Source: a phage | NCBI GenBank assembly: GCA_037431425.1 | Contig: GCA_037431425.1_4129.2 | DNA length: 64,000 nucleotides | Strand: one strand, 5' to 3' | Shown here: positions 1-64,000 of the stretch, piece by piece | Numbering within the stretch: the stretch's first letter is position 1 | How the letters are laid out: the number at the start of each line of letters is the position of its first letter | Translations under genes and position numbers: made by a program | The notes under the pieces: model-generated | What the model saw: only the letters and a program-made list of their open reading frames with translations | Told to the model about the DNA's origin: nothing | The model's database searches: none

Positions 1-2
1 CG

Positions 3-32
3 AAAAGGGAGAACATATGTTCTCCCTTTTTT
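3..32. terminator. Intrinsic-terminator-like palindrome at the 3' end of the 763-aa fibre gene
   Basis: Perfect palindrome AAAAGGGAGAACAT/ATGTTCTCCCTTTT (3-30) with T-run on plus strand; minus-strand fibre gene stop codon at 34-36. Confidence 0.4.
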
Positions 33-33
33 A

Positions 34-2325
34 TTATCTAATTGTTACCAATGTTCTTCCGTCGAAACGTACATCAGGAGTTGAAGGTATACTAAACACC
101 ACGTTAGTGCCGTTAAACGTCACGCTATCGACCTCAACACGAGTATATACACCAGGGCTAATCTGTTCCTGTATCTCTGCTGTAACGATGTTTGAGGCTG
201 TTACTGTAAGGGTGTATGAATCACCACTTAATACCCATGATGAAATAGTAAATGCGTCTGTCCTAACTGAACCTGAACCAATAGGAACCCATTGCCCTTT
301 TACCTTTTGCATAGAGGTTCGTTCGGATGTAGAGTATGCAATCATACCATCGACACCCACTGAGTTATCAATGCTTGCTAGTACTGGCAACTGAATACCA
401 TATCTATTAAAACGTGTACGGATAGTTCCATTATCATAGATACTTACATCAGCATAATTACCCATAGAAAGTTTCAAATCCGCTCCATCCAATGTCATTG
501 AACTTTGATTTGTATTACTTTCTAGTGTGAGTACACCGTTAGCTAATAAATTGATATTTTTAAATTTATTACTATTTCCTTTAAAAGTTGTATTAGCATT
601 AAAAGTACTTGCACCGTTAACTACAATAGTATTTTCTGCTGTGTCGCCTAATATGGTATTACCATTCAAAGTGGTTTCACCATCTACTACAATATTGGAT
701 TCGAAAGTACTATTACCATTTACTACAAGATTGGATTTAAAAGTTCCATCACCATCTACGTCTACAGTAGAATGGAAAGTACTCTTACCATTAACCACAA
801 TAGTATTTTCTGCGGTATCACCCAATATGGTATTACTATGAACAGTCAAATTACCACTGGTGGTAACATTACTAGCTAGTGTATCACCATTCAATGTACT
901 TGTTCCATCTACTACAATATTGGATTTGAAAGTACTTTTACCATTAACCACAATAGTATTTTCTGGGGTTTCACCCAATGTTGTATTACCATGAACATTC
1001 AAATTACCACTAGCAGTAATATTACTAGCTAATGTATCACCAACCAATGTACTAGTACCATCTACTACAATATTACCATGAAAAGCACTTTCACCATTTT
1101 TGAATTCAACTTGTTCTTTATTCATTGAACTAAATGAAATGATATTACTACTTGCACTTATTCCAACATTAGTATTAGTTGGATTATCGAATCTCAGAAC
1201 TGGCGTTGACGCAGGTGATGATGTTGATTGATATAATGTCAATGTCGAATTGTTAATTCTAATACGTTCAGTTCCAGAAGTACTGAATCCAATAGCATCA
1301 TCAGCAGGATGAAAAATACCAGTATTCGTGTCTGACCATTTTTCAGGGTCATTACCTGGGTTGCTTACTGGGTCGTATGGGCTATTGTTAAATGCAATTG
1401 CTGGTGCGGTAGCACTACCATAGGTCACACCAAATCTACCACCTCCTACTGTACCATCGTCGTACATGGAATCACCAGTCCTACGTAAGCATTCAATTAC
1501 AACGTTGTCGATTGATGTTTGAACGGTTCCTGCATTCGTTCTAAATGGACGATTATTTGCAATCATGATAGTATTATCATATAATACTGAAGCTGCTGAA
1601 ATACTAGTTCTTGATTGACGAAGGCGAATGTTTTTATCTTCAGTGATAATGATCCAATCACCATCTGATAGTGCTGTTTGGTTCATTGGTACACCGGATG
1701 CAAACGGTTTAGTTAAATCTTCATCAGTTGCTAAGTTTACTAGCCCACTATGACCAGTACTGGGAATGGCGGTAGATACAATTCTCGCAAAAGCATATGT
1801 TACGAGTTTAGCACCAGAAATATTTGGATTAGAATCAACATAATATAAAATTTCTACCCAATCACCCTGACCAGTTGGGTTAGTTGGAGTGAATGTCACT
1901 GTACTTGTTGTTGGTTTATTAGCTTCAAAGTGTGCTTGTGCTGCATCTATAATACCACGTACAACATAATAATCACCACTAAGTGATGCTGTAGGTGCAG
2001 GTAGTGGACTTTGTGCCAAAGGTGGGTCTATATCATCAGGGATTGGATTATACGTACCAACAAATTGTAAACCACTAGTTACTGAATCTGGTAACTGTGA
2101 TGTAAGAAGTTTGCCGTTAGCATCTAAGTTTGCAAAACGTCTATATGCCATCGAGCCATCTTCAAAATCCAGAACACCCTCGAATGATTTCCATTCTTTA
2201 TTGTATCTAATCATCCCTGATCTTATTACGTCAGCGGTTTCTTTTGATGGTGCTTTTGGTAACTCTAAAAAAGATTTACTATCAATAATTACACCACCAT
2301 CACCTCTAATTCGATTTATACTCAT
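34..2325 (-). CDS. Tail fibre protein (763 aa) with internal ~50-aa tandem repeats
   Basis: Long ORF, Gly/Ser/Thr/Asn-rich; repeats of the form NIVVDGTSTL-GDTLASN-T-SGNL-VH-NT-LG-T-ENTIVVNGKSTF (3-4 copies); RBS GAGGAAA upstream of ATG at 2325. Confidence 0.6.
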   Translation of the reverse strand: MSINRIRGDGGVIIDSKSFLELPKAPSKETADVIRSGMIRYNKEWKSFEGVLDFEDGSMAYRRFANLDANGKLLTSQLPDSVTSGLQFVGTYNPIPDDIDPPLAQSPLPAPTASLSGDYYVVRGIIDAAQAHFEANKPTTSTVTFTPTNPTGQGDWVEILYYVDSNPNISGAKLVTYAFARIVSTAIPSTGHSGLVNLATDEDLTKPFASGVPMNQTALSDGDWIIITEDKNIRLRQSRTSISAASVLYDNTIMIANNRPFRTNAGTVQTSIDNVVIECLRRTGDSMYDDGTVGGGRFGVTYGSATAPAIAFNNSPYDPVSNPGNDPEKWSDTNTGIFHPADDAIGFSTSGTERIRINNSTLTLYQSTSSPASTPVLRFDNPTNTNVGISASSNIISFSSMNKEQVEFKNGESAFHGNIVVDGTSTLVGDTLASNITASGNLNVHGNTTLGETPENTIVVNGKSTFKSNIVVDGTSTLNGDTLASNVTTSGNLTVHSNTILGDTAENTIVVNGKSTFHSTVDVDGDGTFKSNLVVNGNSTFESNIVVDGETTLNGNTILGDTAENTIVVNGASTFNANTTFKGNSNKFKNINLLANGVLTLESNTNQSSMTLDGADLKLSMGNYADVSIYDNGTIRTRFNRYGIQLPVLASIDNSVGVDGMIAYSTSERTSMQKVKGQWVPIGSGSVRTDAFTISSWVLSGDSYTLTVTASNIVTAEIQEQISPGVYTRVEVDSVTFNGTNVVFSIPSTPDVRFDGRTLVTIR
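600..1100 (-). repeat. In-frame tandem repeats (~150-bp unit, 3-4 copies) inside the 763-aa fibre gene
   Basis: Motif CCATTAACCACAATAGTATTTTCTG recurs ~150 bp apart (near 795 and 945); matches the ~50-aa protein repeats; boundaries approximate. Confidence 0.5.
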
Positions 2326-2359
2326 TTAAATATTTCCTCAGAATAGATTATATATGATG

Positions 2360-2367
2360 TATTTATT
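2360..2367 (-). promoter_or_regulatory. T4-late-promoter-like box (AATAAATA) upstream of the 763-aa fibre gene
   Basis: Reverse complement of 2360-2367 is AATAAATA, 35 nt upstream of ATG at 2325; same box and spacing recur before other late genes here. Confidence 0.4.
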
Positions 2368-2370
2368 TTA

Positions 2371-2404
2371 GATAAAAGAAAAGGCCAAGTATAGACCTGG
2401 CCTT
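2371..2404 (-). terminator. Intrinsic terminator after the 259-aa gene
   Basis: Hairpin AAGGCCA (2381-2387) / TGGCCTT (2398-2404); on the minus-strand transcript it is followed by UUCUUUUAUC. Confidence 0.45.
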
Positions 2405-2410
2405 TAAAAA

Positions 2411-3190
2411 TTATTTATTACGTTCAGGTATCTGAATACCTTCATATACCCATTTAGCAGCTTGTTGTGCTTTATAAATTGCATCTGGGTCAGAATCATC
2501 AACTGCATCAATCGCTGCACATTGCTCTTCACATTCAGAAAATAGTTTTTCTACCATTGCTGATACTTCAGTATATAGTTGTGTCATTTCTTCTGCGGTA
2601 AGTTTTACAATAGCATCATCCAGTATGATAGTGACATTTTCAGCACCCGACACTACTTGTGTATAATAATTAAGTAGCATTTGACGACCTGCAAGATCGG
2701 TATTGTAGAGATGTTCTTTGAATTCATAACCTGAATTAACACGAAATGCTCTCTCAGATAATGTTCTTTCTTTTAAATCTGATTTTACATCAGCAATTGG
2801 TACATCAACAAAATTATAAGTTTTAAGTACTGTTAATGCTTTATATTCATCAGTTGCATCTTCCAAAAATTCCACCACTGGTTGCTTTTCATCTTTCAAA
2901 CGAACATATTCCAATTGTTGGCCTTTTGAATTCACATTGCCGACATTTTTATATTCTAACCACCAAAAACCTTCTTCTTTTCTCACTACATCATTCGGCT
3001 CTACTGGTGAACCATCAACACTGGAAATTCCGTACAGAGTTCTAATATCACTATAAAGATAACGATAAGTCTGAGTATCATCGGGAGTTGCACCTGGACG
3101 TTCTTTAAGACCTTTAACACCAATTGGATTAGTAATAATATTACCCAATTCATAATTTTCTTTTGAATCACCTTTCACATATGTGAACAT
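2411..3190 (-). CDS. Hypothetical protein (259 aa) between two fibre genes; possible fibre accessory/assembly protein
   Basis: ORF with RBS GAGGTAG upstream of ATG; function guessed from position only. Confidence 0.5.
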   Translation of the reverse strand: MFTYVKGDSKENYELGNIITNPIGVKGLKERPGATPDDTQTYRYLYSDIRTLYGISSVDGSPVEPNDVVRKEEGFWWLEYKNVGNVNSKGQQLEYVRLKDEKQPVVEFLEDATDEYKALTVLKTYNFVDVPIADVKSDLKERTLSERAFRVNSGYEFKEHLYNTDLAGRQMLLNYYTQVVSGAENVTIILDDAIVKLTAEEMTQLYTEVSAMVEKLFSECEEQCAAIDAVDDSDPDAIYKAQQAAKWVYEGIQIPERNK

Positions 3191-3213
3191 ATAACTACCT
3201 CATTTGTTATGAT

Positions 3214-3238
3214 GGTGTCACCAAGTATAGGTGACACC
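3214..3238. other. Perfect 9-bp inverted repeat GGTGTCACC-N7-GGTGACACC between fibre cistrons
   Basis: Seen directly; followed by TTTTATTATAATT on the plus strand (terminator-like for antisense transcription); in the minus-strand mRNA it is an intercistronic stem-loop 15 nt after the upstream stop. Confidence 0.4.
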
Positions 3239-3252
3239 TTTTATTATAATTA

Positions 3253-6200
3253 TTAAGCGGTACGTTGAGCAATAAACATATCTGCTACTGAACTTACACC
3301 ATCGTAAATTACCTGATAGATAGTTACAGAGTTTGCAGTTTTATTTAGAGTCCCATCAACAACAGCATATGTACCATCAGTAGTAAAGTTTCTATTACCA
3401 GTTGCATCTTGTTTAACATAAATGTATACTGATGATGCTTTTCCACCACCGATTAGACCAGTGATTGGTGCTAGAGTAGTATCTTGATCAAGAGTGATGA
3501 AGTATACGTTGCTAGTACCGTCAGGGGTCCAAGTACCATTCGGTGCAATAACAGAGGAAGTTACTTTACTTGGAATAACATCATACTTTTTGGTAGTTAC
3601 GGTTGTAGTGGCGAGTTCTGCGTTGGTTGTAGTTAACTTACCAGTAACAGTTACTTCTTTATCAAACACCGCATTTTCTTTGAAAGTTGGTGTTGAATTA
3701 ACAGTTAGTGTGTCAGTATTAGTATTACCTAAAACCACACTACCACTTGCTGTCATCAAACCAGAAACAGTTAGTGTACCACCAATAGTTGCATTACCAG
3801 TTACTGATGCACTAGCAAGTGTAGCTGCACCAGATGTAGTTATTGTTGTAACAGATGCTGCCTCTAGTGTGGTTGCACCAGTTGCGGTAAGTTTACCATC
3901 AACTACTAGATCACCAGTTACGGATGCACCACCGGACATTGTTACTGCCCCACCGAATGAACCAGTTGTAATTACTTCAAGTGTGTTACCTTTTAGTAAT
4001 TCAGTTGCTGTGATACTTGTACCAGCGGTAATGCTTGTACCCGCAGAAACAGTATTAGTTGCAGTTAAGGACTTCACAGCTACATCAGAGTTAGCTTGGT
4101 TAAGTTTAGCATTTAGAGTACCTGTTACTGTGAAGTCACCGTTGTTAACAACATTACCATTGATAGTTAGGTTGTTATTTTGTGAACCGACATCACCAAT
4201 TGTTGCTGATTTAGAAATTAACTCAGCACCAGCGGTAATGTTGCCAGCAGCACTGATATTGTTTGCTGCAACAACTGCATAAGGTTCAATTGTTTGACCA
4301 CTAACATCAATATCTGCGTTAATACCACCATCAACACGCAAAGAACCAGCAATATATGTATTAGGGAAAATCTGAACAGTTTCAGTGTGTTCACCGACCT
4401 GTGTACCAACAATAACATTAGATCCAGTTTTCACTGCACCAGAAGTTGTTAGAGAACCTACTGTTGCTTTGCCAGTAACACCTAGTGTACCGCCAACAGT
4501 TGCATTATTAGTTACTGCCAATGCTGTTCCTTCACCATTCAGTGTAATTGATGGAGCAGTTGCTTTACCAGTTACATCTAGTGTACCACCAACAGTTGCA
4601 TTACCATCTGAATGTATTGTTGTTGCAACAGAAAGACTGTTTGCAATTACATCCGCACCAGTCAAATCCAATGCACCTGGTGTTAATGTACCAGTAATGT
4701 TAACATTATTACCAAAGGTTGCTGCACCAGTTACATCTAGTGTAGTGCTAAATGTACCAGAAGTTGCAGAGATTGCACCAGATTCAAGTGAACCAACAGT
4801 GGTTTTTCCAGTTACACCCAGTGTACCACCAACTGTTCCATTTGTTGTAACTTCTAGTGTTCCAGTACTTAGATCTTTTGCTGTCACTTTACCAGATGCG
4901 TTAACAGTTGTTGTTGTAACACCACCACTTAGGGTGCTTGTCCCAGTAACACTGAGTGTTTTTGCTGCACTAACGCTGTTTACAGTAAGATCAGCACCTG
5001 ATAGGTCTAAACCACCTTCAGGAATAAAATTACCCTTAACTGTTAGTTGTTGAACAGTACTGTCACCAGTTACATCTAGTGTAGAAGCAGTCAAACCACC
5101 ATTCATACTTGCTGCACCAGTTACATCTAGTGTAGTTGTTACAGTTGCACTGTTTAGTGTGGAGCTACCGGAAATATTAGCACTAGGTGCAGTAATAGAT
5201 CCTTTTACAACTTGTACATCACCCGCAACAACATCAATACCACCAGCATTAACTGTTAGTTTTTCAGCAGTATTCAACGTACTTGAAATTGTTGTTGCAC
5301 CAGTTAAGGTTGTAGTTCCAGCTACACTTATGTTTCCAGAGATAGATGGATTACCTGTAATGTCACCAGTAGTGAGAACCAATTCAGTACCTACAGTAGT
5401 AGAACCAGTACTTTCTAGTGTTACACCAACGATGTTTGCAGAACTTAGGTTAATAGTACCATCAACAGTTAAGTTACCGTGAACTGTCGCATCACCAAGT
5501 GAATTTAATGTTTTCACTGAAACATCAGTTTTACTAAGGTCAATTACACCCGCAGTAAGTGTTCCAGATACTGCCAAATTACCAGTTATTGCTGTATTTT
5601 TAGTAATAGATACTGTTTCTGATGCTGACGTAATGGAGCCAGCAGTAAGTGCCCCACCAATGGTTGCATTGTTAGTTACGGTTAACGCTGTTTCTTCACC
5701 AGATAGTGTTAAAGAAATACCATTCATTTCACCAGTAATATTTGCCGATGCCGCAGAAATATCACCAGCAACTACCGCATTTGTTGCGTTTAGGGTTGTT
5801 GTGGTAATTTCAGTACTTTTCACTTTAGGTAGTGCGTTGATACCATCTTTACTATTAACTGTAATAATACCAGTACTTGTTAGAGATTTAACAGATACAT
5901 CAGCACCACTTAAATCAACTGTACCAGAAACAACTAGATCGCCACCAATATTAGCTCCTTCTGTTGTAGTGATTGATTTTGCATTAACTTCAGTGTTACT
6001 CAAATCAATTGCACCAGGTGATACAGTTCCAGAAACTGTGAGATTACCAGTAACTGTAGTATCATTAGAAATAGATACACCATCATCATTGCTAATTGTT
6101 GGGGTTTCAATTGTAACAGCTTTAACTTTACCAGAAGAAGTCATGTCAGCAACAGTAGATGCACCAGTAACATTCAAATTAGTAATATTTGCAGTTGTTG

Positions 6201-8796
6201 AACCAAGGGTTGCAATAGTTGCATCAGTACTTTCTAGTTTAGGAAGAACACTAGCAATAGAAGATTCGTTACTAACAATTGCACCAGTACTAGTTAAAGA
6301 TTTGACAGTAACATCAGCCGTAGTAAGATCTACTGTACCATTAACAGTTAGGTTACCACCAATAGTTGCACCAGCAGTAGTAGTAATGGATTTAGCATTA
6401 ACATCAGTTGTTGCTAGATCGATAGAACCTGGAATAACTGCACCAGTAACGGTTAGGTCACCAGTTACATTTGTATTATTGGAAATAGTGACACCACTTG
6501 CATTTGAAATGGTTGGGGTAACCAACGATGCAGTTGTAGTTTCACCAGTTACAGTTAAAGTTGACCCAACTAGAACAGATGAGCTTGAGTAAATTGTACC
6601 CAAATTAGCAGATCCGGTAACAGTTATATCATCAGCATTAACAGTAGTTGCCGTTATGGTAGTACTATTAAGTACTGGAAGTACGTTAGCATTAACAAGA
6701 TCATTACTTTTAACAATACCAGAAGTAGTTAATGATTTAACATTAAGGTTGGCTGCTGATAAATCAAAAGAGCCTTGAACTACTAAATCACCACCTATAG
6801 TTGCACCAGCAGTAGTAGTGATTGATTTAGCATTAATATCGGTAGTGCTCAAGTCTAGAGAACCAACAGTTAAGCTACCAGTAATATCAACATTTTCTGT
6901 AAAGTTAGTATTACCACTAATAGTTGGTGCAGTCAGAGTTGTTGCACTAATATTAGTACCGTTAATTGTTTGCCCACTTACAGTTCCACTCGCAGTGATA
7001 GTAGGAGCCGTTACTTCAGTAGATGCACTAATTGTTGGTGCAGATACAGAAGTTGTACCAGTAATAGTACCAGAACTTACTGAACCAGCGGATAATGCAC
7101 CAGAAAGAGTTGCAGTTGTACCAGCAATATCACCAGTAACAGTTAGTTTAGCACCCACGGTAGTGTTACCAGTACTTTCAAGTGTTGCACCTTTAATATT
7201 TGCTGCCGCGACAACAGAATTAGGTGTTAGATCTTGACCACTAACATCAACAGTTAGTCCAGTTACTGTTCCAGTAAATTCAACATCATTAAGAATTGCC
7301 TTACCACCAACTGTAAGGTATGGTGTACTTGGGTCTTGAGTATCGTTACCAGTGATAGTTAGATAATCTAGTTTGTTTAGGCCGTTACCAGTAATACCAT
7401 AAGAAGATAGTGATGCATTACCAAAGGTAGCAGTTTTAAGTACTTTCAATGTTGCTGGGGAAACCAACTCAGATTGAACTTCATTAGGTAAAATAACAGT
7501 TGGACGTTGATCTTGTGCGGTATATGCAAAACCTAGTTTCACAGCAGAATCTTGTGAATTTTGACCTAAACTAATAGCTTTAAAAGAAGCAGTACCGTTT
7601 AAACCAGTAATATTAGATCCTAGTGTAACACCACCAACTAAAGAAGACGCACCCTTTATATTTAAAGTGTTTGCATCAATATCATCAAGTTGGAAATCAC
7701 CACCAAATGTACCGGAAACATTAATATTATTAAAATTAGCAGTACCAGTACTTTCAATATCTGGAATGGTTGCTGTTCCAGTAACCTCAAAATCAGCAAC
7801 TTTAGTTTTACCTTTTGTCACTTCTAGAAGTGGGGTGTCAGGTGATTGTGTATCGTTACCAGAAACGGTTAGATAATCTAGTTTGTTTAGACCATTACCA
7901 GTAATACCATAAGAAGACAATGATGCATTACCAAAAGTAGCAGAAGTTAAAACTGTCAATTTAGCAGGTGACATTAATTCAGATTGAATTTCATTTTGTA
8001 GAATTACTGTTGGACGTTTATCAGGAGCACTGTAAGGGAAGCTCAATCTGGAGGTTTGTGATTCAGAGTCGGTTCCGATACGGATATCTTTAAATGTAGC
8101 AGTGCTATTAATACCAGTTACGTTAGCACCAAAAGTTACCGCACCTTTTTGATTAGATGCACCAGTAACATTCAATGTTTCAGCGTTTAAATCAGAAAGA
8201 TTAAACTCGCCACCTAGTGTACCACTAATATTCACATCTTGAAACTCAGCAGTGCCAGTACTACTGATGTCTTTAATTTTTGCAGAATTGGCAGTAATTT
8301 TATCAAATGCGGCAGTAGTTCCAGAATACGCAACTAAGTCACCTTTCATGCTCAAGTTACCTTTTGTACTTAAGTCCCCTTCCACGTTTAATGTACCGTT
8401 CATTGTTGCTGTCTCAGCAACTTCCAATTGTTTAACTTTAGTTGCTTGAAGTGTTGTTTTACCCTCAGATTGAGTGAGATCTGCACCCACCGTAACAGTA
8501 CCGTTAAATGTGGCGTTTGCATTAATTGTTGCTGTATCAGAATCACCATCTTCACTACCGATTGTAGTATTACCTTTAATATCAAGACCACCACTTAGTG
8601 TTGCTTTTCCAGCAACATCTAATGTGGATGTAATATTGGCAGTTTCGGTTTCAATGGCAGTAAAAGTTGCATTTGTGAAAGATATACTACCATTTACAGT
8701 TAGGTTATTCTTGAATACAGCATTCCCTTTGACTAAAAGATCCTTACCAACCGTACCGGAGCCAGTAATATCTAAGTCAGTTTTTATTGAGTACAT
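3253..8796 (-). CDS. Very large fibrous protein (1847 aa), probable long tail fibre/adhesin
   Basis: 5.5-kb ORF; Thr/Ser/Gly/Asn/Val-rich low-complexity sequence; two families of long in-frame repeats; RBS GGAGGG 5 nt upstream of ATG at 8796. Confidence 0.65.
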   Translation of the reverse strand: MYSIKTDLDITGSGTVGKDLLVKGNAVFKNNLTVNGSISFTNATFTAIETETANITSTLDVAGKATLSGGLDIKGNTTIGSEDGDSDTATINANATFNGTVTVGADLTQSEGKTTLQATKVKQLEVAETATMNGTLNVEGDLSTKGNLSMKGDLVAYSGTTAAFDKITANSAKIKDISSTGTAEFQDVNISGTLGGEFNLSDLNAETLNVTGASNQKGAVTFGANVTGINSTATFKDIRIGTDSESQTSRLSFPYSAPDKRPTVILQNEIQSELMSPAKLTVLTSATFGNASLSSYGITGNGLNKLDYLTVSGNDTQSPDTPLLEVTKGKTKVADFEVTGTATIPDIESTGTANFNNINVSGTFGGDFQLDDIDANTLNIKGASSLVGGVTLGSNITGLNGTASFKAISLGQNSQDSAVKLGFAYTAQDQRPTVILPNEVQSELVSPATLKVLKTATFGNASLSSYGITGNGLNKLDYLTITGNDTQDPSTPYLTVGGKAILNDVEFTGTVTGLTVDVSGQDLTPNSVVAAANIKGATLESTGNTTVGAKLTVTGDIAGTTATLSGALSAGSVSSGTITGTTSVSAPTISASTEVTAPTITASGTVSGQTINGTNISATTLTAPTISGNTNFTENVDITGSLTVGSLDLSTTDINAKSITTTAGATIGGDLVVQGSFDLSAANLNVKSLTTSGIVKSNDLVNANVLPVLNSTTITATTVNADDITVTGSANLGTIYSSSSVLVGSTLTVTGETTTASLVTPTISNASGVTISNNTNVTGDLTVTGAVIPGSIDLATTDVNAKSITTTAGATIGGNLTVNGTVDLTTADVTVKSLTSTGAIVSNESSIASVLPKLESTDATIATLGSTTANITNLNVTGASTVADMTSSGKVKAVTIETPTISNDDGVSISNDTTVTGNLTVSGTVSPGAIDLSNTEVNAKSITTTEGANIGGDLVVSGTVDLSGADVSVKSLTSTGIITVNSKDGINALPKVKSTEITTTTLNATNAVVAGDISAASANITGEMNGISLTLSGEETALTVTNNATIGGALTAGSITSASETVSITKNTAITGNLAVSGTLTAGVIDLSKTDVSVKTLNSLGDATVHGNLTVDGTINLSSANIVGVTLESTGSTTVGTELVLTTGDITGNPSISGNISVAGTTTLTGATTISSTLNTAEKLTVNAGGIDVVAGDVQVVKGSITAPSANISGSSTLNSATVTTTLDVTGAASMNGGLTASTLDVTGDSTVQQLTVKGNFIPEGGLDLSGADLTVNSVSAAKTLSVTGTSTLSGGVTTTTVNASGKVTAKDLSTGTLEVTTNGTVGGTLGVTGKTTVGSLESGAISATSGTFSTTLDVTGAATFGNNVNITGTLTPGALDLTGADVIANSLSVATTIHSDGNATVGGTLDVTGKATAPSITLNGEGTALAVTNNATVGGTLGVTGKATVGSLTTSGAVKTGSNVIVGTQVGEHTETVQIFPNTYIAGSLRVDGGINADIDVSGQTIEPYAVVAANNISAAGNITAGAELISKSATIGDVGSQNNNLTINGNVVNNGDFTVTGTLNAKLNQANSDVAVKSLTATNTVSAGTSITAGTSITATELLKGNTLEVITTGSFGGAVTMSGGASVTGDLVVDGKLTATGATTLEAASVTTITTSGAATLASASVTGNATIGGTLTVSGLMTASGSVVLGNTNTDTLTVNSTPTFKENAVFDKEVTVTGKLTTTNAELATTTVTTKKYDVIPSKVTSSVIAPNGTWTPDGTSNVYFITLDQDTTLAPITGLIGGGKASSVYIYVKQDATGNRNFTTDGTYAVVDGTLNKTANSVTIYQVIYDGVSSVADMFIAQRTA
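5570..6910 (-). repeat. ~420-bp in-frame tandem repeat, 3 full copies plus a partial, inside the 1847-aa fibre gene
   Basis: Protein repeats beginning G-ID/LDLS-T-VNAKSITTT-GA-IGG-L-V-G-VDL; DNA motif GATTGATTTAGCATTAA recurs near 5980, 6400 and 6830; boundaries approximate. Confidence 0.5.
7250..8280 (-). repeat. ~510-bp direct duplication (2 copies, ~170 aa each) inside the 1847-aa fibre gene
   Basis: DNA motif GTTAGATAATCTAGTTTGTTTAG at ~7358 and ~7868; protein segments ...RPTVIL-NE-QSEL-SPA-L-VL-(S/T)ATFGNASLSSYGITGNGLNKLDYLT... nearly identical. Confidence 0.55.
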
Positions 8797-8868
8797 TTAT
8801 ACCCTCCATTATAACCTTGTTAATATGTATATATTTAGTTTTATTCTCCTGTTAACTAATAATTTATC

Positions 8869-8903
8869 AAAATAAAAAACCAGACTTATCTTAATAAGTC
8901 TGG
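8869..8903 (-). terminator. Intrinsic terminator (bidirectional) between the 300-aa and 1847-aa fibre genes
   Basis: 10-bp stem CCAGACTTAT (8880-8889) / ATAAGTCTGG (8894-8903), 4-nt loop, A-run upstream and T-run downstream. Confidence 0.6.
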
Positions 8904-8912
8904 TTTCATTTT

Positions 8913-9815
8913 TTACTTACCAGAGATAACAATCTTCCCACTGAATGTAACATCAGAAGTAAAGGTTACGTCACCTGTGTTGCTAATTTGTGTATCCGTT
9001 ACAACTAATTCAAATGGAGATAACGAAACACTGCCAGGTGTTTTATTTGCATAAATCGAAACATACAAATTTTCTGGTGATTGTTTGTGTTCAGATGCTG
9101 GAATCGTGATGATGAATTTATCCTCATCTTTATTAGAAATCCAATCAGCTTGGTTTACCAATTTACTATAAGGTGCTGTCATTGATGTTGCTCCTATAAT
9201 GTTTACTATAACATTTTTATAATCCGTAATTTCCCCAATTACATCTATTGTAATATCACCCGTACCGCTTACTACCACAGAGGTTTGAAATATTGTATCC
9301 AATGTTACACCACCAGGATCGCCATGTAGTTGTATCATGATATCTGCACCACGGCCATGAACAGATGCTGGTAATGTGTATGTATAATGATCAGTAGTGT
9401 CTGGTACTAATGTAAATTCAGAAACGGGTACAGTTTCTGATGTTACATATGAACTATCAGTTTGTTGTGCATTTCCTTTAAATGATTTCCAAATACCAAG
9501 ATCTTTAATATAAATTTGAAGAACATTAGTTTCATCAACTAAAAAATACACATTGCCATCTAACCCAATAGATTCATCCGGGGCACTGGTCCCACTCAAA
9601 ATACCAGAACTTCCAGAGCCACTATGTGCGTTTAGATATCCTAACGTAACCAGATGTGTGTTAGAGGTCGGTTCACCTGCTGAAATTGGAAGAAGTTTTG
9701 TTCCTGAGTAGTTTTGTATTTGCACGACACTACCATTTGTGGTAATCTGTGCACCATTCTTCCCAAGAATGAAGGATTTCTTCATTGTTCCTTCTAAATT
9801 AGAAAAAACTGCCAT
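8913..9815 (-). CDS. Receptor-binding-protein-like protein (300 aa) sharing an N-terminal module with the adjacent tailspike
   Basis: N-terminus MAVFSNLEGTMKKSFILGKNGAQI... parallels MAVFSNFEGTMKPKMILGKNGASI... of the 714-aa protein; RBS GGAG upstream. Confidence 0.55.
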   Translation of the reverse strand: MAVFSNLEGTMKKSFILGKNGAQITTNGSVVQIQNYSGTKLLPISAGEPTSNTHLVTLGYLNAHSGSGSSGILSGTSAPDESIGLDGNVYFLVDETNVLQIYIKDLGIWKSFKGNAQQTDSSYVTSETVPVSEFTLVPDTTDHYTYTLPASVHGRGADIMIQLHGDPGGVTLDTIFQTSVVVSGTGDITIDVIGEITDYKNVIVNIIGATSMTAPYSKLVNQADWISNKDEDKFIITIPASEHKQSPENLYVSIYANKTPGSVSLSPFELVVTDTQISNTGDVTFTSDVTFSGKIVISGK

Positions 9816-9831
9816 TTTAATTTAATCTCCT

Positions 9832-11973
9832 TTATGGTAGGGTTATGTACGTTACTGGCTGTGCGGCTTTTAATAATGCACCAGAGGCAGTTGCTGTTAT
9901 GATGGGATCTGCAATATCAATTCTATATACATTATTAACAACATATACTGCACGAGTTATATACGTTTTCAAATCATCACCATTTTCACCAGCACCAGAT
10001 ATAATGATCTCAGTTCCAGCCGCTTTTGCATATTGATTATCGCCCCATGACACACCCAATGCTTCTATATACGTTTGTCCTACCATCGTTTGTCTGATTG
10101 TGTCATATTTTCCAAAAAATGATCCACCCACTGTTACAATATATTTTCCACCCGATTTTTTATGTATAATCGTTCCTTCTGGGAAGTATCTTCCACCAGG
10201 GAAAGTATCATATGGAATATAATATTGTTCAACTACAGGTATTAGTACTGGGCCACGATGACCAGTACCGTCAATAGCAGTTGTTACTTTAAAATTATTA
10301 GATGATTGGTCGATTCTATCTACATACATTTTAGAAAAACTATATTTTGAAACATTACAATCATCTTGAACAACACAGTTAGTCCAATTAGTATAAGTAT
10401 ATTTAGAGCGAGTATACATTCCCCCACCCTCACCTTCAGTGGAAAGGTGTTGTCCTATTACATCTAATTCTTTTGTTCTGATATCACTAAACTTAGATGA
10501 AGATGGTAGACCACGCCAAAGAATTTTAGAACAAGTGATATTACTTAATTCTGTACTATTCAGCCAATTATCAGAACCAGAAGTATAAACGAATACGGAA
10601 GACTCTGGTATATAGAGATTGGAAATTTTAAAGTTTCTAGGTGGTCCAGCAAATCGACCAGCAGTTACCCCCCAGTTAATAGATACCATACGGTTTGTGA
10701 TTGTAGGATCATTAAGTAAATGTCCGGTTAAACCATCAATTACAAACTCTTTTGAGCCATAAGTTATCACACCAGCAGTTGTTAATCCTGTACCAACAGA
10801 AATTAAAGATGATGGGTACACCTCATTGTCAAGTATTTTGAAATCCATCCCCAATTCGACATGGATGCATTGTCTAACATTATAAAGTCTATTATTCTTA
10901 ATAACAAAGTTTCTAACATATTGAGTATCAGGGGCATCCAAATCATAAGGACCAGAACCAGCTACACCGATACCAATACCCCAGTTTGAAAGCGGGATTG
11001 GTGCATCAGAGCCATCAACATTTTCAATTATATTACCTTCGATCACAAAACCATCAGGATAATGTGAGTTAATAACGTTCAATTCAATTGCATCCCCGTA
11101 GATATCATGAATGTGGTTATATGAATAACGACCGACTTTCATTTTCTCACCAGTACCCTGTTGGAGAACGCCATATTTGCATTTAGTCATTTCATTAAAG
11201 CAAAAATCAATTGTACCTGGTTGAGTCATACCTTGCATCAAAAACGCAGCAGTACTGGTAATGTTTATAAATTTATTAAAATAAAATTTACCATCCCCAC
11301 CAAAGAATTTCAGATAACATCCAGTAAGTGTGGTGAATTGAATTTGTGAATTAATAACGGATATCATAGTACCACCATTACCAGTAATAGTGCCACCAAA
11401 CCAAGTTACATCTTCCAAATATACTGCTTTTTTGATACGATAATTACCACCTGCTTGAATTTGTATTTTATTTTCTTTGGCATAAGTTGCACACAAATTT
11501 ACAGCTTCAGTGTCATCGGTTTCCCCATCTCCTTTCGCACCAAATTCTTCTGGTGTTATATAGAACTGTGCTTGTTGAACTGTGCCACCAGTAATAAGGC
11601 CAATGAAATCACCACCATTTTTACTTGATAGTACTTTTTTATTAATGTATAGTGATTTAATCCATGTGCCATTTGTTTTTACGAAAATATCAACAATACC
11701 ATCTTCATCAATTTGAAAATAAGTGTTATTGTTTTTTCCAATATCACCAGACGGTGGTTGAACGCCAAATAAGGCATTTGGATTATCTTCAAGGTATCTA
11801 ACATTAACTGCTGAATCTTGGTCTGATGGTGTTCCTATCTTTAGTGGTAGGAACTTTTCACCGAGATAATCTTTTATCGATACGGAATCATTGACGAAAT
11901 TTATCGAAGCACCATTTTTACCCAATATCATTTTTGGTTTCATGGTTCCTTCAAAATTAGAAAATACTGCCAT
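9832..11973 (-). CDS. Tailspike/depolymerase-like protein (714 aa), pectate-lyase-superfamily beta-helix
   Basis: Motif ITPEEFGAKGDGETDDTEAVN typical of pectate-lyase-3 tailspikes; start moved from track 12168 to ATG at 11973 (RBS AAGGGGGA, homology to neighbour begins there). Confidence 0.6.
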   Translation of the reverse strand: MAVFSNFEGTMKPKMILGKNGASINFVNDSVSIKDYLGEKFLPLKIGTPSDQDSAVNVRYLEDNPNALFGVQPPSGDIGKNNNTYFQIDEDGIVDIFVKTNGTWIKSLYINKKVLSSKNGGDFIGLITGGTVQQAQFYITPEEFGAKGDGETDDTEAVNLCATYAKENKIQIQAGGNYRIKKAVYLEDVTWFGGTITGNGGTMISVINSQIQFTTLTGCYLKFFGGDGKFYFNKFINITSTAAFLMQGMTQPGTIDFCFNEMTKCKYGVLQQGTGEKMKVGRYSYNHIHDIYGDAIELNVINSHYPDGFVIEGNIIENVDGSDAPIPLSNWGIGIGVAGSGPYDLDAPDTQYVRNFVIKNNRLYNVRQCIHVELGMDFKILDNEVYPSSLISVGTGLTTAGVITYGSKEFVIDGLTGHLLNDPTITNRMVSINWGVTAGRFAGPPRNFKISNLYIPESSVFVYTSGSDNWLNSTELSNITCSKILWRGLPSSSKFSDIRTKELDVIGQHLSTEGEGGGMYTRSKYTYTNWTNCVVQDDCNVSKYSFSKMYVDRIDQSSNNFKVTTAIDGTGHRGPVLIPVVEQYYIPYDTFPGGRYFPEGTIIHKKSGGKYIVTVGGSFFGKYDTIRQTMVGQTYIEALGVSWGDNQYAKAAGTEIIISGAGENGDDLKTYITRAVYVVNNVYRIDIADPIITATASGALLKAAQPVTYITLP

Positions 11974-11986
11974 TATGACATCCCCC

Positions 11987-13114
11987 TTAAATATTGTCTT
12001 GGATAGGTTGGGCCGGAGCTTGCCATGAAAGAGTACAAATAATTTCCATTTTACCATAAGGACTGTTATTAACTGAATCATTAAAAACACATGAAATGAT
12101 TTCATCAACATCAGATACTTCATGATTTGTTTCATTAACAATAAAACGCATCTGGCGATTAATATCAAAGTAGGTTATTGGTGCAATGACTGTACCACCA
12201 ATATTTTCGTTGGCTTCACCACCAAATCGAACAAACATATCAGTTACTGGTTGTGAATAAGGTTGTAAAACATTTACATCTATATTAGAAACTACATATC
12301 CAGCAGGACAAGTCCCAATAACTAATAGAGCATTAGTCCATGATCTATCAATAACGTTTCTAATTGTTACAGTATCTTTGCCTGGTGTACCCGGTTCACC
12401 TTGCTTACCTTGAATACCTTGTGGACCTTCTTTGCCACGGAATAAAATACCACTACTCCATTCTTTTGATGGTGGGGTGGTAGTTGTTACTTCATCCACA
12501 TAATAAAGCTTGCCATCAGTGTTGTTATAGAAACAATAATCAATTGGGAGGTTTTCAATACTTGGAAATTGATCACCACTATCGTCAATATGAAAACGAC
12601 CACGTGGACCTTGCTCACCACGGAAAGGGACACCATCACTCCATGTAGCTGTTACTTTTTGATAAAAATATAGTTTACCATCTTGTGTATTGTAAAATGT
12701 ATAGTTATCAAAAAGACCAGAACTTGGAAAAGTAGTTCCTGCACTATCGATATGAAAAGGCTTACCAGCTTCACCAGTATCACCTTTACCAAATTCAACA
12801 CTAGTCCAAGTACTGGTTTCTTCTTGTGCATCATTTGATTTAAAATACAGAGTACTTGTGTTATTTGCCAAACTAAGATAGCACCAGCCAAGCGGTTCAC
12901 CAACTTTAAATTTATCAGATGGAACTTCAAAACCAATCTCATTAGGATAAAAGTTTTTACCGTTCTGACCATTTTGTCCCACAACAAGACCGAGATCTTG
13001 AATTGTATTATCTGTATATGTTACAATTAAATGACCAGCATTATTAATAACTAGACTTTTGATGCCTGAGTTATTACATGAACCACTGGACCCATTGTTA
13101 AATGTAATTGTCAT
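11987..13114 (-). CDS. Collagen-like tail fibre protein (375 aa)
   Basis: Gly-X-Y runs (GEQGPRGRF; GKEGPQGIQGKQGEPGTPGKD); internal duplication FYNTQDGKLYFYQKV / FYNNTDGKLYYVDEV; RBS AAGGGA. Confidence 0.55.
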   Translation of the reverse strand: MTITFNNGSSGSCNNSGIKSLVINNAGHLIVTYTDNTIQDLGLVVGQNGQNGKNFYPNEIGFEVPSDKFKVGEPLGWCYLSLANNTSTLYFKSNDAQEETSTWTSVEFGKGDTGEAGKPFHIDSAGTTFPSSGLFDNYTFYNTQDGKLYFYQKVTATWSDGVPFRGEQGPRGRFHIDDSGDQFPSIENLPIDYCFYNNTDGKLYYVDEVTTTTPPSKEWSSGILFRGKEGPQGIQGKQGEPGTPGKDTVTIRNVIDRSWTNALLVIGTCPAGYVVSNIDVNVLQPYSQPVTDMFVRFGGEANENIGGTVIAPITYFDINRQMRFIVNETNHEVSDVDEIISCVFNDSVNNSPYGKMEIICTLSWQAPAQPIQDNI

Positions 13115-13150
13115 AATATTTCCCTTTTATGAGTGAATGTCATATACCAA

Positions 13151-13158
13151 TATTTATC
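13151..13158 (-). promoter_or_regulatory. Late-promoter-like box (GATAAATA) for the minus-strand fibre operon
   Basis: Reverse complement of 13151-13158 is GATAAATA, 37 nt upstream of ATG at 13114. Confidence 0.4.
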
Positions 13159-13184
13159 AGTACGAAATACATTTCGTCACCATT

Positions 13185-13192
13185 AATAAATA
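13185..13192 (+). promoter_or_regulatory. Late-promoter-like box (AATAAATA) for the plus-strand three-gene operon
   Basis: AATAAATA 32 nt upstream of ATG at 13224; divergent from the box at 13151-13158. Confidence 0.4.
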
Positions 13193-13223
13193 AATGAAAG
13201 TTCACTACTAAAAGGGCTTAACA

Positions 13224-13721
13224 ATGGCATTAAGATCAAAAAACTTTCTTTTTAAAAGAAAAACAAAAGATGGTTCATGGCAAGATTTTCCTGAATCTGA
13301 CAGTTGGTATCCAGCCCAATTGGATTATCAATGGAATGAACAAACATTACCACTACCAAGCGGTGGATATTATGGCAGCACTACAGGTTTGCATACCATT
13401 TCATTTACACTACGTAATTTCATTGGAAGAATTTATGTATTAGCAACATTAGCCAGCAATCCAACAGATGATGATTGGTTCCCAATTAAATTCACTGAAA
13501 GTTGTAAATATTATCTAGAATTTACGGATATGGTTATTTTAAATCCAAACGGTGGTGATTTGATTAGACAACAAGGAACTACCGGAACATTTGCAGAGAC
13601 ATTAACAGGTAACTTTACATATCTTAAAGTTGGTATTGACCGAGATTATATCAGTAAGTACCCGTCAGATGTACAAAAAAGTTTAGCAGGTAAACTAGAA
13701 CAAATTTTAATTAACTACTAA
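13224..13721 (+). CDS. Hypothetical protein (165 aa), probably late/virion-associated
   Basis: ORF with RBS AAAGGG; late box upstream; no recognisable motif. Confidence 0.5.
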   Translation: MALRSKNFLFKRKTKDGSWQDFPESDSWYPAQLDYQWNEQTLPLPSGGYYGSTTGLHTISFTLRNFIGRIYVLATLASNPTDDDWFPIKFTESCKYYLEFTDMVILNPNGGDLIRQQGTTGTFAETLTGNFTYLKVGIDRDYISKYPSDVQKSLAGKLEQILINY

Positions 13722-13730
13722 GGATTAGAA

Positions 13731-14339
13731 ATGAAATTAGAAGCAGAACAACCAAAACTATTTGTTAAAGGTCATGTCCTAATTACTGACGTTACTGATC
13801 CATCAAATCAAAAAATCGTTTTAGATAAATCTAACGCTATTCACCCAGAAAATATGAGTACTGCAATTGCTAATGCGTTAGCATACAATCAAGATAGTAC
13901 CAGTATTCCTATTGGTTCAATTAGCGAAATGCGTTTTGGTAATGGTGGTACTGTAGTGTTAAGTACTGGACGAGTCACGTACAAAAAACCACGTGTGACT
14001 TCCTTTGGTGGATTGTATTCACAAACATATTTAAAAAAAATCAACCCAAGAATTACTGCTGGTATTGATTCACAGTATAATAACATCACAACAGTTCATA
14101 TCCCAGGACAATCATATACTGATATTGTATGTATTTGTACGCTTGGTTTGGGTGAACCATCAGACCAAGGTGTAAGTTCAGGCACAAGTATGGATGGCAC
14201 ATATGTATTTGATGAATTAGGGTTATATACTGATGGTGATAGTGGTATTCCATTGACACATATCATTTTTCACCCAGTTGAGAAAAGTGCTAACCGTGTG
14301 TTACAAATTAAATACACAGTTCGTGTACAACTACAATAA
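13731..14339 (+). CDS. Hypothetical protein (202 aa), probably virion structural
   Basis: ORF with RBS AAGGA; tightly coupled to flanking genes. Confidence 0.5.
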   Translation: MKLEAEQPKLFVKGHVLITDVTDPSNQKIVLDKSNAIHPENMSTAIANALAYNQDSTSIPIGSISEMRFGNGGTVVLSTGRVTYKKPRVTSFGGLYSQTYLKKINPRITAGIDSQYNNITTVHIPGQSYTDIVCICTLGLGEPSDQGVSSGTSMDGTYVFDELGLYTDGDSGIPLTHIIFHPVEKSANRVLQIKYTVRVQLQ

Positions 14340-14351
14340 TGGGGTCAAATT

Positions 14352-15452
14352 ATGAGTGTAAGTTATACAATTTATAGAAGCAATGGTAGTGTTTATGCTA
14401 CCATTCCAAATAATGTCATATTGGGGCCAAACCAACCAGGAAGTAACCCAGTTCCGTTGAATTTTGTCGGAAGAAATAAAGTAAGTTATGGACAAGCATG
14501 GAATGAAAACTTTTTACATTTAGTTGAGAATTTCAGTTCAGCTTCAGCACCACGCGGTAATGTGAACGGTCAACTGTGGTACAGAAATGCTGGCAGTACT
14601 GGTGAATTATTGATATCATTGGTTGACAATGCTAGACAACCATCAGATGTTGTGAGTGAAGCTGAGTGGGCGTCTATTCCAATGATTTCTGTGTTTAATA
14701 CCGTACCAGATGGTGAAAATAGTGTTATGGGTCGTATGGTATTAACCAGTAATGGTGACTCACTTCGTGTATTAATGAAAAATAAAGAATGGCGTGAAAT
14801 TCAAACATCACGTCCTGAGAATAAAGAATATACATCATTATTGGATATTAACTATGATAATGGTAAAAAATATATTGAGTTTACACAAAATAATAGTACT
14901 AAACCACTAGCATATTTTAACTTAGGAGGAACGTCACAAGTCGATACTAACAACTGGACAACCGTAACTAACGGAACTGGTGTTTTTGAATTTGGTAGTA
15001 ACTATTTCTATGAATTAAAAATTATGATTAGAGAGGTAAGCGATTCAACAGGTGAAATTGTATCAGTTCCACATAATTCAAAAACATTTTTAATCAAAGG
15101 TCAATTTTATGTAGATAACCAAGGTACGTTTGTCCCTGGTTCTGTGGGTGCAAGTCAAATGCCAGACCCCCGCAGGATTACACATCTAGAAACCATTAAA
15201 GATGTTATTACCAGTAGTCGCCCGAACTGGGATGTGAACATGGTTATCAATGATGTAGATCCATCACTACCTAATCCAAACGGCACATCTAAAGCAGATT
15301 ATGAAAACTGGGTTATTAACTCATTGAACTCTAATAAAAACTTAGGATTTAGAGTTGATGGTAGTATTAGCAATCTTGCACCAGGTGAATCTGTGAAATT
15401 ACAAGCATCAGTGTTGTTAAACATTACAGGTATTCCAATTATTGGTGTATAA
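14352..15452 (+). CDS. Hypothetical protein (366 aa), possible baseplate or fibre-attachment protein
   Basis: ORF in late operon; Asn/Ser/Thr/Gly-rich; guess from context only. Confidence 0.5.
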   Translation: MSVSYTIYRSNGSVYATIPNNVILGPNQPGSNPVPLNFVGRNKVSYGQAWNENFLHLVENFSSASAPRGNVNGQLWYRNAGSTGELLISLVDNARQPSDVVSEAEWASIPMISVFNTVPDGENSVMGRMVLTSNGDSLRVLMKNKEWREIQTSRPENKEYTSLLDINYDNGKKYIEFTQNNSTKPLAYFNLGGTSQVDTNNWTTVTNGTGVFEFGSNYFYELKIMIREVSDSTGEIVSVPHNSKTFLIKGQFYVDNQGTFVPGSVGASQMPDPRRITHLETIKDVITSSRPNWDVNMVINDVDPSLPNPNGTSKADYENWVINSLNSNKNLGFRVDGSISNLAPGESVKLQASVLLNITGIPIIGV

Positions 15453-15480
15453 AAAAAAGGAGCCATGTGGCTCCTTTTTT
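15451..15480. terminator. Bidirectional intrinsic terminator between convergent operons
   Basis: A8 - GGAGCCATGTGGCTCC palindrome - T6, between stops at 15452 (+) and 15479 (-). Confidence 0.65.
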
Positions 15481-15943
15481 AATATCTATATGGTAAACTA
15501 TTGACAAACTGTGTACCTTCACGTATACTTTCCCATAATGAGTAAAAATCTTTCATCAAGTTTGTGTTAAGCAATGTGTTTTTTGCACCAGGGTGTAATG
15601 GTTTAGGCCACGAGCCGATTTTAACCCATGCATATCCAGAGCTTTCATGATTTAATGTTGGTATAAACTCATTCTCAACTACGATAACAAATGAATAATA
15701 TTTAAATTTACCATTTTTTGTACAAAATACATCAAATGGTATAATATCAATAATATTTGGTATTGAGTCACCTAACTCTTCTTTAATTTCTCTCATAAGA
15801 CCTTGTAATGGTGTTTCGTCGCGTTCAAGCTTTCCACCAACAAATGCCCAATTGTTCGAATAGGTACTTCTTTCAGAACGTAAATTTAACATCATATGTC
15901 CGGTACTTTTTGATAAAAATATAGCACCAACAGCTTCATTCAT
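15479..15943 (-). CDS. Nudix hydrolase (154 aa)
   Basis: Nudix box GGKLERDETPLQGLMREIKEELG (G-x5-E-x7-REuxEExGu); RBS AAGGAGG 8 nt upstream. Confidence 0.7.
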   Translation of the reverse strand: MNEAVGAIFLSKSTGHMMLNLRSERSTYSNNWAFVGGKLERDETPLQGLMREIKEELGDSIPNIIDIIPFDVFCTKNGKFKYYSFVIVVENEFIPTLNHESSGYAWVKIGSWPKPLHPGAKNTLLNTNLMKDFYSLWESIREGTQFVNSLPYRY

Positions 15944-15955
15944 AACAACACCTCC

Positions 15956-17299
15956 TTATTTGTCAGTGAAAGTTATTTTCCAATATCCTTGACGATAAAC
16001 TGGCATAATACTTTTATGCCATTTAAATTTACCATTGTATCTATAATAACCATTATCTTCGTTGTTATAAATGTAATTACGCACAGTTGATGGGTCAATT
16101 AATTCAGCACCGTCGTTGGTAATTTTAAACAAATAATTCGAAGGAATTTCAGTTTCTTTGTAAATGATGTTATGTATACTGTTATTTACATAATATTGTT
16201 CAGGTATTGCGTCAAAAAGAACTGAGCTTTTTTGGACAAATCCATGAATAGTATAATCAACTGTATAGTTGCTACTATCAAGCTGAACGATAATTTTATT
16301 TGCATCTTCATCTTCACCATATGAAGAAATATAGCCTTTGAGTGGGTTATCTTCTTCGATTGATTGTTGAAATTTAATACCAACTTTTTTATCATCAAAA
16401 TTGGGTTCCAAATATTTAAGATATTTTTCCCATGAGTAGATACCACCATTAGGGGAAACATCGGACAATGACTGACTAACTAAAGTTAATTGATATGTAT
16501 CTGGCAAATTATATAAAGAATTAGTTATCTCTTCAACTTTAATACATAAGTTTTTTGGTGTAAAGACATCGGTGATGATATCAGAATAGTCAGACATTTC
16601 AATGTCAAATTCATCACGTGCACCTTTAATATTAGTAGTGATTTGTTGAATCAATTTTGGTTTTTCAACAATAGCTGGTAAAGAAAACCATATTGTTGTT
16701 TCAAATGTCAATACCATAATGTCTAAATCTTGGTCAGTTCCTTGTGGAAACCCACGAGTAGAGAACTGACAATCAATCAACTCTACATCACTTAGTGATG
16801 TCCAATCCAACGGGTTTTCAGATAACTGAAGTTGAATACTCGGTGAAAATAAAGTTGAAATTTGCTCAAATAATTCCATCTTTGTTTGTATTTGAGTTAC
16901 CCAGATATTCAAATCAAATGTAAATGTCCAAGGAACTGGGTTATGTCTTACGATTTTATATTGTGAATCGAGTTCTTTTTTGTATTCATTAATGGCAGGT
17001 GATGTGTTTGTACCCATAACTAATGTTTCATTCGCATTAGAACGTATACTTTTACGATCCAGCTTTAGTTGATTAACACTGATTGTCATAATTGGTGCAG
17101 ATGGAAGAACATTTTCACTATTACCATTGATAATTGCAGCAGCCATTCTTGATATATCCGCATAACGACATGGAACCTTTTTATATTTTGGGTTCCCATC
17201 AGCATCAACACCATTTTGTACTTGAAATTCACCAAAAACTCTGATAAGATGTTTCAGTACTCTGCGAAATTGGCCGTCATAATAATAATCTATTTTCAT
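15956..17299 (-). CDS. T4 gp15-like tail completion / sheath stabiliser protein (447 aa)
   Basis: N-terminus IDYYYDGQFRRVLKHLIRVFGEF...KYKKVPCRYADI...VLPSAPIMTISVNQL parallels T4 gp15 FGYFYNSSFRRYATLMGDLFSN...KFIRVPITYAS...ILPRINLHLVDF (from memory); 4-nt overlap with upstream gene. Confidence 0.5.
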   Translation of the reverse strand: MKIDYYYDGQFRRVLKHLIRVFGEFQVQNGVDADGNPKYKKVPCRYADISRMAAAIINGNSENVLPSAPIMTISVNQLKLDRKSIRSNANETLVMGTNTSPAINEYKKELDSQYKIVRHNPVPWTFTFDLNIWVTQIQTKMELFEQISTLFSPSIQLQLSENPLDWTSLSDVELIDCQFSTRGFPQGTDQDLDIMVLTFETTIWFSLPAIVEKPKLIQQITTNIKGARDEFDIEMSDYSDIITDVFTPKNLCIKVEEITNSLYNLPDTYQLTLVSQSLSDVSPNGGIYSWEKYLKYLEPNFDDKKVGIKFQQSIEEDNPLKGYISSYGEDEDANKIIVQLDSSNYTVDYTIHGFVQKSSVLFDAIPEQYYVNNSIHNIIYKETEIPSNYLFKITNDGAELIDPSTVRNYIYNNEDNGYYRYNGKFKWHKSIMPVYRQGYWKITFTDK

Positions 17300-18789
17300 T
17301 CTGTGTCCTTATGTATACGATAAGCTGTATTTGGTTTAACTGCGTCATGTAATGGAACTTTATTATCACTATTTACGAACTTAGTAAGTGCTAAATCTGC
17401 ACCTTCCCACGGTTTTCTACCACCGTAATCAAAAATAACCCATGAATTCTTAGTTGCATTGAATTCCCACAGTGTAACTGGTGTATAATCAGTACGGTAA
17501 AAGTAATCACCATCAACTGCATCAGTAGGGAACATGTTTCCTTCTGGAACTGTACCTCTTGCTGGTGGGATTTTAGGGCGATAATCCTGTTGTGCATCAA
17601 TATTTCCATATACACAACTTGATGTGAATGGGTCATTGACGTAAGTTACTTTTGGTTCGCCCCATTTACCATCATTGTACTGAAAAATGTGTGGTTCTTT
17701 ATAAAAAATACAAAAATCTTCAATATCTTTTGGTGGATTTTCACTGGTCGTGTATTCAACATCACAATTTAACCATTTTTTAACACTTTTATCGTACTGG
17801 TATAGTGTATACCCAGTTACATCTACATCATTCTCTTTAAAGAAGAAATCACCATCCATAGGTTTCTTAGGAAAAACGGTTCCACGCTTGACTTCCAGTG
17901 AAATCCATGTATCATTATCGTATTCTTTAAGTATTGGGTATGTTTTTTTCAAAAAATACATACCACTTGCAGGTTCTTCGGGGAAATCATATCCATTAAG
18001 CATATACTTTGACAAATCAACAGTATCACGACGGTCATCATACAAATGCTCGTTGGTATAATGAATATAAGGCACTTCATCATCAGCTTGCATAATGATA
18101 CGATTCATAATATCCATTTCATTACTATAGTTACTGTTATCAGATGTACCATCATCAGTGTTACCATTACCATTATTTGGATCATTTGGGTTATCAGGGT
18201 AATTGTTGTTTCCTAGTAAGTCGGAGTACTCAGGAGAGTCAGTCAATGGCTTTACTCGAAGTTTATAAATGTGATGTTGCCAAGTAACAGAGTAACCTTC
18301 TGCTGTACGAAACGCATCTTGGACCACATAGAAGCGATTCAGACCAGAATCTTTACCAAGAACATCATAATCACGTAAATTTGGTAGTTCAATTACATCA
18401 CCAGGCATGATTTTTCTACCCAATCGTTGCATCATGGTATTGTAGTGGATTGTAATGTCCATCGTATTGAAATTAAAGAACAAACCTGGAATTTTCAAGT
18501 CAGGTGTTGCTTCTTGAACTTGATAGACACAACTTAGTGTGATTGCTTCAAGATTATAGTTTCTATTTGGGGTGTCTCCAAAAATTAAATCACCAATACT
18601 TGACACAACCGATCCAGAAGATGTATAATCACCGCCATATGATAAGTCTTTGTTATCTGCAACTTGTTTTGGGCCGACATAAGCGTAAAGCCACATGTCA
18701 ACACCACCAATGTTGTATTGTTCAGCAATGGCAGAGTCAATGAACTTGTAATCATTGGTTCTACCTTTTTTCCACATTCTATATGTCAT
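17296..18789 (-). CDS. Hypothetical protein (497 aa), possibly a neck protein by position
   Basis: Start moved from track TTG at 18801 to ATG at 18789 (RBS GGAG 6 nt upstream); sits upstream of the gp15-like gene as gp13/14 do in T4. Confidence 0.5.
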   Translation of the reverse strand: MTYRMWKKGRTNDYKFIDSAIAEQYNIGGVDMWLYAYVGPKQVADNKDLSYGGDYTSSGSVVSSIGDLIFGDTPNRNYNLEAITLSCVYQVQEATPDLKIPGLFFNFNTMDITIHYNTMMQRLGRKIMPGDVIELPNLRDYDVLGKDSGLNRFYVVQDAFRTAEGYSVTWQHHIYKLRVKPLTDSPEYSDLLGNNNYPDNPNDPNNGNGNTDDGTSDNSNYSNEMDIMNRIIMQADDEVPYIHYTNEHLYDDRRDTVDLSKYMLNGYDFPEEPASGMYFLKKTYPILKEYDNDTWISLEVKRGTVFPKKPMDGDFFFKENDVDVTGYTLYQYDKSVKKWLNCDVEYTTSENPPKDIEDFCIFYKEPHIFQYNDGKWGEPKVTYVNDPFTSSCVYGNIDAQQDYRPKIPPARGTVPEGNMFPTDAVDGDYFYRTDYTPVTLWEFNATKNSWVIFDYGGRKPWEGADLALTKFVNSDNKVPLHDAVKPNTAYRIHKDTE

Positions 18790-18831
18790 ATTTGTCTCCA
18801 AAATAATTCGGGTATATCTTTATTTACCATG

Positions 18832-18859
18832 TAGACAAACCATAAGAATGTGATATAAT
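18832..18859 (+). promoter_or_regulatory. Sigma70-like (early-type) promoter for the ClpA-like gene
   Basis: TAGACA (18832-18837) - 16 nt - TGaTATAAT (18851-18859), ~40 nt upstream of ATG at 18898. Confidence 0.5.
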
Positions 18860-18897
18860 GTTTGTTAATTAGAGTGACGTGAATCACAGGAGAATAC

Positions 18898-21186
18898 ATG
18901 AATCTTACTCAATTGTTCAAAAAAAGCGACGAACTAGCAACATCCCTAGGTCATACTTTCTTGACTATTGACCATGTGAGTGCTACAGTACTGACTATTG
19001 ATAGTATCAAGGGCGTGTTCGAAGAAATGAACATCGATGCTGACAAGTTGCATAGTCGCCTGATGAACTATCTTAAAAATACAACGGTTCCAAGTGCACC
19101 AAAAAGCACACTCGATGAAGATGCCAACCGCACTTCACTTCTGGTGAACCGTGTTGTACATGAGCTTTCGAAAAAATCAGTCATTGAACAACTAAAAAGT
19201 GATGATTTTTCGATTGATGCATATTTTGTTCTATTTGAATGTTTATCATTCCCAAACACTGCACTTGAAGCTGCTTTGAAAGAAGAAGGTGTTAGCTGTA
19301 CCGAAGCTGCTCGTGCACTACAGAAACACGTTGAGGCACTGGAAAAGGGTATCAACCTTCAAAGTATCAATGACGAACCTACTGGAGATAAAAAAGTGGC
19401 TCAACCACAGCAATCATCTAAACAAAAAGGTTTAGCAGACTATACAACAAACCTAACGGCCCTTGCAAAAGAAGGCAAACTAGACCCAATGATTGGTCGC
19501 CAAAAAGAGCTATCTACATTGATTGAGACTCTTGCTCGCAAAACCAAAAAGAATGCCATCCTGACTGGTGAAGCTGGTGTTGGTAAAACACAAATCATCG
19601 ACGGTCTTGCACAAGCAATTGCTGATGGTAATGTACCAGAGCACTTAAAAGATGTTGAAATTCTTTCCCTAAATGTTGGTGCGTTGACTGCTGGGACTAA
19701 GTATCGTGGCGAATTTGAGGAACGTATCGATAATTTACTAAAAGAACTAAAGAAACGTGAAAACACAATTGTTTTCATTGATGAAATCCATATTATGGTC
19801 GGGGCAGGTTCTGCAAGCAACGGTTCAATGGACATGAGCAATATGCTTAAACCAGCACTATCACGTGGTGAGATTCGTGTAATTGGTGCAACAACATACG
19901 AAGAATATCGTAAAAACATCGAGAAAGATAGTGCATTGACTCGTCGTTTTATGAAAATTGATGTTGTTGAACCGTCAATCGATGAAACTCGTGAAATTGT
20001 GAACGGTCTTAAATCAACTTATGAAAAATTCCATAACGTTGAGTTTACAAAAGATGCAATGGATGCAGTAATTTCTCTCAGTGAGAAGTTCTTGAAAAAT
20101 AAACACTTCCCAGATAAAGCAATTGACCTAATGGATGCTGCTGCTGCGAAAGTGCGTTCACGTGATAATAATAGTAAGCTAATTACAGAGAATTTGATTC
20201 AAGAAGTTGTTGCTGGTATTGCTAACTTGGATATCAACGTGGTTGCATGTACAGAAAGTGAACGTATGCGTAATCTACCAGATGCACTACGTTCACGTGT
20301 TTACGGACAAGAAGAAGCGATTCAAAAATTGGTTGATAATGTAATGGTTGCTCGTGCTGGTCTACGTGATAAGTCGAGTGTTCAAGGTGCTTTTATGTTT
20401 GTTGGTCCGTCAGGTACTGGCAAAACAGAAATTACAAAAGCATTAGCTGAAGCAACGGGTTCAGAGCTTGTTCGTTTTGATATGTCTGAGTTTTCGCAAG
20501 AACATACTGTTTCAAAACTAATTGGTTCCCCTCCAGGTTATGTTGGTCACGATTCTGGTAATGGTTTGCTATTGGATAAGATTGAGCAGTTTCCTAATGC
20601 CATTCTACTACTCGATGAAATCGAGAAAGCAGATCGTAAAGTACTACTAACCTTCCTACAGGTTCTGGACGAAGGACGTTTGACTGGATCACAAGGTAAA
20701 ACTGTTTACTTCAATAACGTAACTGTTATTATGACAACCAACCTTGGTGCGGCTGATTCAACAAAGCGTAGTATTGGGATGAGTGGTAGTGAAAGTGCAC
20801 AAGACAAGGCAATTAAAGCATTCTTACCACCAGAATTCATTAACCGTATTGACAGTATTGTTACGTTTAATGAACTAAGTAGTGAAGCTATTGACAGTAT
20901 CATTGATAAATTCATGGGAAGTTTGAATGAACAAGTTAAACATCGCAACGTAAAAGTTTCACTAACGAAAGCTGCACGTGGATGGCTTGCAAAAAATGGT
21001 GTTCAGGTAGGTATGGGTGCACGACCAATGAAACGTACAATTGAACAAAACATTCGCGTACCACTAGCGAAGGAAATGTTGTGTGGTTCACTGGTAAATG
21101 GTGGTAACATTACATTTGATGTTATCAATGACAAACTTGGTATTAAACCAAAACGTACTAAAGCAGTTGAAAAAACACTAGCTTAA
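18898..21186 (+). CDS. clpA: ClpA-type AAA+ ATPase / unfoldase (762 aa)
   Basis: Clp N-domain; D1 GEAGVGKTQI, FIDEIH, ALSRGEIRVIGATT, PDKAIDL; no ClpB middle domain; D2 FMFVGPSGTGKTEITKALAE, LLLDEIEKA, MGARPM; loop KRSIGM aligns with E. coli ClpA ClpP-docking IGL. Confidence 0.85.
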   Translation: MNLTQLFKKSDELATSLGHTFLTIDHVSATVLTIDSIKGVFEEMNIDADKLHSRLMNYLKNTTVPSAPKSTLDEDANRTSLLVNRVVHELSKKSVIEQLKSDDFSIDAYFVLFECLSFPNTALEAALKEEGVSCTEAARALQKHVEALEKGINLQSINDEPTGDKKVAQPQQSSKQKGLADYTTNLTALAKEGKLDPMIGRQKELSTLIETLARKTKKNAILTGEAGVGKTQIIDGLAQAIADGNVPEHLKDVEILSLNVGALTAGTKYRGEFEERIDNLLKELKKRENTIVFIDEIHIMVGAGSASNGSMDMSNMLKPALSRGEIRVIGATTYEEYRKNIEKDSALTRRFMKIDVVEPSIDETREIVNGLKSTYEKFHNVEFTKDAMDAVISLSEKFLKNKHFPDKAIDLMDAAAAKVRSRDNNSKLITENLIQEVVAGIANLDINVVACTESERMRNLPDALRSRVYGQEEAIQKLVDNVMVARAGLRDKSSVQGAFMFVGPSGTGKTEITKALAEATGSELVRFDMSEFSQEHTVSKLIGSPPGYVGHDSGNGLLLDKIEQFPNAILLLDEIEKADRKVLLTFLQVLDEGRLTGSQGKTVYFNNVTVIMTTNLGAADSTKRSIGMSGSESAQDKAIKAFLPPEFINRIDSIVTFNELSSEAIDSIIDKFMGSLNEQVKHRNVKVSLTKAARGWLAKNGVQVGMGARPMKRTIEQNIRVPLAKEMLCGSLVNGGNITFDVINDKLGIKPKRTKAVEKTLA

Positions 21187-21191
21187 AAAAC

Positions 21192-21220
21192 AAAAGGAGA
21201 GCATTTTGCTCTCCTTTTTA
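21192..21220. terminator. Bidirectional intrinsic terminator between clpA-like gene and the giant ORF
   Basis: 9-bp stem AAGGAGAGC (21194-21202) / GCTCTCCTT (21208-21216), loop ATTTT, A-run upstream, T-run downstream. Confidence 0.65.
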
Positions 21221-24200
21221 TTACTTAACTATTAATATTTTTTGAATATCATTACCACGAACTCGTAGACTGTTAGTATACACAGAAAGGTCTATTGTAT
21301 AACTATTTTGAGTATAACGTTTAAACTTATCATAACCGCCCAAATTAATTCCGTTGAAAGAATATGTAGTATCATGTTTGAAATCGTGTTCTGCACTGTA
21401 CATTACTCCACGGAGTAAGTTGTTTGTATTTCTAACTTCAACTTTTTCATATCCAATCGATATAATGTCACTCTTGTTAGCAGCGGAGCCTGATAACACA
21501 TTATTTCTAACATTATAATGGCTTACGGAAAGAGGTTGTGCTACATAAGTTGTGTTTTCTTCACTAATGGTTGTTATGTTAGTGATGGTAGCGTCAGCCA
21601 CATCAATATACATACTATCAACCATTGGATATTCATACACCCACACACCTTCATTATTTTTTGTCGGTTTGATATCTTTCGCATCATATTCAATCACGTT
21701 AATTTCTAAACAATCCGGCATTTTAGTTCTTACTAATTCACTAAGAACACCTTCCCCTGTAATTGGTAGATTATAACCGTTGTCTATAGTAATACCATCA
21801 TCATTAAATATTTCATTTGATACAACCCAAACATCAACATCATCAGGTGTTACTCCGTCATTATACTTACCACCATTTAAAGTAGTATCATAAAAAACGT
21901 CATAATTAATCACATCAATGGTGTAATTTCTGTTTTGCTCATATAATTTAATATCACCCTTGGTAAATTCTGGGTCAGCAAATGTTCTAACACGAACAAT
22001 GTTCAATGCAAGATGTTGTACTGGCTGATTCAGTTGTCCAAGTGTGATGTTATCATATCGAAGAACATTACCAGAACTATCAACCAACTCAATTGTTTCT
22101 TTTCCTGTAGTTCTTACAGTGAATAGAATAGGAGTTGTATTATGTTTGATATTAGACACACGTAATATGGTTTCCCATGTACGATTTTGATATCGAATAA
22201 AATCTTCACCATCCGGCGTGAAAATCATCACCTTATCACCATCAGATAAGTCACTGTCAACGATTTCAGCCTCAGTTAAGCTATTAATAGAACGTACACG
22301 ATAGAAATATTTTTCTTCAAACGGTGATGCCGTTTTATTAATATCATGTTCAATCTTAGCATATGAAGGAATACTAACAATTGCTTCTGTATGTTTATAT
22401 GGGTTGATAATTGCCATACCCTCGGTTTTATATCTGCTATTATTACGCAATTGCACTAGTGATTCAGTATCAAATCCATAACCATCAACAGTGAATCTAA
22501 TATGCCCAACTGCACGACTAGCTGGATTTATTTCAGATATATCGATAATATAAGGATCAACTTCGTCATCTTTAACTTCCCATTTGATAGCTGAAGTTTG
22601 TGATTCTAATGCAAGGTTGTCAAATGCATTCATATCATTGAAGAACTTAGCTTCAGCAATACTATCAATTATATATTGATAATCCGAATACATAGGGTTA
22701 TTTTGATCTTGTGGTAAATCATCTAGATTTATTTCAGCAAGTTTAATCATTTCACCATTAGTAATGAAATAATCTTCCATGAAATCATCAATACTTTTAT
22801 CATCTGGTATACTTTGGTATTCACCATTGATATTTAAGTAGACATGTTTTCTTGGCATCATAGTAATAGCATAGATATCAATAGGTGTTTTTGAAAGAAT
22901 TTCTTCTGCTTTTTCATACATATCAGTAGAGTCTTTATCAAACAACCCTCTCATGGCTGCCAGTACATGGACCGCATCGGAATAGAAACGTGTATCACCA
23001 CCAATTTCATCATAACGATAAACATATACACCGTATTCAACTTCAAGTTTCACTTTAATATCATGTTCAGATGCATCTGGATATTTTTCTGTAATAAAAG
23101 AAATATATTTTTCATATAATTCTTTACTTATTTCAAAATATCCATAGTTATAATCATTACTTGAAGAAAAACCTAATGGTAGTCTAGTACTTGGGTTATC
23201 ATTATAAACCAAACCACTAAATCCACAGCCAACCTCATCATGAATCTTATCATCACTGATATCTTTATAAAGTTTCAAACGGTTTGCTAATGTATTGTAC
23301 TGAACATAGTGTCGAAGGTCAGTAAACATTTCATTATGCGTTGATTCGTTATAAATGCGTTCAAGTGTAGCAGTAAATTCATCAGTTGCTTCTAAATCAT
23401 CAGCATGTTCTTTATACCACTGGTTTACACCATTTGCAGTTCCTAGTGTTACATCTAATTCTGGATAGTACGTTTGTAATAGATACGCATTAACCAAGTC
23501 AAATGATTGTTCATTATACACAGGGTAAGAATATATATAACGTTGTAATTCATAGGTATTAACAGAATCTTTTTCATTTGATTGATACTTATTATTAACA
23601 CTAATCAACTCATTAATGTTTGCCAAATCTTTATTCGGTTTACATTGAATATTATCATAATGCATAATAATATCAATTTCTTGAAATCTTCTATTTGGTG
23701 CAATAAAATCACTAGGCAGAGAACCTACTTTCTCCCATTTTTTAGTGGTTTCATTATATTGAGCGTACTCATAATCCCAAATATCCTTTTCAGTTTTAAC
23801 CCACGAACCATCAACAAAAATATACCCATTAGGATCTAAATCATTACAAAGACCTTTGATTAAGTCATCATCAGACGTTTTTTGTTCTATCTGTGAACGG
23901 ATTTTTGTACGATATGGTTTCACCTCTTCAAAGTACTCAACAATTTGGTTAATCAAATTATCATTTGAATAGTTTTGTACCAAAGATTGTTCCAAACCAA
24001 CAATATAGATATAGGATGTTTTAAATACCCAATCAACAACACCCTGTTCTACGTGTACATATTTGACCATATCAAAAACAATTTCACTTTGGTGTAAATC
24101 GAAAGAATTTTTTAGCAAAGCAAGTGCTTTTCTAATATTAATTTCACGATTACTAAGTGAACCGTCCTCATTATGAACATTATAATCTACATAAAACAAA

Positions 24201-27200
24201 TCGTTAAGCTCAATAGTACTACGTTGTCGCCCAATAGCTTTCCAATAAATTGAATCACGTGATTGAGATTTGATATATAAAGTCCAAATGTTTTCACTAT
24301 CTGTGACTCTAATTATATCACCAACTTGATAGTTTTTAGCATTTGCTTCTTCTAAACTTATCTCTTGGATGTAAGCAGTTTTGCTATCATACCCAACATC
24401 ATACCAATCTGCATAAGACCAGTATTGAGTCATATCTAATGATGTTCCGAGTGATTCAACATAATCCGATTGCTTAATCATTTTATGTTGTCCTTCACCT
24501 TTATTTTCTAAAGTTATAGTAACAACACTACCTGCATTAGCTGGACTATTCATTAACTGAATATATCCGTTTTCATCGAAGTGAATAAAATAAACAGCAC
24601 TAGTTGATAATGGAGTCGGTAGATAACCGCTAGAACTTAAAATAACAGCGTCATTTTCTTTAAATTTATCCTTTTCAACTGCAATTACAAGTTCATTATT
24701 ATAAGTTAATACACGGAACGAAACCTCATTAGGGTTAACTTCTGTAGTTTTAACATTAAACACATCTTCCATAACAACACTATTAGTAGTTATGTTTTGT
24801 GATCTATAATAATTATTTGCACTTTCTACAAAGTTTCTACGTGCCTCTATTATATTCTGGAACCAAGTTTTATTAGAGCCTAAACCAGTGCCAACTTCTG
24901 GATATAATAAATCTACAACCTTACCTGACTTCGTAGTTTCTTGACCAATTAGAGAGTTCCACATAGAGTCCCAAATTAGTGGGTTAAAATTGTAACTTTC
25001 ACCCTCTTTACAAAGTTGATATTGATCATGTTTAACAACTTCTGTATTGTCCATATAGTAAGAAATAGTCAAAACACTAGTATCATCATTAACTTCAAAC
25101 TGCATATTACTAAGAATAAAAGAGTTTTCATTAATTGGTGCGAACCAAGGAATGTTCAACTGTGATGGATCTTTAATAATACGTGCAATGTCAGTACATG
25201 ATTTTGTTCTGGTATGAATAGGTGGTACATAAATTGTATCACGTACCCAGAAATAGTATTTTGTTACATAACTGTCAGTGGAGCTATCATATTCCAAAAA
25301 TGTACTATAATTATCTTCAAGTGCTGTTCCACTTGGAAGATACATATTATTATTTTTGTTTTTCTTAGCAACATCTTTACAGTACTTATCCCAGTTATAT
25401 GGTTCTACTGGTGAACAAACCCATTCCAACACATCAATAGTACTATGTGGCAACAAACGACCCCAGTTGTAACGTTTATATTCATTGGTTGCGTCAATAT
25501 CAACATTTCCATCTGCATCATAAATGGCACGAGTATAATCCAAATAAAAAGCGGTGCTAGTGTTCCACCATACTTGACCAACTTTTTCAGCACCCCACGC
25601 CTGAACCAATTCGCCATTACTATTATATTGAGCAGGGTCGATTGGTGAAGTATATGTTACGTTTTGCATTGCTGCACCAGGAATAACACCATTAATTGGG
25701 TCATAAACATTTAGATATAATGCAGTAATGTTTGTACGTTCATCATATGTAGTTGGACGTTCAAACAAAGTACTTTGTGGTGCTTTAAAACTATATTTTT
25801 TATCAATATATGCTTGACGCTCTTCAGTACTCACAAAACGCGAAACATAACGATACAAACGAGGGCGTGTATCTGGGTCAGTAAATTCGATATTAATTGA
25901 AGTATCAAATGGAACCACCATAACTTTGGAATCATCCCCAGCAGTATAATATTGACTTTCTACTGTTAAAGTATCTGGCATAAAGTTAGTTTCGTCCACA
26001 AAATAATAGTAATCACCATCTTCAAGAGGGATATCATCAGATAGAGTTACTTTACAGAATTTCTCAGCGTAAACATCTGTGGTTTCGATTGGTGTAATAG
26101 AAACCATTTTAACATTAGTGTCAATTAATTCAAAAATGTTCCATAACCCATTTCCATCTTTGAACATCCATACTGATTCAGGATTTTCACCTTTACCATT
26201 GATATACAACATACGGTCATTGAATGCAGTACTGAAATCTTTCGTAGTATAAGATACTTCATCTAATGTAACTGGACCAATATCAGGCAGTTGGATGTGT
26301 TCACTTCTACCACTACGCATTGGGAAAGAGAATTTACCATTTGGACGAGTAATCCATTGTGGGTCTTTTCCTTGTTCACCAAAGAATACAATATTGTTTC
26401 CATTGCCATTTGATGTTGCATTTTCATCAAAAGACATCATTTGTGGCTGCTGCTTAAATTGGTCATTAATCAATTTAAATTGAAGGTTTTTCTTTCCATC
26501 GATGTTACCATATGTACCAACTTTAAACGCCCATTCTTGTAATGCTTTATATTCATCAGTATCATAGGATTTAGAAACACGAAGAACACGTTCTAAAACT
26601 TGGTTTGTACCTTTGTCATGAATAAATCCTTTATAGAAATCAACACGACTTACATCACTACTAATCATACGTTGTAGATAATCACGAGATTGATAACCAA
26701 TCAAATGGCTAGACAATTCTTGTAATTGTACATCGCTAACGGGATGTTCATTGTCATAGTAATGTTGAAAATCTGTTACTAGAGTTTCAAATGATGGTAT
26801 TGTACCAGATTCCAAAATAATAAAACCAGGTGCTTGTAATCTACCAGTCCATGAACCAGTAATGTACCCATACATTTTAATTAGTTCCTGGATAGAACCA
26901 TAAGTTGGTTGATAGATATAATCACCAAAAATAGTCTTATCATCAAATATAACAGCATGTTCATATGAACACAAACTTAAACGGATTAATGCAATACGCT
27001 TATTAGAATCGGTTGTTCTAACAGTGAATATATTACCAATACGTGAAGTTTCGATTTCATATTGACGAATACCTTGGTTATTATCATCAAGCAATGACCA
27101 CACACCACCATTATTTTGTGTAATAGACTGTACTGAACCAAAATCCGAACCAAACTTAGCATTTGCAGCACTTGGTGTACAAGAGATAAATTCGCCAGTT

Positions 27201-30200
27201 ACCAGAGGACTCTGACTCCATATCACAAAATCTTTAGCAATAGTGTGCCAATCTTGCTGAATACCATCTTGATTAACATCTTCGAAAATCCAGCCATGTT
27301 CTTTAAGATACTCACCATATCCACAAATAAAAGTGTATACTTCTTGATAACTATTGAAAATAGTCCCATATTCAATAGAAGCCTCAGACTTCCATTCATT
27401 ATAATGAACAATATTACGGTTTTCCAATTTAAGAGTTACTTTTCTTCCATTTTTTACTGGAAGTTTATATTTAAATTTCGCACCAACCAAATCATATCCA
27501 TCAATTTGATATGCACTACCATTCCATGTAATTTTGATGGCACTCATCTGTTCATCGCGAATGTTATTCGAACGCACCAGACCAATCGTTTGGTTTTCTT
27601 GTGAAATAAGACCAAATGATTTAGCGTTGAATGTTAATTGATCTGCTTTAGTAAAGCCACCAATTTTATGTCCCACATTTACGTAAGACGAACGTACAAC
27701 ATCTCCATATTTTGTAGTAATATTTTTATTTTGATACATCAAATAATCACTAACAAACATTTGATATCCAATTGTTCTTGTGTTATCTTCACCATGAACA
27801 GTTGTGTTTTTATCAAAATTCACACGATTGCGGGTATCCCCGTACAGAAATTGTTCACCAGTGGTGATAATTTCTTTCAAATTGTCATTACGGGTATCCC
27901 AATAATAGTTGGCAAATTGTGCAGGTTTAGCTTTATACAAAAGTAACATTTGGTCATATGCAAACAATGTGGTGTTCATATACGTAAATTCCATATCACC
28001 CATGTCGCCATACGCCCAAGGTTCTGCTCGGTGAACTAAAGATCCAGACACTAATCCTAAAACTTCAGGAGCAATATACTCAACCACACAAATATCTACA
28101 CCGGATGATGTTTTATTTCCAGTTTTAGTAATTTTAAATGGTTGTACACCAAATCTTTTATATTTGTCATACTGACCACGGCGGTCGCCATATAAAATTG
28201 TCCCAGTACTACTATCGCCGATTGTATCATTTACATCCCAAAGTCCACTAGGAACCAAATCACCTTGTTCATCAGTTACAAGTGCCTCATATACATAAAC
28301 TACATCACCATCACGTTCACCAACTTGGACAGCGGTTGGTTCATACTCTTGGTTCCACCAAGTAGGACGTTGTGTAAACCCAAACATTTCCCATGGATGT
28401 GTAGCAGGGCGATATGTACCATATTGATCAGTATAGATTGCACGCCATGAACCACGAGCAGGAATTTCAGTACTTTTACCATCAACAACATAATAGGTTC
28501 CAGTATAGTTCCATGTTCTCCAGTTATTAGGATCATAATCATGTGTGCTATTACTAATACCATTAGATGCAGTGAAGTTAATATAACCACGTAATAGAAG
28601 TGTTTGTTTTTCTTCTGCACTATATTCAGTTTTTGTAAAATATGGCGTAGGGAAAAGATCATCACTATTCAATACAGGGACATAATCAACATCTTTGAAT
28701 TTATTGTCAATACTATTGAAAATTCTATTTTCAAGTTCATATACAACATCATCCATTTTATCAACACCATTGATAACACGGTATGCTTTAGAAATAATAC
28801 CAGTATGGCTGATATTATAATAGCTAGGTTTACTACCAGCAGTTAGGAATGTTGCTTTCTCAGGAACGTATGCTTGTAGAATACCTAAAAACTGTGGAGT
28901 TGGTGGTATAAATGCACGAATAAGACCAGATGTACTACCCACATTGTCATAATAGAATGGGAATGAACTATCACGACCCATATTAATAGTTGCCAAAATA
29001 GAATCAACGATGTTAGCTGCACTATTTTGTAAAAAGTTAGTTGGGTTTTCATTGTACATTCTAAGCATTTGTGTATTAAATTTATTAATGAATCTGAAAT
29101 ATTCAGATTGCATAAACATAGTTGCTTCAAATAAATCAATATCTTCATTTGCAGTATGAGCCATCAATGGGAGCATAGAAGCTTCATTTTGAATAATTTT
29201 AGTTCCTACTCCATTATTCACTAATCCCTTAGCTAAACGTTCTTCATAATCGTTGAAGTCATCAGCATAACCACTAGTGATATTCTGTTGAATAATATCC
29301 TGAAAATGAAGAGTATAGTCTCCTTGATTAATATATATAATATTGGAGTTATATGGGTTATTTTGTAAGTTAATTGGAACTTCATATGCACCTAATTCTT
29401 TATCAGGTGTTACAGTACTGCTATAAGTTCTAATTTGAATAACAGAATCATCATCCAATTCAACACTGTTATCGATTGTGATACTTTGCACTTGACCTTT
29501 TAATACATTCTTGGTATATTTGGAGATATTAACACCATCAACAACAACTTCAATAATATCAGAGTCATTGTCTAAAACTTTTTGTGCCAATTCAAAAGTA
29601 TGGTCATATTTTAAAACCTGAATACCATCACCACTAATTTGATGCCAGTCCAAATATGTTTCACGTTCAGCTTTATAGTACTGATATGTTTTATCAACTT
29701 CGATGACATATGCATACATACCCTCGACTGGTTCTTTAAACAGTTCCATATCATAAACAGAACTAAAGACTCGATACATATCAGTACGTTTGACTTGAGG
29801 TGTCTGTTTTACAAATTGTTTAGAGAATTCTTTTGAACGCACCCAATCAGTTTGAAGATTCATTTTATTATTTTCATCAATGATGTTATAATAATACAAA
29901 CCACCGATTTCAACTTCAACACCAAGATGGTCATATGTATAACGTTGTGATTGTAAAAAGTTTTCATAAGTGTAATAGTTATAATCACCAAGTTCAATGT
30001 TATACCCATATACACTATCAGCCGCGTAGTTATAGTTTATTTTAAATCCAAATAATGGTGAACCTTTAAATGTACTGGATGGGTACGTGGTGCTGTTATC
30101 TAGTTTGATTCCATTACGATCATAAAGTTGGAATTGAGGAAAGACGTTAACACTTGGCTTCGCCTGTGCACGAACCCATAATGTTCCATTCCAATACATA

Positions 30201-31204
30201 GAATTATTGCCGTACTCATTTCCTTTTGTGACCAAAACTACGTCACCATTTTGTGGTTCACCACTTGGACGGGACTCAGTTTCTTCATTTGGATCTAGTG
30301 CTAAGCCATAAACGCGTGTACCATCTTGCATTTTTTTAACATACACTTTATAAATTCTATTGTTTTCACCATCATTACCAATACTGGTGAATAGAATACG
30401 CATACCATCTTGTGGAATAATACCATCAATGCGAATACCGCTATTGACATCTTTTTGAATAATATCTTCAGGTTTGATACTATCAGAAAAAAGTTCAACT
30501 GTTCCACGGAATTTTGTACCGTAGTTAATTAGCTCGATATTTTTATTATATTCGATAATTGGTGCACGAGCACGAATAAAACGAGAATCTTGCATTAGCT
30601 CTTCAGTCAAGATAGAACCGTCTTCTAGTGTTTCACCTAAAGTATACCAAAAGTTTTGCAAAGACCATGTATTACCATTAAGTGCTCCACGTTCCATTAC
30701 AATGTAATCAGGTGTAATGATATTATAAGAGTTTTTGGTATCCCAAAGATACGAACTAAAATTGTTCATTTTATTTGGGTTAATTGCAGGAGTCCATGCA
30801 TAAAACTTACCGTTAAATAAACGACTTTCATTATCGGTTAGTGCTCCGTAATGACTCATGTATCCAACAAGATCATCATAAAATTGAATTGAACGAATTG
30901 TTGAATCATCATTTTTAGAGACATAAGCAGTGGACAACTGATATAGTTGACGTGCAACAGAACTTTCATGCAAGAAGATATTACCAGCGGCAGCCGGAGA
31001 ACCCATGTCACCAATATAACCGTCAACCAATTCGTTTTCAGCCGGATTAAACCATTGTTGAATAACATCATCACTGACTTTTTGAATATCTTCTAAGCCT
31101 TGCATCCACTCAGGCAATCTTTTGATAAAAAGCTTTTTCTGTACTGCTTCAGCCATCTGTGTAGGTTGAAACTTAAAATTATTAGTCATTTTTCTGGACT
31201 CCAT
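21221..31204 (-). CDS. Giant virion protein (3327 aa), possibly an expanded gp7-like baseplate wedge protein
   Basis: Uninterrupted 10-kb ORF; downstream of the gp25-like and gp6-like genes, the slot gp7/gpI occupies in other contractile-tail baseplate clusters; GGAG sits before the sixth codon (ATG at 31189), so the true start may be there. Confidence 0.6.
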   Translation of the reverse strand: MESRKMTNNFKFQPTQMAEAVQKKLFIKRLPEWMQGLEDIQKVSDDVIQQWFNPAENELVDGYIGDMGSPAAAGNIFLHESSVARQLYQLSTAYVSKNDDSTIRSIQFYDDLVGYMSHYGALTDNESRLFNGKFYAWTPAINPNKMNNFSSYLWDTKNSYNIITPDYIVMERGALNGNTWSLQNFWYTLGETLEDGSILTEELMQDSRFIRARAPIIEYNKNIELINYGTKFRGTVELFSDSIKPEDIIQKDVNSGIRIDGIIPQDGMRILFTSIGNDGENNRIYKVYVKKMQDGTRVYGLALDPNEETESRPSGEPQNGDVVLVTKGNEYGNNSMYWNGTLWVRAQAKPSVNVFPQFQLYDRNGIKLDNSTTYPSSTFKGSPLFGFKINYNYAADSVYGYNIELGDYNYYTYENFLQSQRYTYDHLGVEVEIGGLYYYNIIDENNKMNLQTDWVRSKEFSKQFVKQTPQVKRTDMYRVFSSVYDMELFKEPVEGMYAYVIEVDKTYQYYKAERETYLDWHQISGDGIQVLKYDHTFELAQKVLDNDSDIIEVVVDGVNISKYTKNVLKGQVQSITIDNSVELDDDSVIQIRTYSSTVTPDKELGAYEVPINLQNNPYNSNIIYINQGDYTLHFQDIIQQNITSGYADDFNDYEERLAKGLVNNGVGTKIIQNEASMLPLMAHTANEDIDLFEATMFMQSEYFRFINKFNTQMLRMYNENPTNFLQNSAANIVDSILATINMGRDSSFPFYYDNVGSTSGLIRAFIPPTPQFLGILQAYVPEKATFLTAGSKPSYYNISHTGIISKAYRVINGVDKMDDVVYELENRIFNSIDNKFKDVDYVPVLNSDDLFPTPYFTKTEYSAEEKQTLLLRGYINFTASNGISNSTHDYDPNNWRTWNYTGTYYVVDGKSTEIPARGSWRAIYTDQYGTYRPATHPWEMFGFTQRPTWWNQEYEPTAVQVGERDGDVVYVYEALVTDEQGDLVPSGLWDVNDTIGDSSTGTILYGDRRGQYDKYKRFGVQPFKITKTGNKTSSGVDICVVEYIAPEVLGLVSGSLVHRAEPWAYGDMGDMEFTYMNTTLFAYDQMLLLYKAKPAQFANYYWDTRNDNLKEIITTGEQFLYGDTRNRVNFDKNTTVHGEDNTRTIGYQMFVSDYLMYQNKNITTKYGDVVRSSYVNVGHKIGGFTKADQLTFNAKSFGLISQENQTIGLVRSNNIRDEQMSAIKITWNGSAYQIDGYDLVGAKFKYKLPVKNGRKVTLKLENRNIVHYNEWKSEASIEYGTIFNSYQEVYTFICGYGEYLKEHGWIFEDVNQDGIQQDWHTIAKDFVIWSQSPLVTGEFISCTPSAANAKFGSDFGSVQSITQNNGGVWSLLDDNNQGIRQYEIETSRIGNIFTVRTTDSNKRIALIRLSLCSYEHAVIFDDKTIFGDYIYQPTYGSIQELIKMYGYITGSWTGRLQAPGFIILESGTIPSFETLVTDFQHYYDNEHPVSDVQLQELSSHLIGYQSRDYLQRMISSDVSRVDFYKGFIHDKGTNQVLERVLRVSKSYDTDEYKALQEWAFKVGTYGNIDGKKNLQFKLINDQFKQQPQMMSFDENATSNGNGNNIVFFGEQGKDPQWITRPNGKFSFPMRSGRSEHIQLPDIGPVTLDEVSYTTKDFSTAFNDRMLYINGKGENPESVWMFKDGNGLWNIFELIDTNVKMVSITPIETTDVYAEKFCKVTLSDDIPLEDGDYYYFVDETNFMPDTLTVESQYYTAGDDSKVMVVPFDTSINIEFTDPDTRPRLYRYVSRFVSTEERQAYIDKKYSFKAPQSTLFERPTTYDERTNITALYLNVYDPINGVIPGAAMQNVTYTSPIDPAQYNSNGELVQAWGAEKVGQVWWNTSTAFYLDYTRAIYDADGNVDIDATNEYKRYNWGRLLPHSTIDVLEWVCSPVEPYNWDKYCKDVAKKNKNNNMYLPSGTALEDNYSTFLEYDSSTDSYVTKYYFWVRDTIYVPPIHTRTKSCTDIARIIKDPSQLNIPWFAPINENSFILSNMQFEVNDDTSVLTISYYMDNTEVVKHDQYQLCKEGESYNFNPLIWDSMWNSLIGQETTKSGKVVDLLYPEVGTGLGSNKTWFQNIIEARRNFVESANNYYRSQNITTNSVVMEDVFNVKTTEVNPNEVSFRVLTYNNELVIAVEKDKFKENDAVILSSSGYLPTPLSTSAVYFIHFDENGYIQLMNSPANAGSVVTITLENKGEGQHKMIKQSDYVESLGTSLDMTQYWSYADWYDVGYDSKTAYIQEISLEEANAKNYQVGDIIRVTDSENIWTLYIKSQSRDSIYWKAIGRQRSTIELNDLFYVDYNVHNEDGSLSNREINIRKALALLKNSFDLHQSEIVFDMVKYVHVEQGVVDWVFKTSYIYIVGLEQSLVQNYSNDNLINQIVEYFEEVKPYRTKIRSQIEQKTSDDDLIKGLCNDLDPNGYIFVDGSWVKTEKDIWDYEYAQYNETTKKWEKVGSLPSDFIAPNRRFQEIDIIMHYDNIQCKPNKDLANINELISVNNKYQSNEKDSVNTYELQRYIYSYPVYNEQSFDLVNAYLLQTYYPELDVTLGTANGVNQWYKEHADDLEATDEFTATLERIYNESTHNEMFTDLRHYVQYNTLANRLKLYKDISDDKIHDEVGCGFSGLVYNDNPSTRLPLGFSSSNDYNYGYFEISKELYEKYISFITEKYPDASEHDIKVKLEVEYGVYVYRYDEIGGDTRFYSDAVHVLAAMRGLFDKDSTDMYEKAEEILSKTPIDIYAITMMPRKHVYLNINGEYQSIPDDKSIDDFMEDYFITNGEMIKLAEINLDDLPQDQNNPMYSDYQYIIDSIAEAKFFNDMNAFDNLALESQTSAIKWEVKDDEVDPYIIDISEINPASRAVGHIRFTVDGYGFDTESLVQLRNNSRYKTEGMAIINPYKHTEAIVSIPSYAKIEHDINKTASPFEEKYFYRVRSINSLTEAEIVDSDLSDGDKVMIFTPDGEDFIRYQNRTWETILRVSNIKHNTTPILFTVRTTGKETIELVDSSGNVLRYDNITLGQLNQPVQHLALNIVRVRTFADPEFTKGDIKLYEQNRNYTIDVINYDVFYDTTLNGGKYNDGVTPDDVDVWVVSNEIFNDDGITIDNGYNLPITGEGVLSELVRTKMPDCLEINVIEYDAKDIKPTKNNEGVWVYEYPMVDSMYIDVADATITNITTISEENTTYVAQPLSVSHYNVRNNVLSGSAANKSDIISIGYEKVEVRNTNNLLRGVMYSAEHDFKHDTTYSFNGINLGGYDKFKRYTQNSYTIDLSVYTNSLRVRGNDIQKILIVK

Positions 31205-31227
31205 ATAATTCGTTCATTCATTTGATT

Positions 31228-31235
31228 TATTTATT
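31228..31235 (-). promoter_or_regulatory. Late-promoter-like box (AATAAATA) for the giant ORF
   Basis: Reverse complement of 31228-31235 is AATAAATA, 39 nt upstream of ATG at 31189. Confidence 0.4.
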
Positions 31236-31239
31236 AGAT

Positions 31240-31263
31240 AAAAAAGGCGTTCCGAAGAACGCC
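31240..31263 (-). terminator. Intrinsic terminator between the gp6-like gene and the giant ORF
   Basis: Stem GGCGTTC (31246-31252) / GAACGCC (31257-31263), loop CGAA; on the minus transcript it is followed by U6. Confidence 0.55.
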
Positions 31264-31270
31264 GATATTA

Positions 31271-34200
31271 TTAAGAACCGATATTAATATTACTTTTAGC
31301 TAATGAGTTAACTATTTGAACATTTTCAACCGATGCAGTACTCAAGAATATTTGGTCCGAGCGTGAAGGTATTTCAAACAAAGAACCAAATTTGGAATTC
31401 GGATTTTGTGCAACTATAACAATTGTACTAATATGTCTTCCTAGTTGGGAATGTATATAAGTACATAAATCGGTATAATAGAAACTTTCACCAAAATCCC
31501 AGTTATCAACATTAAAATATTCATTCGTTAATGCTATCACATTTTGACGAATTTCATCATCACTCATCGTGCTATTTGGTAGCTTAACAACTTTAAAATC
31601 AGCTTTATAATCTTCCGCAGCACTGTTCCCAAATAATGGTAGATACTCTGCACTATGCCAGATAATACTATCACTGATGACTATTTTTTGTTCGACATCT
31701 TTGAACATATTTTTCAATTCAACTGATGTTGGAGGCTTCGGCATACTTCCAACTGCATTATTTTTTAACCACACATCAACTTCAGTTTTGTATGAGTTTG
31801 TTAGTACATACATATCAATTAGGTTTGTTCTACTAGGATCAATACGGTTATCATCAGGTGCATAATGTTTCCAATGGAAATCTATACTGGTACGAGCATT
31901 CGTCTTAACCGTATATTGCGATGTAACATCTTTATAACCATAATAATCCAACTTCTGATTCTCATCAGCATTAGTACCCATGTTATTAATTGAACGATAA
32001 AACGCAAGTTCAGGACTAATAGTTCCGGTATCATCGGAATATGTCAAATTACTGATTAATTGCCCCAAACGATCATTGTTATTACCAACAGTTTGTTCAA
32101 TAAAATAATATTTACCATCATATTTAAAACACACTAAGAATCCAGAGCCTTTACTATACAATCCACTCAATGTGTTAGAACGAATTGCATTATTTCGTAC
32201 AAATTCGGTTCTTTTATATGTATTAGGTTCAGCTAATGCTTGTTCCATCGTATAAGACCATGACGTATCCAGTAGTGAGAATGTATCATTTGGTAATGAC
32301 AGTACTGAAATTGTAAAATCATTATTTTCCTTGAATATCAATATACCACCGTATTTTAATGCATCAGAACCTGACCATTCTGGAACAATATCTTTAAATT
32401 GATTCGGTTCCAACGGTATACCATTACTATCTACTTTTCTAGAGGTGACAATAATACGAGAACCATCCAGATATCCATTTTCTTGCTGTATTGTGTCATA
32501 AATTTGAAAATCTATATTACTTGTTAGACCTGAGTTACTTGTGCTTGTTGTGTTGGATGATAAAATTTCAATTTTATCACTTTGAACTGTACCAGAACTA
32601 ATATCAGTTATTTTTTTGGATGAAACGAAATAGAATTTGACTTTATTACCACCAACAAATATATATTCAATACCATTTGCATCAAATTCCCAGGTTTCTG
32701 CTGTATATTTAACGTTTATTACAACTAAAACTTCGTGACCATTGTAAACAATAGTATCATCATTTGTACTAATTTCTACTGGAACCCATGAAGTTGTTTC
32801 TTTATCATGAACAATAACAAAATCAGTTTTTTTATCAAGCATTGCAGAAATAGACTGAACCTCAACCGAATCAAATCTTGTTCTATATGGTAATATATAA
32901 TCAATTGCTTGCATTTTACTAGAAACTGGCGTACTTAATACATAAAACCCATTATCTAAAACACTAATAACACTTGCCCATATAGTTGTTGTAGAGTTGG
33001 AGAACTTAATTAAAGTGCCAACCTGATACGAATTATATACTGTCCCAGATGATCCCATGATTCTTCCATATGTATTGGTAGTATAATTCGAATTATAAAC
33101 AGGTGTCCATGATTGTTGAAGTTCAATTCCAATAGTATTTGGTGGATATGCTTGATAACGTTGTATCACAGCATTTTCACCAATTAGTGGTTGAATATTG
33201 TCAATTACGATACTGGCATTTGTTTTTGTAGTTGGTAGTAATAAAGATTTATTAAATTTAGTATTTTCTTTATATAATGCACCATCATCACTAAAAACAT
33301 CAGTATTTTGATATTTTCCAGTAGGGTCATTAATATCAATGAATCGAGACTGTCCACTATAAATTCTATTAATAGCTTTTGACTTAAGTACAGTGTTACC
33401 TAAACTGAGTGGAGCAATATTATAATCTTCACCATTAACAAAACGGTTTTGTGTGTAATACATTTGTGGTGCTCGTGCTTTAATTTGCTCAATAGTCTCA
33501 GCACTTTGTGCACGATCTGATTCGTATTGTAATGAAAAGCGTACATCTAGTGTGCTTGATTCATAACTGGATTGTGTTTTAGTACGATACGTATATTTTA
33601 CACTTTTATTTTGAATTTCTGACGTTTTGATGTTATATGTTTTACCATTACTAACACGATACCACACACGGAATGTACCACGCGGAACAACACCACTTCT
33701 GGAATCTGGATATTTAATTGTTATTTGATCTTTATCACGAGTTGTAACTGCAAAAATTGTTTTAAGCTGGCGATTGACCGTGTTGTATGCAATACTTTCC
33801 ATGGATGGAACTTTTGTCCATTTGGTACGAACAATACCATCTTCATTGATTTCTTGTACCCAAACATCAGTTTCATTTATGTTATCAACGTTTACCTCTT
33901 GTATTCTATTTTCTTCACGAATATTATATTGGTAATCTTGATATGTCAATGTTCCTTGGATAAAATACACAAAAAAACCAGTATTTGGTGAACTGAATCC
34001 ATTACCATCATTTTGGTACACAATATATTTTTGCTCTTGTGGTTCTGGATGTCTCTCTTCAACACCAACAGATGTAATGTCAGGGTTAACCACTTCAAAT
34101 GTCATTGATTCACCATTAACAGTTGCAACAAATGGTATACTTGGAGCACTCATAGGAATAGTATTCATTCGATAAAGCTGACGTGACACCCCATTGACAT

Positions 34201-34732
34201 CAATACGTTTAACTGGATTACCGAACTGATTAGTACTAACAAATGAACTATTCATAACAAGAATAAAGTTTTCATACCAATTCGCATCCATTGGGTCGTT
34301 CCAACGAATAATTTTATCTTTTAATGATTCATTAAAACTATTACGAACATCTTGGTTTGTTTTAATTTCTGTTAATTTTGCTACTGCACGACCTGGATAT
34401 GAGCGACGTGGTGTATACGAAATCATTTTGGCTAATTTTAGAACCGATGCACGGCGTGTAGCAGTATCTAAGAAGTTTTCACGCGTGTTCAAATCCATAC
34501 GAAATGCCAAGTTCTGACCCAGCATTGAAATGGTATCAAGAATAAAAATAAACTGATCGTTTTCAATCCAGTCATTAAATGAATCAGGATACGTTTGACG
34601 CAAATAATCAATCATACTCTGGCGAATAGTATCAAAGTCAAATGCCGTGAGATTGATTTTATAAAAACTTTCATATACTTGTGTCCAATCTTCACCACTA
34701 TATAAATTTGATTGCCTTTTTTGTTGTGACAT
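31271..34732 (-). CDS. Baseplate wedge protein, T4 gp6-like (1153 aa)
   Basis: N-terminal segment NDQFIFILDTISMLGQNLAFRMDLNTRENFLDTATRRASVLKLAKMISYTPRRSYPGRAVAKLTEI parallels T4 gp6 YDFEGSRLNVLCDLLAYNTLYIQQFGNAAVYESFMRTANLRSSVVQAAQDNGYLPTSKSAAQTEI (from memory); RBS AAGGA. Confidence 0.55.
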   Translation of the reverse strand: MSQQKRQSNLYSGEDWTQVYESFYKINLTAFDFDTIRQSMIDYLRQTYPDSFNDWIENDQFIFILDTISMLGQNLAFRMDLNTRENFLDTATRRASVLKLAKMISYTPRRSYPGRAVAKLTEIKTNQDVRNSFNESLKDKIIRWNDPMDANWYENFILVMNSSFVSTNQFGNPVKRIDVNGVSRQLYRMNTIPMSAPSIPFVATVNGESMTFEVVNPDITSVGVEERHPEPQEQKYIVYQNDGNGFSSPNTGFFVYFIQGTLTYQDYQYNIREENRIQEVNVDNINETDVWVQEINEDGIVRTKWTKVPSMESIAYNTVNRQLKTIFAVTTRDKDQITIKYPDSRSGVVPRGTFRVWYRVSNGKTYNIKTSEIQNKSVKYTYRTKTQSSYESSTLDVRFSLQYESDRAQSAETIEQIKARAPQMYYTQNRFVNGEDYNIAPLSLGNTVLKSKAINRIYSGQSRFIDINDPTGKYQNTDVFSDDGALYKENTKFNKSLLLPTTKTNASIVIDNIQPLIGENAVIQRYQAYPPNTIGIELQQSWTPVYNSNYTTNTYGRIMGSSGTVYNSYQVGTLIKFSNSTTTIWASVISVLDNGFYVLSTPVSSKMQAIDYILPYRTRFDSVEVQSISAMLDKKTDFVIVHDKETTSWVPVEISTNDDTIVYNGHEVLVVINVKYTAETWEFDANGIEYIFVGGNKVKFYFVSSKKITDISSGTVQSDKIEILSSNTTSTSNSGLTSNIDFQIYDTIQQENGYLDGSRIIVTSRKVDSNGIPLEPNQFKDIVPEWSGSDALKYGGILIFKENNDFTISVLSLPNDTFSLLDTSWSYTMEQALAEPNTYKRTEFVRNNAIRSNTLSGLYSKGSGFLVCFKYDGKYYFIEQTVGNNNDRLGQLISNLTYSDDTGTISPELAFYRSINNMGTNADENQKLDYYGYKDVTSQYTVKTNARTSIDFHWKHYAPDDNRIDPSRTNLIDMYVLTNSYKTEVDVWLKNNAVGSMPKPPTSVELKNMFKDVEQKIVISDSIIWHSAEYLPLFGNSAAEDYKADFKVVKLPNSTMSDDEIRQNVIALTNEYFNVDNWDFGESFYYTDLCTYIHSQLGRHISTIVIVAQNPNSKFGSLFEIPSRSDQIFLSTASVENVQIVNSLAKSNINIGS

Positions 34733-34834
34733 AATTTATTCCTTTAAATCAGTAAAGTACTAGTTCAGTACTGGGAATTATATAGAAATATTTATTCAAA
34801 AAGAAAAGCACCCCGAAGAGTGCTTTTTTAATAT

Positions 34835-35230
34835 CTACAAAGACGATACTGAATATGTTGCCATTCTATTATTACTTCTTGCATCAAATACAATAGAAAG
34901 TTCCTCTACAGTATTCAATACTACATAATGCAATACTATGTTCATTTGATATCCATATTCTATCCTTGAAATTTGTATTTTTTTAAGATTCAAACGTGGA
35001 TCTAAAGAAATAATCCTTCTGGCATCTGCTTCCAAAAGGTTCATAGTATTATAACCTTCCAATTCAAACAACAAATCCCATGCAATAAAACCATAGTCTG
35101 CATCAAATGCCCTTTCGCCTTTTTTTGTATTGAAATGGTTCATTAAATCCTGACGAACCAGTTCAGTATCGTACAATGTTTCCGTTCTACCCACAACTGG
35201 TGTGGAGAAACCTTTAAAAACAACTGCCAT
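34835..35230 (-). CDS. 25: Baseplate wedge protein, T4 gp25-like (131 aa)
   Basis: FDADYGFIAWDLLFE...LLEADARRIISLDPRLNLKKIQI parallels T4 gp25 FDPEFGCDLSDQLFE...TADTVERNIESAVRNYEPRIDKLAV; RBS AAGGA. Confidence 0.6.
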   Translation of the reverse strand: MAVVFKGFSTPVVGRTETLYDTELVRQDLMNHFNTKKGERAFDADYGFIAWDLLFELEGYNTMNLLEADARRIISLDPRLNLKKIQISRIEYGYQMNIVLHYVVLNTVEELSIVFDARSNNRMATYSVSSL

Positions 35231-35243
35231 TGTCTATTTCCTT

Positions 35244-35732
35244 TTATACGGATTCGACGATTCGTGCCATCTTTTCCGCTCTAGAAGTGGTTTGTTTATA
35301 CCAGGTACTATCACGCAATTCTTTACCAGCAGTTTTATAATCAGCATTACCCAATGCGGTCATTGCTTTTTTAAATTTCAAAACTTTGGCTTTGCCCATT
35401 TGGAACACCATCATCCACAAAACACGCTGTACTTGTACTGGTGCAGTCATGCCAAATTGCTCATAAATTGATTTTGCGTCATTGTACGCGGCCTGAGCAT
35501 CTTTAATAAGAAGTTGTTCAGCTTGTTCTTCAGTTAAGCCATTTTTGAAGTTTTCACCAGGAAGAACTAAATGACCATAACCAATAGTATCAAGTCCCAA
35601 GCTATCTTTATATACCCAAAACTTATCATTTTTAAAATAACCAAGTTTTTTCTGATAAGCAATAGTTCCTTCAAATTCTTTGATTTCATTAAAAAATTGC
35701 TCATCTGTATTTTTAATTTCCCATTTACTCAT
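35244..35732 (-). CDS. T4-lysozyme-type (GH24) lysozyme, stand-alone (162 aa)
   Basis: Catalytic-region motifs EFEGTIAY ... YKDSLGLDTIGYGHLV match T4 lysozyme E11/D20/T26 context; ~55% identical by eye to the C-terminal domain of the adjacent spike gene. Confidence 0.8.
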   Translation of the reverse strand: MSKWEIKNTDEQFFNEIKEFEGTIAYQKKLGYFKNDKFWVYKDSLGLDTIGYGHLVLPGENFKNGLTEEQAEQLLIKDAQAAYNDAKSIYEQFGMTAPVQVQRVLWMMVFQMGKAKVLKFKKAMTALGNADYKTAGKELRDSTWYKQTTSRAEKMARIVESV

Positions 35733-35768
35733 AAAGACATCCTTATATTATTTATAGTACTAAAATAT

Positions 35769-38432
35769 TTATTGACATGCCTCTAAACGACGAGCCATTA
35801 ATTCAGCACGGCGTGTTGTTTGACGATACCAAGCCGAATTTCGTATTTGAGCAGCAGCTTGTTTATAGTTTCCTTTGGCTAATTCAGACAACATGGTCTT
35901 AAATTTAAGGACACCCCCTTTACCCATCTGGAATACCATTTGACATAGAACTTGTTGTGCCATGTAAGGAGTTTTCATGTTATATGATGCATAAATTGCC
36001 TTAGCATCATAAATTGCTTTACTACTGTCTCTAACAAGCATATCATTGGCTTCTTGTTCAGTTATACCTGACGAAAAGTTCTCACCGCTAACAATTAAGT
36101 GACCGTATCCAATAGTAGGGAATCCACGACTATCTAAGTAACGCCAGAATTTACCATTACGGTAATATCCTTTTGCTTGTTGATATTGTATTGTACCCTC
36201 ATATTCTTTTAATTCCGAAATAAACTGAGCATCACCTGGGACGATTTTCCAATCTATTGCTGTTTTATCTACGTTACCAACATTATATGTAGGTTGTTCA
36301 ACTGGCGTTGATGATACACTTCTACGTTGTGTTCTTCTTTTGCGTGGTACATGTCGTGAACCACGCTGAGAATAACCAGTCCCAATTGTTTTAATTTTAG
36401 TAGTTACTACTAATTCATCACTATCTACTGACGGTTGCACAACTGCTTGCGGTGACGATTGATTAGTTGCTTTTCCAGCAATCAAGGTTTTATTAGCTGC
36501 ATCTGCTCCAATTCCAGTTTGTGATGCATAGAACAATCCCGGATCAACTGAACCACTAAACCCAAGTACATTTGCAGACGTTACACGTATTTCAAATTGA
36601 ATAACACCTTTAGCTTTACCTATAACTTGTCCTTTTTGAACAACATCTTTATTCAATAAATCAGTTTGAATATTATAAAATATAGATTTATATCCAGATT
36701 TGTGTTGTATTAAAATACCACCATTGGTGATTGAAACAACACCACCATCTGGTGCAACAACATCACCTTTGCATTGTATTTCCCATCCAGAACGATCTGC
36801 TTTTCCACCGTTTTGTGTTGGAATACCTTTCCCCCAGTAACCATATTGACGAATTGTCCCACTACATGGCATATACATATGTAAACCTTCATATGTGATA
36901 CTATATCCAGTCATCCCAGCATCAGATACCATCAAATCTTGTGTTTGTACTTGTTCTGTTTCAGGGGTATAGTTAATAAACTGTATAGCTTCAGTTTCTT
37001 GAGCTTCTGGAATTTCTGGTGTAACATCATTAGCAGGTTGTGGCTGTACTGGTGATTCACTTGAAATCTTCCCACCGCCTTGTCTCGGTGGTTCAACAGT
37101 ACTACCATGTTTTTCTGCATTAACCCAAGCAGAAATGTCATGAATGTGTTCATTTAGACCCGTAGATGGTGTTTTAAAGTTAGGAGCAGTAAATTCAGCA
37201 GTTCCGCTGTTTCCTCCACTGTTAACAGTCAATGTTTGACCACCACCACTAATTATTGCTGATGATGAACCAATTAAATTTGCGGAAGTAGAAGCAGATA
37301 TAGATGCATTTGAACCTGCGGTAATATCAGTACTACTACCACTTTGCATACGCAATGATGCAGCAGTAACTAATCGGAGATCTGCACCAGAATTAACAAC
37401 AACCTGACCACCAACTTTTGCATCAAGTGCACCAATTAAATCCAACTTAGTATTTGCACCAACACGTGCATTGAAATCTTGACCAGATTCAATATTATAT
37501 GAACGACCAGCAATCATATTAATATCCTGACCAGCACGAATATTGATATTCTTATCACAATGCATATCAATATCACCTTCACCTGTAAATTTTATGCGTG
37601 CTGTTCCGTCACGGTTAATTAACAGAACGTCGCCTGTTGCTTCTGACAGTAATAGCTGTGCACCACTGCGAGTTTTTATAACAACTCCTTCATTTTTACG
37701 GGAACCAACACGTGTATCGTTTACTGGGTTATTAAATTGTGTATCCTGATAACCATCTGGATCTTGATCCCATGTAGGTGCGGTTAATTCCTCTTCAGTA
37801 TATCCATCATCGATAATAAAACTATTTCCACGTGGTGACGACATGCCATATACAGTACTGGTTGTCTGGCGGGTGCTACTGCGATTAGCAAGACCTGCTT
37901 CTTCATCATATAAAAGGTTTTGTTTTTTCAAACCAGCAATGATTGGAACGTTTGCATACTTATCTTGCATGTCCGTTGTGATTGTGTTACGATCATAATC
38001 AGTAACAGGGATAGGCATATCCGTTCCGCTATAACTACTAACTTCAGTTGCCATGCCTGGAACCATAGTATTCATGCGATGGTCATATACACAGCCAATC
38101 CAATATGCCTGAAATGTACGTGCCTGTGCGAAAATCACAATAACAGTGCACCCAACATCAGGCGGTACAGCCCAGAATCCATAGCCTTTGGGATATTGAC
38201 CATATGCATCGGCACTTGGAATACCTGGTGTTTTGCCAGCAAATGGTGACATATATGATGCTTCAATCCATGATTCTTTGGAATTTTTATCACTTTGTGA
38301 ACCTTGTATCCAAACTTTCAATTTTCCTGATTTAGTTGGATCTCTATTATCCATAACCGTTGCTAACTGTGGGTAAGATGGGTCAAAACGACCCAACTGT
38401 TGTTGTGCATACTTTTTACTTGTATCTGCCAT
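35769..38432 (-). CDS. Baseplate central spike, gp5-like (887 aa): OB-fold N-domain, beta-helix, M23-like domain and C-terminal lysozyme domain
   Basis: N-terminal VMDNRDPTKSGKLKVWIQGSQSD...GFWAVPPDVGCTVIVIF (gp5/VgrG-type); repetitive beta-helix segment; LytM-fold block ILIQHKSGYKSIFYNIQ...KGQVIGKAKGVIQFEIR; C-terminal EYEGTIQY...LDSRGFPTIGYGHLI lysozyme. Confidence 0.7.
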   Translation of the reverse strand: MADTSKKYAQQQLGRFDPSYPQLATVMDNRDPTKSGKLKVWIQGSQSDKNSKESWIEASYMSPFAGKTPGIPSADAYGQYPKGYGFWAVPPDVGCTVIVIFAQARTFQAYWIGCVYDHRMNTMVPGMATEVSSYSGTDMPIPVTDYDRNTITTDMQDKYANVPIIAGLKKQNLLYDEEAGLANRSSTRQTTSTVYGMSSPRGNSFIIDDGYTEEELTAPTWDQDPDGYQDTQFNNPVNDTRVGSRKNEGVVIKTRSGAQLLLSEATGDVLLINRDGTARIKFTGEGDIDMHCDKNINIRAGQDINMIAGRSYNIESGQDFNARVGANTKLDLIGALDAKVGGQVVVNSGADLRLVTAASLRMQSGSSTDITAGSNASISASTSANLIGSSSAIISGGGQTLTVNSGGNSGTAEFTAPNFKTPSTGLNEHIHDISAWVNAEKHGSTVEPPRQGGGKISSESPVQPQPANDVTPEIPEAQETEAIQFINYTPETEQVQTQDLMVSDAGMTGYSITYEGLHMYMPCSGTIRQYGYWGKGIPTQNGGKADRSGWEIQCKGDVVAPDGGVVSITNGGILIQHKSGYKSIFYNIQTDLLNKDVVQKGQVIGKAKGVIQFEIRVTSANVLGFSGSVDPGLFYASQTGIGADAANKTLIAGKATNQSSPQAVVQPSVDSDELVVTTKIKTIGTGYSQRGSRHVPRKRRTQRRSVSSTPVEQPTYNVGNVDKTAIDWKIVPGDAQFISELKEYEGTIQYQQAKGYYRNGKFWRYLDSRGFPTIGYGHLIVSGENFSSGITEQEANDMLVRDSSKAIYDAKAIYASYNMKTPYMAQQVLCQMVFQMGKGGVLKFKTMLSELAKGNYKQAAAQIRNSAWYRQTTRRAELMARRLEACQ

Positions 38433-38442
38433 ATTTTATTCC

Positions 38443-40692
38443 TTAATCAACTATACTATCTTGACGTTTAAGTGCACGGATTACAATTGCAGCTTGAATT
38501 TGTTGTGTGAAAGAACCACCTGCTCCAAAGTCATGCACAATTTTATTAACACGATAAATGGTTTGATTAAACGTGGTTGGTGTATTAATATCCAATACAC
38601 CCGTGTTATCATTAATTGATACTACAGGTTGTAATTTAAGTAAAAGGTATGCTTCAGATGTTATATAGTTTGCTACATGATAATCATCTGGATTAATTTC
38701 CATATCTTCCCCATTAATTACTTGCTCTAGATATTGTAAGTACGAATAATCACTCCATCCAAGCCAATATGGGTCACCAACAACTCGCATATCAAGTTTA
38801 CACAAAAAAGGTCTATTGTAATAGTTGTCACGTATTTTACGTCTATCCATTTCATATGTACTACTGTTATCATTTAATGAAGCAGACAGTGTGGTTTCGT
38901 TGTTAGTTGCTTCAGTTGGCATAGTGAATATTTGACCATATCGATGACCAACGCCGTCAGTACCTTCATCAGTTTCTTCATATGTGGAGACATAATCTTC
39001 AATATATTGTGGTAATACATTTACTTGATAATTATTATAACGATCCTGCTCTTCTGCATTTCCAACCTGCATTTGGTTTTTAGCTAATGTGTCAATATCA
39101 TTTAATAAATCTTGCTGATCTTTGGTTAGCATACCACCCATATCACGTGTAACACGCAAATCGCTTGTTTTCGCCCATGCATCTGGTATACTATTATATT
39201 GTACACCTTGTATATTCAATTCTTGTGAGTTATGTGTACCTGAATGGTTTGCTACGTCTTGTATTGGACCAGGGTTGCGAGTAGTAGCTACAAAAAATTG
39301 CTGGTCAAATTTCAAATCCAAATCAAGTATCTCACTATTAAGTCCACTAAACTGATAATTATAAGTTTTCATGTTTATTTTAGGTTTTTGATCAATAGGA
39401 TCTACGTATTTTTCTGCGTTCTCAAAAAAGTACTCAAATGTGAAATTTTCTGGTTTCAAGTCAGATTCATGTACAATGTCACCTATTTTAAATTTAACTA
39501 TGTAAAAAATTACTTTATAAACAGATGTATTACGATAATTATCAAAACCTATATATTGTTTTATTGGTATAATATTAACAAATTGTCTTACACTAGTACT
39601 CTCATCCGCTTGTACAGTACAAGTGTCGATAACATCATCAATAATTCTTGATATTGGTGTGCTTGGGTTCCATGAAAAGTTTTTAGAACCTTGTGTTCCA
39701 CTTTTAGTCGTTCCTGCTTCTGCCATTTGTTTTGAATCATAGTTGATAAAAAGATCTTGTAAATCAGGAGCTACTTTAAATTCAAAAAATTTACCATCGG
39801 ATAATTCACCAAATTTATATCTTAGATAGCCATATTGTTGATCTGCCATTTGATTTAATTTATCTTCTAAATCAAAACAGAAATCACCAAAGTTTTCAGC
39901 CGTACAGTTAAATGGTTCTTTTAATGTCCATTCCATGTTGTCAACTAATGCTGCTCTATTATGAACTAAACTCATAGTATATAGCATAGTACTACCACTT
40001 TGTGATGCACTTGCTGTAATACTATTAATTTTTACAGACCATCTTCTCGTGGTTTCTGGTATAATCTCAGGTATTCCATTCTTATTAAAACCAACAAACT
40101 TTAACTCTAAGATTAAAGGTAAGTCCATGAATTTATGAAATCTAAGTTTGTTACTTAAAGATACTAATTCGTCATATAGACTCATACTGTTATTCTCAGA
40201 CATATTAAGAACTGCGGTATTAAAACAATAATTCGTTGTCATTCCTGGTGTGGATGGTCCTGCTTGTGTCATTTGAACACTTGTTATATTATATTTTCCA
40301 CTAACGCCACTTTCTGATATAACATAGCGTTGTACCTCTGCATCAGGGTAAAGCCAAAAGTTTTTGAAATCATCTTTATCTAAAGCAAACAGACAAAAAT
40401 GCCAAGTTGGGTTGTCATATTTTAATAACTTATTCTCATATGGTATTACAAACTGACTTAAATCCAAATCTTCATAAACTTGGTCCATTCCGGCACTTTG
40501 TGATGGTAATGATTCAACATTACTAACGTTTGCTTTATAATTATTTTTCGTGATAGTTTTTACATCATTTTGTAATGTATTGGTGGTGGCTTTCAAATTA
40601 TCAAGTGAATTATTTGCAGTTGTTTTTGTCTTACCAGTGATATTTGATATATCATTTTGAAAATTATCAACTGTACTTCGTAAATCTGCCAT
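38443..40692 (-). CDS. Hypothetical baseplate protein (749 aa), possibly gp27-like hub by position
   Basis: ORF with RBS GGAG; sits between the LysM-like gene and the spike gene; no motif recognised. Confidence 0.5.
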   Translation of the reverse strand: MADLRSTVDNFQNDISNITGKTKTTANNSLDNLKATTNTLQNDVKTITKNNYKANVSNVESLPSQSAGMDQVYEDLDLSQFVIPYENKLLKYDNPTWHFCLFALDKDDFKNFWLYPDAEVQRYVISESGVSGKYNITSVQMTQAGPSTPGMTTNYCFNTAVLNMSENNSMSLYDELVSLSNKLRFHKFMDLPLILELKFVGFNKNGIPEIIPETTRRWSVKINSITASASQSGSTMLYTMSLVHNRAALVDNMEWTLKEPFNCTAENFGDFCFDLEDKLNQMADQQYGYLRYKFGELSDGKFFEFKVAPDLQDLFINYDSKQMAEAGTTKSGTQGSKNFSWNPSTPISRIIDDVIDTCTVQADESTSVRQFVNIIPIKQYIGFDNYRNTSVYKVIFYIVKFKIGDIVHESDLKPENFTFEYFFENAEKYVDPIDQKPKINMKTYNYQFSGLNSEILDLDLKFDQQFFVATTRNPGPIQDVANHSGTHNSQELNIQGVQYNSIPDAWAKTSDLRVTRDMGGMLTKDQQDLLNDIDTLAKNQMQVGNAEEQDRYNNYQVNVLPQYIEDYVSTYEETDEGTDGVGHRYGQIFTMPTEATNNETTLSASLNDNSSTYEMDRRKIRDNYYNRPFLCKLDMRVVGDPYWLGWSDYSYLQYLEQVINGEDMEINPDDYHVANYITSEAYLLLKLQPVVSINDNTGVLDINTPTTFNQTIYRVNKIVHDFGAGGSFTQQIQAAIVIRALKRQDSIVD

Positions 40693-40704
40693 GTGTTACT
40701 CCAT

Positions 40705-41019
40705 TTAGCCTATATTTCGAGTACCATTAAGATAGTTTTGTACTCTTTGATTTGCTGGTATTCTAATTGTTACCCCACTTTTAAAATTATATATTGGGTC
40801 TTCTCCTAATATGTCTGGATTTAATAACGCAAAGATATAATATAATCGTTCATTTCCGTACATTTCGTATGCCAAACGCCATGGTTGGTATTCATATTTC
40901 AATGGTATCTCATAAAAATCATCAGTATCTGCCGGAATGATGTCACGTGGTAAATTATACCCAAGATACCATGTTTGTTTCACCTTAGCATAAGGTGAGT
41001 ATTGACTATAGTTGGACAT
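40705..41019 (-). CDS. LysM-like small baseplate protein (104 aa), gp53/gpX-like
   Basis: WRLAYEMYGNERLYYIFALLNPDILGEDPIYNFKSGVTIRIP resembles LysM and T4 gp53 (ANAIYGNPQLYWVLLMCNDNYDPYY); RBS GGAGGA; 1-nt stop/start overlap with upstream gene. Confidence 0.5.
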   Translation of the reverse strand: MSNYSQYSPYAKVKQTWYLGYNLPRDIIPADTDDFYEIPLKYEYQPWRLAYEMYGNERLYYIFALLNPDILGEDPIYNFKSGVTIRIPANQRVQNYLNGTRNIG

Positions 41020-41750
41020 TAAATAAATCCTCCGTTGCGTAATAGTTCACCTCGCTTAAAAGCATTTAGGTTGAATGTTTTAGTCATATAATCGGAAGTA
41101 GGTTGTTCTTCAAGCTGTATCATAACCGATATTTTTTGTGGAACCCAAACCTCATCTTGTGGGTTCATATACCCAGTACTTCTAAGTTGTTCAAAGAATT
41201 TCCTACTATCCATATCGGATAAGTTAAATGTACTGTCACTACTATTCAAAGGAACTTGAATATAAGAAACATCATTTGGATATGTAAAATTATAAGATTT
41301 TAAAATAACAGGAATATCATTATATGTATATCGCCCATACCCACTTAAAAGTAAGATTGGTGGTGGAGCACCTGCAATTGCAAGTTCTGGGTTATTCGCT
41401 GAAGCAGCTTGTCTACCAAAATCCATCAATGAAACTGAACGTATAAAATGGATACATGCTAATGTGTACATAGCTTCTGCTGCTGTGTTAGCATAAAACT
41501 CACCCTGAATGGTGAAAACAGTATTAGAAGTGTTCTTATAGTTGTTATAGTTACTGTTGGTATGTATCGGTGACTGTGTTTCATACTGAATTGACCTTTG
41601 TTCAGTAATTATTGGTGTTACAGTCCATACCAACCCATTAGTTGGACGCAGAAACGAAAGTAGTGTGGGTTCAGAACTATCTCCGAAATCTCCATATACA
41701 TAGTTAGCACCTGCGGCTTTAGGTCGTAATCGAATTCTACGATCAATCAT
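41019..41750 (-). CDS. Hypothetical baseplate/tail protein (243 aa)
   Basis: Start moved from track 41777 to ATG at 41750 (GGAG 8 nt upstream); a late box then sits 34 nt upstream. Confidence 0.5.
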   Translation of the reverse strand: MIDRRIRLRPKAAGANYVYGDFGDSSEPTLLSFLRPTNGLVWTVTPIITEQRSIQYETQSPIHTNSNYNNYKNTSNTVFTIQGEFYANTAAEAMYTLACIHFIRSVSLMDFGRQAASANNPELAIAGAPPPILLLSGYGRYTYNDIPVILKSYNFTYPNDVSYIQVPLNSSDSTFNLSDMDSRKFFEQLRSTGYMNPQDEVWVPQKISVMIQLEEQPTSDYMTKTFNLNAFKRGELLRNGGFI

Positions 41751-41783
41751 TTTTGATTCTCCATAATAAGGGAACATTTGATG

Positions 41784-41791
41784 TATTTATG
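41784..41791 (-). promoter_or_regulatory. Late-promoter-like box (CATAAATA) for the minus-strand baseplate operon
   Basis: Reverse complement of 41784-41791 is CATAAATA, 34 nt upstream of ATG at 41750. Confidence 0.4.
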
Positions 41792-41794
41792 GGT

Positions 41795-41822
41795 GGGACA
41801 AACTGGTTCTTAGTGCTATAAT
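41795..41822 (+). promoter_or_regulatory. Sigma70-like promoter with extended -10 for the gp55-gp47-gp46 operon
   Basis: GGGACA (41795-41800) - 16 nt - TGcTATAAT (41814-41822); weak -35, strong extended -10. Confidence 0.45.
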
Positions 41823-41831
41823 AACATTGAT

Positions 41832-41848
41832 GGTACAAGGATTGTACC
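41832..41848. promoter_or_regulatory. Palindrome GGTACAA-GGA-TTGTACC just downstream of the gp55 promoter
   Basis: 7-bp perfect inverted repeat at the predicted transcription start / 5' UTR; candidate operator or RNA hairpin. Confidence 0.35.
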
Positions 41849-41879
41849 TATTGGATTAGAACATGGAGAGTGTAACACA

Positions 41880-42719
41880 ATGACAAGTAGACCAAAGCGT
41901 AAAAAGTATCTCAACAATGCAGATTTACTTCGTGAAATACAAAAAAGTAAGATTTCATACTGCTGGTTATTAGATAAATCATATAGTATGTATGATTATA
42001 TTGTCTTTCATGAATCTGAAATCACGGCTGAGTTACTTGAAAAAGCTAAAGCAGCACGAATTAAAAGACTCAACAATGAAATGCTTGAAAGTATTCGTGC
42101 AAAGGAAAACATGAGTGCAAAAAAAGCAAAGGAATATGCAGAAGAGAATAATTTAGTTATTACTGACGTTCCAATTGATGAAGTTGTTATTCGTGTTATT
42201 ACTGATGAACACATTCCACCAGATACTAGAGTTAACTTTGAACCATTCAAGCATTATATTGTGGATAATGAAGGTATCCTTTATGAAGTTTGTCGTTCTC
42301 ACTGGAAAGGTGACCTAGAAACTGGTGAATTCTGCACTATTCACGGTAAAATTACTAATGAATTGGGTAAAATGTTCATTAAACTTGCAGAGGAAATCTC
42401 ACATAAATCTAATTATAGAAACTATACTTACTTAGATGAAATGATGGGCGATGCAAGAATTCAATTAGTTAAAAATGCACTACTCTTTAAAGAGAGTATT
42501 CTTTATAAAAAAGATAAACCAGCCGTACAATTAAATCCTTTCTCTTACTATACATCGTTTGTAAACAATAGCTTTCGTTCTATTTTGAATAGTGAGAAAA
42601 ATGTTCGAAATATACGTGATGATTTACTCGAAATGCATGGTTTTACACCATCACACACACGTCAAATTGAAATTGAATTGAACATGATTGAAAGGAAAAA
42701 TGAAGATGGCTCTATTTGA
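41880..42719 (+). CDS. 55: Late-transcription sigma factor, T4 gp55-like (279 aa, with a ~100-aa insertion)
   Basis: N-terminal KKYLNNADLLREIQ parallels T4 gp55 KYNYVNNKELLQAII; C-terminal NPFSYYTSFVNNSFRSILNSEKNVRNIRDD parallels [28 protein letters not shown]; T4 gene order 55-47-46 preserved. Confidence 0.7.
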   Translation: MTSRPKRKKYLNNADLLREIQKSKISYCWLLDKSYSMYDYIVFHESEITAELLEKAKAARIKRLNNEMLESIRAKENMSAKKAKEYAEENNLVITDVPIDEVVIRVITDEHIPPDTRVNFEPFKHYIVDNEGILYEVCRSHWKGDLETGEFCTIHGKITNELGKMFIKLAEEISHKSNYRNYTYLDEMMGDARIQLVKNALLFKESILYKKDKPAVQLNPFSYYTSFVNNSFRSILNSEKNVRNIRDDLLEMHGFTPSHTRQIEIELNMIERKNEDGSI

Positions 42720-43737
42720 TAAAGCAATTACATTCACTGATATTCACTTGGGATTAAAGAATAACAGTAAACAACACAATGAAGATTGTTTAAACTTCAT
42801 TAAATTTATGATAGATGAGGCAAAAAAGAATAATATCAAAGTTTGTGTTTTTATGGGAGATTATTTTCATAATAGAAGTAATATCAACATTCAAACACTA
42901 AACTATGGTTTACAGATTCTTCAACTACTGAATGACAATTTTGAAAAAGTATATTTTCTTGTTGGGAATCATGATATGTACCATAAGAACAAACGTGATA
43001 TCACAAGTATCAATATGGCTCAAGTATATGAAAATATCGAGTTCATCAATGAAATCACAACATTTGACGATTGTACATTCATTCCATTTATGATTGAAGA
43101 TGAATATAAACTATTACCTCAACTAAAAAGTAAGTATGTTTTCGGTCACTTAGAATTACCAGGGTACTTACTTAATAAGATGGTAGAAATGCCAGACCAT
43201 GGGAAAGAAACCGATGGTTCTTTTAGTGGGTGTGAATATGTTTTTAGTGGGCATTTTCATAAAAGGCAAGCAAAAACAACATCTAAAGGAACTCGTGTTG
43301 TTTATACTGGTAATTGCTTCCCACATAATTTTTCCGATACGTGGGATGATGCAAGAGGTGTAATGATTCTCGAACACGATAAAGAACCAATTTTTAAATC
43401 GTGGGATAGTGCACCAAAATATCGAACATTCACACTTTCCGAATTATTGACTGACCCCAGTTATTATCTTCAAGATAATACAATTTCTAAAGTTCAAATT
43501 GATATATCAATAACAACGGATGAGATTAGTTTTATTCGTGATACTTTTACTAAACTATACAACATTAGAGAGTTTAATGTTGTAACAAGTAAACAAAATG
43601 TATCAGAATTAATTGAAGATGGTGTCAATTTTGAAAGTACTGAATCAGTTGATGAGATTGTTTTACAACAAATCATGGAAATTGATTCACCAATGTTTGA
43701 TAAAAATCTTCTAATCCAAATTTACAGATCATTATAA
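42706..43737 (+). CDS. 47: Recombination endonuclease subunit, T4 gp47 / Mre11 (SbcD)-like
   Basis: Phosphoesterase motifs TDIHLG, GDYFH, GNHDMYHKN, GHLELPGY, FSGHFH; start moved from track TTG at 42688 to ATG at 42706 (RBS AAAGGA). Confidence 0.8.
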   Translation: MALFDKAITFTDIHLGLKNNSKQHNEDCLNFIKFMIDEAKKNNIKVCVFMGDYFHNRSNINIQTLNYGLQILQLLNDNFEKVYFLVGNHDMYHKNKRDITSINMAQVYENIEFINEITTFDDCTFIPFMIEDEYKLLPQLKSKYVFGHLELPGYLLNKMVEMPDHGKETDGSFSGCEYVFSGHFHKRQAKTTSKGTRVVYTGNCFPHNFSDTWDDARGVMILEHDKEPIFKSWDSAPKYRTFTLSELLTDPSYYLQDNTISKVQIDISITTDEISFIRDTFTKLYNIREFNVVTSKQNVSELIEDGVNFESTESVDEIVLQQIMEIDSPMFDKNLLIQIYRSL

Positions 43738-43745
43738 GGGACTAT

Positions 43746-45893
43746 ATGCTAAACATTACACGTATATCTATGCGAAACTTCTTTTCATTCGGTAATGCAC
43801 CACAAATTATTGAATTGAATAGTTCTGACATTTCATTAGTACTGGGTCAAAATAATGATGCAGTTATTGAAGGCGGTGACAGTTCTGGACGACGAAATGG
43901 TGTAGGAAAAAGTGCAATTATTCAAGGATTAGTTTTTGGATTATTTGGAAAAAGTATTGGGAATGATATTAAAATCCCCAACTTAGTTAATAAAACTAAT
44001 GGGAAAAATTGCGAAGTTGTGGTGGAGTTTGAAAAAGACGGTGTGCAATATATTGTTGAGCGTGGGAGAAGTCCCACGTATTTCAATCTTGTTACTTTAG
44101 GTAAAGATGACAAAATTGAAGATGAATCAAGGGGTGAAAAGAAAGACACTCAAGAAGATTTGAATGAAATTCTTGGAATATCCCAATTATTATTTGAACA
44201 TATTGTAGTACTGAATGCAAACGTTGAACCTTTCTTGGCGTTATCCACACAAAAACAACGTGATATGATAGAAGAACTTCTAGGTATAACACAGTTAACA
44301 GAAAAAGCCGAAATATTAAAGGAGATGTACAAGGATACTAAACGCTTAGCAGAGCAAGAAAAGTTTAAAAATGAAACAGTTGCTGCAAGTAACGAACGTA
44401 TTCAAAAAAGTATTGAGGTTCTTCAAGAACAGGCAAACCAATTTGAGATCGATAAAAGTAATAGAGTAGCGAAGTTAAATGAAGAGTTGAATATTTATAA
44501 AACTTTCGACTTCAATGAACTCTATAAAGCTGCTGAAGAGAAAGAGAAAGCTCTTATTCATAACACAAAGCGTAATGAAATAGAACGCCGTGTACAAGAT
44601 TTAGCTTTAAAATTTGATGCATATGACCGTGAGATTGAATCATCCAAACGTGCACTAAAACTAAGCATTGATAAACTAAAAACTATTGATATTAGTGCTG
44701 AGTTGGAAAATCATAATGAACTAGAGATATGGAAACAGTTAGAAGACATTCTTAAAGAGAATAATAACCAAAAACGTTTCAAAGAGCAAAAGCTAAACTC
44801 ACTAAAAGTTGCATTAAAAGGGTATGAATGTTCAATTAATGCTGAAATTGACAAATTATCAACCGTTGAAAATAGTAAATGTCCACTTTGTATGTCAGAA
44901 TTGGAACATAATGAACATACTTCTTCAATTAAAGATAAAATTCAAAGTACTATTGACGATCTTCAAGCCAAAATTGACAGTTCTTCTTCTGAAATTGAGA
45001 TTTTACTTAAAGAAATTGAGAGTATTGAGATTTTTGATATGCCACCTAAGCCTGTGACATATTATAATACACTTTCAGAAGCACAAATGCATGAACATAA
45101 GCTTCAAGAATTGATCAAAAAGAGTGAAGAAGAGCCAATAAACATCTATGCAAATGAACTTATGTCATCATATGATGAACTTAACTCATATGAACTAATG
45201 GAAGTTCCAGATACATTAAACAAATATGAAGTTAAAGAGTTGGAAATGACCGTAAATTCATTATCACAGCAATTAGATCGTGAATTGAAGACTACTAACA
45301 CATTTATTAGTCAAATTAATACCCTGAAGACTGATTCTTTAGTACCAATCGATTATAGTGACTATAATAATCTTGATAAAATGTCAAATCACCAAGATTT
45401 CTTGGTTAAATTACTTTTAAACAAGGATTCTTATGTCCGTAAACGTATTATTGAGCAAAATATCTCATATTTGAATACACGACTTCAGTACTATATCGAT
45501 ATGTGCGGTTCTGAGCATAATGTTGTGTTTTTGAATGATTTGAGTGTTGAAATTGAGAAGAGTGGGCAGTACTTTGACTATAAACAGCTTAGTCGTGGTG
45601 AGCGTACAAGGGTAAACATCGCATTATCTTGTGCTTTCCGTGATACATACGAGTCATTATATCAAAGTATCAATCTAATAGCACTAGATGAAGCTTGTGA
45701 TGTTGGTCTTGATTCAAGTGGTGTTGTTAAAGTGTGGTCAATCTTCAATGACATGGCTGCTATCAGAAATAAAAATGTATATATCATCTCACATAGAGAA
45801 GAACTAGTTTCTAAGACTGAACATATACTTAAAGTAACCAAAGAAGATGGTTTTAGTACTATAAGTTACTGTACAATTGATGATATCTATTAA
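43746..45893 (+). CDS. 46: Recombination ATPase, T4 gp46 / Rad50 (SbcC)-like (715 aa)
   Basis: Walker A GRRNGVGKS near N-terminus, long coiled-coil middle with CPLC zinc hook, C-terminal signature LSRGERTRVNIALSCAF and Walker B IALDEA. Confidence 0.8.
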   Translation: MLNITRISMRNFFSFGNAPQIIELNSSDISLVLGQNNDAVIEGGDSSGRRNGVGKSAIIQGLVFGLFGKSIGNDIKIPNLVNKTNGKNCEVVVEFEKDGVQYIVERGRSPTYFNLVTLGKDDKIEDESRGEKKDTQEDLNEILGISQLLFEHIVVLNANVEPFLALSTQKQRDMIEELLGITQLTEKAEILKEMYKDTKRLAEQEKFKNETVAASNERIQKSIEVLQEQANQFEIDKSNRVAKLNEELNIYKTFDFNELYKAAEEKEKALIHNTKRNEIERRVQDLALKFDAYDREIESSKRALKLSIDKLKTIDISAELENHNELEIWKQLEDILKENNNQKRFKEQKLNSLKVALKGYECSINAEIDKLSTVENSKCPLCMSELEHNEHTSSIKDKIQSTIDDLQAKIDSSSSEIEILLKEIESIEIFDMPPKPVTYYNTLSEAQMHEHKLQELIKKSEEEPINIYANELMSSYDELNSYELMEVPDTLNKYEVKELEMTVNSLSQQLDRELKTTNTFISQINTLKTDSLVPIDYSDYNNLDKMSNHQDFLVKLLLNKDSYVRKRIIEQNISYLNTRLQYYIDMCGSEHNVVFLNDLSVEIEKSGQYFDYKQLSRGERTRVNIALSCAFRDTYESLYQSINLIALDEACDVGLDSSGVVKVWSIFNDMAAIRNKNVYIISHREELVSKTEHILKVTKEDGFSTISYCTIDDIY

Positions 45894-45900
45894 TAACAGA

Positions 45901-45927
45901 AAAGGGGGCTTATGCTCCCTTTTTTAT
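45901..45927. terminator. Intrinsic terminator after gp46-like gene
   Basis: Stem AGGGGGC / GCTCCCT (one G-U pair), loop TTAT, followed by T6. Confidence 0.55.
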
Positions 45928-46002
45928 TATCATTATATCTATTGTTTCCATACATCCTACATCGAACTAGATTTTGTAAGATATAGGATTGGTAATGTGT
46001 TT

Positions 46003-46497
46003 TTATTTTGTATCTCTTTTTACATCAACCATGTTTAATTTACCGTCCTTAATTAGCTTTCTAGCTTGTTTTACACGAGCAGTAGTGTTGCTACCAGGGA
46101 CGACACCTAACCCTTCCAGAATTGCGTTTTGCTGCGTTGCTGGAAGCCTTTTAAACTTATTCACATCTACTGTTAGTGCTGTGTGATGTATCACTTGCTC
46201 TTCTAGTGGGATGTTGTTGTTCTTTTCAAGATAATCTGCCAGATTTCTTAGTACTTCATGTAAAGGCATATCAGTTAAATGCTTTCCATATCGGTTCCAT
46301 GCGTTGGAAACTTTACCTTCAAATGCGTTTATTTCATTCTGTAGAACTTCACGACAGTGTTGGTTACCATAATGGTAGTGATCCAGTACTGGTTTAGTTA
46401 TTGGTTCCTTAATTATAGGATCAATTCCTTTTTGCTTCTTTAGTAATTCATTACGATAGTTTGCAGCTTCTTTACTATCTTTTAATCTTTTCTTCAT
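46003..46497 (-). CDS. Endonuclease VII (T4 gp49)-like protein (164 aa), lacking the zinc-binding cysteines
   Basis: PVLDHYHYGNQHC...NAFEGKV...HEVLRNLADYLEKN parallels T4 endo VII HLDHDHELNG...CNAAEGQ...GVDYLEWLENLLTYLK; sits after the 55/47/46 block as gene 49 does in T4; only one Cys present. Confidence 0.45.
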   Translation of the reverse strand: MKKRLKDSKEAANYRNELLKKQKGIDPIIKEPITKPVLDHYHYGNQHCREVLQNEINAFEGKVSNAWNRYGKHLTDMPLHEVLRNLADYLEKNNNIPLEEQVIHHTALTVDVNKFKRLPATQQNAILEGLGVVPGSNTTARVKQARKLIKDGKLNMVDVKRDTK

Positions 46498-46527
46498 AAA
46501 TCCCCACCAAACTAATTTTTATAAAAA

Positions 46528-46535
46528 TATTTATG
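46528..46535 (-). promoter_or_regulatory. Late-promoter-like box (CATAAATA) for the endo VII-like gene
   Basis: Reverse complement of 46528-46535 is CATAAATA, 31 nt upstream of ATG at 46497. Confidence 0.35.
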
Positions 46536-46588
46536 AGTTACATTAGAGAACAATAATTATGTGTTTTTTGATAAATAAATTTAAATTA

Positions 46589-46618
46589 TTTGAGACAACT
46601 TTGAAGTTTGTGCTATAA
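46589..46618 (+). promoter_or_regulatory. Strong sigma70-like promoter firing into an ORF-free interval
   Basis: TTGAGA (46589-46594) - 18 nt - TGcTATAAT (46610-46618); no ORF of 60 aa or more downstream until the terminator at 47069-47093. Confidence 0.5.
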
Positions 46619-46624
46619 TGTTTG

Positions 46625-47093
46625 ATGTAGTAATGACAATCCTGTTGAATGCAGAAATGCATATAAATTAGAACCTGATCCTATCGAAAATGTAGATGGC
46701 AGATGAGCAGTTCAACAGTGCGATGAGCAGAAGAAACCCGTCAGAAGTGGGCATAGTTTGAACCCCTCACGGCAATGCGGCTCAATAAAGAACTCCGATA
46801 AGCATACAGAGAGTTCCTAGATAGACATATAAGGAATCACACCTTACCAGATTTGCTAAGGGAGTTTATTAATTGATTTTAATAAACAGCCTGAAGTTTG
46901 ATTGTATAGACTTTCAGGTGAGTGCTGGGATGAAAAGACCAGTGACCGTTGCATATGACCGTGATAGGGAGAAACAGAGCAACCCGCTTCCGTTTGTGAT
47001 TGATCATTTTACAATATAGATCCGTCCAAAATTCACGATACAATAAATGCTGAAACCATCAGCGTCAAGAAGAGACTTAATTGTCTCTTTTTT
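46625..47093 (+). ncRNA. Candidate ~470-nt non-coding transcript (promoter-to-terminator unit without a credible ORF)
   Basis: Bounded by the promoter at 46589-46618 and the terminator at 47069-47093; relatively GC-rich, several short stem-loops; only ORFs of 35 codons or fewer with poor RBS. Confidence 0.3.
47069..47093 (+). terminator. Intrinsic terminator ending the candidate ncRNA
   Basis: Stem AAGAGAC (47069-47075) / GTCTCTT (47082-47088), loop TTAATT, then T6. Confidence 0.6.
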
Positions 47094-47309
47094 ATTACTT
47101 TCATTCCCCTGCGGGGGGATGAAAATGTCCTCAACAAATCCCGTCAAGTTTTAAATCTTTAAAAGTTCTTTCTAAATTAATTTAATGAAATGAATATGAG
47201 TTACGTAGTAACGAATATTCTTCAGGTAACGAATGAAATGAGTTAGCTGAATCCAATATATTAAAATTAATCTTTCATAATTCAATTCAAATAATTCTGT
47301 AGTTTAAAA

Positions 47310-47339
47310 AAACAAAAAAAACCAGCAACAATGTGCTGG
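47310..47339 (-). terminator. Intrinsic terminator after the 69-aa gene
   Basis: Stem ACCAGCA / TGCTGGT (47320-47339); on the minus transcript it is followed by U8. Confidence 0.55.
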
Positions 47340-47351
47340 TAATTATGTGAT

Positions 47352-47561
47352 TTAGTGCTTCTCGTTTTGTTTTTTAATTTTCTTATTAAAAGACTTAACT
47401 AATAAGTCTCTATCTATTAAAGGCATATTAAGAAGTGTTCCATAGTCAATATTATCCATATAAACAGAACACTCCATTAGTGCTTGTTTGATTTCTGACT
47501 TATTCAGTTCTATCTCCCTTATGACTTCTTGTATTTCTTCAGGAGTTGACTGGAGAAGCAT
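47352..47561 (-). CDS. Small hypothetical protein (69 aa)
   Basis: ORF translationally coupled to upstream gene (1-nt stop/start overlap at 47561); followed by a terminator. Confidence 0.45.
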   Translation of the reverse strand: MLLQSTPEEIQEVIREIELNKSEIKQALMECSVYMDNIDYGTLLNMPLIDRDLLVKSFNKKIKKQNEKH

Positions 47562-48397
47562 TACTCGAAAAAATGACTAGGATCATATTTTAGTCCATCA
47601 ATTTCCCATTGATGATTACAGTTACTACATTCAACTTCCATAGTATGGGAGACACCAATCTCAAGTACTTCATCCATTTTTTCACGAATTAGTTTAAGAA
47701 CTCCCTTCGATTGTTGACCGAGCCATTCATTAATAAATTCCTTTTCAACTACTTCATCACCGTCTGGTGTTATAATTTTTGCAATAACTCCACCAATCAT
47801 ATCAAAATTAAGTTGAGCCATACTTTCAAAAACTTCTGAAAATATTTTTACTTTTTCATCCTTGTCAATATCAGCAGTTTCAAGAAACTTGGTTTTTTGT
47901 TGTTCGTTGAACATGCGTTCTGCAAAAGATGAATATTCTTTCCATGTAAGTGGTTTAAATTCCAAACGTAGACCGTTATCCAAATCAACAGAAGGAATTT
48001 CACTAAATGATTTCGCAGTTTCAAGTAGATATGATAGATTACGCTCAAAGCGTCCCTCTTTTTCACATTCAGGACATACTACGTTAATGTCATATGTTTC
48101 TTCTTTCGAAGCAACTTTAATTGCAATAAGAAGCATTTCAACATCATTTACATATAGTTCATCTGCATCAATTACATTCGGAACACAGTTCTCAATCACA
48201 CGTGATACTGCATCACCATTTAGTAGCATATCTGGTGTATTCAGTGTCATTTCATCACGTGCACTACGTGCACAAACTCCGCACTTGACACCTTTTGGTC
48301 CTAGTACTCCATCTTTATAAGGAATAACACCGTTTGTAACCAACTTAGTACTGATCTCTTCAATTTTAGTGTACTTAGCAAGTGGATTCATAGCCAT
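47561..48397 (-). CDS. Hypothetical late protein with three CxxC motifs (278 aa)
   Basis: Start moved from track 48502 to ATG at 48397 (RBS GGAG; late box 36 nt upstream); CGVC, CPEC, CSNC motifs suggest Zn-ribbon(s). Confidence 0.55.
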   Translation of the reverse strand: MAMNPLAKYTKIEEISTKLVTNGVIPYKDGVLGPKGVKCGVCARSARDEMTLNTPDMLLNGDAVSRVIENCVPNVIDADELYVNDVEMLLIAIKVASKEETYDINVVCPECEKEGRFERNLSYLLETAKSFSEIPSVDLDNGLRLEFKPLTWKEYSSFAERMFNEQQKTKFLETADIDKDEKVKIFSEVFESMAQLNFDMIGGVIAKIITPDGDEVVEKEFINEWLGQQSKGVLKLIREKMDEVLEIGVSHTMEVECSNCNHQWEIDGLKYDPSHFFE

Positions 48398-48432
48398 TTT
48401 GTTAAATCTCCATGTAATAAATGTGTTTATAG

Positions 48433-48440
48433 TATTTATA
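48433..48440 (-). promoter_or_regulatory. T4-type late promoter box (TATAAATA) for the 278-aa gene
   Basis: Reverse complement of 48433-48440 is exactly TATAAATA, 36 nt upstream of ATG at 48397. Confidence 0.45.
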
Positions 48441-48480
48441 ATACTAAAATCAAACAATTTTTTTATATTATATATAGTTT

Positions 48481-48488
48481 CATAAATA
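48481..48488 (+). promoter_or_regulatory. Late-promoter-like box (CATAAATA) for the 733-aa gene / portal operon
   Basis: CATAAATA 33 nt upstream of ATG at 48521. Confidence 0.4.
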
Positions 48489-48520
48489 TTTCTATAATAC
48501 ATCTATTAAAAGGGAATGTT

Positions 48521-50722
48521 ATGGCTGGAAATACAAGTGATTACCTACTACAACAGTTGGTTAATCAAACTAAAGATAACAATGATAGCTTGAGTGCTAT
48601 ACGTGAGTTATTGGCTGAAAATATAAAAAATGACAGAAAGAAATCCGGTTCTAAAAGTAGAAAACATAACGAAAGAACTTCATCTGGTTCTGGGAATCGT
48701 GGTTCTAAAGCTAATAATGTAGATGGTGGTAAAGAATTTGGTAAAATATTCAAATCATTATCATCTGAAGTATCAAATGTTGGAAAAACAATGATGAGTA
48801 CATCTGCTAACGTCAGCAACGTTGTCAATTCACTGGGAATGAGTGCATCTTCATTTGCTGGTTCATTGGCAATGATTCCTGGGCCAGTTGGTGCAGCCGC
48901 AACTGCTTTTAAAATGGTCGCTGACGTTGGTATGGCAGTATATAATGTATTAAATGCACAACTTGAAGTTTATAATAGAATAAACAGTGCTGGTGTTGCC
49001 CTATCTGAAGGATATGGTTCCATATTAAAAGGTGCAGGTGCATCAATGATGAGTGTTGATGCATTTGGTGAAGCATTACAAACACATAGTTCTGTTGTTG
49101 CACAATTGGATGGAGCATATGGTGATGGTGTATCCACATTTGGTAAATTATTGGGTACTGTACAACAGGCACAAAATCAATTGGGTTTATATGGAGTTTC
49201 ACAAAAAACACTAACTGATTTAACTGCACGTAATATTAAATTCCAAAAGCAATTTGGTGGAAGAGAAATGTTACGTAGTATGGATCAAGCAAAAAGTACT
49301 GAACAGTTTATCATGAGCATGACTAAGTTCAGTAAAAGTATGGGTGAGTCGGTTGATGCACTATTAAATAAAACACAAAACTTAGATAAATCATTAGATA
49401 CACGTTCAATGCAAATAGCATTACAGAACTATTCTGGGCTATCAGGTAAAGCAGCAGTCGAAACGTCAAAAGCATTTAACGAAGCTGCTGCGAGTATGGG
49501 TGATGCTGGTGCAGATTTCCTACGTTTAATTTCACATCGTTTAACCATTGGTGGTGTACCAGATGATTTATTGACTCCAGTACTTAATCAATTTGCTGAC
49601 TTAGGTGAGAACTTGGTACGTAGTGGTGTTACTGATTCGCAAGAAATTCGCCGCCAGCAGATAGAATTTGTTAAAAAGAACAAAGAATTAATAAAGCAAG
49701 ATTTATTACATCAGATTAATTTAGGAAACACTACTGCTGCAATCTTCAACCAACAACTACTCGATATGGAAGCTGCGATAAACGATCCTAAGAGTCAACC
49801 AGCAGATAAATTAACACAATTCACTGATAGATTCAACAGATGGATTAGTAAAGAGTTTACTGGACCATTTAATAAAATGTATGCAGATACACAAAATTCT
49901 ATTGCGGATTACCTTACTGATATTGCTGATAGTACTGATGGTGCATGGGAATTCATCGGAAAGTTAGCACTTGATGGTTTTGGTTTGGTTCCTATTGCGA
50001 AAGATGCCGTTGTGTATTTGGATAGGATCGGTGGTGAGTTTGAGCAGTGGTTAGAAGGGTTAGGTACTGAAATTTTTGGTAGTGGATATAATAAAGTTTC
50101 AGAAGCATTCAATAGTTTTATGAATAACTTAATGGATTTACCTGGAAAACTATGGGATTCTGTAAAAGGTTGGTTTGGTGGTTCGAAAGATAAACCAAAA
50201 GTTGATAATAATTCAGTCACCGATGGAGTAGAAAAAGTTAATAGCTACTTCGAAGATAAAATGAATTCATTTGGGGATTATATTTCCAATTCATTTGACC
50301 ATTTTTTGAAATGGAATTCAAGTAGGAACTTTAAACAACCTAAACCACTTGATGGTTCAGTTGCAGAAAAACTTATTGGTACTGGTATTGATAGTAAACC
50401 CACAACAACTACTAGAATCGAAAAATCTGAACACGTTGCTCCGTATGTTACCATTACACCAAAAACTTTTGATAAGTCAGCATGGGGACCGAATGAACCG
50501 CCAGTTCAAGCTCAACCGGACGATAATGAGGCTATGAAAGCGATGATAAATAATGGTAGTAGTATGGCAAATATTAATAATAATGCCACAATATCAGAAG
50601 ATATGAAAGAGTTACTTAAAAAACTTGCTGATGTTAACGAGCAATCACTATCTGCTGTACAACAGACAAATAACTATCTAAGAACTATCTCTGAAAACAC
50701 TCAAGGTGAGAGAAACAGTTAA
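48521..50722 (+). CDS. Alpha-helical virion protein (733 aa), tape-measure-like or internal/ejection protein
   Basis: Ala/Ser/Gly/Gln-rich, predicted largely helical, basic N-terminus; no ATPase or nuclease motifs, so not a terminase; immediately upstream of portal. Confidence 0.5.
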   Translation: MAGNTSDYLLQQLVNQTKDNNDSLSAIRELLAENIKNDRKKSGSKSRKHNERTSSGSGNRGSKANNVDGGKEFGKIFKSLSSEVSNVGKTMMSTSANVSNVVNSLGMSASSFAGSLAMIPGPVGAAATAFKMVADVGMAVYNVLNAQLEVYNRINSAGVALSEGYGSILKGAGASMMSVDAFGEALQTHSSVVAQLDGAYGDGVSTFGKLLGTVQQAQNQLGLYGVSQKTLTDLTARNIKFQKQFGGREMLRSMDQAKSTEQFIMSMTKFSKSMGESVDALLNKTQNLDKSLDTRSMQIALQNYSGLSGKAAVETSKAFNEAAASMGDAGADFLRLISHRLTIGGVPDDLLTPVLNQFADLGENLVRSGVTDSQEIRRQQIEFVKKNKELIKQDLLHQINLGNTTAAIFNQQLLDMEAAINDPKSQPADKLTQFTDRFNRWISKEFTGPFNKMYADTQNSIADYLTDIADSTDGAWEFIGKLALDGFGLVPIAKDAVVYLDRIGGEFEQWLEGLGTEIFGSGYNKVSEAFNSFMNNLMDLPGKLWDSVKGWFGGSKDKPKVDNNSVTDGVEKVNSYFEDKMNSFGDYISNSFDHFLKWNSSRNFKQPKPLDGSVAEKLIGTGIDSKPTTTTRIEKSEHVAPYVTITPKTFDKSAWGPNEPPVQAQPDDNEAMKAMINNGSSMANINNNATISEDMKELLKKLADVNEQSLSAVQQTNNYLRTISENTQGERNS

Positions 50723-50733
50723 GGACGAAAATA

Positions 50734-52473
50734 ATGAGTTGGAAACGACATATGACAATGGGAAGGTCTAAATTATCGACCATCCCAAATCAGTCCAGTA
50801 ATAGCAATAAATCAACGGGAACTAAAACAAATTTCGCTTCCTATCTACCAGTTGTATATAATGGATTGGCAAATCGCACTGAACGTTATAGTCAGTACGA
50901 GCAAATGGACCAAGACCCTGAAATTAGAACTGCATTAAATATCATTGCTGACTTCTGTACACAAAGTACTGAAGACTATGGTTTGCCATATAAAATTAAA
51001 TACAAAGATGATATTGGTGATACAGAAGTAACTACAATTGAAGACCGTTTGGATGCTTGGACTGAACAAAATGATTTTAAAACACGAATGTATGAAATTG
51101 TACGTGGTCTTCTTAAATATGGCGACCAGTTTTTTATTCGTGACCCAGAAACATTTGATTGGTATTGGGTGAGTCCAAAAAACGTTGAACAAGTGTTTGT
51201 TAACGAAGCTACTGGAAAAACACCAGTAATTTATTACATACGAGATGTGTCATTGAACCTGAAAGATAAGGTTTTTAGTAACCTACAAGTAGGATTTGAT
51301 AAAACAGCTTATCCTGGTGCGATCCCTACAACAATGGGTGGGGGTGGTTCAGTAGCTGCGGGTGGTGCGTCTGGATTTACCAGCCAAGGAAATACTGCTG
51401 ACCCATTCAGTACTAATGGACAATTGGACGTTATTCCTGTTGGTGCAGAACACGTAATTCATCTAACACTAAATACAGGACAAGATGGGGTATGGCCTTT
51501 TGGAACAAGTATACTTGAGGACGTATTTAAAGTCTATAAGCAAAAAGAACTTCTGGAAGATAGTATTATAATTTATCGCGTACAACGTGCACCGGAACGT
51601 CGTGTGTTTAAAATTGATGTTGGTGATATGCAAGCACACCAAGCAATGGCTTATGTGGAAAGATTTAAAAATGAAATCCACCAGCGTAGAATACCTTCGA
51701 ACAAAGGTGGAAGCACTTCATTGATGGATGCTGCATATAATCCATTAAGCATTTTAGAAGATTACTTTTTTCCACAAACTTCCGAAGGTCGTGGTTCTGA
51801 TGTCCAAACACTACCTGGTGGTGATAACTTGGGACAAATTGATGACTTACGTTATTTTAATAATAAATTGATTCGTGGTCTTCAAATACCAGCTTCATAT
51901 CTACCACAAGGTCCAGATGATGGCGGTGTTTCGCTATTTGGTGATGGTGCTACACAAGCTATGGCAAGTGAATTGCGATTCAATAATCAATGTATGCGTT
52001 ATCAGCGTTTGGTTGCAAAACACTTTGATGCTGAGTTTAAAAGATTTATGGTTAAAAATGGTTATAATATTAGTACTTCATCTTTTGAGGTTATAATGAA
52101 TCCACCTATTAACTTGGCTTCTTATCGTAAAGCAGAGTTGGATGCTAAATTGATTAACACCTATCTTCCTCTTAATGATTTGCCTTATATGGCTAAACAA
52201 ACAATTCTTGAAAAAATGGGATTTTCTAAATCTGATATTGTCAAGAATGAACAATTGTGGTTACAAGAAAATCCACAAGATGGTTCTCAACCTACTGGTG
52301 ATGAAGAAGAATCAGCAGGTTTGCAGTCTGTTGGTATTGACGCACCAAATGACCCTGGAATGGATCTTGGTATTGATAGCGATGGTAATTTGGAAAGTGC
52401 TGATGCAGAATATCAAGAACAACAAAGTGGAAGTGACGGTTTCGACCCGAATAATTTAGGCAATTCTTTTTAA
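50734..52473 (+). CDS. 20: Portal vertex protein, T4 gp20-like (579 aa)
   Basis: SIIIYRVQRAPERRVFKIDVGDMQAH...TLPGGDNLGQIDDLRYFNNKLIRGLQIP parallels T4 gp20 [27 protein letters not shown]...[28 protein letters not shown]. Confidence 0.85.
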   Translation: MSWKRHMTMGRSKLSTIPNQSSNSNKSTGTKTNFASYLPVVYNGLANRTERYSQYEQMDQDPEIRTALNIIADFCTQSTEDYGLPYKIKYKDDIGDTEVTTIEDRLDAWTEQNDFKTRMYEIVRGLLKYGDQFFIRDPETFDWYWVSPKNVEQVFVNEATGKTPVIYYIRDVSLNLKDKVFSNLQVGFDKTAYPGAIPTTMGGGGSVAAGGASGFTSQGNTADPFSTNGQLDVIPVGAEHVIHLTLNTGQDGVWPFGTSILEDVFKVYKQKELLEDSIIIYRVQRAPERRVFKIDVGDMQAHQAMAYVERFKNEIHQRRIPSNKGGSTSLMDAAYNPLSILEDYFFPQTSEGRGSDVQTLPGGDNLGQIDDLRYFNNKLIRGLQIPASYLPQGPDDGGVSLFGDGATQAMASELRFNNQCMRYQRLVAKHFDAEFKRFMVKNGYNISTSSFEVIMNPPINLASYRKAELDAKLINTYLPLNDLPYMAKQTILEKMGFSKSDIVKNEQLWLQENPQDGSQPTGDEEESAGLQSVGIDAPNDPGMDLGIDSDGNLESADAEYQEQQSGSDGFDPNNLGNSF

Positions 52474-52546
52474 ACATAAATAATATTGTATAAAAGTGAG
52501 GGTGAAATTAAACCCTCATTTATAATGCATATTTCAAGGAGATTGA

Positions 52547-52774
52547 ATGTTAAAGGACATCTTTGAATCTAGCAGTGATTCAATGTACGACCCTGAAGAT
52601 GATCAGAACGTATATAAAATTACTGATTCCAGAAAACCGAAACTGACATTACAAGTACTAAACAATTTAAGAAAGTATCGTGAATTTAAAGCACATGAAG
52701 AACAACGCCGCAAAAATGTGGTTGCAGTTGTTTATGCCGCTGCACCATCTGGTGACGGTTCTGGACTAATGTAA
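52547..52774 (+). CDS. Small prohead-core-like protein (75 aa), in the position of T4 gp67
   Basis: Small acidic/basic ORF between portal and protease genes with RBS AAGGAG; assignment by synteny only. Confidence 0.4.
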   Translation: MLKDIFESSSDSMYDPEDDQNVYKITDSRKPKLTLQVLNNLRKYREFKAHEEQRRKNVVAVVYAAAPSGDGSGLM

Positions 52775-52864
52775 GTTAAAAAATCGCACTTTTTGAAGCT
52801 TTTAAAAAAGGCGATTTTATTCAGTACTAAATAATATCATACTTTATACGAATATAATATATCT

Positions 52865-53713
52865 ATGGAGGATATAATGGCGAATTTAAAACTACTACAA
52901 GAAGCAATTGCGGCGTTTGCAAATGGCGAGCAAGATATTGCTGATAAAAAAATGCGTAAGTATTTTGTTGAACAAGCACAAGAAATTAACAAAAAGCTAG
53001 AAGAAAGCATGGAAGACGAAGAAAGCATTGAAGATGAAGACGTCGAAGATGAAGAAAAGCTTGATGAAGATTTTGACGTACAACCAGATGCAGGTCTTAA
53101 TGCAGAAATCCAATACACCCTTGGTGAAGAAGATGAAAGTGCAGAAGACGAAGTTGAGATTTCTGCTGATGCAGATGCCGATGGTGAAGATGATGTTGAT
53201 GTTGATGTAAAAGCAGATGCTGAAGTTCCTTCTGAAGATCAATGGGAATCAATTCAAGATGCTTTCCGTGGTCTACAGCAAATGTTTGATGAAATTGGTG
53301 ATGGTGAAGTTGACCTAGACTCCGATGAAGAAGTCGAAGATAGTGAAGAAGAAGTTGGTGTTGATGGTGATGATGAATTCGCTGATATTGAATTTGGTGA
53401 TGAAAAAATCGGTGAATCATTCAAACTAGAAAAAGTTGCACCAGTTGATAAGAAAGAAAAAGCAGGAACTCATACTAAATCACCAGTTGCACCAGAAGCT
53501 AAATCACCAGTAGATGGTGTAGAACCAGTTAAATTCGCTAAGAAAACTGATCAAGCACCACTAGTTGATCTTGATGATAAATCTGTTCTACCAAAAGATA
53601 ATCTAGATCTTGGTAAAAACGCTCGTGGTGAAATGAAAGATGTCAAAGAACCAAAAACTACTGCATCTAAGTCCAAATCACCACTAAGCAAAGCACAACC
53701 TAAACTAAAATAA
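52865..53713 (+). CDS. Extremely acidic protein (282 aa), prohead core / internal protein candidate (gp68 position)
   Basis: Asp/Glu-rich N-terminal two thirds, Lys/Pro-rich C-terminus; GGAGGA lies between first ATG (52865) and second ATG (52877), so the start may be 52877. Confidence 0.5.
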   Translation: MEDIMANLKLLQEAIAAFANGEQDIADKKMRKYFVEQAQEINKKLEESMEDEESIEDEDVEDEEKLDEDFDVQPDAGLNAEIQYTLGEEDESAEDEVEISADADADGEDDVDVDVKADAEVPSEDQWESIQDAFRGLQQMFDEIGDGEVDLDSDEEVEDSEEEVGVDGDDEFADIEFGDEKIGESFKLEKVAPVDKKEKAGTHTKSPVAPEAKSPVDGVEPVKFAKKTDQAPLVDLDDKSVLPKDNLDLGKNARGEMKDVKEPKTTASKSKSPLSKAQPKLK

Positions 53714-53733
53714 ATATCTGAAAGGAGATCATT

Positions 53734-54357
53734 ATGAGTAGTATGATTCGTGAATGGTCTTCATTCAATGATTCTAAAGTTGTTTTGGAACATCGTGATA
53801 ATGGATTTGGTGGGCGTGATTGCTATCTTCGTGGCATTGCTATTCAAGCTGACCAACGAAATTTGAACGAGAGAATTTACCCTTTATCTGAAATTACAAG
53901 GGCAGTAAATAACATGAACCAGCGTTTAGCTAAAGGTGAAAGCATTCTTGTTGAATGTGACCATCCAGAAACATTAACTATTAATCTGGACCGAGTAGCA
54001 GCAATGATTACTAAGGTTTGGATGGAAGGTGCTAATGGTATGGCAGAAATCAAATTACTTGATACTGCACATGGTCAAAATATCCGTAAAATGCTAGAGG
54101 CTGGTGTGAAACTTGGTGTAAGTTCTCGCGGTTCCGGTAACGTTGATTATAATGGAATAGTTTCTGATTTTGAAATTATCACTATTGATATTGTTGCTCA
54201 ACCTAGTGCTCCAGAAGCATACCCAACAGCGGTATTTGAATCTCTGATGAGTAAGTACGGATCACCTTGTAAAAGTTCTAAAAAAATCACTGAATCTAAA
54301 AAGGTAAATAACTTAGATTCTGAAATATACGATTTTTTCAAGAAATTAAAAGGTTAA
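53734..54357 (+). CDS. 21: Prohead protease, T4 gp21-like (207 aa)
   Basis: NLNERIYP, VECDHP, GVSSRGSG, IDIVAQPSAPEAYP parallel T4 gp21 NRNKRLYP, GELNHP, GVSSRGLG, VDAVWGPSAPDAWV; RBS AAAGGAG. Confidence 0.8.
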   Translation: MSSMIREWSSFNDSKVVLEHRDNGFGGRDCYLRGIAIQADQRNLNERIYPLSEITRAVNNMNQRLAKGESILVECDHPETLTINLDRVAAMITKVWMEGANGMAEIKLLDTAHGQNIRKMLEAGVKLGVSSRGSGNVDYNGIVSDFEIITIDIVAQPSAPEAYPTAVFESLMSKYGSPCKSSKKITESKKVNNLDSEIYDFFKKLKG

Positions 54358-54368
54358 CATTTTAAAAA

Positions 54369-54376
54369 TATAAATA
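54369..54376 (+). promoter_or_regulatory. T4-type late promoter box (TATAAATA) upstream of scaffold gene
   Basis: Exact TATAAATA 47 nt upstream of ATG at 54424; overlaps a 10-bp inverted repeat AATATCTGTA/TACAGATATT (54373-54400). Confidence 0.45.
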
Positions 54377-54423
54377 TCTGTATATTGAAGTACAGATATT
54401 TCAGTACTTAAAGGAGAGAACGA

Positions 54424-55539
54424 ATGTCTAAATTAGAAAAGCTTCTAAAAGAATCATCTCTTTCTGATGAGGCAAAACAGCTAATTCAGGAAGCATGGAA
54501 TGAAGAAAAGAATACACTAGCCGCAGAGATGCGTGAAGAAATGAAAGGTCGTTACCAGCAAGATTTGGCTGAACTAACTGAAGGTTTGAATACTATGGTT
54601 ACTCAAGTCATTGCTGAAGAAATGGGTGCTGTATATGAAGAGAAAAAACGTCTTGTAGAAGATCGTGTAACTCTACGTAAAACACTAAGTAATTTCTCTG
54701 CGTTTTCAAACTCTGTATTGGCAGAAGAAGTTAAACAAATGCGTAAAGAACGTAAGCATCTTCATGAATGTATGGGTAAATTTGTTAATTTTTCTAACGG
54801 TATCCTAGCAGAAGAGCTAAAAGAATTCCACAATGAAAAACGTCAACTAGTTGAAACACGTGTAAAACTACTTGCTGAAGGTTCACGTCAAATTGCTGAA
54901 GCTCGTAATAACTTCATCAAACGTACATCTGAAAGTGCTGCTAAATATATTGCAGAGACAACTCAGAAGAATCTATATGCGTTAAAACAAGATCTAGTGG
55001 AAGCGAAACAAAATATGTTTGGTCGTAAAATCTTTGAAGCATTTGCTCAAGAATTTAATGTCAAACAATTCAATGAAAATTCATTGCTACGTTCACTAAC
55101 TGAAACAATTAAATCTAAAGAAGATGAAATTGATCAAGTTAAGCAAGAACTACATGAAACTGTTAATGCGGTCAAAGCTGCTAAAACTAAACTACGTATT
55201 ATGGAAGATGCACAAGCCCGTAATGCGATTATGTCTGAACTAGTAAAACCACTAACAGCACAGCAAAAACAAATTATGGAATCCCTTCTAGCAACTTCAC
55301 CTACTGAAAAGCTTAAAGAAGATTTCAATAAGTACCATAAGTCAGTTCTTAACGGTACTAAAGTAAATGAATCTGCTACCACTCGTCAAGCAGTTCAGTC
55401 TTCCGCTAAGAAAACTCTTGCAGAAGGTAAAGTAATCACTGGCAACCGTCAGGCTATTGTTGAAAGCGAAGAAATGACCGCTGACGATATGGCATTCCTA
55501 AAAGAACTTGATGTTCTTTCTGGTATCAATAAAAAATAA
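54424..55539 (+). CDS. 22: Prohead scaffold protein, T4 gp22-like (371 aa)
   Basis: Glu/Lys-rich, predicted all-helical; located between protease and major capsid genes as in T4. Confidence 0.65.
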   Translation: MSKLEKLLKESSLSDEAKQLIQEAWNEEKNTLAAEMREEMKGRYQQDLAELTEGLNTMVTQVIAEEMGAVYEEKKRLVEDRVTLRKTLSNFSAFSNSVLAEEVKQMRKERKHLHECMGKFVNFSNGILAEELKEFHNEKRQLVETRVKLLAEGSRQIAEARNNFIKRTSESAAKYIAETTQKNLYALKQDLVEAKQNMFGRKIFEAFAQEFNVKQFNENSLLRSLTETIKSKEDEIDQVKQELHETVNAVKAAKTKLRIMEDAQARNAIMSELVKPLTAQQKQIMESLLATSPTEKLKEDFNKYHKSVLNGTKVNESATTRQAVQSSAKKTLAEGKVITGNRQAIVESEEMTADDMAFLKELDVLSGINKK

Positions 55540-55577
55540 ATATTTTAAAGCATTTTAATAATCAAATTTTTCAGTTC

Positions 55578-55585
55578 TATAAATA
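55578..55585 (+). promoter_or_regulatory. T4-type late promoter box (TATAAATA) upstream of major capsid gene
   Basis: Exact TATAAATA 45 nt upstream of ATG at 55631. Confidence 0.5.
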
Positions 55586-55630
55586 ATAACATACTGAAAA
55601 ACGAATATAACATCTTTAAGGAGATATATA

Positions 55631-56806
55631 ATGTCACAACTACTAAATGAATCCAAATGGGTAGCAGTAAAAGAGAAACTAGTTGAAGGTCTACAGGGTA
55701 CTCGTAAGTCTGTAATGGAAACTGTTCTTGATAACCATCGTAAAGTTATGCTAACTGAATCTGCAACTTCTGGTGCAACTACTGCTGGTAACATCGCTAC
55801 TCTAAACAAAGTGATTCTACCAATTATGCGTCGTGTAATGCCAACTGTTATTGCTAACGAAATTATCGGTGTTCAACCAATGACTGGTCCAGTTGGTCAG
55901 ATTCACACCCTACGTGTGCAATATGCTGATAATGCACCTGGTGTTATTGCTGGTGAAGAAATGCTTTCTCCATACAAAATTGCAAAATCCTACTCTGGTG
56001 AACTAAATTCTGATAATAGCAACCCACAAGCTGCACCTACTAGTCAACTAGAAGGTACTATGGGTCGTCGCGTAAATATCCGTATCCTACGTGAAACTGT
56101 TGAAGCGAAATCACGCCGTCTATCTGCACGTTGGACTGTTGAATCTGCACAAGATGCACAATCTCAACATGGTGTTGATGTTGAAGCTGAACTAATGGCA
56201 GCAATTGCACAAGAAGTTACTGTAGAAATCGACCAAGAACTACTAAGCCGTCTACGTGCACTACCAGGTGCTGCTGCTGTAACTTATGACCAATCTAAAG
56301 TTACTGGTGTTGCAACTTTCGTAGGTGATGAACACGCTGCTCTAGCTACCCTAATCAACCGTCAAGCAAACGAAGTTGCTCGTCGTACCAAGCGTGGTGC
56401 AGCAAACTGGGCTGTTGTTTCCCCAACTGCTCTAACCATTCTACAGTCTGCAACTACTTCTAGCTTTGCACGTACCACTGAAGGTACTTTTGAAGCACCA
56501 ACTAACGTTAAGTTTGTAGGTACTCTAAACAGCACCATGCGTATCTTTGTTGATACCTATGCAAGTGATTCTGAAGATATCCTAATTGGTTATAAAGGTA
56601 ATGCTGAAACTGATGCTGGTGTATTCTATTGCCCATACATCCCACTAATGGCATCCGGTACTGTTATGGACCCTAACACTGGTGAATTGGTTACAACTTT
56701 CCTAACTCGTTATGGTTACGTACAATTGACCGACAGCACTTCCTCTCTTGGTAACGCTGCTGACTACTATAGCAAAATCGCTATCAAAAACGTTACTTTC
56801 ATGTAA
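55631..56806 (+). CDS. 23: Major capsid protein, T4 gp23-like (391 aa)
   Basis: GVQPM motif; TVEAKSRRLSARWTVESAQDAQSQHGVDVEAEL parallels T4 gp23 VIEAKSRQLKAAYSIELAQDLRAVHGMDADAEL; N-terminal VMLTE/SA resembles the gp21 cleavage site; RBS AAGGAG. Confidence 0.9.
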   Translation: MSQLLNESKWVAVKEKLVEGLQGTRKSVMETVLDNHRKVMLTESATSGATTAGNIATLNKVILPIMRRVMPTVIANEIIGVQPMTGPVGQIHTLRVQYADNAPGVIAGEEMLSPYKIAKSYSGELNSDNSNPQAAPTSQLEGTMGRRVNIRILRETVEAKSRRLSARWTVESAQDAQSQHGVDVEAELMAAIAQEVTVEIDQELLSRLRALPGAAAVTYDQSKVTGVATFVGDEHAALATLINRQANEVARRTKRGAANWAVVSPTALTILQSATTSSFARTTEGTFEAPTNVKFVGTLNSTMRIFVDTYASDSEDILIGYKGNAETDAGVFYCPYIPLMASGTVMDPNTGELVTTFLTRYGYVQLTDSTSSLGNAADYYSKIAIKNVTFM

Positions 56807-56848
56807 TTATAATCGATTTAAAAAAATAATCAAGAAATTAAAAACAAA

Positions 56849-56878
56849 AAGGGACTCTGATGAGTCCCTTTTCTTTTA
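56849..56878 (+). terminator. Intrinsic terminator after the major capsid gene
   Basis: Stem AAGGGACTC / GAGTCCCTT, loop TGAT, followed by TTTTCTTTTATC. Confidence 0.65.
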
Positions 56879-56886
56879 TCTAAATA

Positions 56887-56916
56887 TTGACAAACAGTAC
56901 TGAAACATGTTATGCT
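56887..56916 (+). promoter_or_regulatory. Sigma70-like promoter for the endonuclease-like gene
   Basis: Consensus TTGACA (56887-56892) - 18 nt - TGtTATGCT (56908-56916). Confidence 0.4.
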
Positions 56917-56948
56917 TATGTAAATATAGTAACTATAGAGGAATTTAA

Positions 56949-58547
56949 ATGCTTGGTGAAATCAAACAGTTTTTGAAGACGAAAAAGTTAAGAGGTGTAA
57001 AATCTGCACTTCAAGCAAAACCATTATATGTTGATTACTTAAAAGAAATTTATGGTGATATCGAACTGAATGTTATCATTTACATGGTATTGAATGATAT
57101 TAAAGAAATTCCAAAAGCAAAATGTGGTAACGATGTAAAGTTTGTTAATTTAATTGAGGGATTCAGTGACAGATGTAATCTACCGTTTCAGGGAAAAAAT
57201 AAATGTAAAGTTTGTTCTGTAATGATTTCTGAAAAAAGAAAAAGTACATACAAGAATAAAACTGGGTATGATAATCCCGGACAGAATCCAGACGTTCGTG
57301 ACAAGATGTCAAGAACTAATATTAATCGTTACGGAACTACTGTTCCCCAGCAGACCGATGTTGTCAAAAAACGTTCAATTGAGACAAATATTCTTAAGTA
57401 CGGAGTTGAACATCCCTCAATGTTGGAAGAAAACAAAGAGAAACGCCAAAAAACTGTTTTTGAAAAGTATGGTGTAGATAATGTACTTAAAACTACACAT
57501 AAACGCCTTGAAGAACGTTATATGAATTTCAAGAAAAAATATGAATATTCTGGAAAATATACATTACTTAGTTCAATTGAAGAGTATGATTCTTCTGTTA
57601 ATGGTGTTAAAAGTATTCTTTTATGGAAATGTAATACTTGCAACAATACTTTCAATAAAGTTGCACCGTGTTTAAGATGTCCTAAATGTGAACCATACTC
57701 TTCCAGTACTGAAGAAGTTGAATTATATGAATATATTTCATCAATCTATGACGGTGTAATTATCCAGAATAGTAGGAATATTATCACAGGTAATGAGATT
57801 GATATTTTCATTCCAGAACTGAAACTTGGTATTGAGTTCAATGGTGAGTACTGGCACAGAGACGAAGTGCGTGGTAATAATTATCATCAGAGCAAATATA
57901 TTCGTATGAAGGAAAATGGCAACAAACTTATTACTATATATAGTAATGAATGGCGTAATAAAACTGACATCGTTAAGCGTAGATTAAAAAGCATTTTAAA
58001 TACTGATAATAGAGTGTACGCTCGTAAGTGTACTATCGGTTTAGTTCAGAATGATGTATGTGATGAGTTTTTGAATACATATCATATACAGGGTAAGTGT
58101 AGTTCTTCGATTCGCGTAGGTCTGTATTTGGAAACAGAACTTGTTGCAGTAATGACATTCGGTAAACCAAGATTTAACAAAGAATATGAATATGAACTAC
58201 TCCGTTATTGTTCCAAAGATACAGTGGTTGGTGGTGCTTCAAAACTGTTAAAATATTTCGAAATTACACATGTTCCAAAATCTTTGATATCTTATGCTGA
58301 TATGAACTGGAGTTCTGGTAATCTATATGAAGCAATTGGGTTTCAATTTGTTGAAATGACGAAACCTGGATATTTCTATTATGATAAAAAAACAGAAACC
58401 ACATATTCCAGATACCAATGTCAAAAGCAAAAATTAATATCAAAGTTTGGATTTCCTAATACAATGACAGAGAATGAAATGACACGATCACTTGGTTATT
58501 ACAAAATATATGATTGTGGTAATTTAGTATATAAAAAAGAATACTAA
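56949..58547 (+). CDS. Putative free-standing homing-endonuclease-like protein (532 aa): triple 23-aa repeat, zinc ribbon, Vsr/DUF559-type nuclease core
   Basis: Repeats NPDVRDKMSRTNINRYG / QTDVVKKRSIETNILKYG / EENKEKRQKTVFEKYG; CNTCN...CLRCPKC; EIDIFIPELKLGIEFNGEYWH resembles the PD-(D/E)xK core of Vsr-like endonucleases; inserted between capsid and fibre genes. Confidence 0.4.
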   Translation: MLGEIKQFLKTKKLRGVKSALQAKPLYVDYLKEIYGDIELNVIIYMVLNDIKEIPKAKCGNDVKFVNLIEGFSDRCNLPFQGKNKCKVCSVMISEKRKSTYKNKTGYDNPGQNPDVRDKMSRTNINRYGTTVPQQTDVVKKRSIETNILKYGVEHPSMLEENKEKRQKTVFEKYGVDNVLKTTHKRLEERYMNFKKKYEYSGKYTLLSSIEEYDSSVNGVKSILLWKCNTCNNTFNKVAPCLRCPKCEPYSSSTEEVELYEYISSIYDGVIIQNSRNIITGNEIDIFIPELKLGIEFNGEYWHRDEVRGNNYHQSKYIRMKENGNKLITIYSNEWRNKTDIVKRRLKSILNTDNRVYARKCTIGLVQNDVCDEFLNTYHIQGKCSSSIRVGLYLETELVAVMTFGKPRFNKEYEYELLRYCSKDTVVGGASKLLKYFEITHVPKSLISYADMNWSSGNLYEAIGFQFVEMTKPGYFYYDKKTETTYSRYQCQKQKLISKFGFPNTMTENEMTRSLGYYKIYDCGNLVYKKEY

Positions 58548-58566
58548 AATACATTATTGAAACAAG

Positions 58567-58926
58567 GTGGTTTCGGTGTTAACTGTATATATTTTTAAGA
58601 AAGAAGAGTACTTAAAGAGTCAGTACTCTAAAATTGAGATTAACGTTCCCTATGGAACATTGGTTGGTTATGACGAATCTAGCGAAACCTTGTTTTATAA
58701 TGATGATAAACTTGACTATAGCATTGATTCATTTATTGAAGATATACTTGATTGTAATACAGAAGATATGTTGTATGAAGAATACTTAGATGCGTACAGA
58801 GAACGTATGTCAAAGTTACATGCTGACGCTCCAGTACTAAACATTACACAAAAATCTTCTGAATTTGAACCACATAATCCGTTTCAACGTTTAATTGATA
58901 TTGGTTTAAAATTCACTATTAATTGA
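58567..58926 (+). CDS. Hypothetical protein (~117-119 aa)
   Basis: Track start is GTG at 58567; an in-frame GTG at 58576 has a better RBS (AAGGTGG); no motif recognised. Confidence 0.4.
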   Translation: MVSVLTVYIFKKEEYLKSQYSKIEINVPYGTLVGYDESSETLFYNDDKLDYSIDSFIEDILDCNTEDMLYEEYLDAYRERMSKLHADAPVLNITQKSSEFEPHNPFQRLIDIGLKFTIN

Positions 58927-58965
58927 TAGATAAATATCTCCATATTAATGATGGAGATTGAATCT

Positions 58966-59274
58966 ATGTCACAAATATGTTATGTTATCATAAATTCTGC
59001 GTGGCCTGATTATGTTAAGATTGGGTTCACATCAAAATCCGAAATGACTGAGCGTTTGAGAACATATCAGACAGCTACACCTTTCAGAGATTTTGAGGTA
59101 TACCATGAGGTGTATTTTGATGATGCACGTTTGGCTGAAAAAGAAATTCATAAAAGACTAAAGCAAATGAATGCAATTAGACAACCGAACACTGAGTGGT
59201 TTAAAATGTCTAAAAAGATCGCCGCAAACATTATTGACTCCATAAGGGATGATATGGATAATGATATGTTATAG
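58966..59274 (+). CDS. T5orf172-domain (GIY-YIG superfamily-like) small protein (~102 aa)
   Basis: ICYVIINSAWPDYVKIGFTS...RL..YQT...EWF pattern typical of the T5orf172 domain; start taken at third ATG (58966), 9 nt after GGAG; track start 58948. Confidence 0.45.
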   Translation: MSQICYVIINSAWPDYVKIGFTSKSEMTERLRTYQTATPFRDFEVYHEVYFDDARLAEKEIHKRLKQMNAIRQPNTEWFKMSKKIAANIIDSIRDDMDNDML

Positions 59275-59275
59275 G

Positions 59276-59283
59276 AATAAATA
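59276..59283 (+). promoter_or_regulatory. Late-promoter-like box (AATAAATA) upstream of the collar-domain fibre gene
   Basis: AATAAATA 31 nt upstream of ATG at 59315. Confidence 0.4.
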
Positions 59284-59314
59284 TAGTATATATTAATCAT
59301 AAAGGGATTTATAC

Positions 59315-60928
59315 ATGAGCATAAGTTTTAATAACCCACTGGATACAATGACCAGTACTGGTGCTAATGGTTCTTTGGAACTAATAGTGCTTGGTGGTAC
59401 ACCAACTAACCCAAGACCTATTCGTTTTAATTCATCATCAGTTATTATGCCAGTAAAAACATTACCGACTGGTGAACAAGGTGCAATGGTTTTTGATAGA
59501 AACGAATTAGTGTTAAAGTATCATAATGGTACTAGTTGGATTGCAATATACGACAATGATACTATTTTAGAACCAATTAGGGTTTCGTTGGATGAAGTAA
59601 ACAGAAAATTAAACTTAAAGGTTGAAAGTGTAACATACAGTAGTAGTTCTGTTCCAAGTGCAAGTATCAGTGGAACAAACTTAAACATCGTATTCCCTAC
59701 TGTTTCTAGTGGTGGTGGTTCAGGGCCAACTGGCCTTTATACTTCACTTAAACCTGGTGTTATCACACAGTACGCATTGACTTCTGGTCAAAACGTTGCT
59801 AGTATACGTGAACAAATGTCTGGACAAACCAATGGTCAAAATGGACGAAATGGTTCGCAAGCTGCTCCATGGAAAACATCAGATGGATGGTGCTTTGCTG
59901 ATGGTATGTGGTGGCAATGGGAAGGTGAAAATGGCACAGTTACTAAACAAGTACCAAATCTTAACAGAAACGCGTATTTAAAAGGGATATCCACATCAGG
60001 GGTAACCAAAACGGATAGTGTTATTGGGAGCAGTGGTAACATTAGCGGAACTGTTTTGAGTGTAGCACAATTGCCTTCACATTCATTTAGTTTTAGCGGA
60101 AGAACTGATGCTGCTGGTCGCCACAGCCATAGTCAAGCACTAAAAGGTATGGACCGAAGTGGTCTAAATGCGTTAACATCAAGTAATGATAACGGTATAC
60201 CAACAGTAATTAGTAACATTAATGAAGCACCAGACCATGTTCACTCATTTAGTGGAAACACAAACACACTTGGTGGGAATCAGCCACATTATCATGGTAT
60301 CAGTAATGTTGATGTTGAGCACTTTAACGTGGCATATTTATATAACATTGCAGAATCAAACGTAGCACTGAGTGAAAAAGTAGCAAATACGCGTTATGTA
60401 CTGAAATCAGGTGATACAATGACTGGTTCTTTAACTATTGCCAACAGTGCATCTATTAAGTCTAATGATACATCATTAGTTCTATATTTCCGTAACGCAA
60501 GCGGCGGTGAACGTGCGGCTGTTTACCATAATTCATCAAACAACACGTTGCGATTACGTTCCGGTGGTGCTGAAGTAGCAGTAAACTCTTCAGGTAACTT
60601 GTCTGCTCCTTCATTAACTGTTTCTAATAATTCAGCTACTGTTGGTGGTAAAAATATTGTTCGCACTATCAATGGTACAGCGGCTGATGGTAATGGTAAT
60701 GTTTCATTGCAAATTAATTCGAATAACGTACAAAGTATTCGTTTGAGTGCAAGAATTGAAACAAGTAAAATTCCAGATTCTTCATGGACATACGCACCTG
60801 AAGGTGCACTCATGGATGGTGTATGGATTTCAGTGAACGGTAGTTCAGGAACTCATTTGGAACGTATTAGCTATCGTTATATTCAAATGCAGGTAAATGG
60901 CAATTGGGAAACGGTACGACAACAATAA
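59315..60928 (+). CDS. Tail fibre protein with tail-collar / gp12-like receptor-binding region (537 aa)
   Basis: WCFADGMWWQWEG and histidine clusters (LPSHSFSFSG, HSHS, HVHSF, PHYHG) resemble the collar domain and the T4 gp12 C-terminal region; followed by a chaperone-like gene. Confidence 0.55.
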   Translation: MSISFNNPLDTMTSTGANGSLELIVLGGTPTNPRPIRFNSSSVIMPVKTLPTGEQGAMVFDRNELVLKYHNGTSWIAIYDNDTILEPIRVSLDEVNRKLNLKVESVTYSSSSVPSASISGTNLNIVFPTVSSGGGSGPTGLYTSLKPGVITQYALTSGQNVASIREQMSGQTNGQNGRNGSQAAPWKTSDGWCFADGMWWQWEGENGTVTKQVPNLNRNAYLKGISTSGVTKTDSVIGSSGNISGTVLSVAQLPSHSFSFSGRTDAAGRHSHSQALKGMDRSGLNALTSSNDNGIPTVISNINEAPDHVHSFSGNTNTLGGNQPHYHGISNVDVEHFNVAYLYNIAESNVALSEKVANTRYVLKSGDTMTGSLTIANSASIKSNDTSLVLYFRNASGGERAAVYHNSSNNTLRLRSGGAEVAVNSSGNLSAPSLTVSNNSATVGGKNIVRTINGTAADGNGNVSLQINSNNVQSIRLSARIETSKIPDSSWTYAPEGALMDGVWISVNGSSGTHLERISYRYIQMQVNGNWETVRQQ

Positions 60929-60940
60929 GGAAATGTGCAA

Positions 60941-61450
60941 ATGCAACTAACTAATTTTAAGATGTACGATAAAGAAGATGGAAATCCAAATTCTTTGTAT
61001 ATGATGTCCGATGAAGGCATGGATTGGTATGAATCTCGTGGTCTGTTTGACATTAACAAAGCCAAATTTATGTATGATGCCAATGGATTGATAGTTTCTG
61101 CATCATATGACATTTATGATCTAGTACCTTTGGGGTTTAGTGTTTCTGAAATTGAGTACGATGGTGACGTTAACAAACTTTATGGTATGATTTATGATGG
61201 TAAAACTATCAAGGAGTATGTAGAAACCAAAGAAGAAAAGATTGAACGTCTTAAGATTGAATTGGAAAAATTAAAATACTCTGCAATTCAACAGCTTGGG
61301 CATTTGAAAACAGCTATGGATCTTGAGTTAGCATCAGATGAAGAAGCTGTATTGTTTGCAAAATTAAAAGAGTATGTAACACAATTGTCGTCAATTAAAC
61401 CAGTAGATATGGTCAAAAAAACATTTTCATTTCCAGTCAAACCTGAATAA
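60941..61450 (+). CDS. Tail fibre assembly chaperone-like protein (~169 aa)
   Basis: C-terminal KEEKIERLKIELEKLKYSAIQQLGHLKTAMDLELASDEEAVLFAKLKEYVTQL resembles Tfa/gp38-type chaperones; follows a fibre gene; track start GTG at 60935, ATG at 60941 has RBS AAGGAA. Confidence 0.5.
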   Translation: MQLTNFKMYDKEDGNPNSLYMMSDEGMDWYESRGLFDINKAKFMYDANGLIVSASYDIYDLVPLGFSVSEIEYDGDVNKLYGMIYDGKTIKEYVETKEEKIERLKIELEKLKYSAIQQLGHLKTAMDLELASDEEAVLFAKLKEYVTQLSSIKPVDMVKKTFSFPVKPE

Positions 61451-61486
61451 AAATTGAGACAGCACTGAAATGTATGATACAATTTA

Positions 61487-61522
61487 GTCATCTCACCAGC
61501 GGTGGTGAGGTGACATTTTTTT
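61487..61522 (+). terminator. Intrinsic terminator after the chaperone-like gene
   Basis: 11-bp stem GTCATCTCACC / GGTGAGGTGAC (one G-U pair), loop AGCGGT, then A + T7. Confidence 0.6.
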
Positions 61523-61547
61523 CAAAACAAACATGGAGAAATACAAA

Positions 61548-61850
61548 ATGGCTAAATCCAAAAAAGAAGTTAAAGTTGAAATTCGTGATCTAAACGATGA
61601 ACAGCGTAAACGTCTCGGTGATGCACTTAACAACATCGTAGTCCAACTAACTTTTATCGATGATACTAAAGCATCTTTATCTGATTTTGTTTCTAGTGTT
61701 TCAGACGAACTTGGTATTGATGCATCCGATATCAAACAAGCGGCACAACGTATGTACAAAGGTGATTACTTTGACAAACAAAGTAAACTAGATAATATTG
61801 AAACTATTCTAAGTGTTACCAACAATCTTCCACAAGCAGACGATTACTAA
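61548..61850 (+). CDS. Hypothetical small acidic protein (~100 aa)
   Basis: ORF; GGAG lies inside the track's first codons, so start moved to ATG at 61548; followed by a terminator. Confidence 0.45.
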   Translation: MAKSKKEVKVEIRDLNDEQRKRLGDALNNIVVQLTFIDDTKASLSDFVSSVSDELGIDASDIKQAAQRMYKGDYFDKQSKLDNIETILSVTNNLPQADDY

Positions 61851-61874
61851 TTTGTAATAAAAATATATTAAATT

Positions 61875-61902
61875 GCCTCCATGGACGGAGGCATTATTTT
61901 TA
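61875..61902 (+). terminator. Intrinsic terminator upstream of the DNA polymerase gene
   Basis: Stem GCCTCC / GGAGGC, loop ATGGAC, followed by ATTATTTTTA. Confidence 0.55.
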
Positions 61903-61930
61903 ACTTAATAAACGTAAGGGAATACTAACG

Positions 61931-64000
61931 ATGTATATCGATGCTTATATGGAACGTAAACGTACTGGTGATATTCTTCATGTTGTTGAACGTAAAAATG
62001 GTAAACGTATTCTACGTGAATTAGATCCAGTATATGAATATTACGTTGAATCTCCCCAAGGTACACACAAAACTGTGTATGGTACAATGGCTAAACATTT
62101 TGAGTTTCAAACACAAGCTCAAATGAATAAAAGTGTAGAGCAGCACAAAAGTGAAGGTCTACGTATTTTTGAAAGTGATTGTAACATTACATTTAAAACA
62201 CTAGCAAAAGAATATATGGGGAAAGGCTCACCGGACTTGAATATTGTTTTCTTCGATATCGAGACTGATTTCCATAAGAAATTTGGCTATGCCCCGCCAT
62301 CAGACCCATTCAACCGTGTAACAGCCATTTCCCTATATCAATCATGGACCGGAAAAGATTATGTACTTACTTTACCACCTGATGATATGGAAATTTATGA
62401 AGCACAGGACATTGTTCGTAAACTAAATGAAGAAACAAACGATCCTAACAGTACTGTAATTCTATATACAGACGAAAAGGAAATGTTTATGGAATTCTTT
62501 AGTTTAATTGATGATTCTGATATTATTTCAGGATGGAATAGTGAATTCTTTGATATTCCATATATGATCAATAGAACTAAAAAAATCTTCAATGAAGCAA
62601 CAACTGCACGTTGGTGTTTGTGGAATAAAAAACCAACTTCGCGTGAAGCCGATAACTTTGGAAAAATAGTTCAAACTTATGATCTGATTGGTCGTGTTCA
62701 TCTTGACTACTTGGCATTGTATAAAAAACATGCTGGTCAGGTTGAACAATCTTATAAACTGGATTATATTGCAGAAAAAGTAACTAAAGAAAATAAAGTA
62801 TCATATGAAGGTTCACTAGATAAACTTTACAGAGAAGATTATATTACTTTCTTACGATATTCCAAACAAGATAGCATTCTACTTAAAAAGATTGATGCAA
62901 AGTGTGACTACATCAACCTGCACAATCGCCTGGCACATAAAGAATGCGTTCTTATTAGTACAACAATGGGTTCTGTTGCACTTATTGACACAGCTATTAT
63001 TAACTTAGCACATGCACGTGGTGAAGTTGTTTTTAACAAAGCACCCAAAGATGATGTTGAGTTTGATCCTGAAATGGAATATTATGGTGAAGATGGAATT
63101 GATGGAGAAGAGAAAATCAGTGCAAAAGCAGCAGGGGCATGGGTACAAGATCCAGTACTAGGACTTGTGAGTGACCTTGGGTGTACTGACTTTAACTCAC
63201 TTTATCCTACTGTCCTACGTACTTTAGGTATGAGTACTGAATGTATTCTTGGACAACTACGACAAGATTACACAGATGCGTATCTTGCAGCTAAAATCCA
63301 GGAACAGAAGAGCAAATCTAAATCAAAATCATTTGAACCTGATTGGACTGCTGCATGGCATGGTTTGTTTGCCGCAGTAGAGTTTACAATGGTCCATGAA
63401 AAGTCAGAAGAAACATTGATTGTGGACTTAGAAGATGGTAGTTCCTTCAAAGCAACTGGTAAGGAACTATATGATATTATTTTTGCAGAAGATAGCACGA
63501 TTGTTCTTAGTGCAAACGGAACATTGTTTGATAAATCTAAATCAGGTGTAATTCCAGATATTCTTACACAATGGTATTCTGAACGTAAAGCCCAGCAAAA
63601 AATGGTTATTGATTACAAACATATGTGTACGGATGGCTGGGAGTTTAATGGTCATGAAAAAGTTGAACCATTGCTATCCAACTATACACATGGAACTATG
63701 TTTAGAACCAATATCCATGATAACGATCCAGTATACTTACTTCGTAAAGAAATTGGTAAAGGACAATGGGATGAAGTTGCTAAGTTGATTGTTGAAAACG
63801 GCTTAATCCTAAAAGAAGGTCGCATTTTTTGTCCAAACGAAGAAAAAGAGTACTTTAAACAGCGTAGTGCTTTCTGGAAACAGAACCAACAGATTCGTAA
63901 AATTCTTCTAAACAGTCTATATGGTGCACTATTGAACAAAGGTTCTCGTTTCTTTGATAAACGTTTAGGTCAATCTGTTACATTAACTGGTCGTTCAATG
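61931..64000 (+). CDS. 43: Family-B DNA polymerase, T4 gp43-like (5' partial; first 690 codons, continues beyond window)
   Basis: Open frame from ATG 61931 to the window end (not in the ORF track because no stop is reached); exonuclease motifs FFDIETD, SGWNSEFFDIPYM, YSKQDSILL; polymerase motif A DFNSLYPTV and motif B KILLNSLYGAL; RBS AAGGGA. Confidence 0.9.
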   Translation, partial: MYIDAYMERKRTGDILHVVERKNGKRILRELDPVYEYYVESPQGTHKTVYGTMAKHFEFQTQAQMNKSVEQHKSEGLRIFESDCNITFKTLAKEYMGKGSPDLNIVFFDIETDFHKKFGYAPPSDPFNRVTAISLYQSWTGKDYVLTLPPDDMEIYEAQDIVRKLNEETNDPNSTVILYTDEKEMFMEFFSLIDDSDIISGWNSEFFDIPYMINRTKKIFNEATTARWCLWNKKPTSREADNFGKIVQTYDLIGRVHLDYLALYKKHAGQVEQSYKLDYIAEKVTKENKVSYEGSLDKLYREDYITFLRYSKQDSILLKKIDAKCDYINLHNRLAHKECVLISTTMGSVALIDTAIINLAHARGEVVFNKAPKDDVEFDPEMEYYGEDGIDGEEKISAKAAGAWVQDPVLGLVSDLGCTDFNSLYPTVLRTLGMSTECILGQLRQDYTDAYLAAKIQEQKSKSKSKSFEPDWTAAWHGLFAAVEFTMVHEKSEETLIVDLEDGSSFKATGKELYDIIFAEDSTIVLSANGTLFDKSKSGVIPDILTQWYSERKAQQKMVIDYKHMCTDGWEFNGHEKVEPLLSNYTHGTMFRTNIHDNDPVYLLRKEIGKGQWDEVAKLIVENGLILKEGRIFCPNEEKEYFKQRSAFWKQNQQIRKILLNSLYGALLNKGSRFFDKRLGQSVTLTGRSM

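Follow-up and report, generated by a model that had tools for sequence, protein, structure and literature searches.

Large, intricately folded RNAs are rare, and RNase P, the group I and group II introns, OLE, GOLLD and ROOL each opened new biology. GOLLD, ROOL, OLE and raiA are several hundred nucleotides long and contain many conserved helices, pseudoknots and invariant junctions; they were found by comparative analysis ahead of any known function, and GOLLD and ROOL are often carried by phages or prophages. A second group of relevant transcripts comes from replication origins. ColE1 RNA II, which is ∼550 nt long and must fold correctly, and the transcripts of T4 oriF and oriG are promoter-driven, untranslated RNAs of ∼0.5 kb that are G-rich toward the 3′ part and are followed by AT-rich DNA. 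Origins of the oriF/oriG type use a MotA-dependent middle-mode promoter, and T4 replicates from about five origins without needing a dedicated initiator protein. In HK022 put and lambda nut, a structured RNA lies near the promoter and is followed by a terminator. Finally, RNA-seq of the Pseudomonas jumbo phage PA5oct, a member of a clade related to the phages considered here, revealed four ORF-free transcribed regions of 236–619 nt (PMC7318152), two of them on the plus strand beside minus-strand or structural genes.

We analyzed a 64,000-nt stretch of phage DNA (the window) in which a 0.85-kb gap at 46498–47351 contains what is apparently an undescribed, intricately folded noncoding RNA of ∼500 bases. 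It resembles GOLLD, ROOL, OLE and raiA in size, complexity and mode of discovery, and GOLLD and ROOL also in being phage-borne, but it has no sequence or structure match to their Rfam models, its hosts are Gammaproteobacteria and the virulent jumbo phages that infect them, each genome has 3–5 diverged paralogues with separate promoters, and the element has an internal terminator-like hairpin and two boxes, R1 and R2, that change together. Homology to the PA5oct transcripts was rejected, because ncRNA001–004 scored at noise level with a covariance model of the 3′ domain run with filters off (at most 8.5 bits, E = 0.45), compared with 105–124 bits for true copies.

As the original prediction had stated, the gap contains no reading frame of 60 aa or more on either strand, but its further claim that only ORFs of up to 35 codons are present was wrong: frames of 54 aa (46879–47043, minus strand), 48 aa (46873–47019, plus strand, TTG start) and 47 aa (47004–47147, minus strand) exist, none of them conserved. 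The transcribed part does have the elevated GC content attributed to it (0.40–0.415 over 46600–47100, compared with 0.235–0.33 in the flanks on either side), and downstream of the element GC drops to 0.26–0.29. A sigma-70-type promoter on the plus strand at 46590–46619 (−35 TTGAGA, 18-nt spacer, extended −10 TGcTATAAT; 11 of 12 matches) predicts a transcription start at ∼46626; the promoter had been called correctly, although one base off, at 46589–46618. This site ranks first among 12 promoter-like sites in the 3 kb scanned, but the total number of such sites is not above shuffle expectation, and thus the promoter call rests on conservation: 49 of 51 homologues have a −10 box matching at least five of six positions, TG-extended in 41 of these 49.

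Downstream, a terminator-like hairpin on the plus strand (AAGAAGAGAC/GUCUCUUUUU, 10 pairs at 47067–47092, followed by a U-tract; 47067–47098 in all) is one of five terminator-like sites on both strands of 45500–48500, where 1.1 are expected, and its stem covaries among genera. It is nevertheless an optional insertion in the family. A hairpin followed by at least four T residues is present in 24 of the 51 homologues and missing in 27, the spacer at this position is only 0–7 nt in 18, and a copy in a bacterial island (L090) has a hairpin there that lacks the T-run, with no terminator over the following 0.5 kb. Because conservation and covariation run past this hairpin as far as box R2, with a GC hairpin in between, the proposal of a terminator-bounded small RNA of ∼470 nt did not hold.

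Homologues of the element were found in 73 GenBank phage records from several genera of Rak2-like jumbo phages, with 3–5 copies in each listed complete phage genome. A complete 352-kb genome has exactly four copies, all on the same strand, and each of the four has its own host-type extended −10 promoter. There are no further copies within the 64-kb window; the paralogues sit 80–130 kb away. A strict motif matched 69 loci in metagenomes and 8 in bacterial genomes, and the sole match in a scan of IMG/VR was phage 121Q itself. In the Enterobacterales, single copies are located in small integrative islands that carry an integrase, regulators and defence cargo (Lamassu, DarT-like and other systems), and the integrases beside these copies are drawn from unrelated families, tyrosine integrases as well as several types of large serine integrase. 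Carriers include Enterobacter, Serratia and E. coli, where the island of EEC_W5 and LR-29-1 adjoins ffs. The original notion of a phage RNA was therefore borne out as far as conservation in related phages is concerned, but it has to be widened to four paralogues per genome and to bacteria. The element has so far gone unannotated or been mis-annotated as ‘hypothetical proteins’: PGAP annotates nothing at the E. coli element, several GenBank records place 1–4 hypothetical proteins over it, and searches of papers describing jumbo-phage genomes (UE-S1, CBB, fEgEco12, phAPEC6, Eneladusvirus) turned up no reference to it.

The genomic neighborhoods differ between copies. In GAP32, Serratia BF and Munch, the element's copy lies between the endonuclease VII gene and a baseplate (hub) gene, and the genes that follow the window copy and these three orthologues are on the opposite strand. 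Co-oriented genes follow three of the four paralogues, and in cI-type islands the RNA and the repressor gene are convergent. The opposite-strand neighbors and the convergence with the repressor gene speak against cis-regulation of a downstream gene. A tblastn comparison of the island proteins with the phage gave no homologue, so no shared, adjacently encoded protein partner is evident.

To characterize the RNA, we aligned 51 distinct homologues, non-redundant at 96% identity, by plain MAFFT and derived the structure from RNAalifold and counts of paired cells. The conserved core on the plus strand extends from about 46674 to 47148 in an element of ∼0.5 kb and is preceded by a variable 5′ leader (46626–46673, delimited by the conservation profile and the alignment) with a small GAAA-loop hairpin at 46649–46653/46658–46662. 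In about seven homologues, including island copies such as L090, the −10 box is just 8–9 nt upstream of the core, so the leader is absent there. The 5′ domain (46674–46864) is closed by pairing of CCU at 46674–46676 with GGG at 46860–46862, part of the invariant CUAAGGGAG, and contains hairpins at 46680–46685/46695–46699 (conserved loop GAAAAUGUA), 46707–46711/46717–46721, 46790–46794/46812–46816 and 46830–46833/46843–46846, together with helices 46724–46728/46780–46784 and 46738–46741/46769–46772, the latter enclosing a variable hairpin.

The 3′ domain (46884–47044) is doubly pseudoknotted, as judged by RNAalifold and pair counts. It consists of a long hairpin (about 46888–46899/46908–46919), a hairpin at 46924–46927/46940–46943, helix 46960–46964/47033–47037, a variable hairpin at 46994–47030, and helix 46967–46971/46987–46991, which is crossed by 46948–46952/46979–46983 to form pseudoknot 2. 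In pseudoknot 1, AUUGUAU in the loop of the long hairpin (46901–46907) pairs with AUACAAU (47038–47044), which stacks directly on helix 46960–46964/47033–47037. Beyond the terminator-like hairpin follows an 11-bp GC hairpin with a UGCG loop (UUUCAUUCCCC/GGGGGAUGAAA, 47099–47124), the G-run of which is nearly invariant in the conservation profile; in L094 it shows the compensatory change of UUCAU/AUGAA to UUCUA/UAGAA, and in L042 an extra hairpin is inserted in its loop. Throughout the family, peripheral hairpin modules occupy alternative insertion sites around an invariant pseudoknotted core.

The covariation in support of this fold is heavy. For the 40 pairs of the 3′ domain, 97.2% of cells were paired, compared with 39–46% when partner columns were slid, none of 500 shuffles reached the observed pairing values, and 35 of the 40 pairs had compensatory changes on both sides, both pseudoknots included; in pseudoknot 1 all seven pairs had changed on both sides and 99.1% of cells were paired. 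For the 32 pairs of the 5′ domain the corresponding values were 90.4% paired and 38–41% with slid partners, with changes on both sides in 25. The covariance analysis that had been proposed thus came out positive for both domains and the pseudoknots, and the two stem-loops noticed at the outset, GAACTC/GAGTTC (46790–46795 with 46811–46816) and CCTGAA/TTCAGG (about 46890–46918), are real and covarying. The predicted 525-nt RNA also folds far more stably than shuffled sequences (z = −5.8; 0 of 100 shuffles equally stable), and across distant genera the sequence conservation of the element far exceeds that of its neighbors. The RNA is therefore folded into two multi-helix domains with at least two pseudoknots that are maintained by compensatory substitutions. 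Some covariation-supported ‘pseudoknots’ in ornate RNAs have proved to be intermolecular contacts in homo-oligomers (PMC12286853), and by analogy it is possible that those of this element are contacts between molecules as well.

No described RNA accounts for the element. Searches with the 4227 models of Rfam 15, which include RNase P, tmRNA, 6S, group I and II introns, GOLLD, ROOL, OLE, HEARO, RNAI and known ribozymes, identified no family match over 45500–48500 and 46610–47170 at E values up to 10, the permissive scan giving only look-alikes of terminators and GC hairpins far below threshold, and at the gathering threshold there was nothing at the element in seven bacterial loci. The Rfam check that had been suggested for the locus, carried out here with covariance models, hence returned no described family, and ARAGORN found no tRNA or tmRNA. 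The segments ACAGAGCAACCCGC and UAAGGGAG resemble the RNase P S-domain, but this identity was dropped because the motif order is reversed and the covariance models gave no match. A hammerhead-like series, GAUGAG...CGA...GAAAC, was likewise discarded, its spacing being unfit and no covariance model matching it. Nor is any reading frame conserved among the homologues; stops occur in all frames, coding potential was rejected on both strands, and indels inside the candidate ORFs are large and not multiples of three, in agreement with the noncoding reading first put forward, since no small ORF is conserved across the 51 homologues. We conclude that the element is almost certainly a functional structured RNA rather than coding sequence, a product of chance or a plain DNA spacer.

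The 3′ part of the element contains a pair of direct repeats, box R1 (CCAUCAGCGUCAAG, 47056–47069) and the 13-nt box R2 (AAAUCCCGUCAAG, 47136–47148), both on the plus strand. Tabulated over the 51 homologues, R1 and R2 change together across lineages as direct repeats, with mutual information of 0.58–0.86 at four matching position pairs, of which 47059/47139, 47068/47147 and 47069/47148 are mutual best or near-best partners and 47062/47141 a tied-best and second-best partner. No internal partner for the boxes emerged from duplex scans and mutual information other than a 4–6-bp pairing with 46768–46771 and a local hairpin upstream of R1, and none for the GUCAAG part that they share. The CCGU of R2 can pair with ACGG at 46768–46771, and in the RaK2 lineage the partner pair of R2 is AAGGCG/CGCCUU; a 4-bp UUCG/CGAA pairing is possible at R2 in L042 but is not kept in its close relatives L048 and L069. 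A third long-range pairing, besides the two pseudoknots, is possible. Reading R1 and R2 as minus-strand −35 boxes was rejected because other lineages lose TTGAC. Concerted change in a pair of direct repeats is, to our knowledge, without precedent among trans-acting RNAs, and the behavior of R1 and R2 may point to a role in cis or at the DNA level.

Downstream of R2, an AT-rich module (47195–47245, plus strand) forms small hairpins that carry GUAACGAAU(A/G), the local form of ACG[ACU]AGUGA. The repeated motif GTAACGAAT reported for the AT-rich tail corresponds to the DNA form of this sequence, with GTAACGAAT(A/G) present twice (47209–47218 and 47227–47236) as the local version of ACG[ACT]AGTGA. 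About half of the homologues have the general motif 10–110 nt downstream of R2; it never occurs on the opposite strand and is conserved across different paralogue loci.

The explanation that we favor, with a probability of about 0.5 for it as a whole, is that the element is a large structured noncoding RNA gene, one of four independently promoted paralogues in this Asteriusvirus-type jumbo phage, whose product acts in trans. Host RNA polymerase would transcribe the RNA from the start of infection, and the four copies would provide a high dose of it. The folded RNA could then serve as a scaffold or decoy, with the pseudoknotted core, R1 and R2 and the repeated hairpin modules presumably binding protein or nucleic-acid factors. 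Such an RNA would answer a need common to virulent jumbo phages and integrative defence islands, for example the neutralization or recruitment of a host or helper factor. Against this explanation, no island protein has a phage homologue, the direct repeats R1 and R2 change together, and conserved sequence extends into the AT-rich region downstream; in addition, the islands have no recognizable replication genes among the proteins scanned, which fits an origin.

The main rival, which we regard as unlikely, is that the element is a helper-dependent primer or origin RNA acting in cis. Host RNA polymerase would make the structured transcript, and its 3′ part (the G-run hairpin, R2 and the AT-rich tail) would form a persistent RNA–DNA hybrid, allowing a T4-like phage replisome to start leading-strand synthesis; the 3–5 copies would be phage origins, and the islands would be satellites replicated by a helper jumbo phage. 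Like ColE1 RNA II and T4 oriF/oriG, the element combines a promoter, here a strong one, and an untranslated RNA of ∼0.5 kb with G-rich sequence, here an invariant G6 run, and AT-rich DNA further downstream; the spread of 3–5 copies over the genome resembles the several origins of T4-like genomes, the apparent lack of replication genes in the islands would be explained, and the co-changing R1 and R2 could be iteron-like DNA sites. Absence from all 72,556 plasmids searched fits an origin that needs the phage replisome, although it argues against an autonomous one. However, the two or three covarying pseudoknots and the invariant core form a tertiary architecture far more conserved than ColE1 RNA II or the T4 origins are known to need, and T4-type R-loop origins are not known to depend on any conserved tertiary fold of the RNA. 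Restriction of the downstream motif to one strand and to hairpins is RNA-like, and a terminator precedes the presumed priming region in roughly half of the homologues. ColE1 RNA II has an antisense partner, RNA I, and resides on a plasmid, and neither holds for the element, which has no RNA I-like antisense partner and no match to the Rfam RNAI model. No MotA box (TGCTT at −30) is visible, the promoter consisting of a −35-like TTGAGA and a sigma-70 extended −10 where T4 oriF/oriG have a MotA middle promoter. At three of the four copies the cumulative GC skew has no inflection, and the remaining copy is located where gene orientation changes; since skew tracks transcription in this genome, such evidence is weak. 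Of the two readings originally offered, then, the structured noncoding RNA is strongly supported and the T4 oriF/oriG-type origin found no direct support.

It is improbable that the element is instead a cis-regulatory RNA that modifies RNA polymerase, by processive antitermination as in HK022 put, or responds to a ligand or factor, and thereby controls read-through of the hairpin, which would lead into the co-oriented genes at three paralogues and elsewhere produce antisense RNA to cI or late genes. The succession of promoter, structured RNA, terminator and conserved downstream sequence, the same-strand genes after three of four paralogues, and the fact that read-through in cI-type islands would be antisense to the repressor gene are all as this explanation would have them. 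Yet the terminator is missing from 27 of 51 homologues, and unlike at put and nut, no co-oriented gene follows the window copy, the position of which is conserved across genera, or the copies in cI-type islands; moreover, the element is about seven times larger than put or nut, and its size and complexity are far beyond those of known antitermination RNAs.

Similarly, a ribozyme or a part of an RNA-guided mobile element, in which R1 and R2 would mark two equivalent sites of processing or recombination and the core would serve as catalyst or guide, is quite improbable. Like large ribozymes, the element has an invariant pseudoknotted core with hairpins at alternative insertion sites; the duplicated boxes change together, and integrases accompany the bacterial copies. 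But no known ribozyme model matches, no recombinase adjoins the phage copies, which occupy loci conserved across genera and so are not recently mobile, and the unrelated families of the island integrases argue against a dedicated RNA–protein pair. That one or more small proteins are encoded, such as the 48-aa TTG ORF at 46873–47019 or the 96-aa CDS of ph0011, can be dismissed as very improbable in spite of the Shine-Dalgarno-like AAGGGAG within CUAAGGGAG 8 nt upstream of the TTG codon and the hypothetical proteins in GenBank records, because near-identical genomes disagree in ORF length and frame (48 aa in the window, 96 aa in ph0011), the frames of other homologues are interrupted by stops and frame-breaking indels, and substitutions are of the compensatory base-pairing type and not synonymous.

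Throughout an entire clade of 350-kb phages, among them several candidates for therapy or biocontrol, the element is a core feature present in multiple copies, and the same RNA links virulent phages with mobile defence islands. This link suggests exploitation of a helper by a satellite, an RNA-primed origin, or an arms race at the RNA level. Extending this argument, we propose tentatively, and with the balance of odds against it, that the element represents a new class of large pseudoknotted RNA that virulent jumbo phages need and that islands have copied so as to exploit these phages, either as an origin or hijacking signal or as a catalytic or self-assembling RNA, with R1 and R2 as sites for a co-evolving factor. 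If it is a helper-dependent RNA-primed origin or a hijacking signal, the islands would be the first satellites of jumbo phages; if it is catalytic or self-assembling, the activity would be new. The alignment, the structure and the covariance model, built for the 3′ domain, make the family searchable.

The alignment also places the short direct repeat that had been noted in the transcribed part. The sequence GATGAGCAG is present twice, as reported, at 46702–46710 and 46722–46730 on either side of a small conserved hairpin, and the repeat in its exact form is specific to the lineage of the window copy.

The interval at 46498-47351 belongs to an Asteriusvirus-type jumbo phage and lies between the start of the endonuclease VII gene (46003-46497, minus strand) and the stop of a 69-aa gene (47352-47561, minus strand), beyond which is a gene labelled 'baseplate protein' in the annotation of Escherichia phage ph0011; ph0011 matches the 854-bp interval at 99.1% identity. 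As originally predicted, it contains no ORF of at least 60 aa; the limit of 35 codons given for the remaining ORFs was wrong, the longest being 54, 48, and 47 aa. A consensus scan recovered the near-consensus sigma-70-type promoter, TTGAGA-N18-(TG)TATAAT, at 46590-46619 (plus strand, 11 of 12 positions) and a terminator-like hairpin of 10 bp with a trailing T-run (47067-47092, plus strand). The GC enrichment attributed to the transcribed part was also borne out (∼0.41 over 46600-47100 versus 0.235-0.33 in the flanks), the stem-loops and short repeats described there are all found in the sequence, and the predicted 525-nt RNA folds with a z-score of −5.8 relative to dinucleotide shuffles. A strong plus-strand terminator (45898-45925, 12-bp stem) directly follows the gp46-like recombination nuclease gene (43746-45893), and weak Rfam matches there to the sRNAs sraA and RatA are terminator look-alikes only. 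The 69-aa gene is ended by a minus-strand intrinsic terminator (47321-47340; weak Rfam matches to Arrc14 and CyaR are terminator-only), which may work bidirectionally and could terminate a long form of the RNA.

A blastn search with the interval matched 70-73 phage records of the Rak2-like jumbo group, with hosts named as Escherichia, Salmonella, Klebsiella, Erwinia, Yersinia, Serratia, Cronobacter, Pectobacterium, and 'Xanthomonas', and each complete phage genome listed had 3-5 separate matching places. The complete relative EC22.5-2 (352 kb) carries four same-strand paralogues at ∼90, 143, 223, and 333 kb; the one at 223 kb is orthologous to the window copy, and the other three, absent from the 64-kb window, are embedded among small plus-strand genes arranged in arrays. 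Covariance modelling of the 3′ domain scored these four copies and the window copy at 105-124 bits and found no other match in EC22.5-2 or the window. The placement between the endonuclease VII and baseplate (hub) genes is preserved in GAP32, Serratia BF, and Munch, and therefore the phage copies are old rather than recently mobile. In Salmonella phage Munch (fetched locus L020:513-1469), endonuclease VII is separated from the RNA element by an additional 318-aa gene; synteny of the locus with the window is otherwise retained. A strict 24-base motif drawn from the most conserved stretch (46944-46992) identified 69 metagenome loci, several of them on 350-370-kb contigs with 3-4 copies per contig, and 8 loci in bacterial genomes. 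Clustering at 96% identity reduced the 71 full-length regions (730 nt surrounding the motif) to 51 distinct sequences, 49 of which are preceded by a −10 box (at least 5 of 6 positions), with a TG extension in 41 of the 49.

Conservation among these homologues spans ∼46670 to ∼47148, with invariant blocks interleaved with variable hairpins. For the 3′ domain (46884-47050; alignment of 51 sequences, 183 columns), RNAalifold predicted 28 pairs, 25 of which showed compensatory changes. After addition of two pseudoknots suggested by an all-against-all covariation scan, 97.2% of the cells in the resulting 40 pairs were standard-paired, versus 39-46% when the 3′ partners were slid by 1-3 columns; 35 of the 40 pairs had changes on both sides, the covariation score was 0.68 (0.08-0.12 when slid), and none of 500 shuffles attained any observed measure. 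The first pseudoknot forms between the long hairpin's loop (46901-46907) and 47038-47044 (plus strand; 7 of 7 pairs compensated, 99% of cells paired) and is stacked on the helix 46960-46964/47033-47037. In the second, the helix 46948-46952/46979-46983 crosses the helix 46967-46971/46987-46991 (plus strand) within the near-invariant GACCGUUGC...GAGAAACAGAGCAACCCGCUUCCG. The 5′ domain (46674-46864) has 32 predicted pairs, 25 of them compensated, with 90.4% of cells paired versus 38-41% when slid. We conclude that the element folds as a conserved multi-pseudoknot RNA.

The RNA element continues past the 'terminator', which had been taken as the 3′ boundary of a ∼470-nt transcript. The hairpin and T-run are present in only 24 of the 51 homologues, between box R1 (47056-47069) and an 11-bp GC hairpin (47099-47124, plus strand), and 18 homologues have a spacer of 0-7 nt between these two features. 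The downstream GC hairpin, which shows a compensatory change and tolerates loop insertion, and box R2 (47136-47148, plus strand), a direct repeat of R1, occur in every homologue. One island copy has a hairpin at the terminator position that lacks the T-run, and no terminator was found within its next 0.5 kb. R1 and R2 vary in parallel among lineages: GCGUCAAG/CCGUCAAG in the window copy, UCGUCAG/UCGUCAG in GAP32-like copies, GCUUCAAG/CCUUCAAG in RaK2, CAACGAAG/CACGAAG in a divergent clade, and CGACAA/CGACAA in a Serratia island. By mutual information over ∼490 columns, the positions of three of the four corresponding pairs are mutually best or near-best partners, and those of the fourth rank tied-best and second-best. 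No complement to the part common to R1 and R2 was found within the element; the sole internal pairing found, of R2 with 46768-46771 (4-6 bp), would be a third pseudoknot. A further 10-110 nt downstream, about half of the homologues carry small hairpins with the motif ACG[ACT]AGTGA, never found on the opposite strand; the GTAACGAATG repeat noted originally is its local form.

Mobile elements of two very dissimilar kinds carry the element. Single copies occur in small integrative islands of Enterobacter, Silvania, Serratia, Buttiauxella, an Enterobacteriaceae isolate, an Enterobacteriaceae MAG, and E. coli (2 of 5426 complete genomes). In most islands an integrase gene adjoins the RNA or lies within ∼2 kb, and these enzymes are unrelated to one another in type, each being a tyrosine integrase or one of four distinct large serine recombinases. 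One island type also encodes a cI repressor resembling LexA, a Ner-like regulator, a membrane protein of 286 aa, a protein resembling LprI, and a small resolvase. The cargo varies and includes a full Lamassu system (LmuA/B/C, E ∼1e-165 to 1e-243), a DarT-like gene accompanied by a UvrD/GajB-like gene, and PDC-M45; these anti-phage systems lie at L031:1172-4580 (metagenome), L043:898-2354, and L099:13026-13727 (E. coli EEC_W5), in local coordinates. The EEC_W5 island immediately adjoins ffs, the gene for 4.5S RNA, and carries an integrase split by IS3. Among the scanned island proteins there were no replication, packaging, or capsid genes, and no island protein has a homologue in the phage.

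The sequence, structure model, and literature search together identify an undescribed RNA family. Rfam 15 gave no family match at E values up to 10, ARAGORN gave none, and we found no mention of the element in the jumbo-phage genome literature, so far as searchable, or in other literature searches. Its anatomy is unusual in combining 2-3 pseudoknots with a terminator-like hairpin that is internal and optional, and with co-changing direct repeats. GOLLD and ROOL are precedents for the general category of large ornate RNAs on mobile elements, but the element belongs to neither. The related Pseudomonas jumbo phage PA5oct has four lncRNAs defined by RNA-seq (PMC7318152), which are analogous but, by the covariance model, not homologous. 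Its ncRNA004 (L100:517-1135) and ncRNA003 (L101:466-1069), both plus-stranded and ∼600 nt long, occupy gaps poor in ORFs and adjoin minus-strand or structural genes, a placement analogous to that of the window element.

The phage copies, 3-5 in number, have promoters of their own of the sigma-70 type, and the element is non-coding and keeps a fold with several pseudoknots. Host RNA polymerase would transcribe the element early and at high level, and the product would act as a folded RNA. We favor an RNA working in trans that binds factors as a scaffold or decoy (probability roughly one half), because the architecture is far more elaborate than any cis signal requires, because neither the window copy, whose position is kept across genera, nor the cI-type islands have a co-oriented gene downstream, and because there is no positive sign of origin activity, GC skew being flat at three of four copies and the element being on none of 72,556 plasmids. 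The main rival, a primer or origin RNA for the T4-like replisome, would neatly account for the copy number, for the G-run and AT-rich tail, and for the presence of the element in islands without replication genes, and if true would make these islands satellites of jumbo phages; we consider this reading less likely than action in trans. The same elaborate architecture and lack of a co-oriented gene make a cis-regulatory or antitermination leader improbable. A ribozyme or mobile-element RNA seems slightly less probable still; a hairpin module (…UACAAUAUAGAUCCGUCCAAAAUU) found at one of two alternative sites, or at both, may resemble the peripheral elements of large ribozymes. A micropeptide gene is very improbable, there being no reading frame conserved on either strand across homologues.

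Several GenBank records annotate 'hypothetical proteins' within the element: OP557969.1 (WAE77185.1), JP4, SHEFM2K, E9.1, and BAU.Micro_ELP-22 have 1-4, equivalent to window positions 46873-47163. Neither frame nor length is kept among them, and since no frame is conserved and indels within candidate ORFs have lengths not divisible by three, these are probably spurious CDS calls. Elsewhere in the window, imperfect direct-repeat families at 594-1106 and 3739-6372 (33-79 nt, up to 7-8 copies) probably belong to tail-fibre or adhesin genes rich in repeats. In ph0011, the closest relative, near the left end of its genome and outside the stretch aligning with the interval, a ∼2-kb gap without annotated CDS (L003:3082-5076) might hold another non-coding element.

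Follow-up and report, generated by a model that had tools for sequence, protein, structure and literature searches.

The junction between the major capsid gene and a tail-fibre gene of a jumbo phage harbours three ORFs, which the original prediction regarded as one inserted cluster of endonuclease-like genes. This raises the question which of the three genes were inserted and what function the inserted DNA may serve. The window analysed here comprises 64,000 nucleotides of Escherichia phage ph0011, an Asteriusvirus jumbo phage (99.7 % identity).

The capsid/tail-fibre junction and its resident genes

The gp23-type major capsid gene (55631–56806; Pfam Gp23, 5.5e-90) is followed by an intrinsic terminator on the + strand (56847–56872), composed of an 11-pair stem and a subsequent T run. 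Alignments revealed this terminator to be kept in phages PBECO4, fEgEco12, 121Q and UE-S1, and it forms the left limit of the sequence common to ph0011 and its relatives with an empty site. Between the capsid terminator and the next late gene, i.e., the tail-fibre gene (59315–60928; PHROG tail fibre, 1.9e-263), all three predicted ORFs were found at the expected place: ORF A (56949–58547; 532 aa), ORF B (58567 or 58576 to 58926; 119 or 116 aa) and ORF C (58948–59274; 108 aa). No paralogues of these genes were detected within the window (weak matches only, E 0.02–0.3), and the NCBIfam search yielded no informative match.

ORF B (58576–58926, + strand; 116 aa; PHROG 15724) is a resident core gene located outside the insertion. 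It is present in single copy in 67 records of RaK2-like jumbo phages, adjoins the capsid gene in empty-site phages, and starts with GTG in ph0011 and with ATG in all aligned relatives. ORF C (58948–59274, + strand), the conserved part of which starts at 58966, encodes a stand-alone T5orf172 (GIY-YIG-type) domain protein; the predicted nuclease domain was recovered with the profiles T5orf172 (Pfam, 3.9e-13) and MUG113 (6.3e-13). Identity of ORF C amounts to 81–94 % within Asteriusvirus and to 67–75 % in jumbo phages of Erwinia, Yersinia and Salmonella, with synteny where checked. Unlike 121Q gp604 and RaK2 gp440, the ORF C protein consists of the domain alone, devoid of attached zinc-finger repeats (CapR/DUF723/DUF4379). 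Its distribution is not sporadic: all Asteriusvirus loci examined, and Eneladusvirus as well, have it at this position; RaK2, L014 and L016 lack it or carry a replacement. With neither zinc-finger DNA-binding repeats nor mobility, ORF C differs from the T5orf172 homing endonucleases and is a conserved gene of the lineage.

In every Asteriusvirus relative examined, as well as in the Eneladusvirus example, both ORF B and ORF C are located between the capsid and tail-fibre genes. PBECO4 and fEgEco12 possess the gene order capsid-B-C-tail fibre without ORF A, and the same applies to Erwinia phage pEa_SNUABM_47 from another genus. The assumption of one inserted cluster therefore has to be abandoned, since ORF B and ORF C also occur at these empty sites. 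Both genes are under strong purifying selection (dN/dS 0.12 for ORF B and 0.02 for ORF C) and, being conserved across the relatives, are not mobile. They are ordinary conserved genes of the phage lineage, fixed at this locus.

Domain architecture of ORF A

Hef (homing endonuclease-like function) of phage U5 was reportedly described by Sandegren, Nord and Sjoberg in 2005. ORF A (56949–58547, + strand) is homologous to this founding member along the whole protein (BLASTP E 4e-46; 31 % identity over aa 37–529) and matches PHROG 3339 “homing endonuclease” over its full length (8.4e-136). The combination of domains, considered unusual for a homing endonuclease in the original prediction, thus proved to be the standard Hef architecture, and the GenBank annotation “hypothetical protein” may be corrected to Hef-type homing endonuclease gene. 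The ORF A family comprises 432 phage records with 1138 places, often with several copies per genome, and such multi-copy spread is typical of homing endonuclease genes. The AF2 model of ORF A has a mean pLDDT of 91.2. Comparison with the UE-S1 copy yielded a dN/dS ratio of 0.18 for the whole protein; by domain, the ratio was 0.11 (nuclease) and 0.15 (C-terminal Mom-like domain), with a span of 0.11–0.26 over the four domains where computable. To judge by these ratios, ORF A is an intact gene under selection.

The N-terminal part contains a cysteine cluster (C59, C76, C86 and C89) and the predicted triple 23-aa repeat (aa 107–175; 57267–57473, + strand), which is enclosed by a Pfam DUF7487 match (aa 95–200, E 2e-13). 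The repeat units (aa 107–129, 130–152 and 153–175) each end with (R/K)YG and form one helix each in the AF2 model. Repeats and cysteine cluster are presumed, on the model of the NUMOD-type regions of I-Bth0305I (PMC3239194), to constitute a modular DNA-binding region. Within the family, conservation is lowest in the repeat region (pairwise identity 0.22–0.32). This region is followed by the likewise predicted zinc ribbon (aa 226–247; 57624–57689, + strand), which was read from the sequence and has the form C228-x2-C231 ... C244-x2-C247. The ribbon is conserved in the family (C228 and C231 nearly invariant, C244 invariant), and 7 of 40 members match Pfam Zn_ribbon_8.

A Vsr-like “EDxHD” nuclease core of the PD-(D/E)xK type spans aa 253–352 (57705–58004, + strand). 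Profile searches detected the nuclease fold and bore out the postulated Vsr/DUF559-like core, with an E value of 2.3e-8 against I-Bth0305I (PDB 3r3p) and the catalytic constellation E, D, N/H, H, D/H conserved. I-Bth0305I is the prototype of the Vsr-like “EDxHD” homing endonuclease family, to which Hef-type enzymes have also been assigned (PMC3239194). Residues E256, D285, N298 and H303 of ORF A align with E170, D196, N208 and H213 of I-Bth0305I, whereas the last catalytic Asp of the latter (D222) aligns with a His (H313) in the Hef family. Both proteins carry an N-terminal modular DNA-binding region ahead of the homologous nuclease core; however, I-Bth0305I is intron-encoded, has 266 aa and ends with the nuclease domain, and thus lacks a Mom-like domain.

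The C-terminal domain (aa 353–532; 58005–58544, + strand) has a GNAT fold closest to Mom of phage Mu, the crystal structure of which (PDB 8bv8) was the best Foldseek match, and possesses a helical insertion where Mom has an HTH-like insertion (PMC13219725, PMC7261163). This Mom-like domain, the best-conserved part of the ORF A family, had been overlooked in the first reading of the sequence. Since a phmmer search of the domain alone against PDB gave no match, profile and fold searches were needed to establish the link to Mom. ORF A remains below the curated threshold of Pfam Mom (PF25680; 14.5 vs. 27.1 bits), and a Mom profile match at E ≤ 0.01 was obtained for 23 of 40 family members (best 7.7e-8). 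In Mu Mom, mutation of H58, R111, Y159 or D149 abolishes or drastically reduces activity, the S124A variant is catalytically dead, and activity of R151A is undetectable (PMC13219725). Residues were mapped from Mom to ORF A by sequence profile, without 3D superposition. By this mapping, the equivalents of H58, R111 and Y159 (H379, R419 and Y460) are invariant in the family. The D149 position (D451 in ORF A) is occupied by D in 33 of 40 sequences, U5 Hef having N instead. The equivalent of S124 (position 424) is variable, and at the R151 equivalent (position 453) ORF A has N and only 16 of 40 sequences have R, so that the six activity residues are not conserved as a set. Further differences from Mu Mom are the unconserved Y59 equivalent and the fusion of the Mom-like domain to nuclease and DNA-binding modules; the position of W48 is taken by an invariant Phe. 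Throughout the family, the nuclease is constantly accompanied by the Mom-like domain. Because it is the best-conserved part across members residing at different sites, this domain would most likely serve to engage DNA and/or to dimerise, and would not be the determinant of specificity.

According to a review on mobile DNA of T4, hef of phage U5 encodes an endonuclease cleaving nrdB (PMC2988022), and “Hef-like” endonucleases are found in T4-like, ViI-like and RaK2-like phages (PMC2988022; PMC3296691); all statements on Hef activity made here rest on this review and on PMC3239194. In both ORF A and U5 Hef, the repeat region is followed by the Vsr-like nuclease and then, at the C-terminus, by the Mom-like domain. 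As with Hef and Hef-like genes, ORF A is free-standing, is lodged in the intergenic spacer beside an essential gene and is patchily distributed among close relatives. The two differ with respect to their site (nrdA/nrdB in U5, capsid/ORF B for ORF A), the zinc ribbon ahead of the nuclease (present in ORF A, lacking from U5 Hef in the alignment), the sigma70-like promoter owned by ORF A, and the above D/N difference at the position of Mom D149.

The inserted segment, its occupancy and its promoter

Alignments with PBECO4 and fEgEco12 (both empty), 121Q and UE-S1 delimited an inserted segment of ~1.67 kb (56887–58551, + strand; ends accurate to ~10–25 bp), which comprises a promoter and ORF A. 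Among ~36 Asteriusvirus records, the junction is occupied by a Hef-like gene in 2, empty in 8, and contains a full-length 121Q-type gene in 13 and other ~1-kb variants in 12, with 1 record unclassed. ORF A is accordingly a free-standing gene displaying presence/absence polymorphism at a fixed site, and the 8 empty records speak against its general conservation at this position.

The same spot harbours unrelated zinc-finger plus T5orf172/MUG113 endonucleases in 121Q, Turkey3, vB_Ec-M-J, A4, slurp01 and RaK2. The 121Q-type occupant has the architecture of the T5orf172 endonucleases with CapR/DUF723/DUF4379 zinc fingers described by Barth et al. (PMC10448857). In RaK2-like jumbo phages, the spacer between the capsid gene and ORF B thus represents a hotspot for at least two unrelated endonuclease families. 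The analogy to T4 segD drawn in the original prediction is apt, as segD is located at the gene 23/24 junction (PMC2988022, Table 1), immediately after the major capsid gene like ORF A. In contrast to segD and the T5orf172 enzymes, however, the nuclease of ORF A is Vsr-like and not of the GIY-YIG type.

The three closest metagenomic homologues of ORF A for which contigs were examined (P0004, P0006 and P0007; 46–52 % identity) are all located upstream of an ORF B homologue, in synteny with capsid, tail-fibre and DNA-polymerase genes. Two of them lie directly downstream of the gp23 gene, and the third contig stops within the upstream gene. This adherence of the closest relatives to the capsid-downstream site is a signature of homing. 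The capsid proteins of ph0011 and UE-S1 are identical, whereas their ORF A proteins share only 66 % identity, which fits independent acquisitions or fast evolution alike. Synonymous divergence between these two copies of ORF A is saturated (dS 1.57); similarly high values for ORF B (0.93) and ORF C (1.52) are also compatible with old vertical inheritance of ORF A and repeated loss.

A co-conversion tract, sought as unusually divergent flanks, gave no signal between ph0011 and its relatives: identity to all of them is ~90 % over 24.6 kb upstream and 88–89 % around the junction, hence no tract is visible. Substitutions protecting a target site were sought in the capsid 3' end, the terminator and the ORF B 5' end, and none common to ph0011 and UE-S1 was found. 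Gene-carrying and gene-less phages have nearly the same flanking sequence as far as the insertion point; it is therefore hard to see how ph0011 would avoid cutting its own DNA, unless the insert breaks a target that extends across the spacer. A “CTAAATA”-type motif at both insert ends of ph0011 and UE-S1 was considered as late-promoter motif or target duplication and rejected. Since neither TCTAAATA nor CTAAAATAC is enriched within the window, this motif is taken as chance or residual spacer sequence.

The predicted sigma70-like promoter (TTGACA-18-TATGCT with an upstream TG; 56887–56916, + strand) is present 33 bp before the start codon of ORF A and agrees with the consensus at 10 of 12 positions. 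Promoter-like sites in the 6.3-kb region scanned (24) are no more frequent than expected from shuffled sequence (28.1). Equivalent sites directly after the capsid terminator were, however, found in UE-S1 (11/12), L014 (9/12, with TG) and L015 (11/12, with TG), and this repeated occurrence in three other independent inserts, each time at the equivalent place, raises the ORF A promoter above chance. From its sequence, ORF A is thus predicted to carry and use a promoter of its own. The exact T4-type late promoter TATAAATA is located upstream of the capsid and scaffold genes, not of ORF A; only one-mismatch versions, uninformative in AT-rich DNA, precede the latter. No terminator-like site was detected on the + strand between 56872 and 61487, and transcription from the imported promoter may therefore extend through ORF B and ORF C into the tail-fibre genes.

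Homing and the alternative readings of ORF A

The most probable reading, held with good confidence, is that ORF A represents a Hef-family homing endonuclease gene, free-standing and located in the spacer between capsid terminator and ORF B. What is observed is homology to Hef, the nuclease fold with its conserved catalytic residues, a presence/absence polymorphism and faithfulness to a single site; these uphold the homing-endonuclease-type gene next to the capsid gene that had been envisaged. Such an element is of a largely known type, and ORF A is the only insertion among the three genes. ORF A would be transcribed from its own promoter, presumably by the host RNA polymerase, and its variable N-terminal zinc modules together with the 23-aa helical repeats would place the protein on DNA. 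Upon co-infection of one cell by gene-carrying and gene-less phages, the EDxHD core, probably as a dimer by analogy with I-Bth0305I, would cut the allele devoid of ORF A at or near the capsid/ORF B junction. Recombinational repair would then copy ORF A, probably together with flanking DNA, into the cut genome.

The notion that ORF A, ORF B and ORF C form one functional module, such as an anti-defence or nuclease cassette acquired together, draws on the adjacency of the three genes on one strand without intervening terminator, on their uniformly low GC content (0.28–0.33) and on nuclease-type domains in two of the three. It is highly improbable and already contradicted by the way the genes are distributed: PBECO4, fEgEco12 and pEa_SNUABM_47 have ORF B and ORF C but no ORF A, the two genes are found elsewhere beside unrelated occupants, L014 and L016 contain relatives of ORF A but no ORF C, and ORF C is conserved across genera at the identity and dN/dS given above. 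Very unlikely is also a decaying or domesticated, non-homing remnant, kept only because its promoter now drives ORF B and ORF C along with the tail-fibre genes. In favour of this idea, no terminator-like site is present on the + strand from ORF A through the tail-fibre assembly gene, ORF B of ph0011 starts with the weaker codon GTG, and retention of endonuclease genes through embedded promoters is known from the T4 literature (PMC2988022). Yet ORF A is full length with all conserved nuclease residues, dN/dS is low in the four computable domains, and empty-site phages express the same downstream genes without ORF A.

A plain homing model leaves the extreme conservation of the Mom-like domain unexplained. 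ORF A could instead be a bifunctional enzyme of the restriction/modification type, whose Mom-like domain acylates the phage's own adenines and whose nuclease attacks unmodified host or competitor DNA, or a hybrid homing endonuclease modifying its own target; both variants are regarded as unlikely. Jumbo-phage Mom-REase fusions were proposed as modification/restriction enzymes by Iyer et al. 2021, including “five momylating enzymes” of phage PA5oct (PMC7824862), a number equal to that of the Hef-like places found in PA5oct. What phage annotation calls “Hef-like homing endonucleases” and what comparative genomics calls “Mom-REase fusions” would seem to be one and the same set of proteins. Fold and profile similarity to Mom, the strong conservation of the domain, the invariant equivalents of H58, R111 and Y159 and the largely conserved D149 position favour bifunctionality, and self-protection by modification would solve the problem of self-cleavage posed by the near-identical flanks. 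The DNA-modification-related function offered as an alternative in the original prediction is thus not baseless, although two residues essential in Mom, S124 and R151, have no conserved equivalents and ORF A scores below the Pfam Mom cut-off. Moreover, the founding member Hef is reported to cleave nrdB; a gene found patchily at a single intergenic site, with other occupants in its stead and a lineage faithful to that site, suits a selfish element better than genome-wide protection; and a protective enzyme would not be expected in just 2 of ~36 close relatives. There is accordingly a small chance that Hef-family enzymes possess an active Mom-like GNAT domain that acylates or aminoacylates adenine in or near their own recognition site. 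If so, the gene-carrying genome would owe its immunity to a modification and not to an altered sequence, and the enzyme would be a one-protein hybrid of selfish restriction-modification and homing. This would explain the near identity of carrying and gene-less alleles up to the insertion point and would reconcile the homing endonuclease with the momylating enzyme of Iyer et al. 2021. With the Mom crystal structure and assays now at hand, the role of this best-conserved domain is amenable to direct testing.

Gene order and the variable segment at the capsid junction

The window shares 99.7% identity with Escherichia phage ph0011, a 348-kb jumbo phage of the genus Asteriusvirus (OP557969.1). The locus-tag prefix 'vBEcoMphAPEC6_' in this GenBank record suggests that its annotation was transferred from phage phAPEC6; the record lists both ORF A and the tail-fibre genes as 'hypothetical protein'. 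ORF calling in the window returned all ORFs of the original prediction. On the + strand, the gp23-type major capsid gene (55631–56806; Pfam Gp23, 5.5e-90) is followed by a strong terminator (56847–56872), ORF A (56949–58547, 532 aa), ORF B (58567–58926; the start homologous to that of relatives is the GTG at 58576, yielding 116 aa), ORF C (58948–59274, 108 aa), the tail-fibre gene (59315–60928), the tail-fibre assembly gene (60935–61450) and the next + strand terminator (61487–61514). The loop of the capsid terminator (56859–56862) reads GATG in ph0011 and TTCG in PBECO4, fEgEco12, 121Q and UE-S1.

ORFs A, B and C had been regarded as one inserted cluster. Comparison of relatives contradicts this, as ORFs B and C occur without ORF A in PBECO4 and fEgEco12 (gene order capsid, terminator, ORF B, ORF C, tail fibre; terminator-to-ORF B gap ~45 bp) and likewise in Erwinia phage pEa_SNUABM_47 of a different genus. 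ORF B is present in one copy each in 67 records, representing essentially the whole RaK2-like jumbo-phage group. ORF C shares 81–94% identity within Asteriusvirus and 67–75% with counterparts in Erwinia, Yersinia and Salmonella jumbo phages, its position being kept in the one other-genus locus fetched. The dN/dS values versus UE-S1, the other carrier of ORF A, are 0.12 for ORF B and 0.02 for ORF C. Since both genes are conserved in relatives including empty-site phages, a finding the original prediction had itself named as contrary to its reading, they are resident genes and not part of an insertion. The ORF B start codon (58576–58578) is GTG in ph0011 and ATG in the four aligned relatives (PBECO4, fEgEco12, 121Q, UE-S1); the insertion rebuilt the spacer before this codon, and another in-frame GTG precedes it by 9 nt, at 58567.

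The predicted T5orf172 domain of ORF C was recovered (E 3.9e-13). It stands alone without a DNA-binding module, is extremely conserved, and has hits to two PADLOC candidate-defence models, PDC-S57 (4.7e-17) and PD-Lambda-1 (1.5e-5). For the conserved T5orf172 proteins of these phages, a recombination or Holliday-junction-resolvase-like role has been suggested (Iyer et al. 2021, PMC7824862). In RaK2 (locus L012, 3913–4647) and in L014 and L016, two contigs of uncultured jumbo phages, the T5orf172 gene after ORF B is absent or swapped for an unrelated ORF of 244–300 aa; the conservation of ORF C thus holds for Asteriusvirus and Eneladusvirus, not for the whole RaK2-like group. A weak tblastn similarity to ORF C elsewhere in the window (44166–44369, E 0.023) is probably due to chance.

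By alignment, the insert extends from ~56887 to ~58551 (~1.67 kb), ORF A and its promoter forming the sole variable part. A census of this junction across about 36 Asteriusvirus records revealed the ph0011-type gene in two (ph0011 and UE-S1) and the anticipated empty site, lacking ORF A, in eight. A full-length 365-aa gene of the 121Q type occupies the site in 13 records, shorter or diverged occupants of ~1 kb in 12, and one record was unresolved. Unrelated to ORF A, the 121Q-type protein combines DUF4379/DUF723/CapR zinc fingers with a weak T5orf172/MUG113 domain, the same architecture as the 'T5orf172 HEG' found enriched beside capsid genes (Barth et al., PMC10448857). RaK2 harbours a similar endonuclease at the identical spot. 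Because 121Q-type and RaK2 endonucleases occupy the position of ORF A, the spacer between capsid gene and ORF B is a hotspot for at least two endonuclease families. The parallel drawn to T4, where segD sits at the 23/24 junction, is borne out by the literature (PMC2988022). Short similar motifs flank the insert in ph0011 (ATCTAAATA left, 56878–56886; CTAAAATAC right, 58544–58552), and UE-S1 carries ACTAAAA at both edges; these motifs showed no statistical enrichment and may be left over from the original spacer.

Promoter-like sites around the insert

The sigma70-like promoter at 56887–56916 (+ strand; TTGACA-18-TATGCT with upstream TG, 10/12) is present as predicted. On its own such a site proves nothing, because comparable matches are no commoner than in shuffled sequence (24 found versus 28.1 expected in the surrounding 6.3 kb). 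However, a sigma70-like site immediately behind this terminator is shared by all four independent Hef-type inserts, namely those of ph0011, UE-S1 (TTGACA-17-TATCAT, 11/12) and the uncultured-phage contigs L014 (9/12 with TG) and L015 (TTGACT-17-TATAAT, 11/12 with TG). By eye, the 121Q-type insert contains TTTACA-17-TATAAT, and no such promoter-like site was seen in the empty PBECO4 spacer. Exact copies of TATAAATA, the T4 late-promoter consensus, precede the start of the capsid gene by ~46 bp (55578–55585) and the scaffold-like gene before it by ~48 bp (54369–54376). Across the window the motif shows no enrichment (6 found versus 10.3 expected), but this pair is well placed. That the promoter brought by the insert wires ORF A differently from the late genes is, hence, plausible. 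Transcription from the imported promoter would also run on through ORF B, ORF C and the tail-fibre genes, since no terminator-like site occurs on the + strand before 61487.

Domain composition of ORF A

A match to PHROG 3339 'homing endonuclease' spans the whole of ORF A (8.4e-136). The tblastn relatives of ORF A comprise 1138 places in 432 phage records, often several per genome, many annotated as 'Hef-like homing endonuclease'. The founding member, Hef of phage U5, aligns with aa 37–529 (31% identity, E 4e-46) and is described in a review as a 'unique endonuclease' cleaving nrdB (PMC2988022). Hef-type enzymes belong to the Vsr-like 'EDxHD' family with I-Bth0305I as type member (PMC3239194). 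The only significant PDB match of the ORF A nuclease-region profile is the I-Bth0305I catalytic domain (3r3p, E 2.3e-8), in agreement with the proposed Vsr/DUF559-like core. I-Bth0305I residues E170, D196, N208 and H213 correspond to E256, D285, N298 and H303 of ORF A, whereas the D222 position is taken by H313. All of 40 diverse homologues keep E283, E296, H303 and K316; D285 and H313 are each retained in 39 of them. The three 23-aa repeats (aa 107–175, each ending R/K-Y-G) fall within a match to Pfam DUF7487, and the confident AF2 model (mean pLDDT 91.2) shows each of them as a single helix; the CxxC...CxxC zinc ribbon comprises C228, C231, C244 and C247. Thus, the original prediction was largely correct at the sequence level, apart from the cluster reading; the domain combination it considered unusual for a homing endonuclease is standard for the already known Hef family. 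A weak tblastn similarity to the N-terminal Cys region (42997–43113, E 0.3) probably reflects chance.

Overlooked previously was a C-terminal Mom-like domain (aa 353–532). Among PDB entries, Foldseek ranks the crystal structure of Mom from phage Mu, a DNA-modifying GNAT, first (8bv8, E 8e-7), with generic GNAT acetyltransferases next. A match to PHROG 1384 'Mom-like' covers aa 358–487 (1.5e-8), and in a Pfam search 23 of 40 family members matched Mom, with no generic acetyltransferase model among the matches listed. ORF A itself scores below the Pfam Mom threshold, and the domain is therefore named Mom-like rather than a demonstrated Mom family enzyme. Conservation within the family peaks in this domain (mean pairwise identity 0.50, 19 invariant columns), compared to 0.45 for the nuclease and 0.22–0.32 for the N-terminal modules. 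In a profile alignment, Mu Mom H58, R111 and Y159 map to the family-invariant H379, R419 and Y460, D149 to D451 (D in 33/40 members) and W48, important for dimerisation, to invariant F374. In contrast, S124 and R151 have no conserved counterpart in the family; in Mom, S124A is catalytically dead and R151A without detectable activity in vivo (PMC13219725).

Probable homing and possible DNA modification

Three of the closest ORF A homologues (46–52% identity, uncultured jumbo phages) were traced on their contigs. Each occupies this same locus, with an ORF B homologue downstream, within capsid/tail-fibre/DNA-polymerase synteny. Two lie directly downstream of a gp23 gene; on the third contig, the upstream gene is truncated by the contig end. 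The capsid proteins of these phages are only 76–81% identical to that of ph0011. A lineage keeping to one site across such diverged hosts, and present in a minority of close relatives, has the look of a homing endonuclease gene. Together with Hef homology and the nuclease core, patchy presence and site fidelity argue for the proposed homing-endonuclease type of ORF A. ORF A is intact and evolves under purifying selection (dN/dS 0.18 overall, 0.11 nuclease, 0.15 Mom-like domain). No co-conversion tract is visible in the ph0011 flanks, because ph0011 is ~90% identical to all relatives upstream too, and no substitutions specific to gene-carrying genomes were found that would mark a protected target. 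Between ph0011 and UE-S1, capsid proteins are identical and ORF A proteins only 66% identical, which would fit independent acquisition or fast evolution alike, these being inseparable since dS is saturated.

A different function was predicted by Iyer et al. (2021, PMC7824862), who proposed momylation plus restriction and counted 'five momylating enzymes' in PA5oct. In the PA5oct genome, tblastn also detects five Hef-like places. Their Mom-REase fusions and the Hef family appear to be the same proteins; no paper connecting the two was found in the literature searched. Of the two readings we favour homing, because Hef is reported to cleave nrdB, this ORF A lineage keeps to one site, its distribution among close relatives is patchy, and two residues important for Mom activity are lost. 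Plain homing leaves the conservation of the Mom-like domain unexplained; a modification-based self-immunity is considered unlikely. A Vsr-like domain has a single active site and requires a dimer for a double-strand break; with homing as the function, the Mom-like domain might, for this reason, serve as a DNA-engaging and/or dimerising scaffold. Two further Hef-like places are found elsewhere in the ph0011 genome (OP557969.1), outside the window, one of which encodes a paralogue of 664 aa (P0009, 'endonuclease domain-containing protein') with 35% identity to ORF A.
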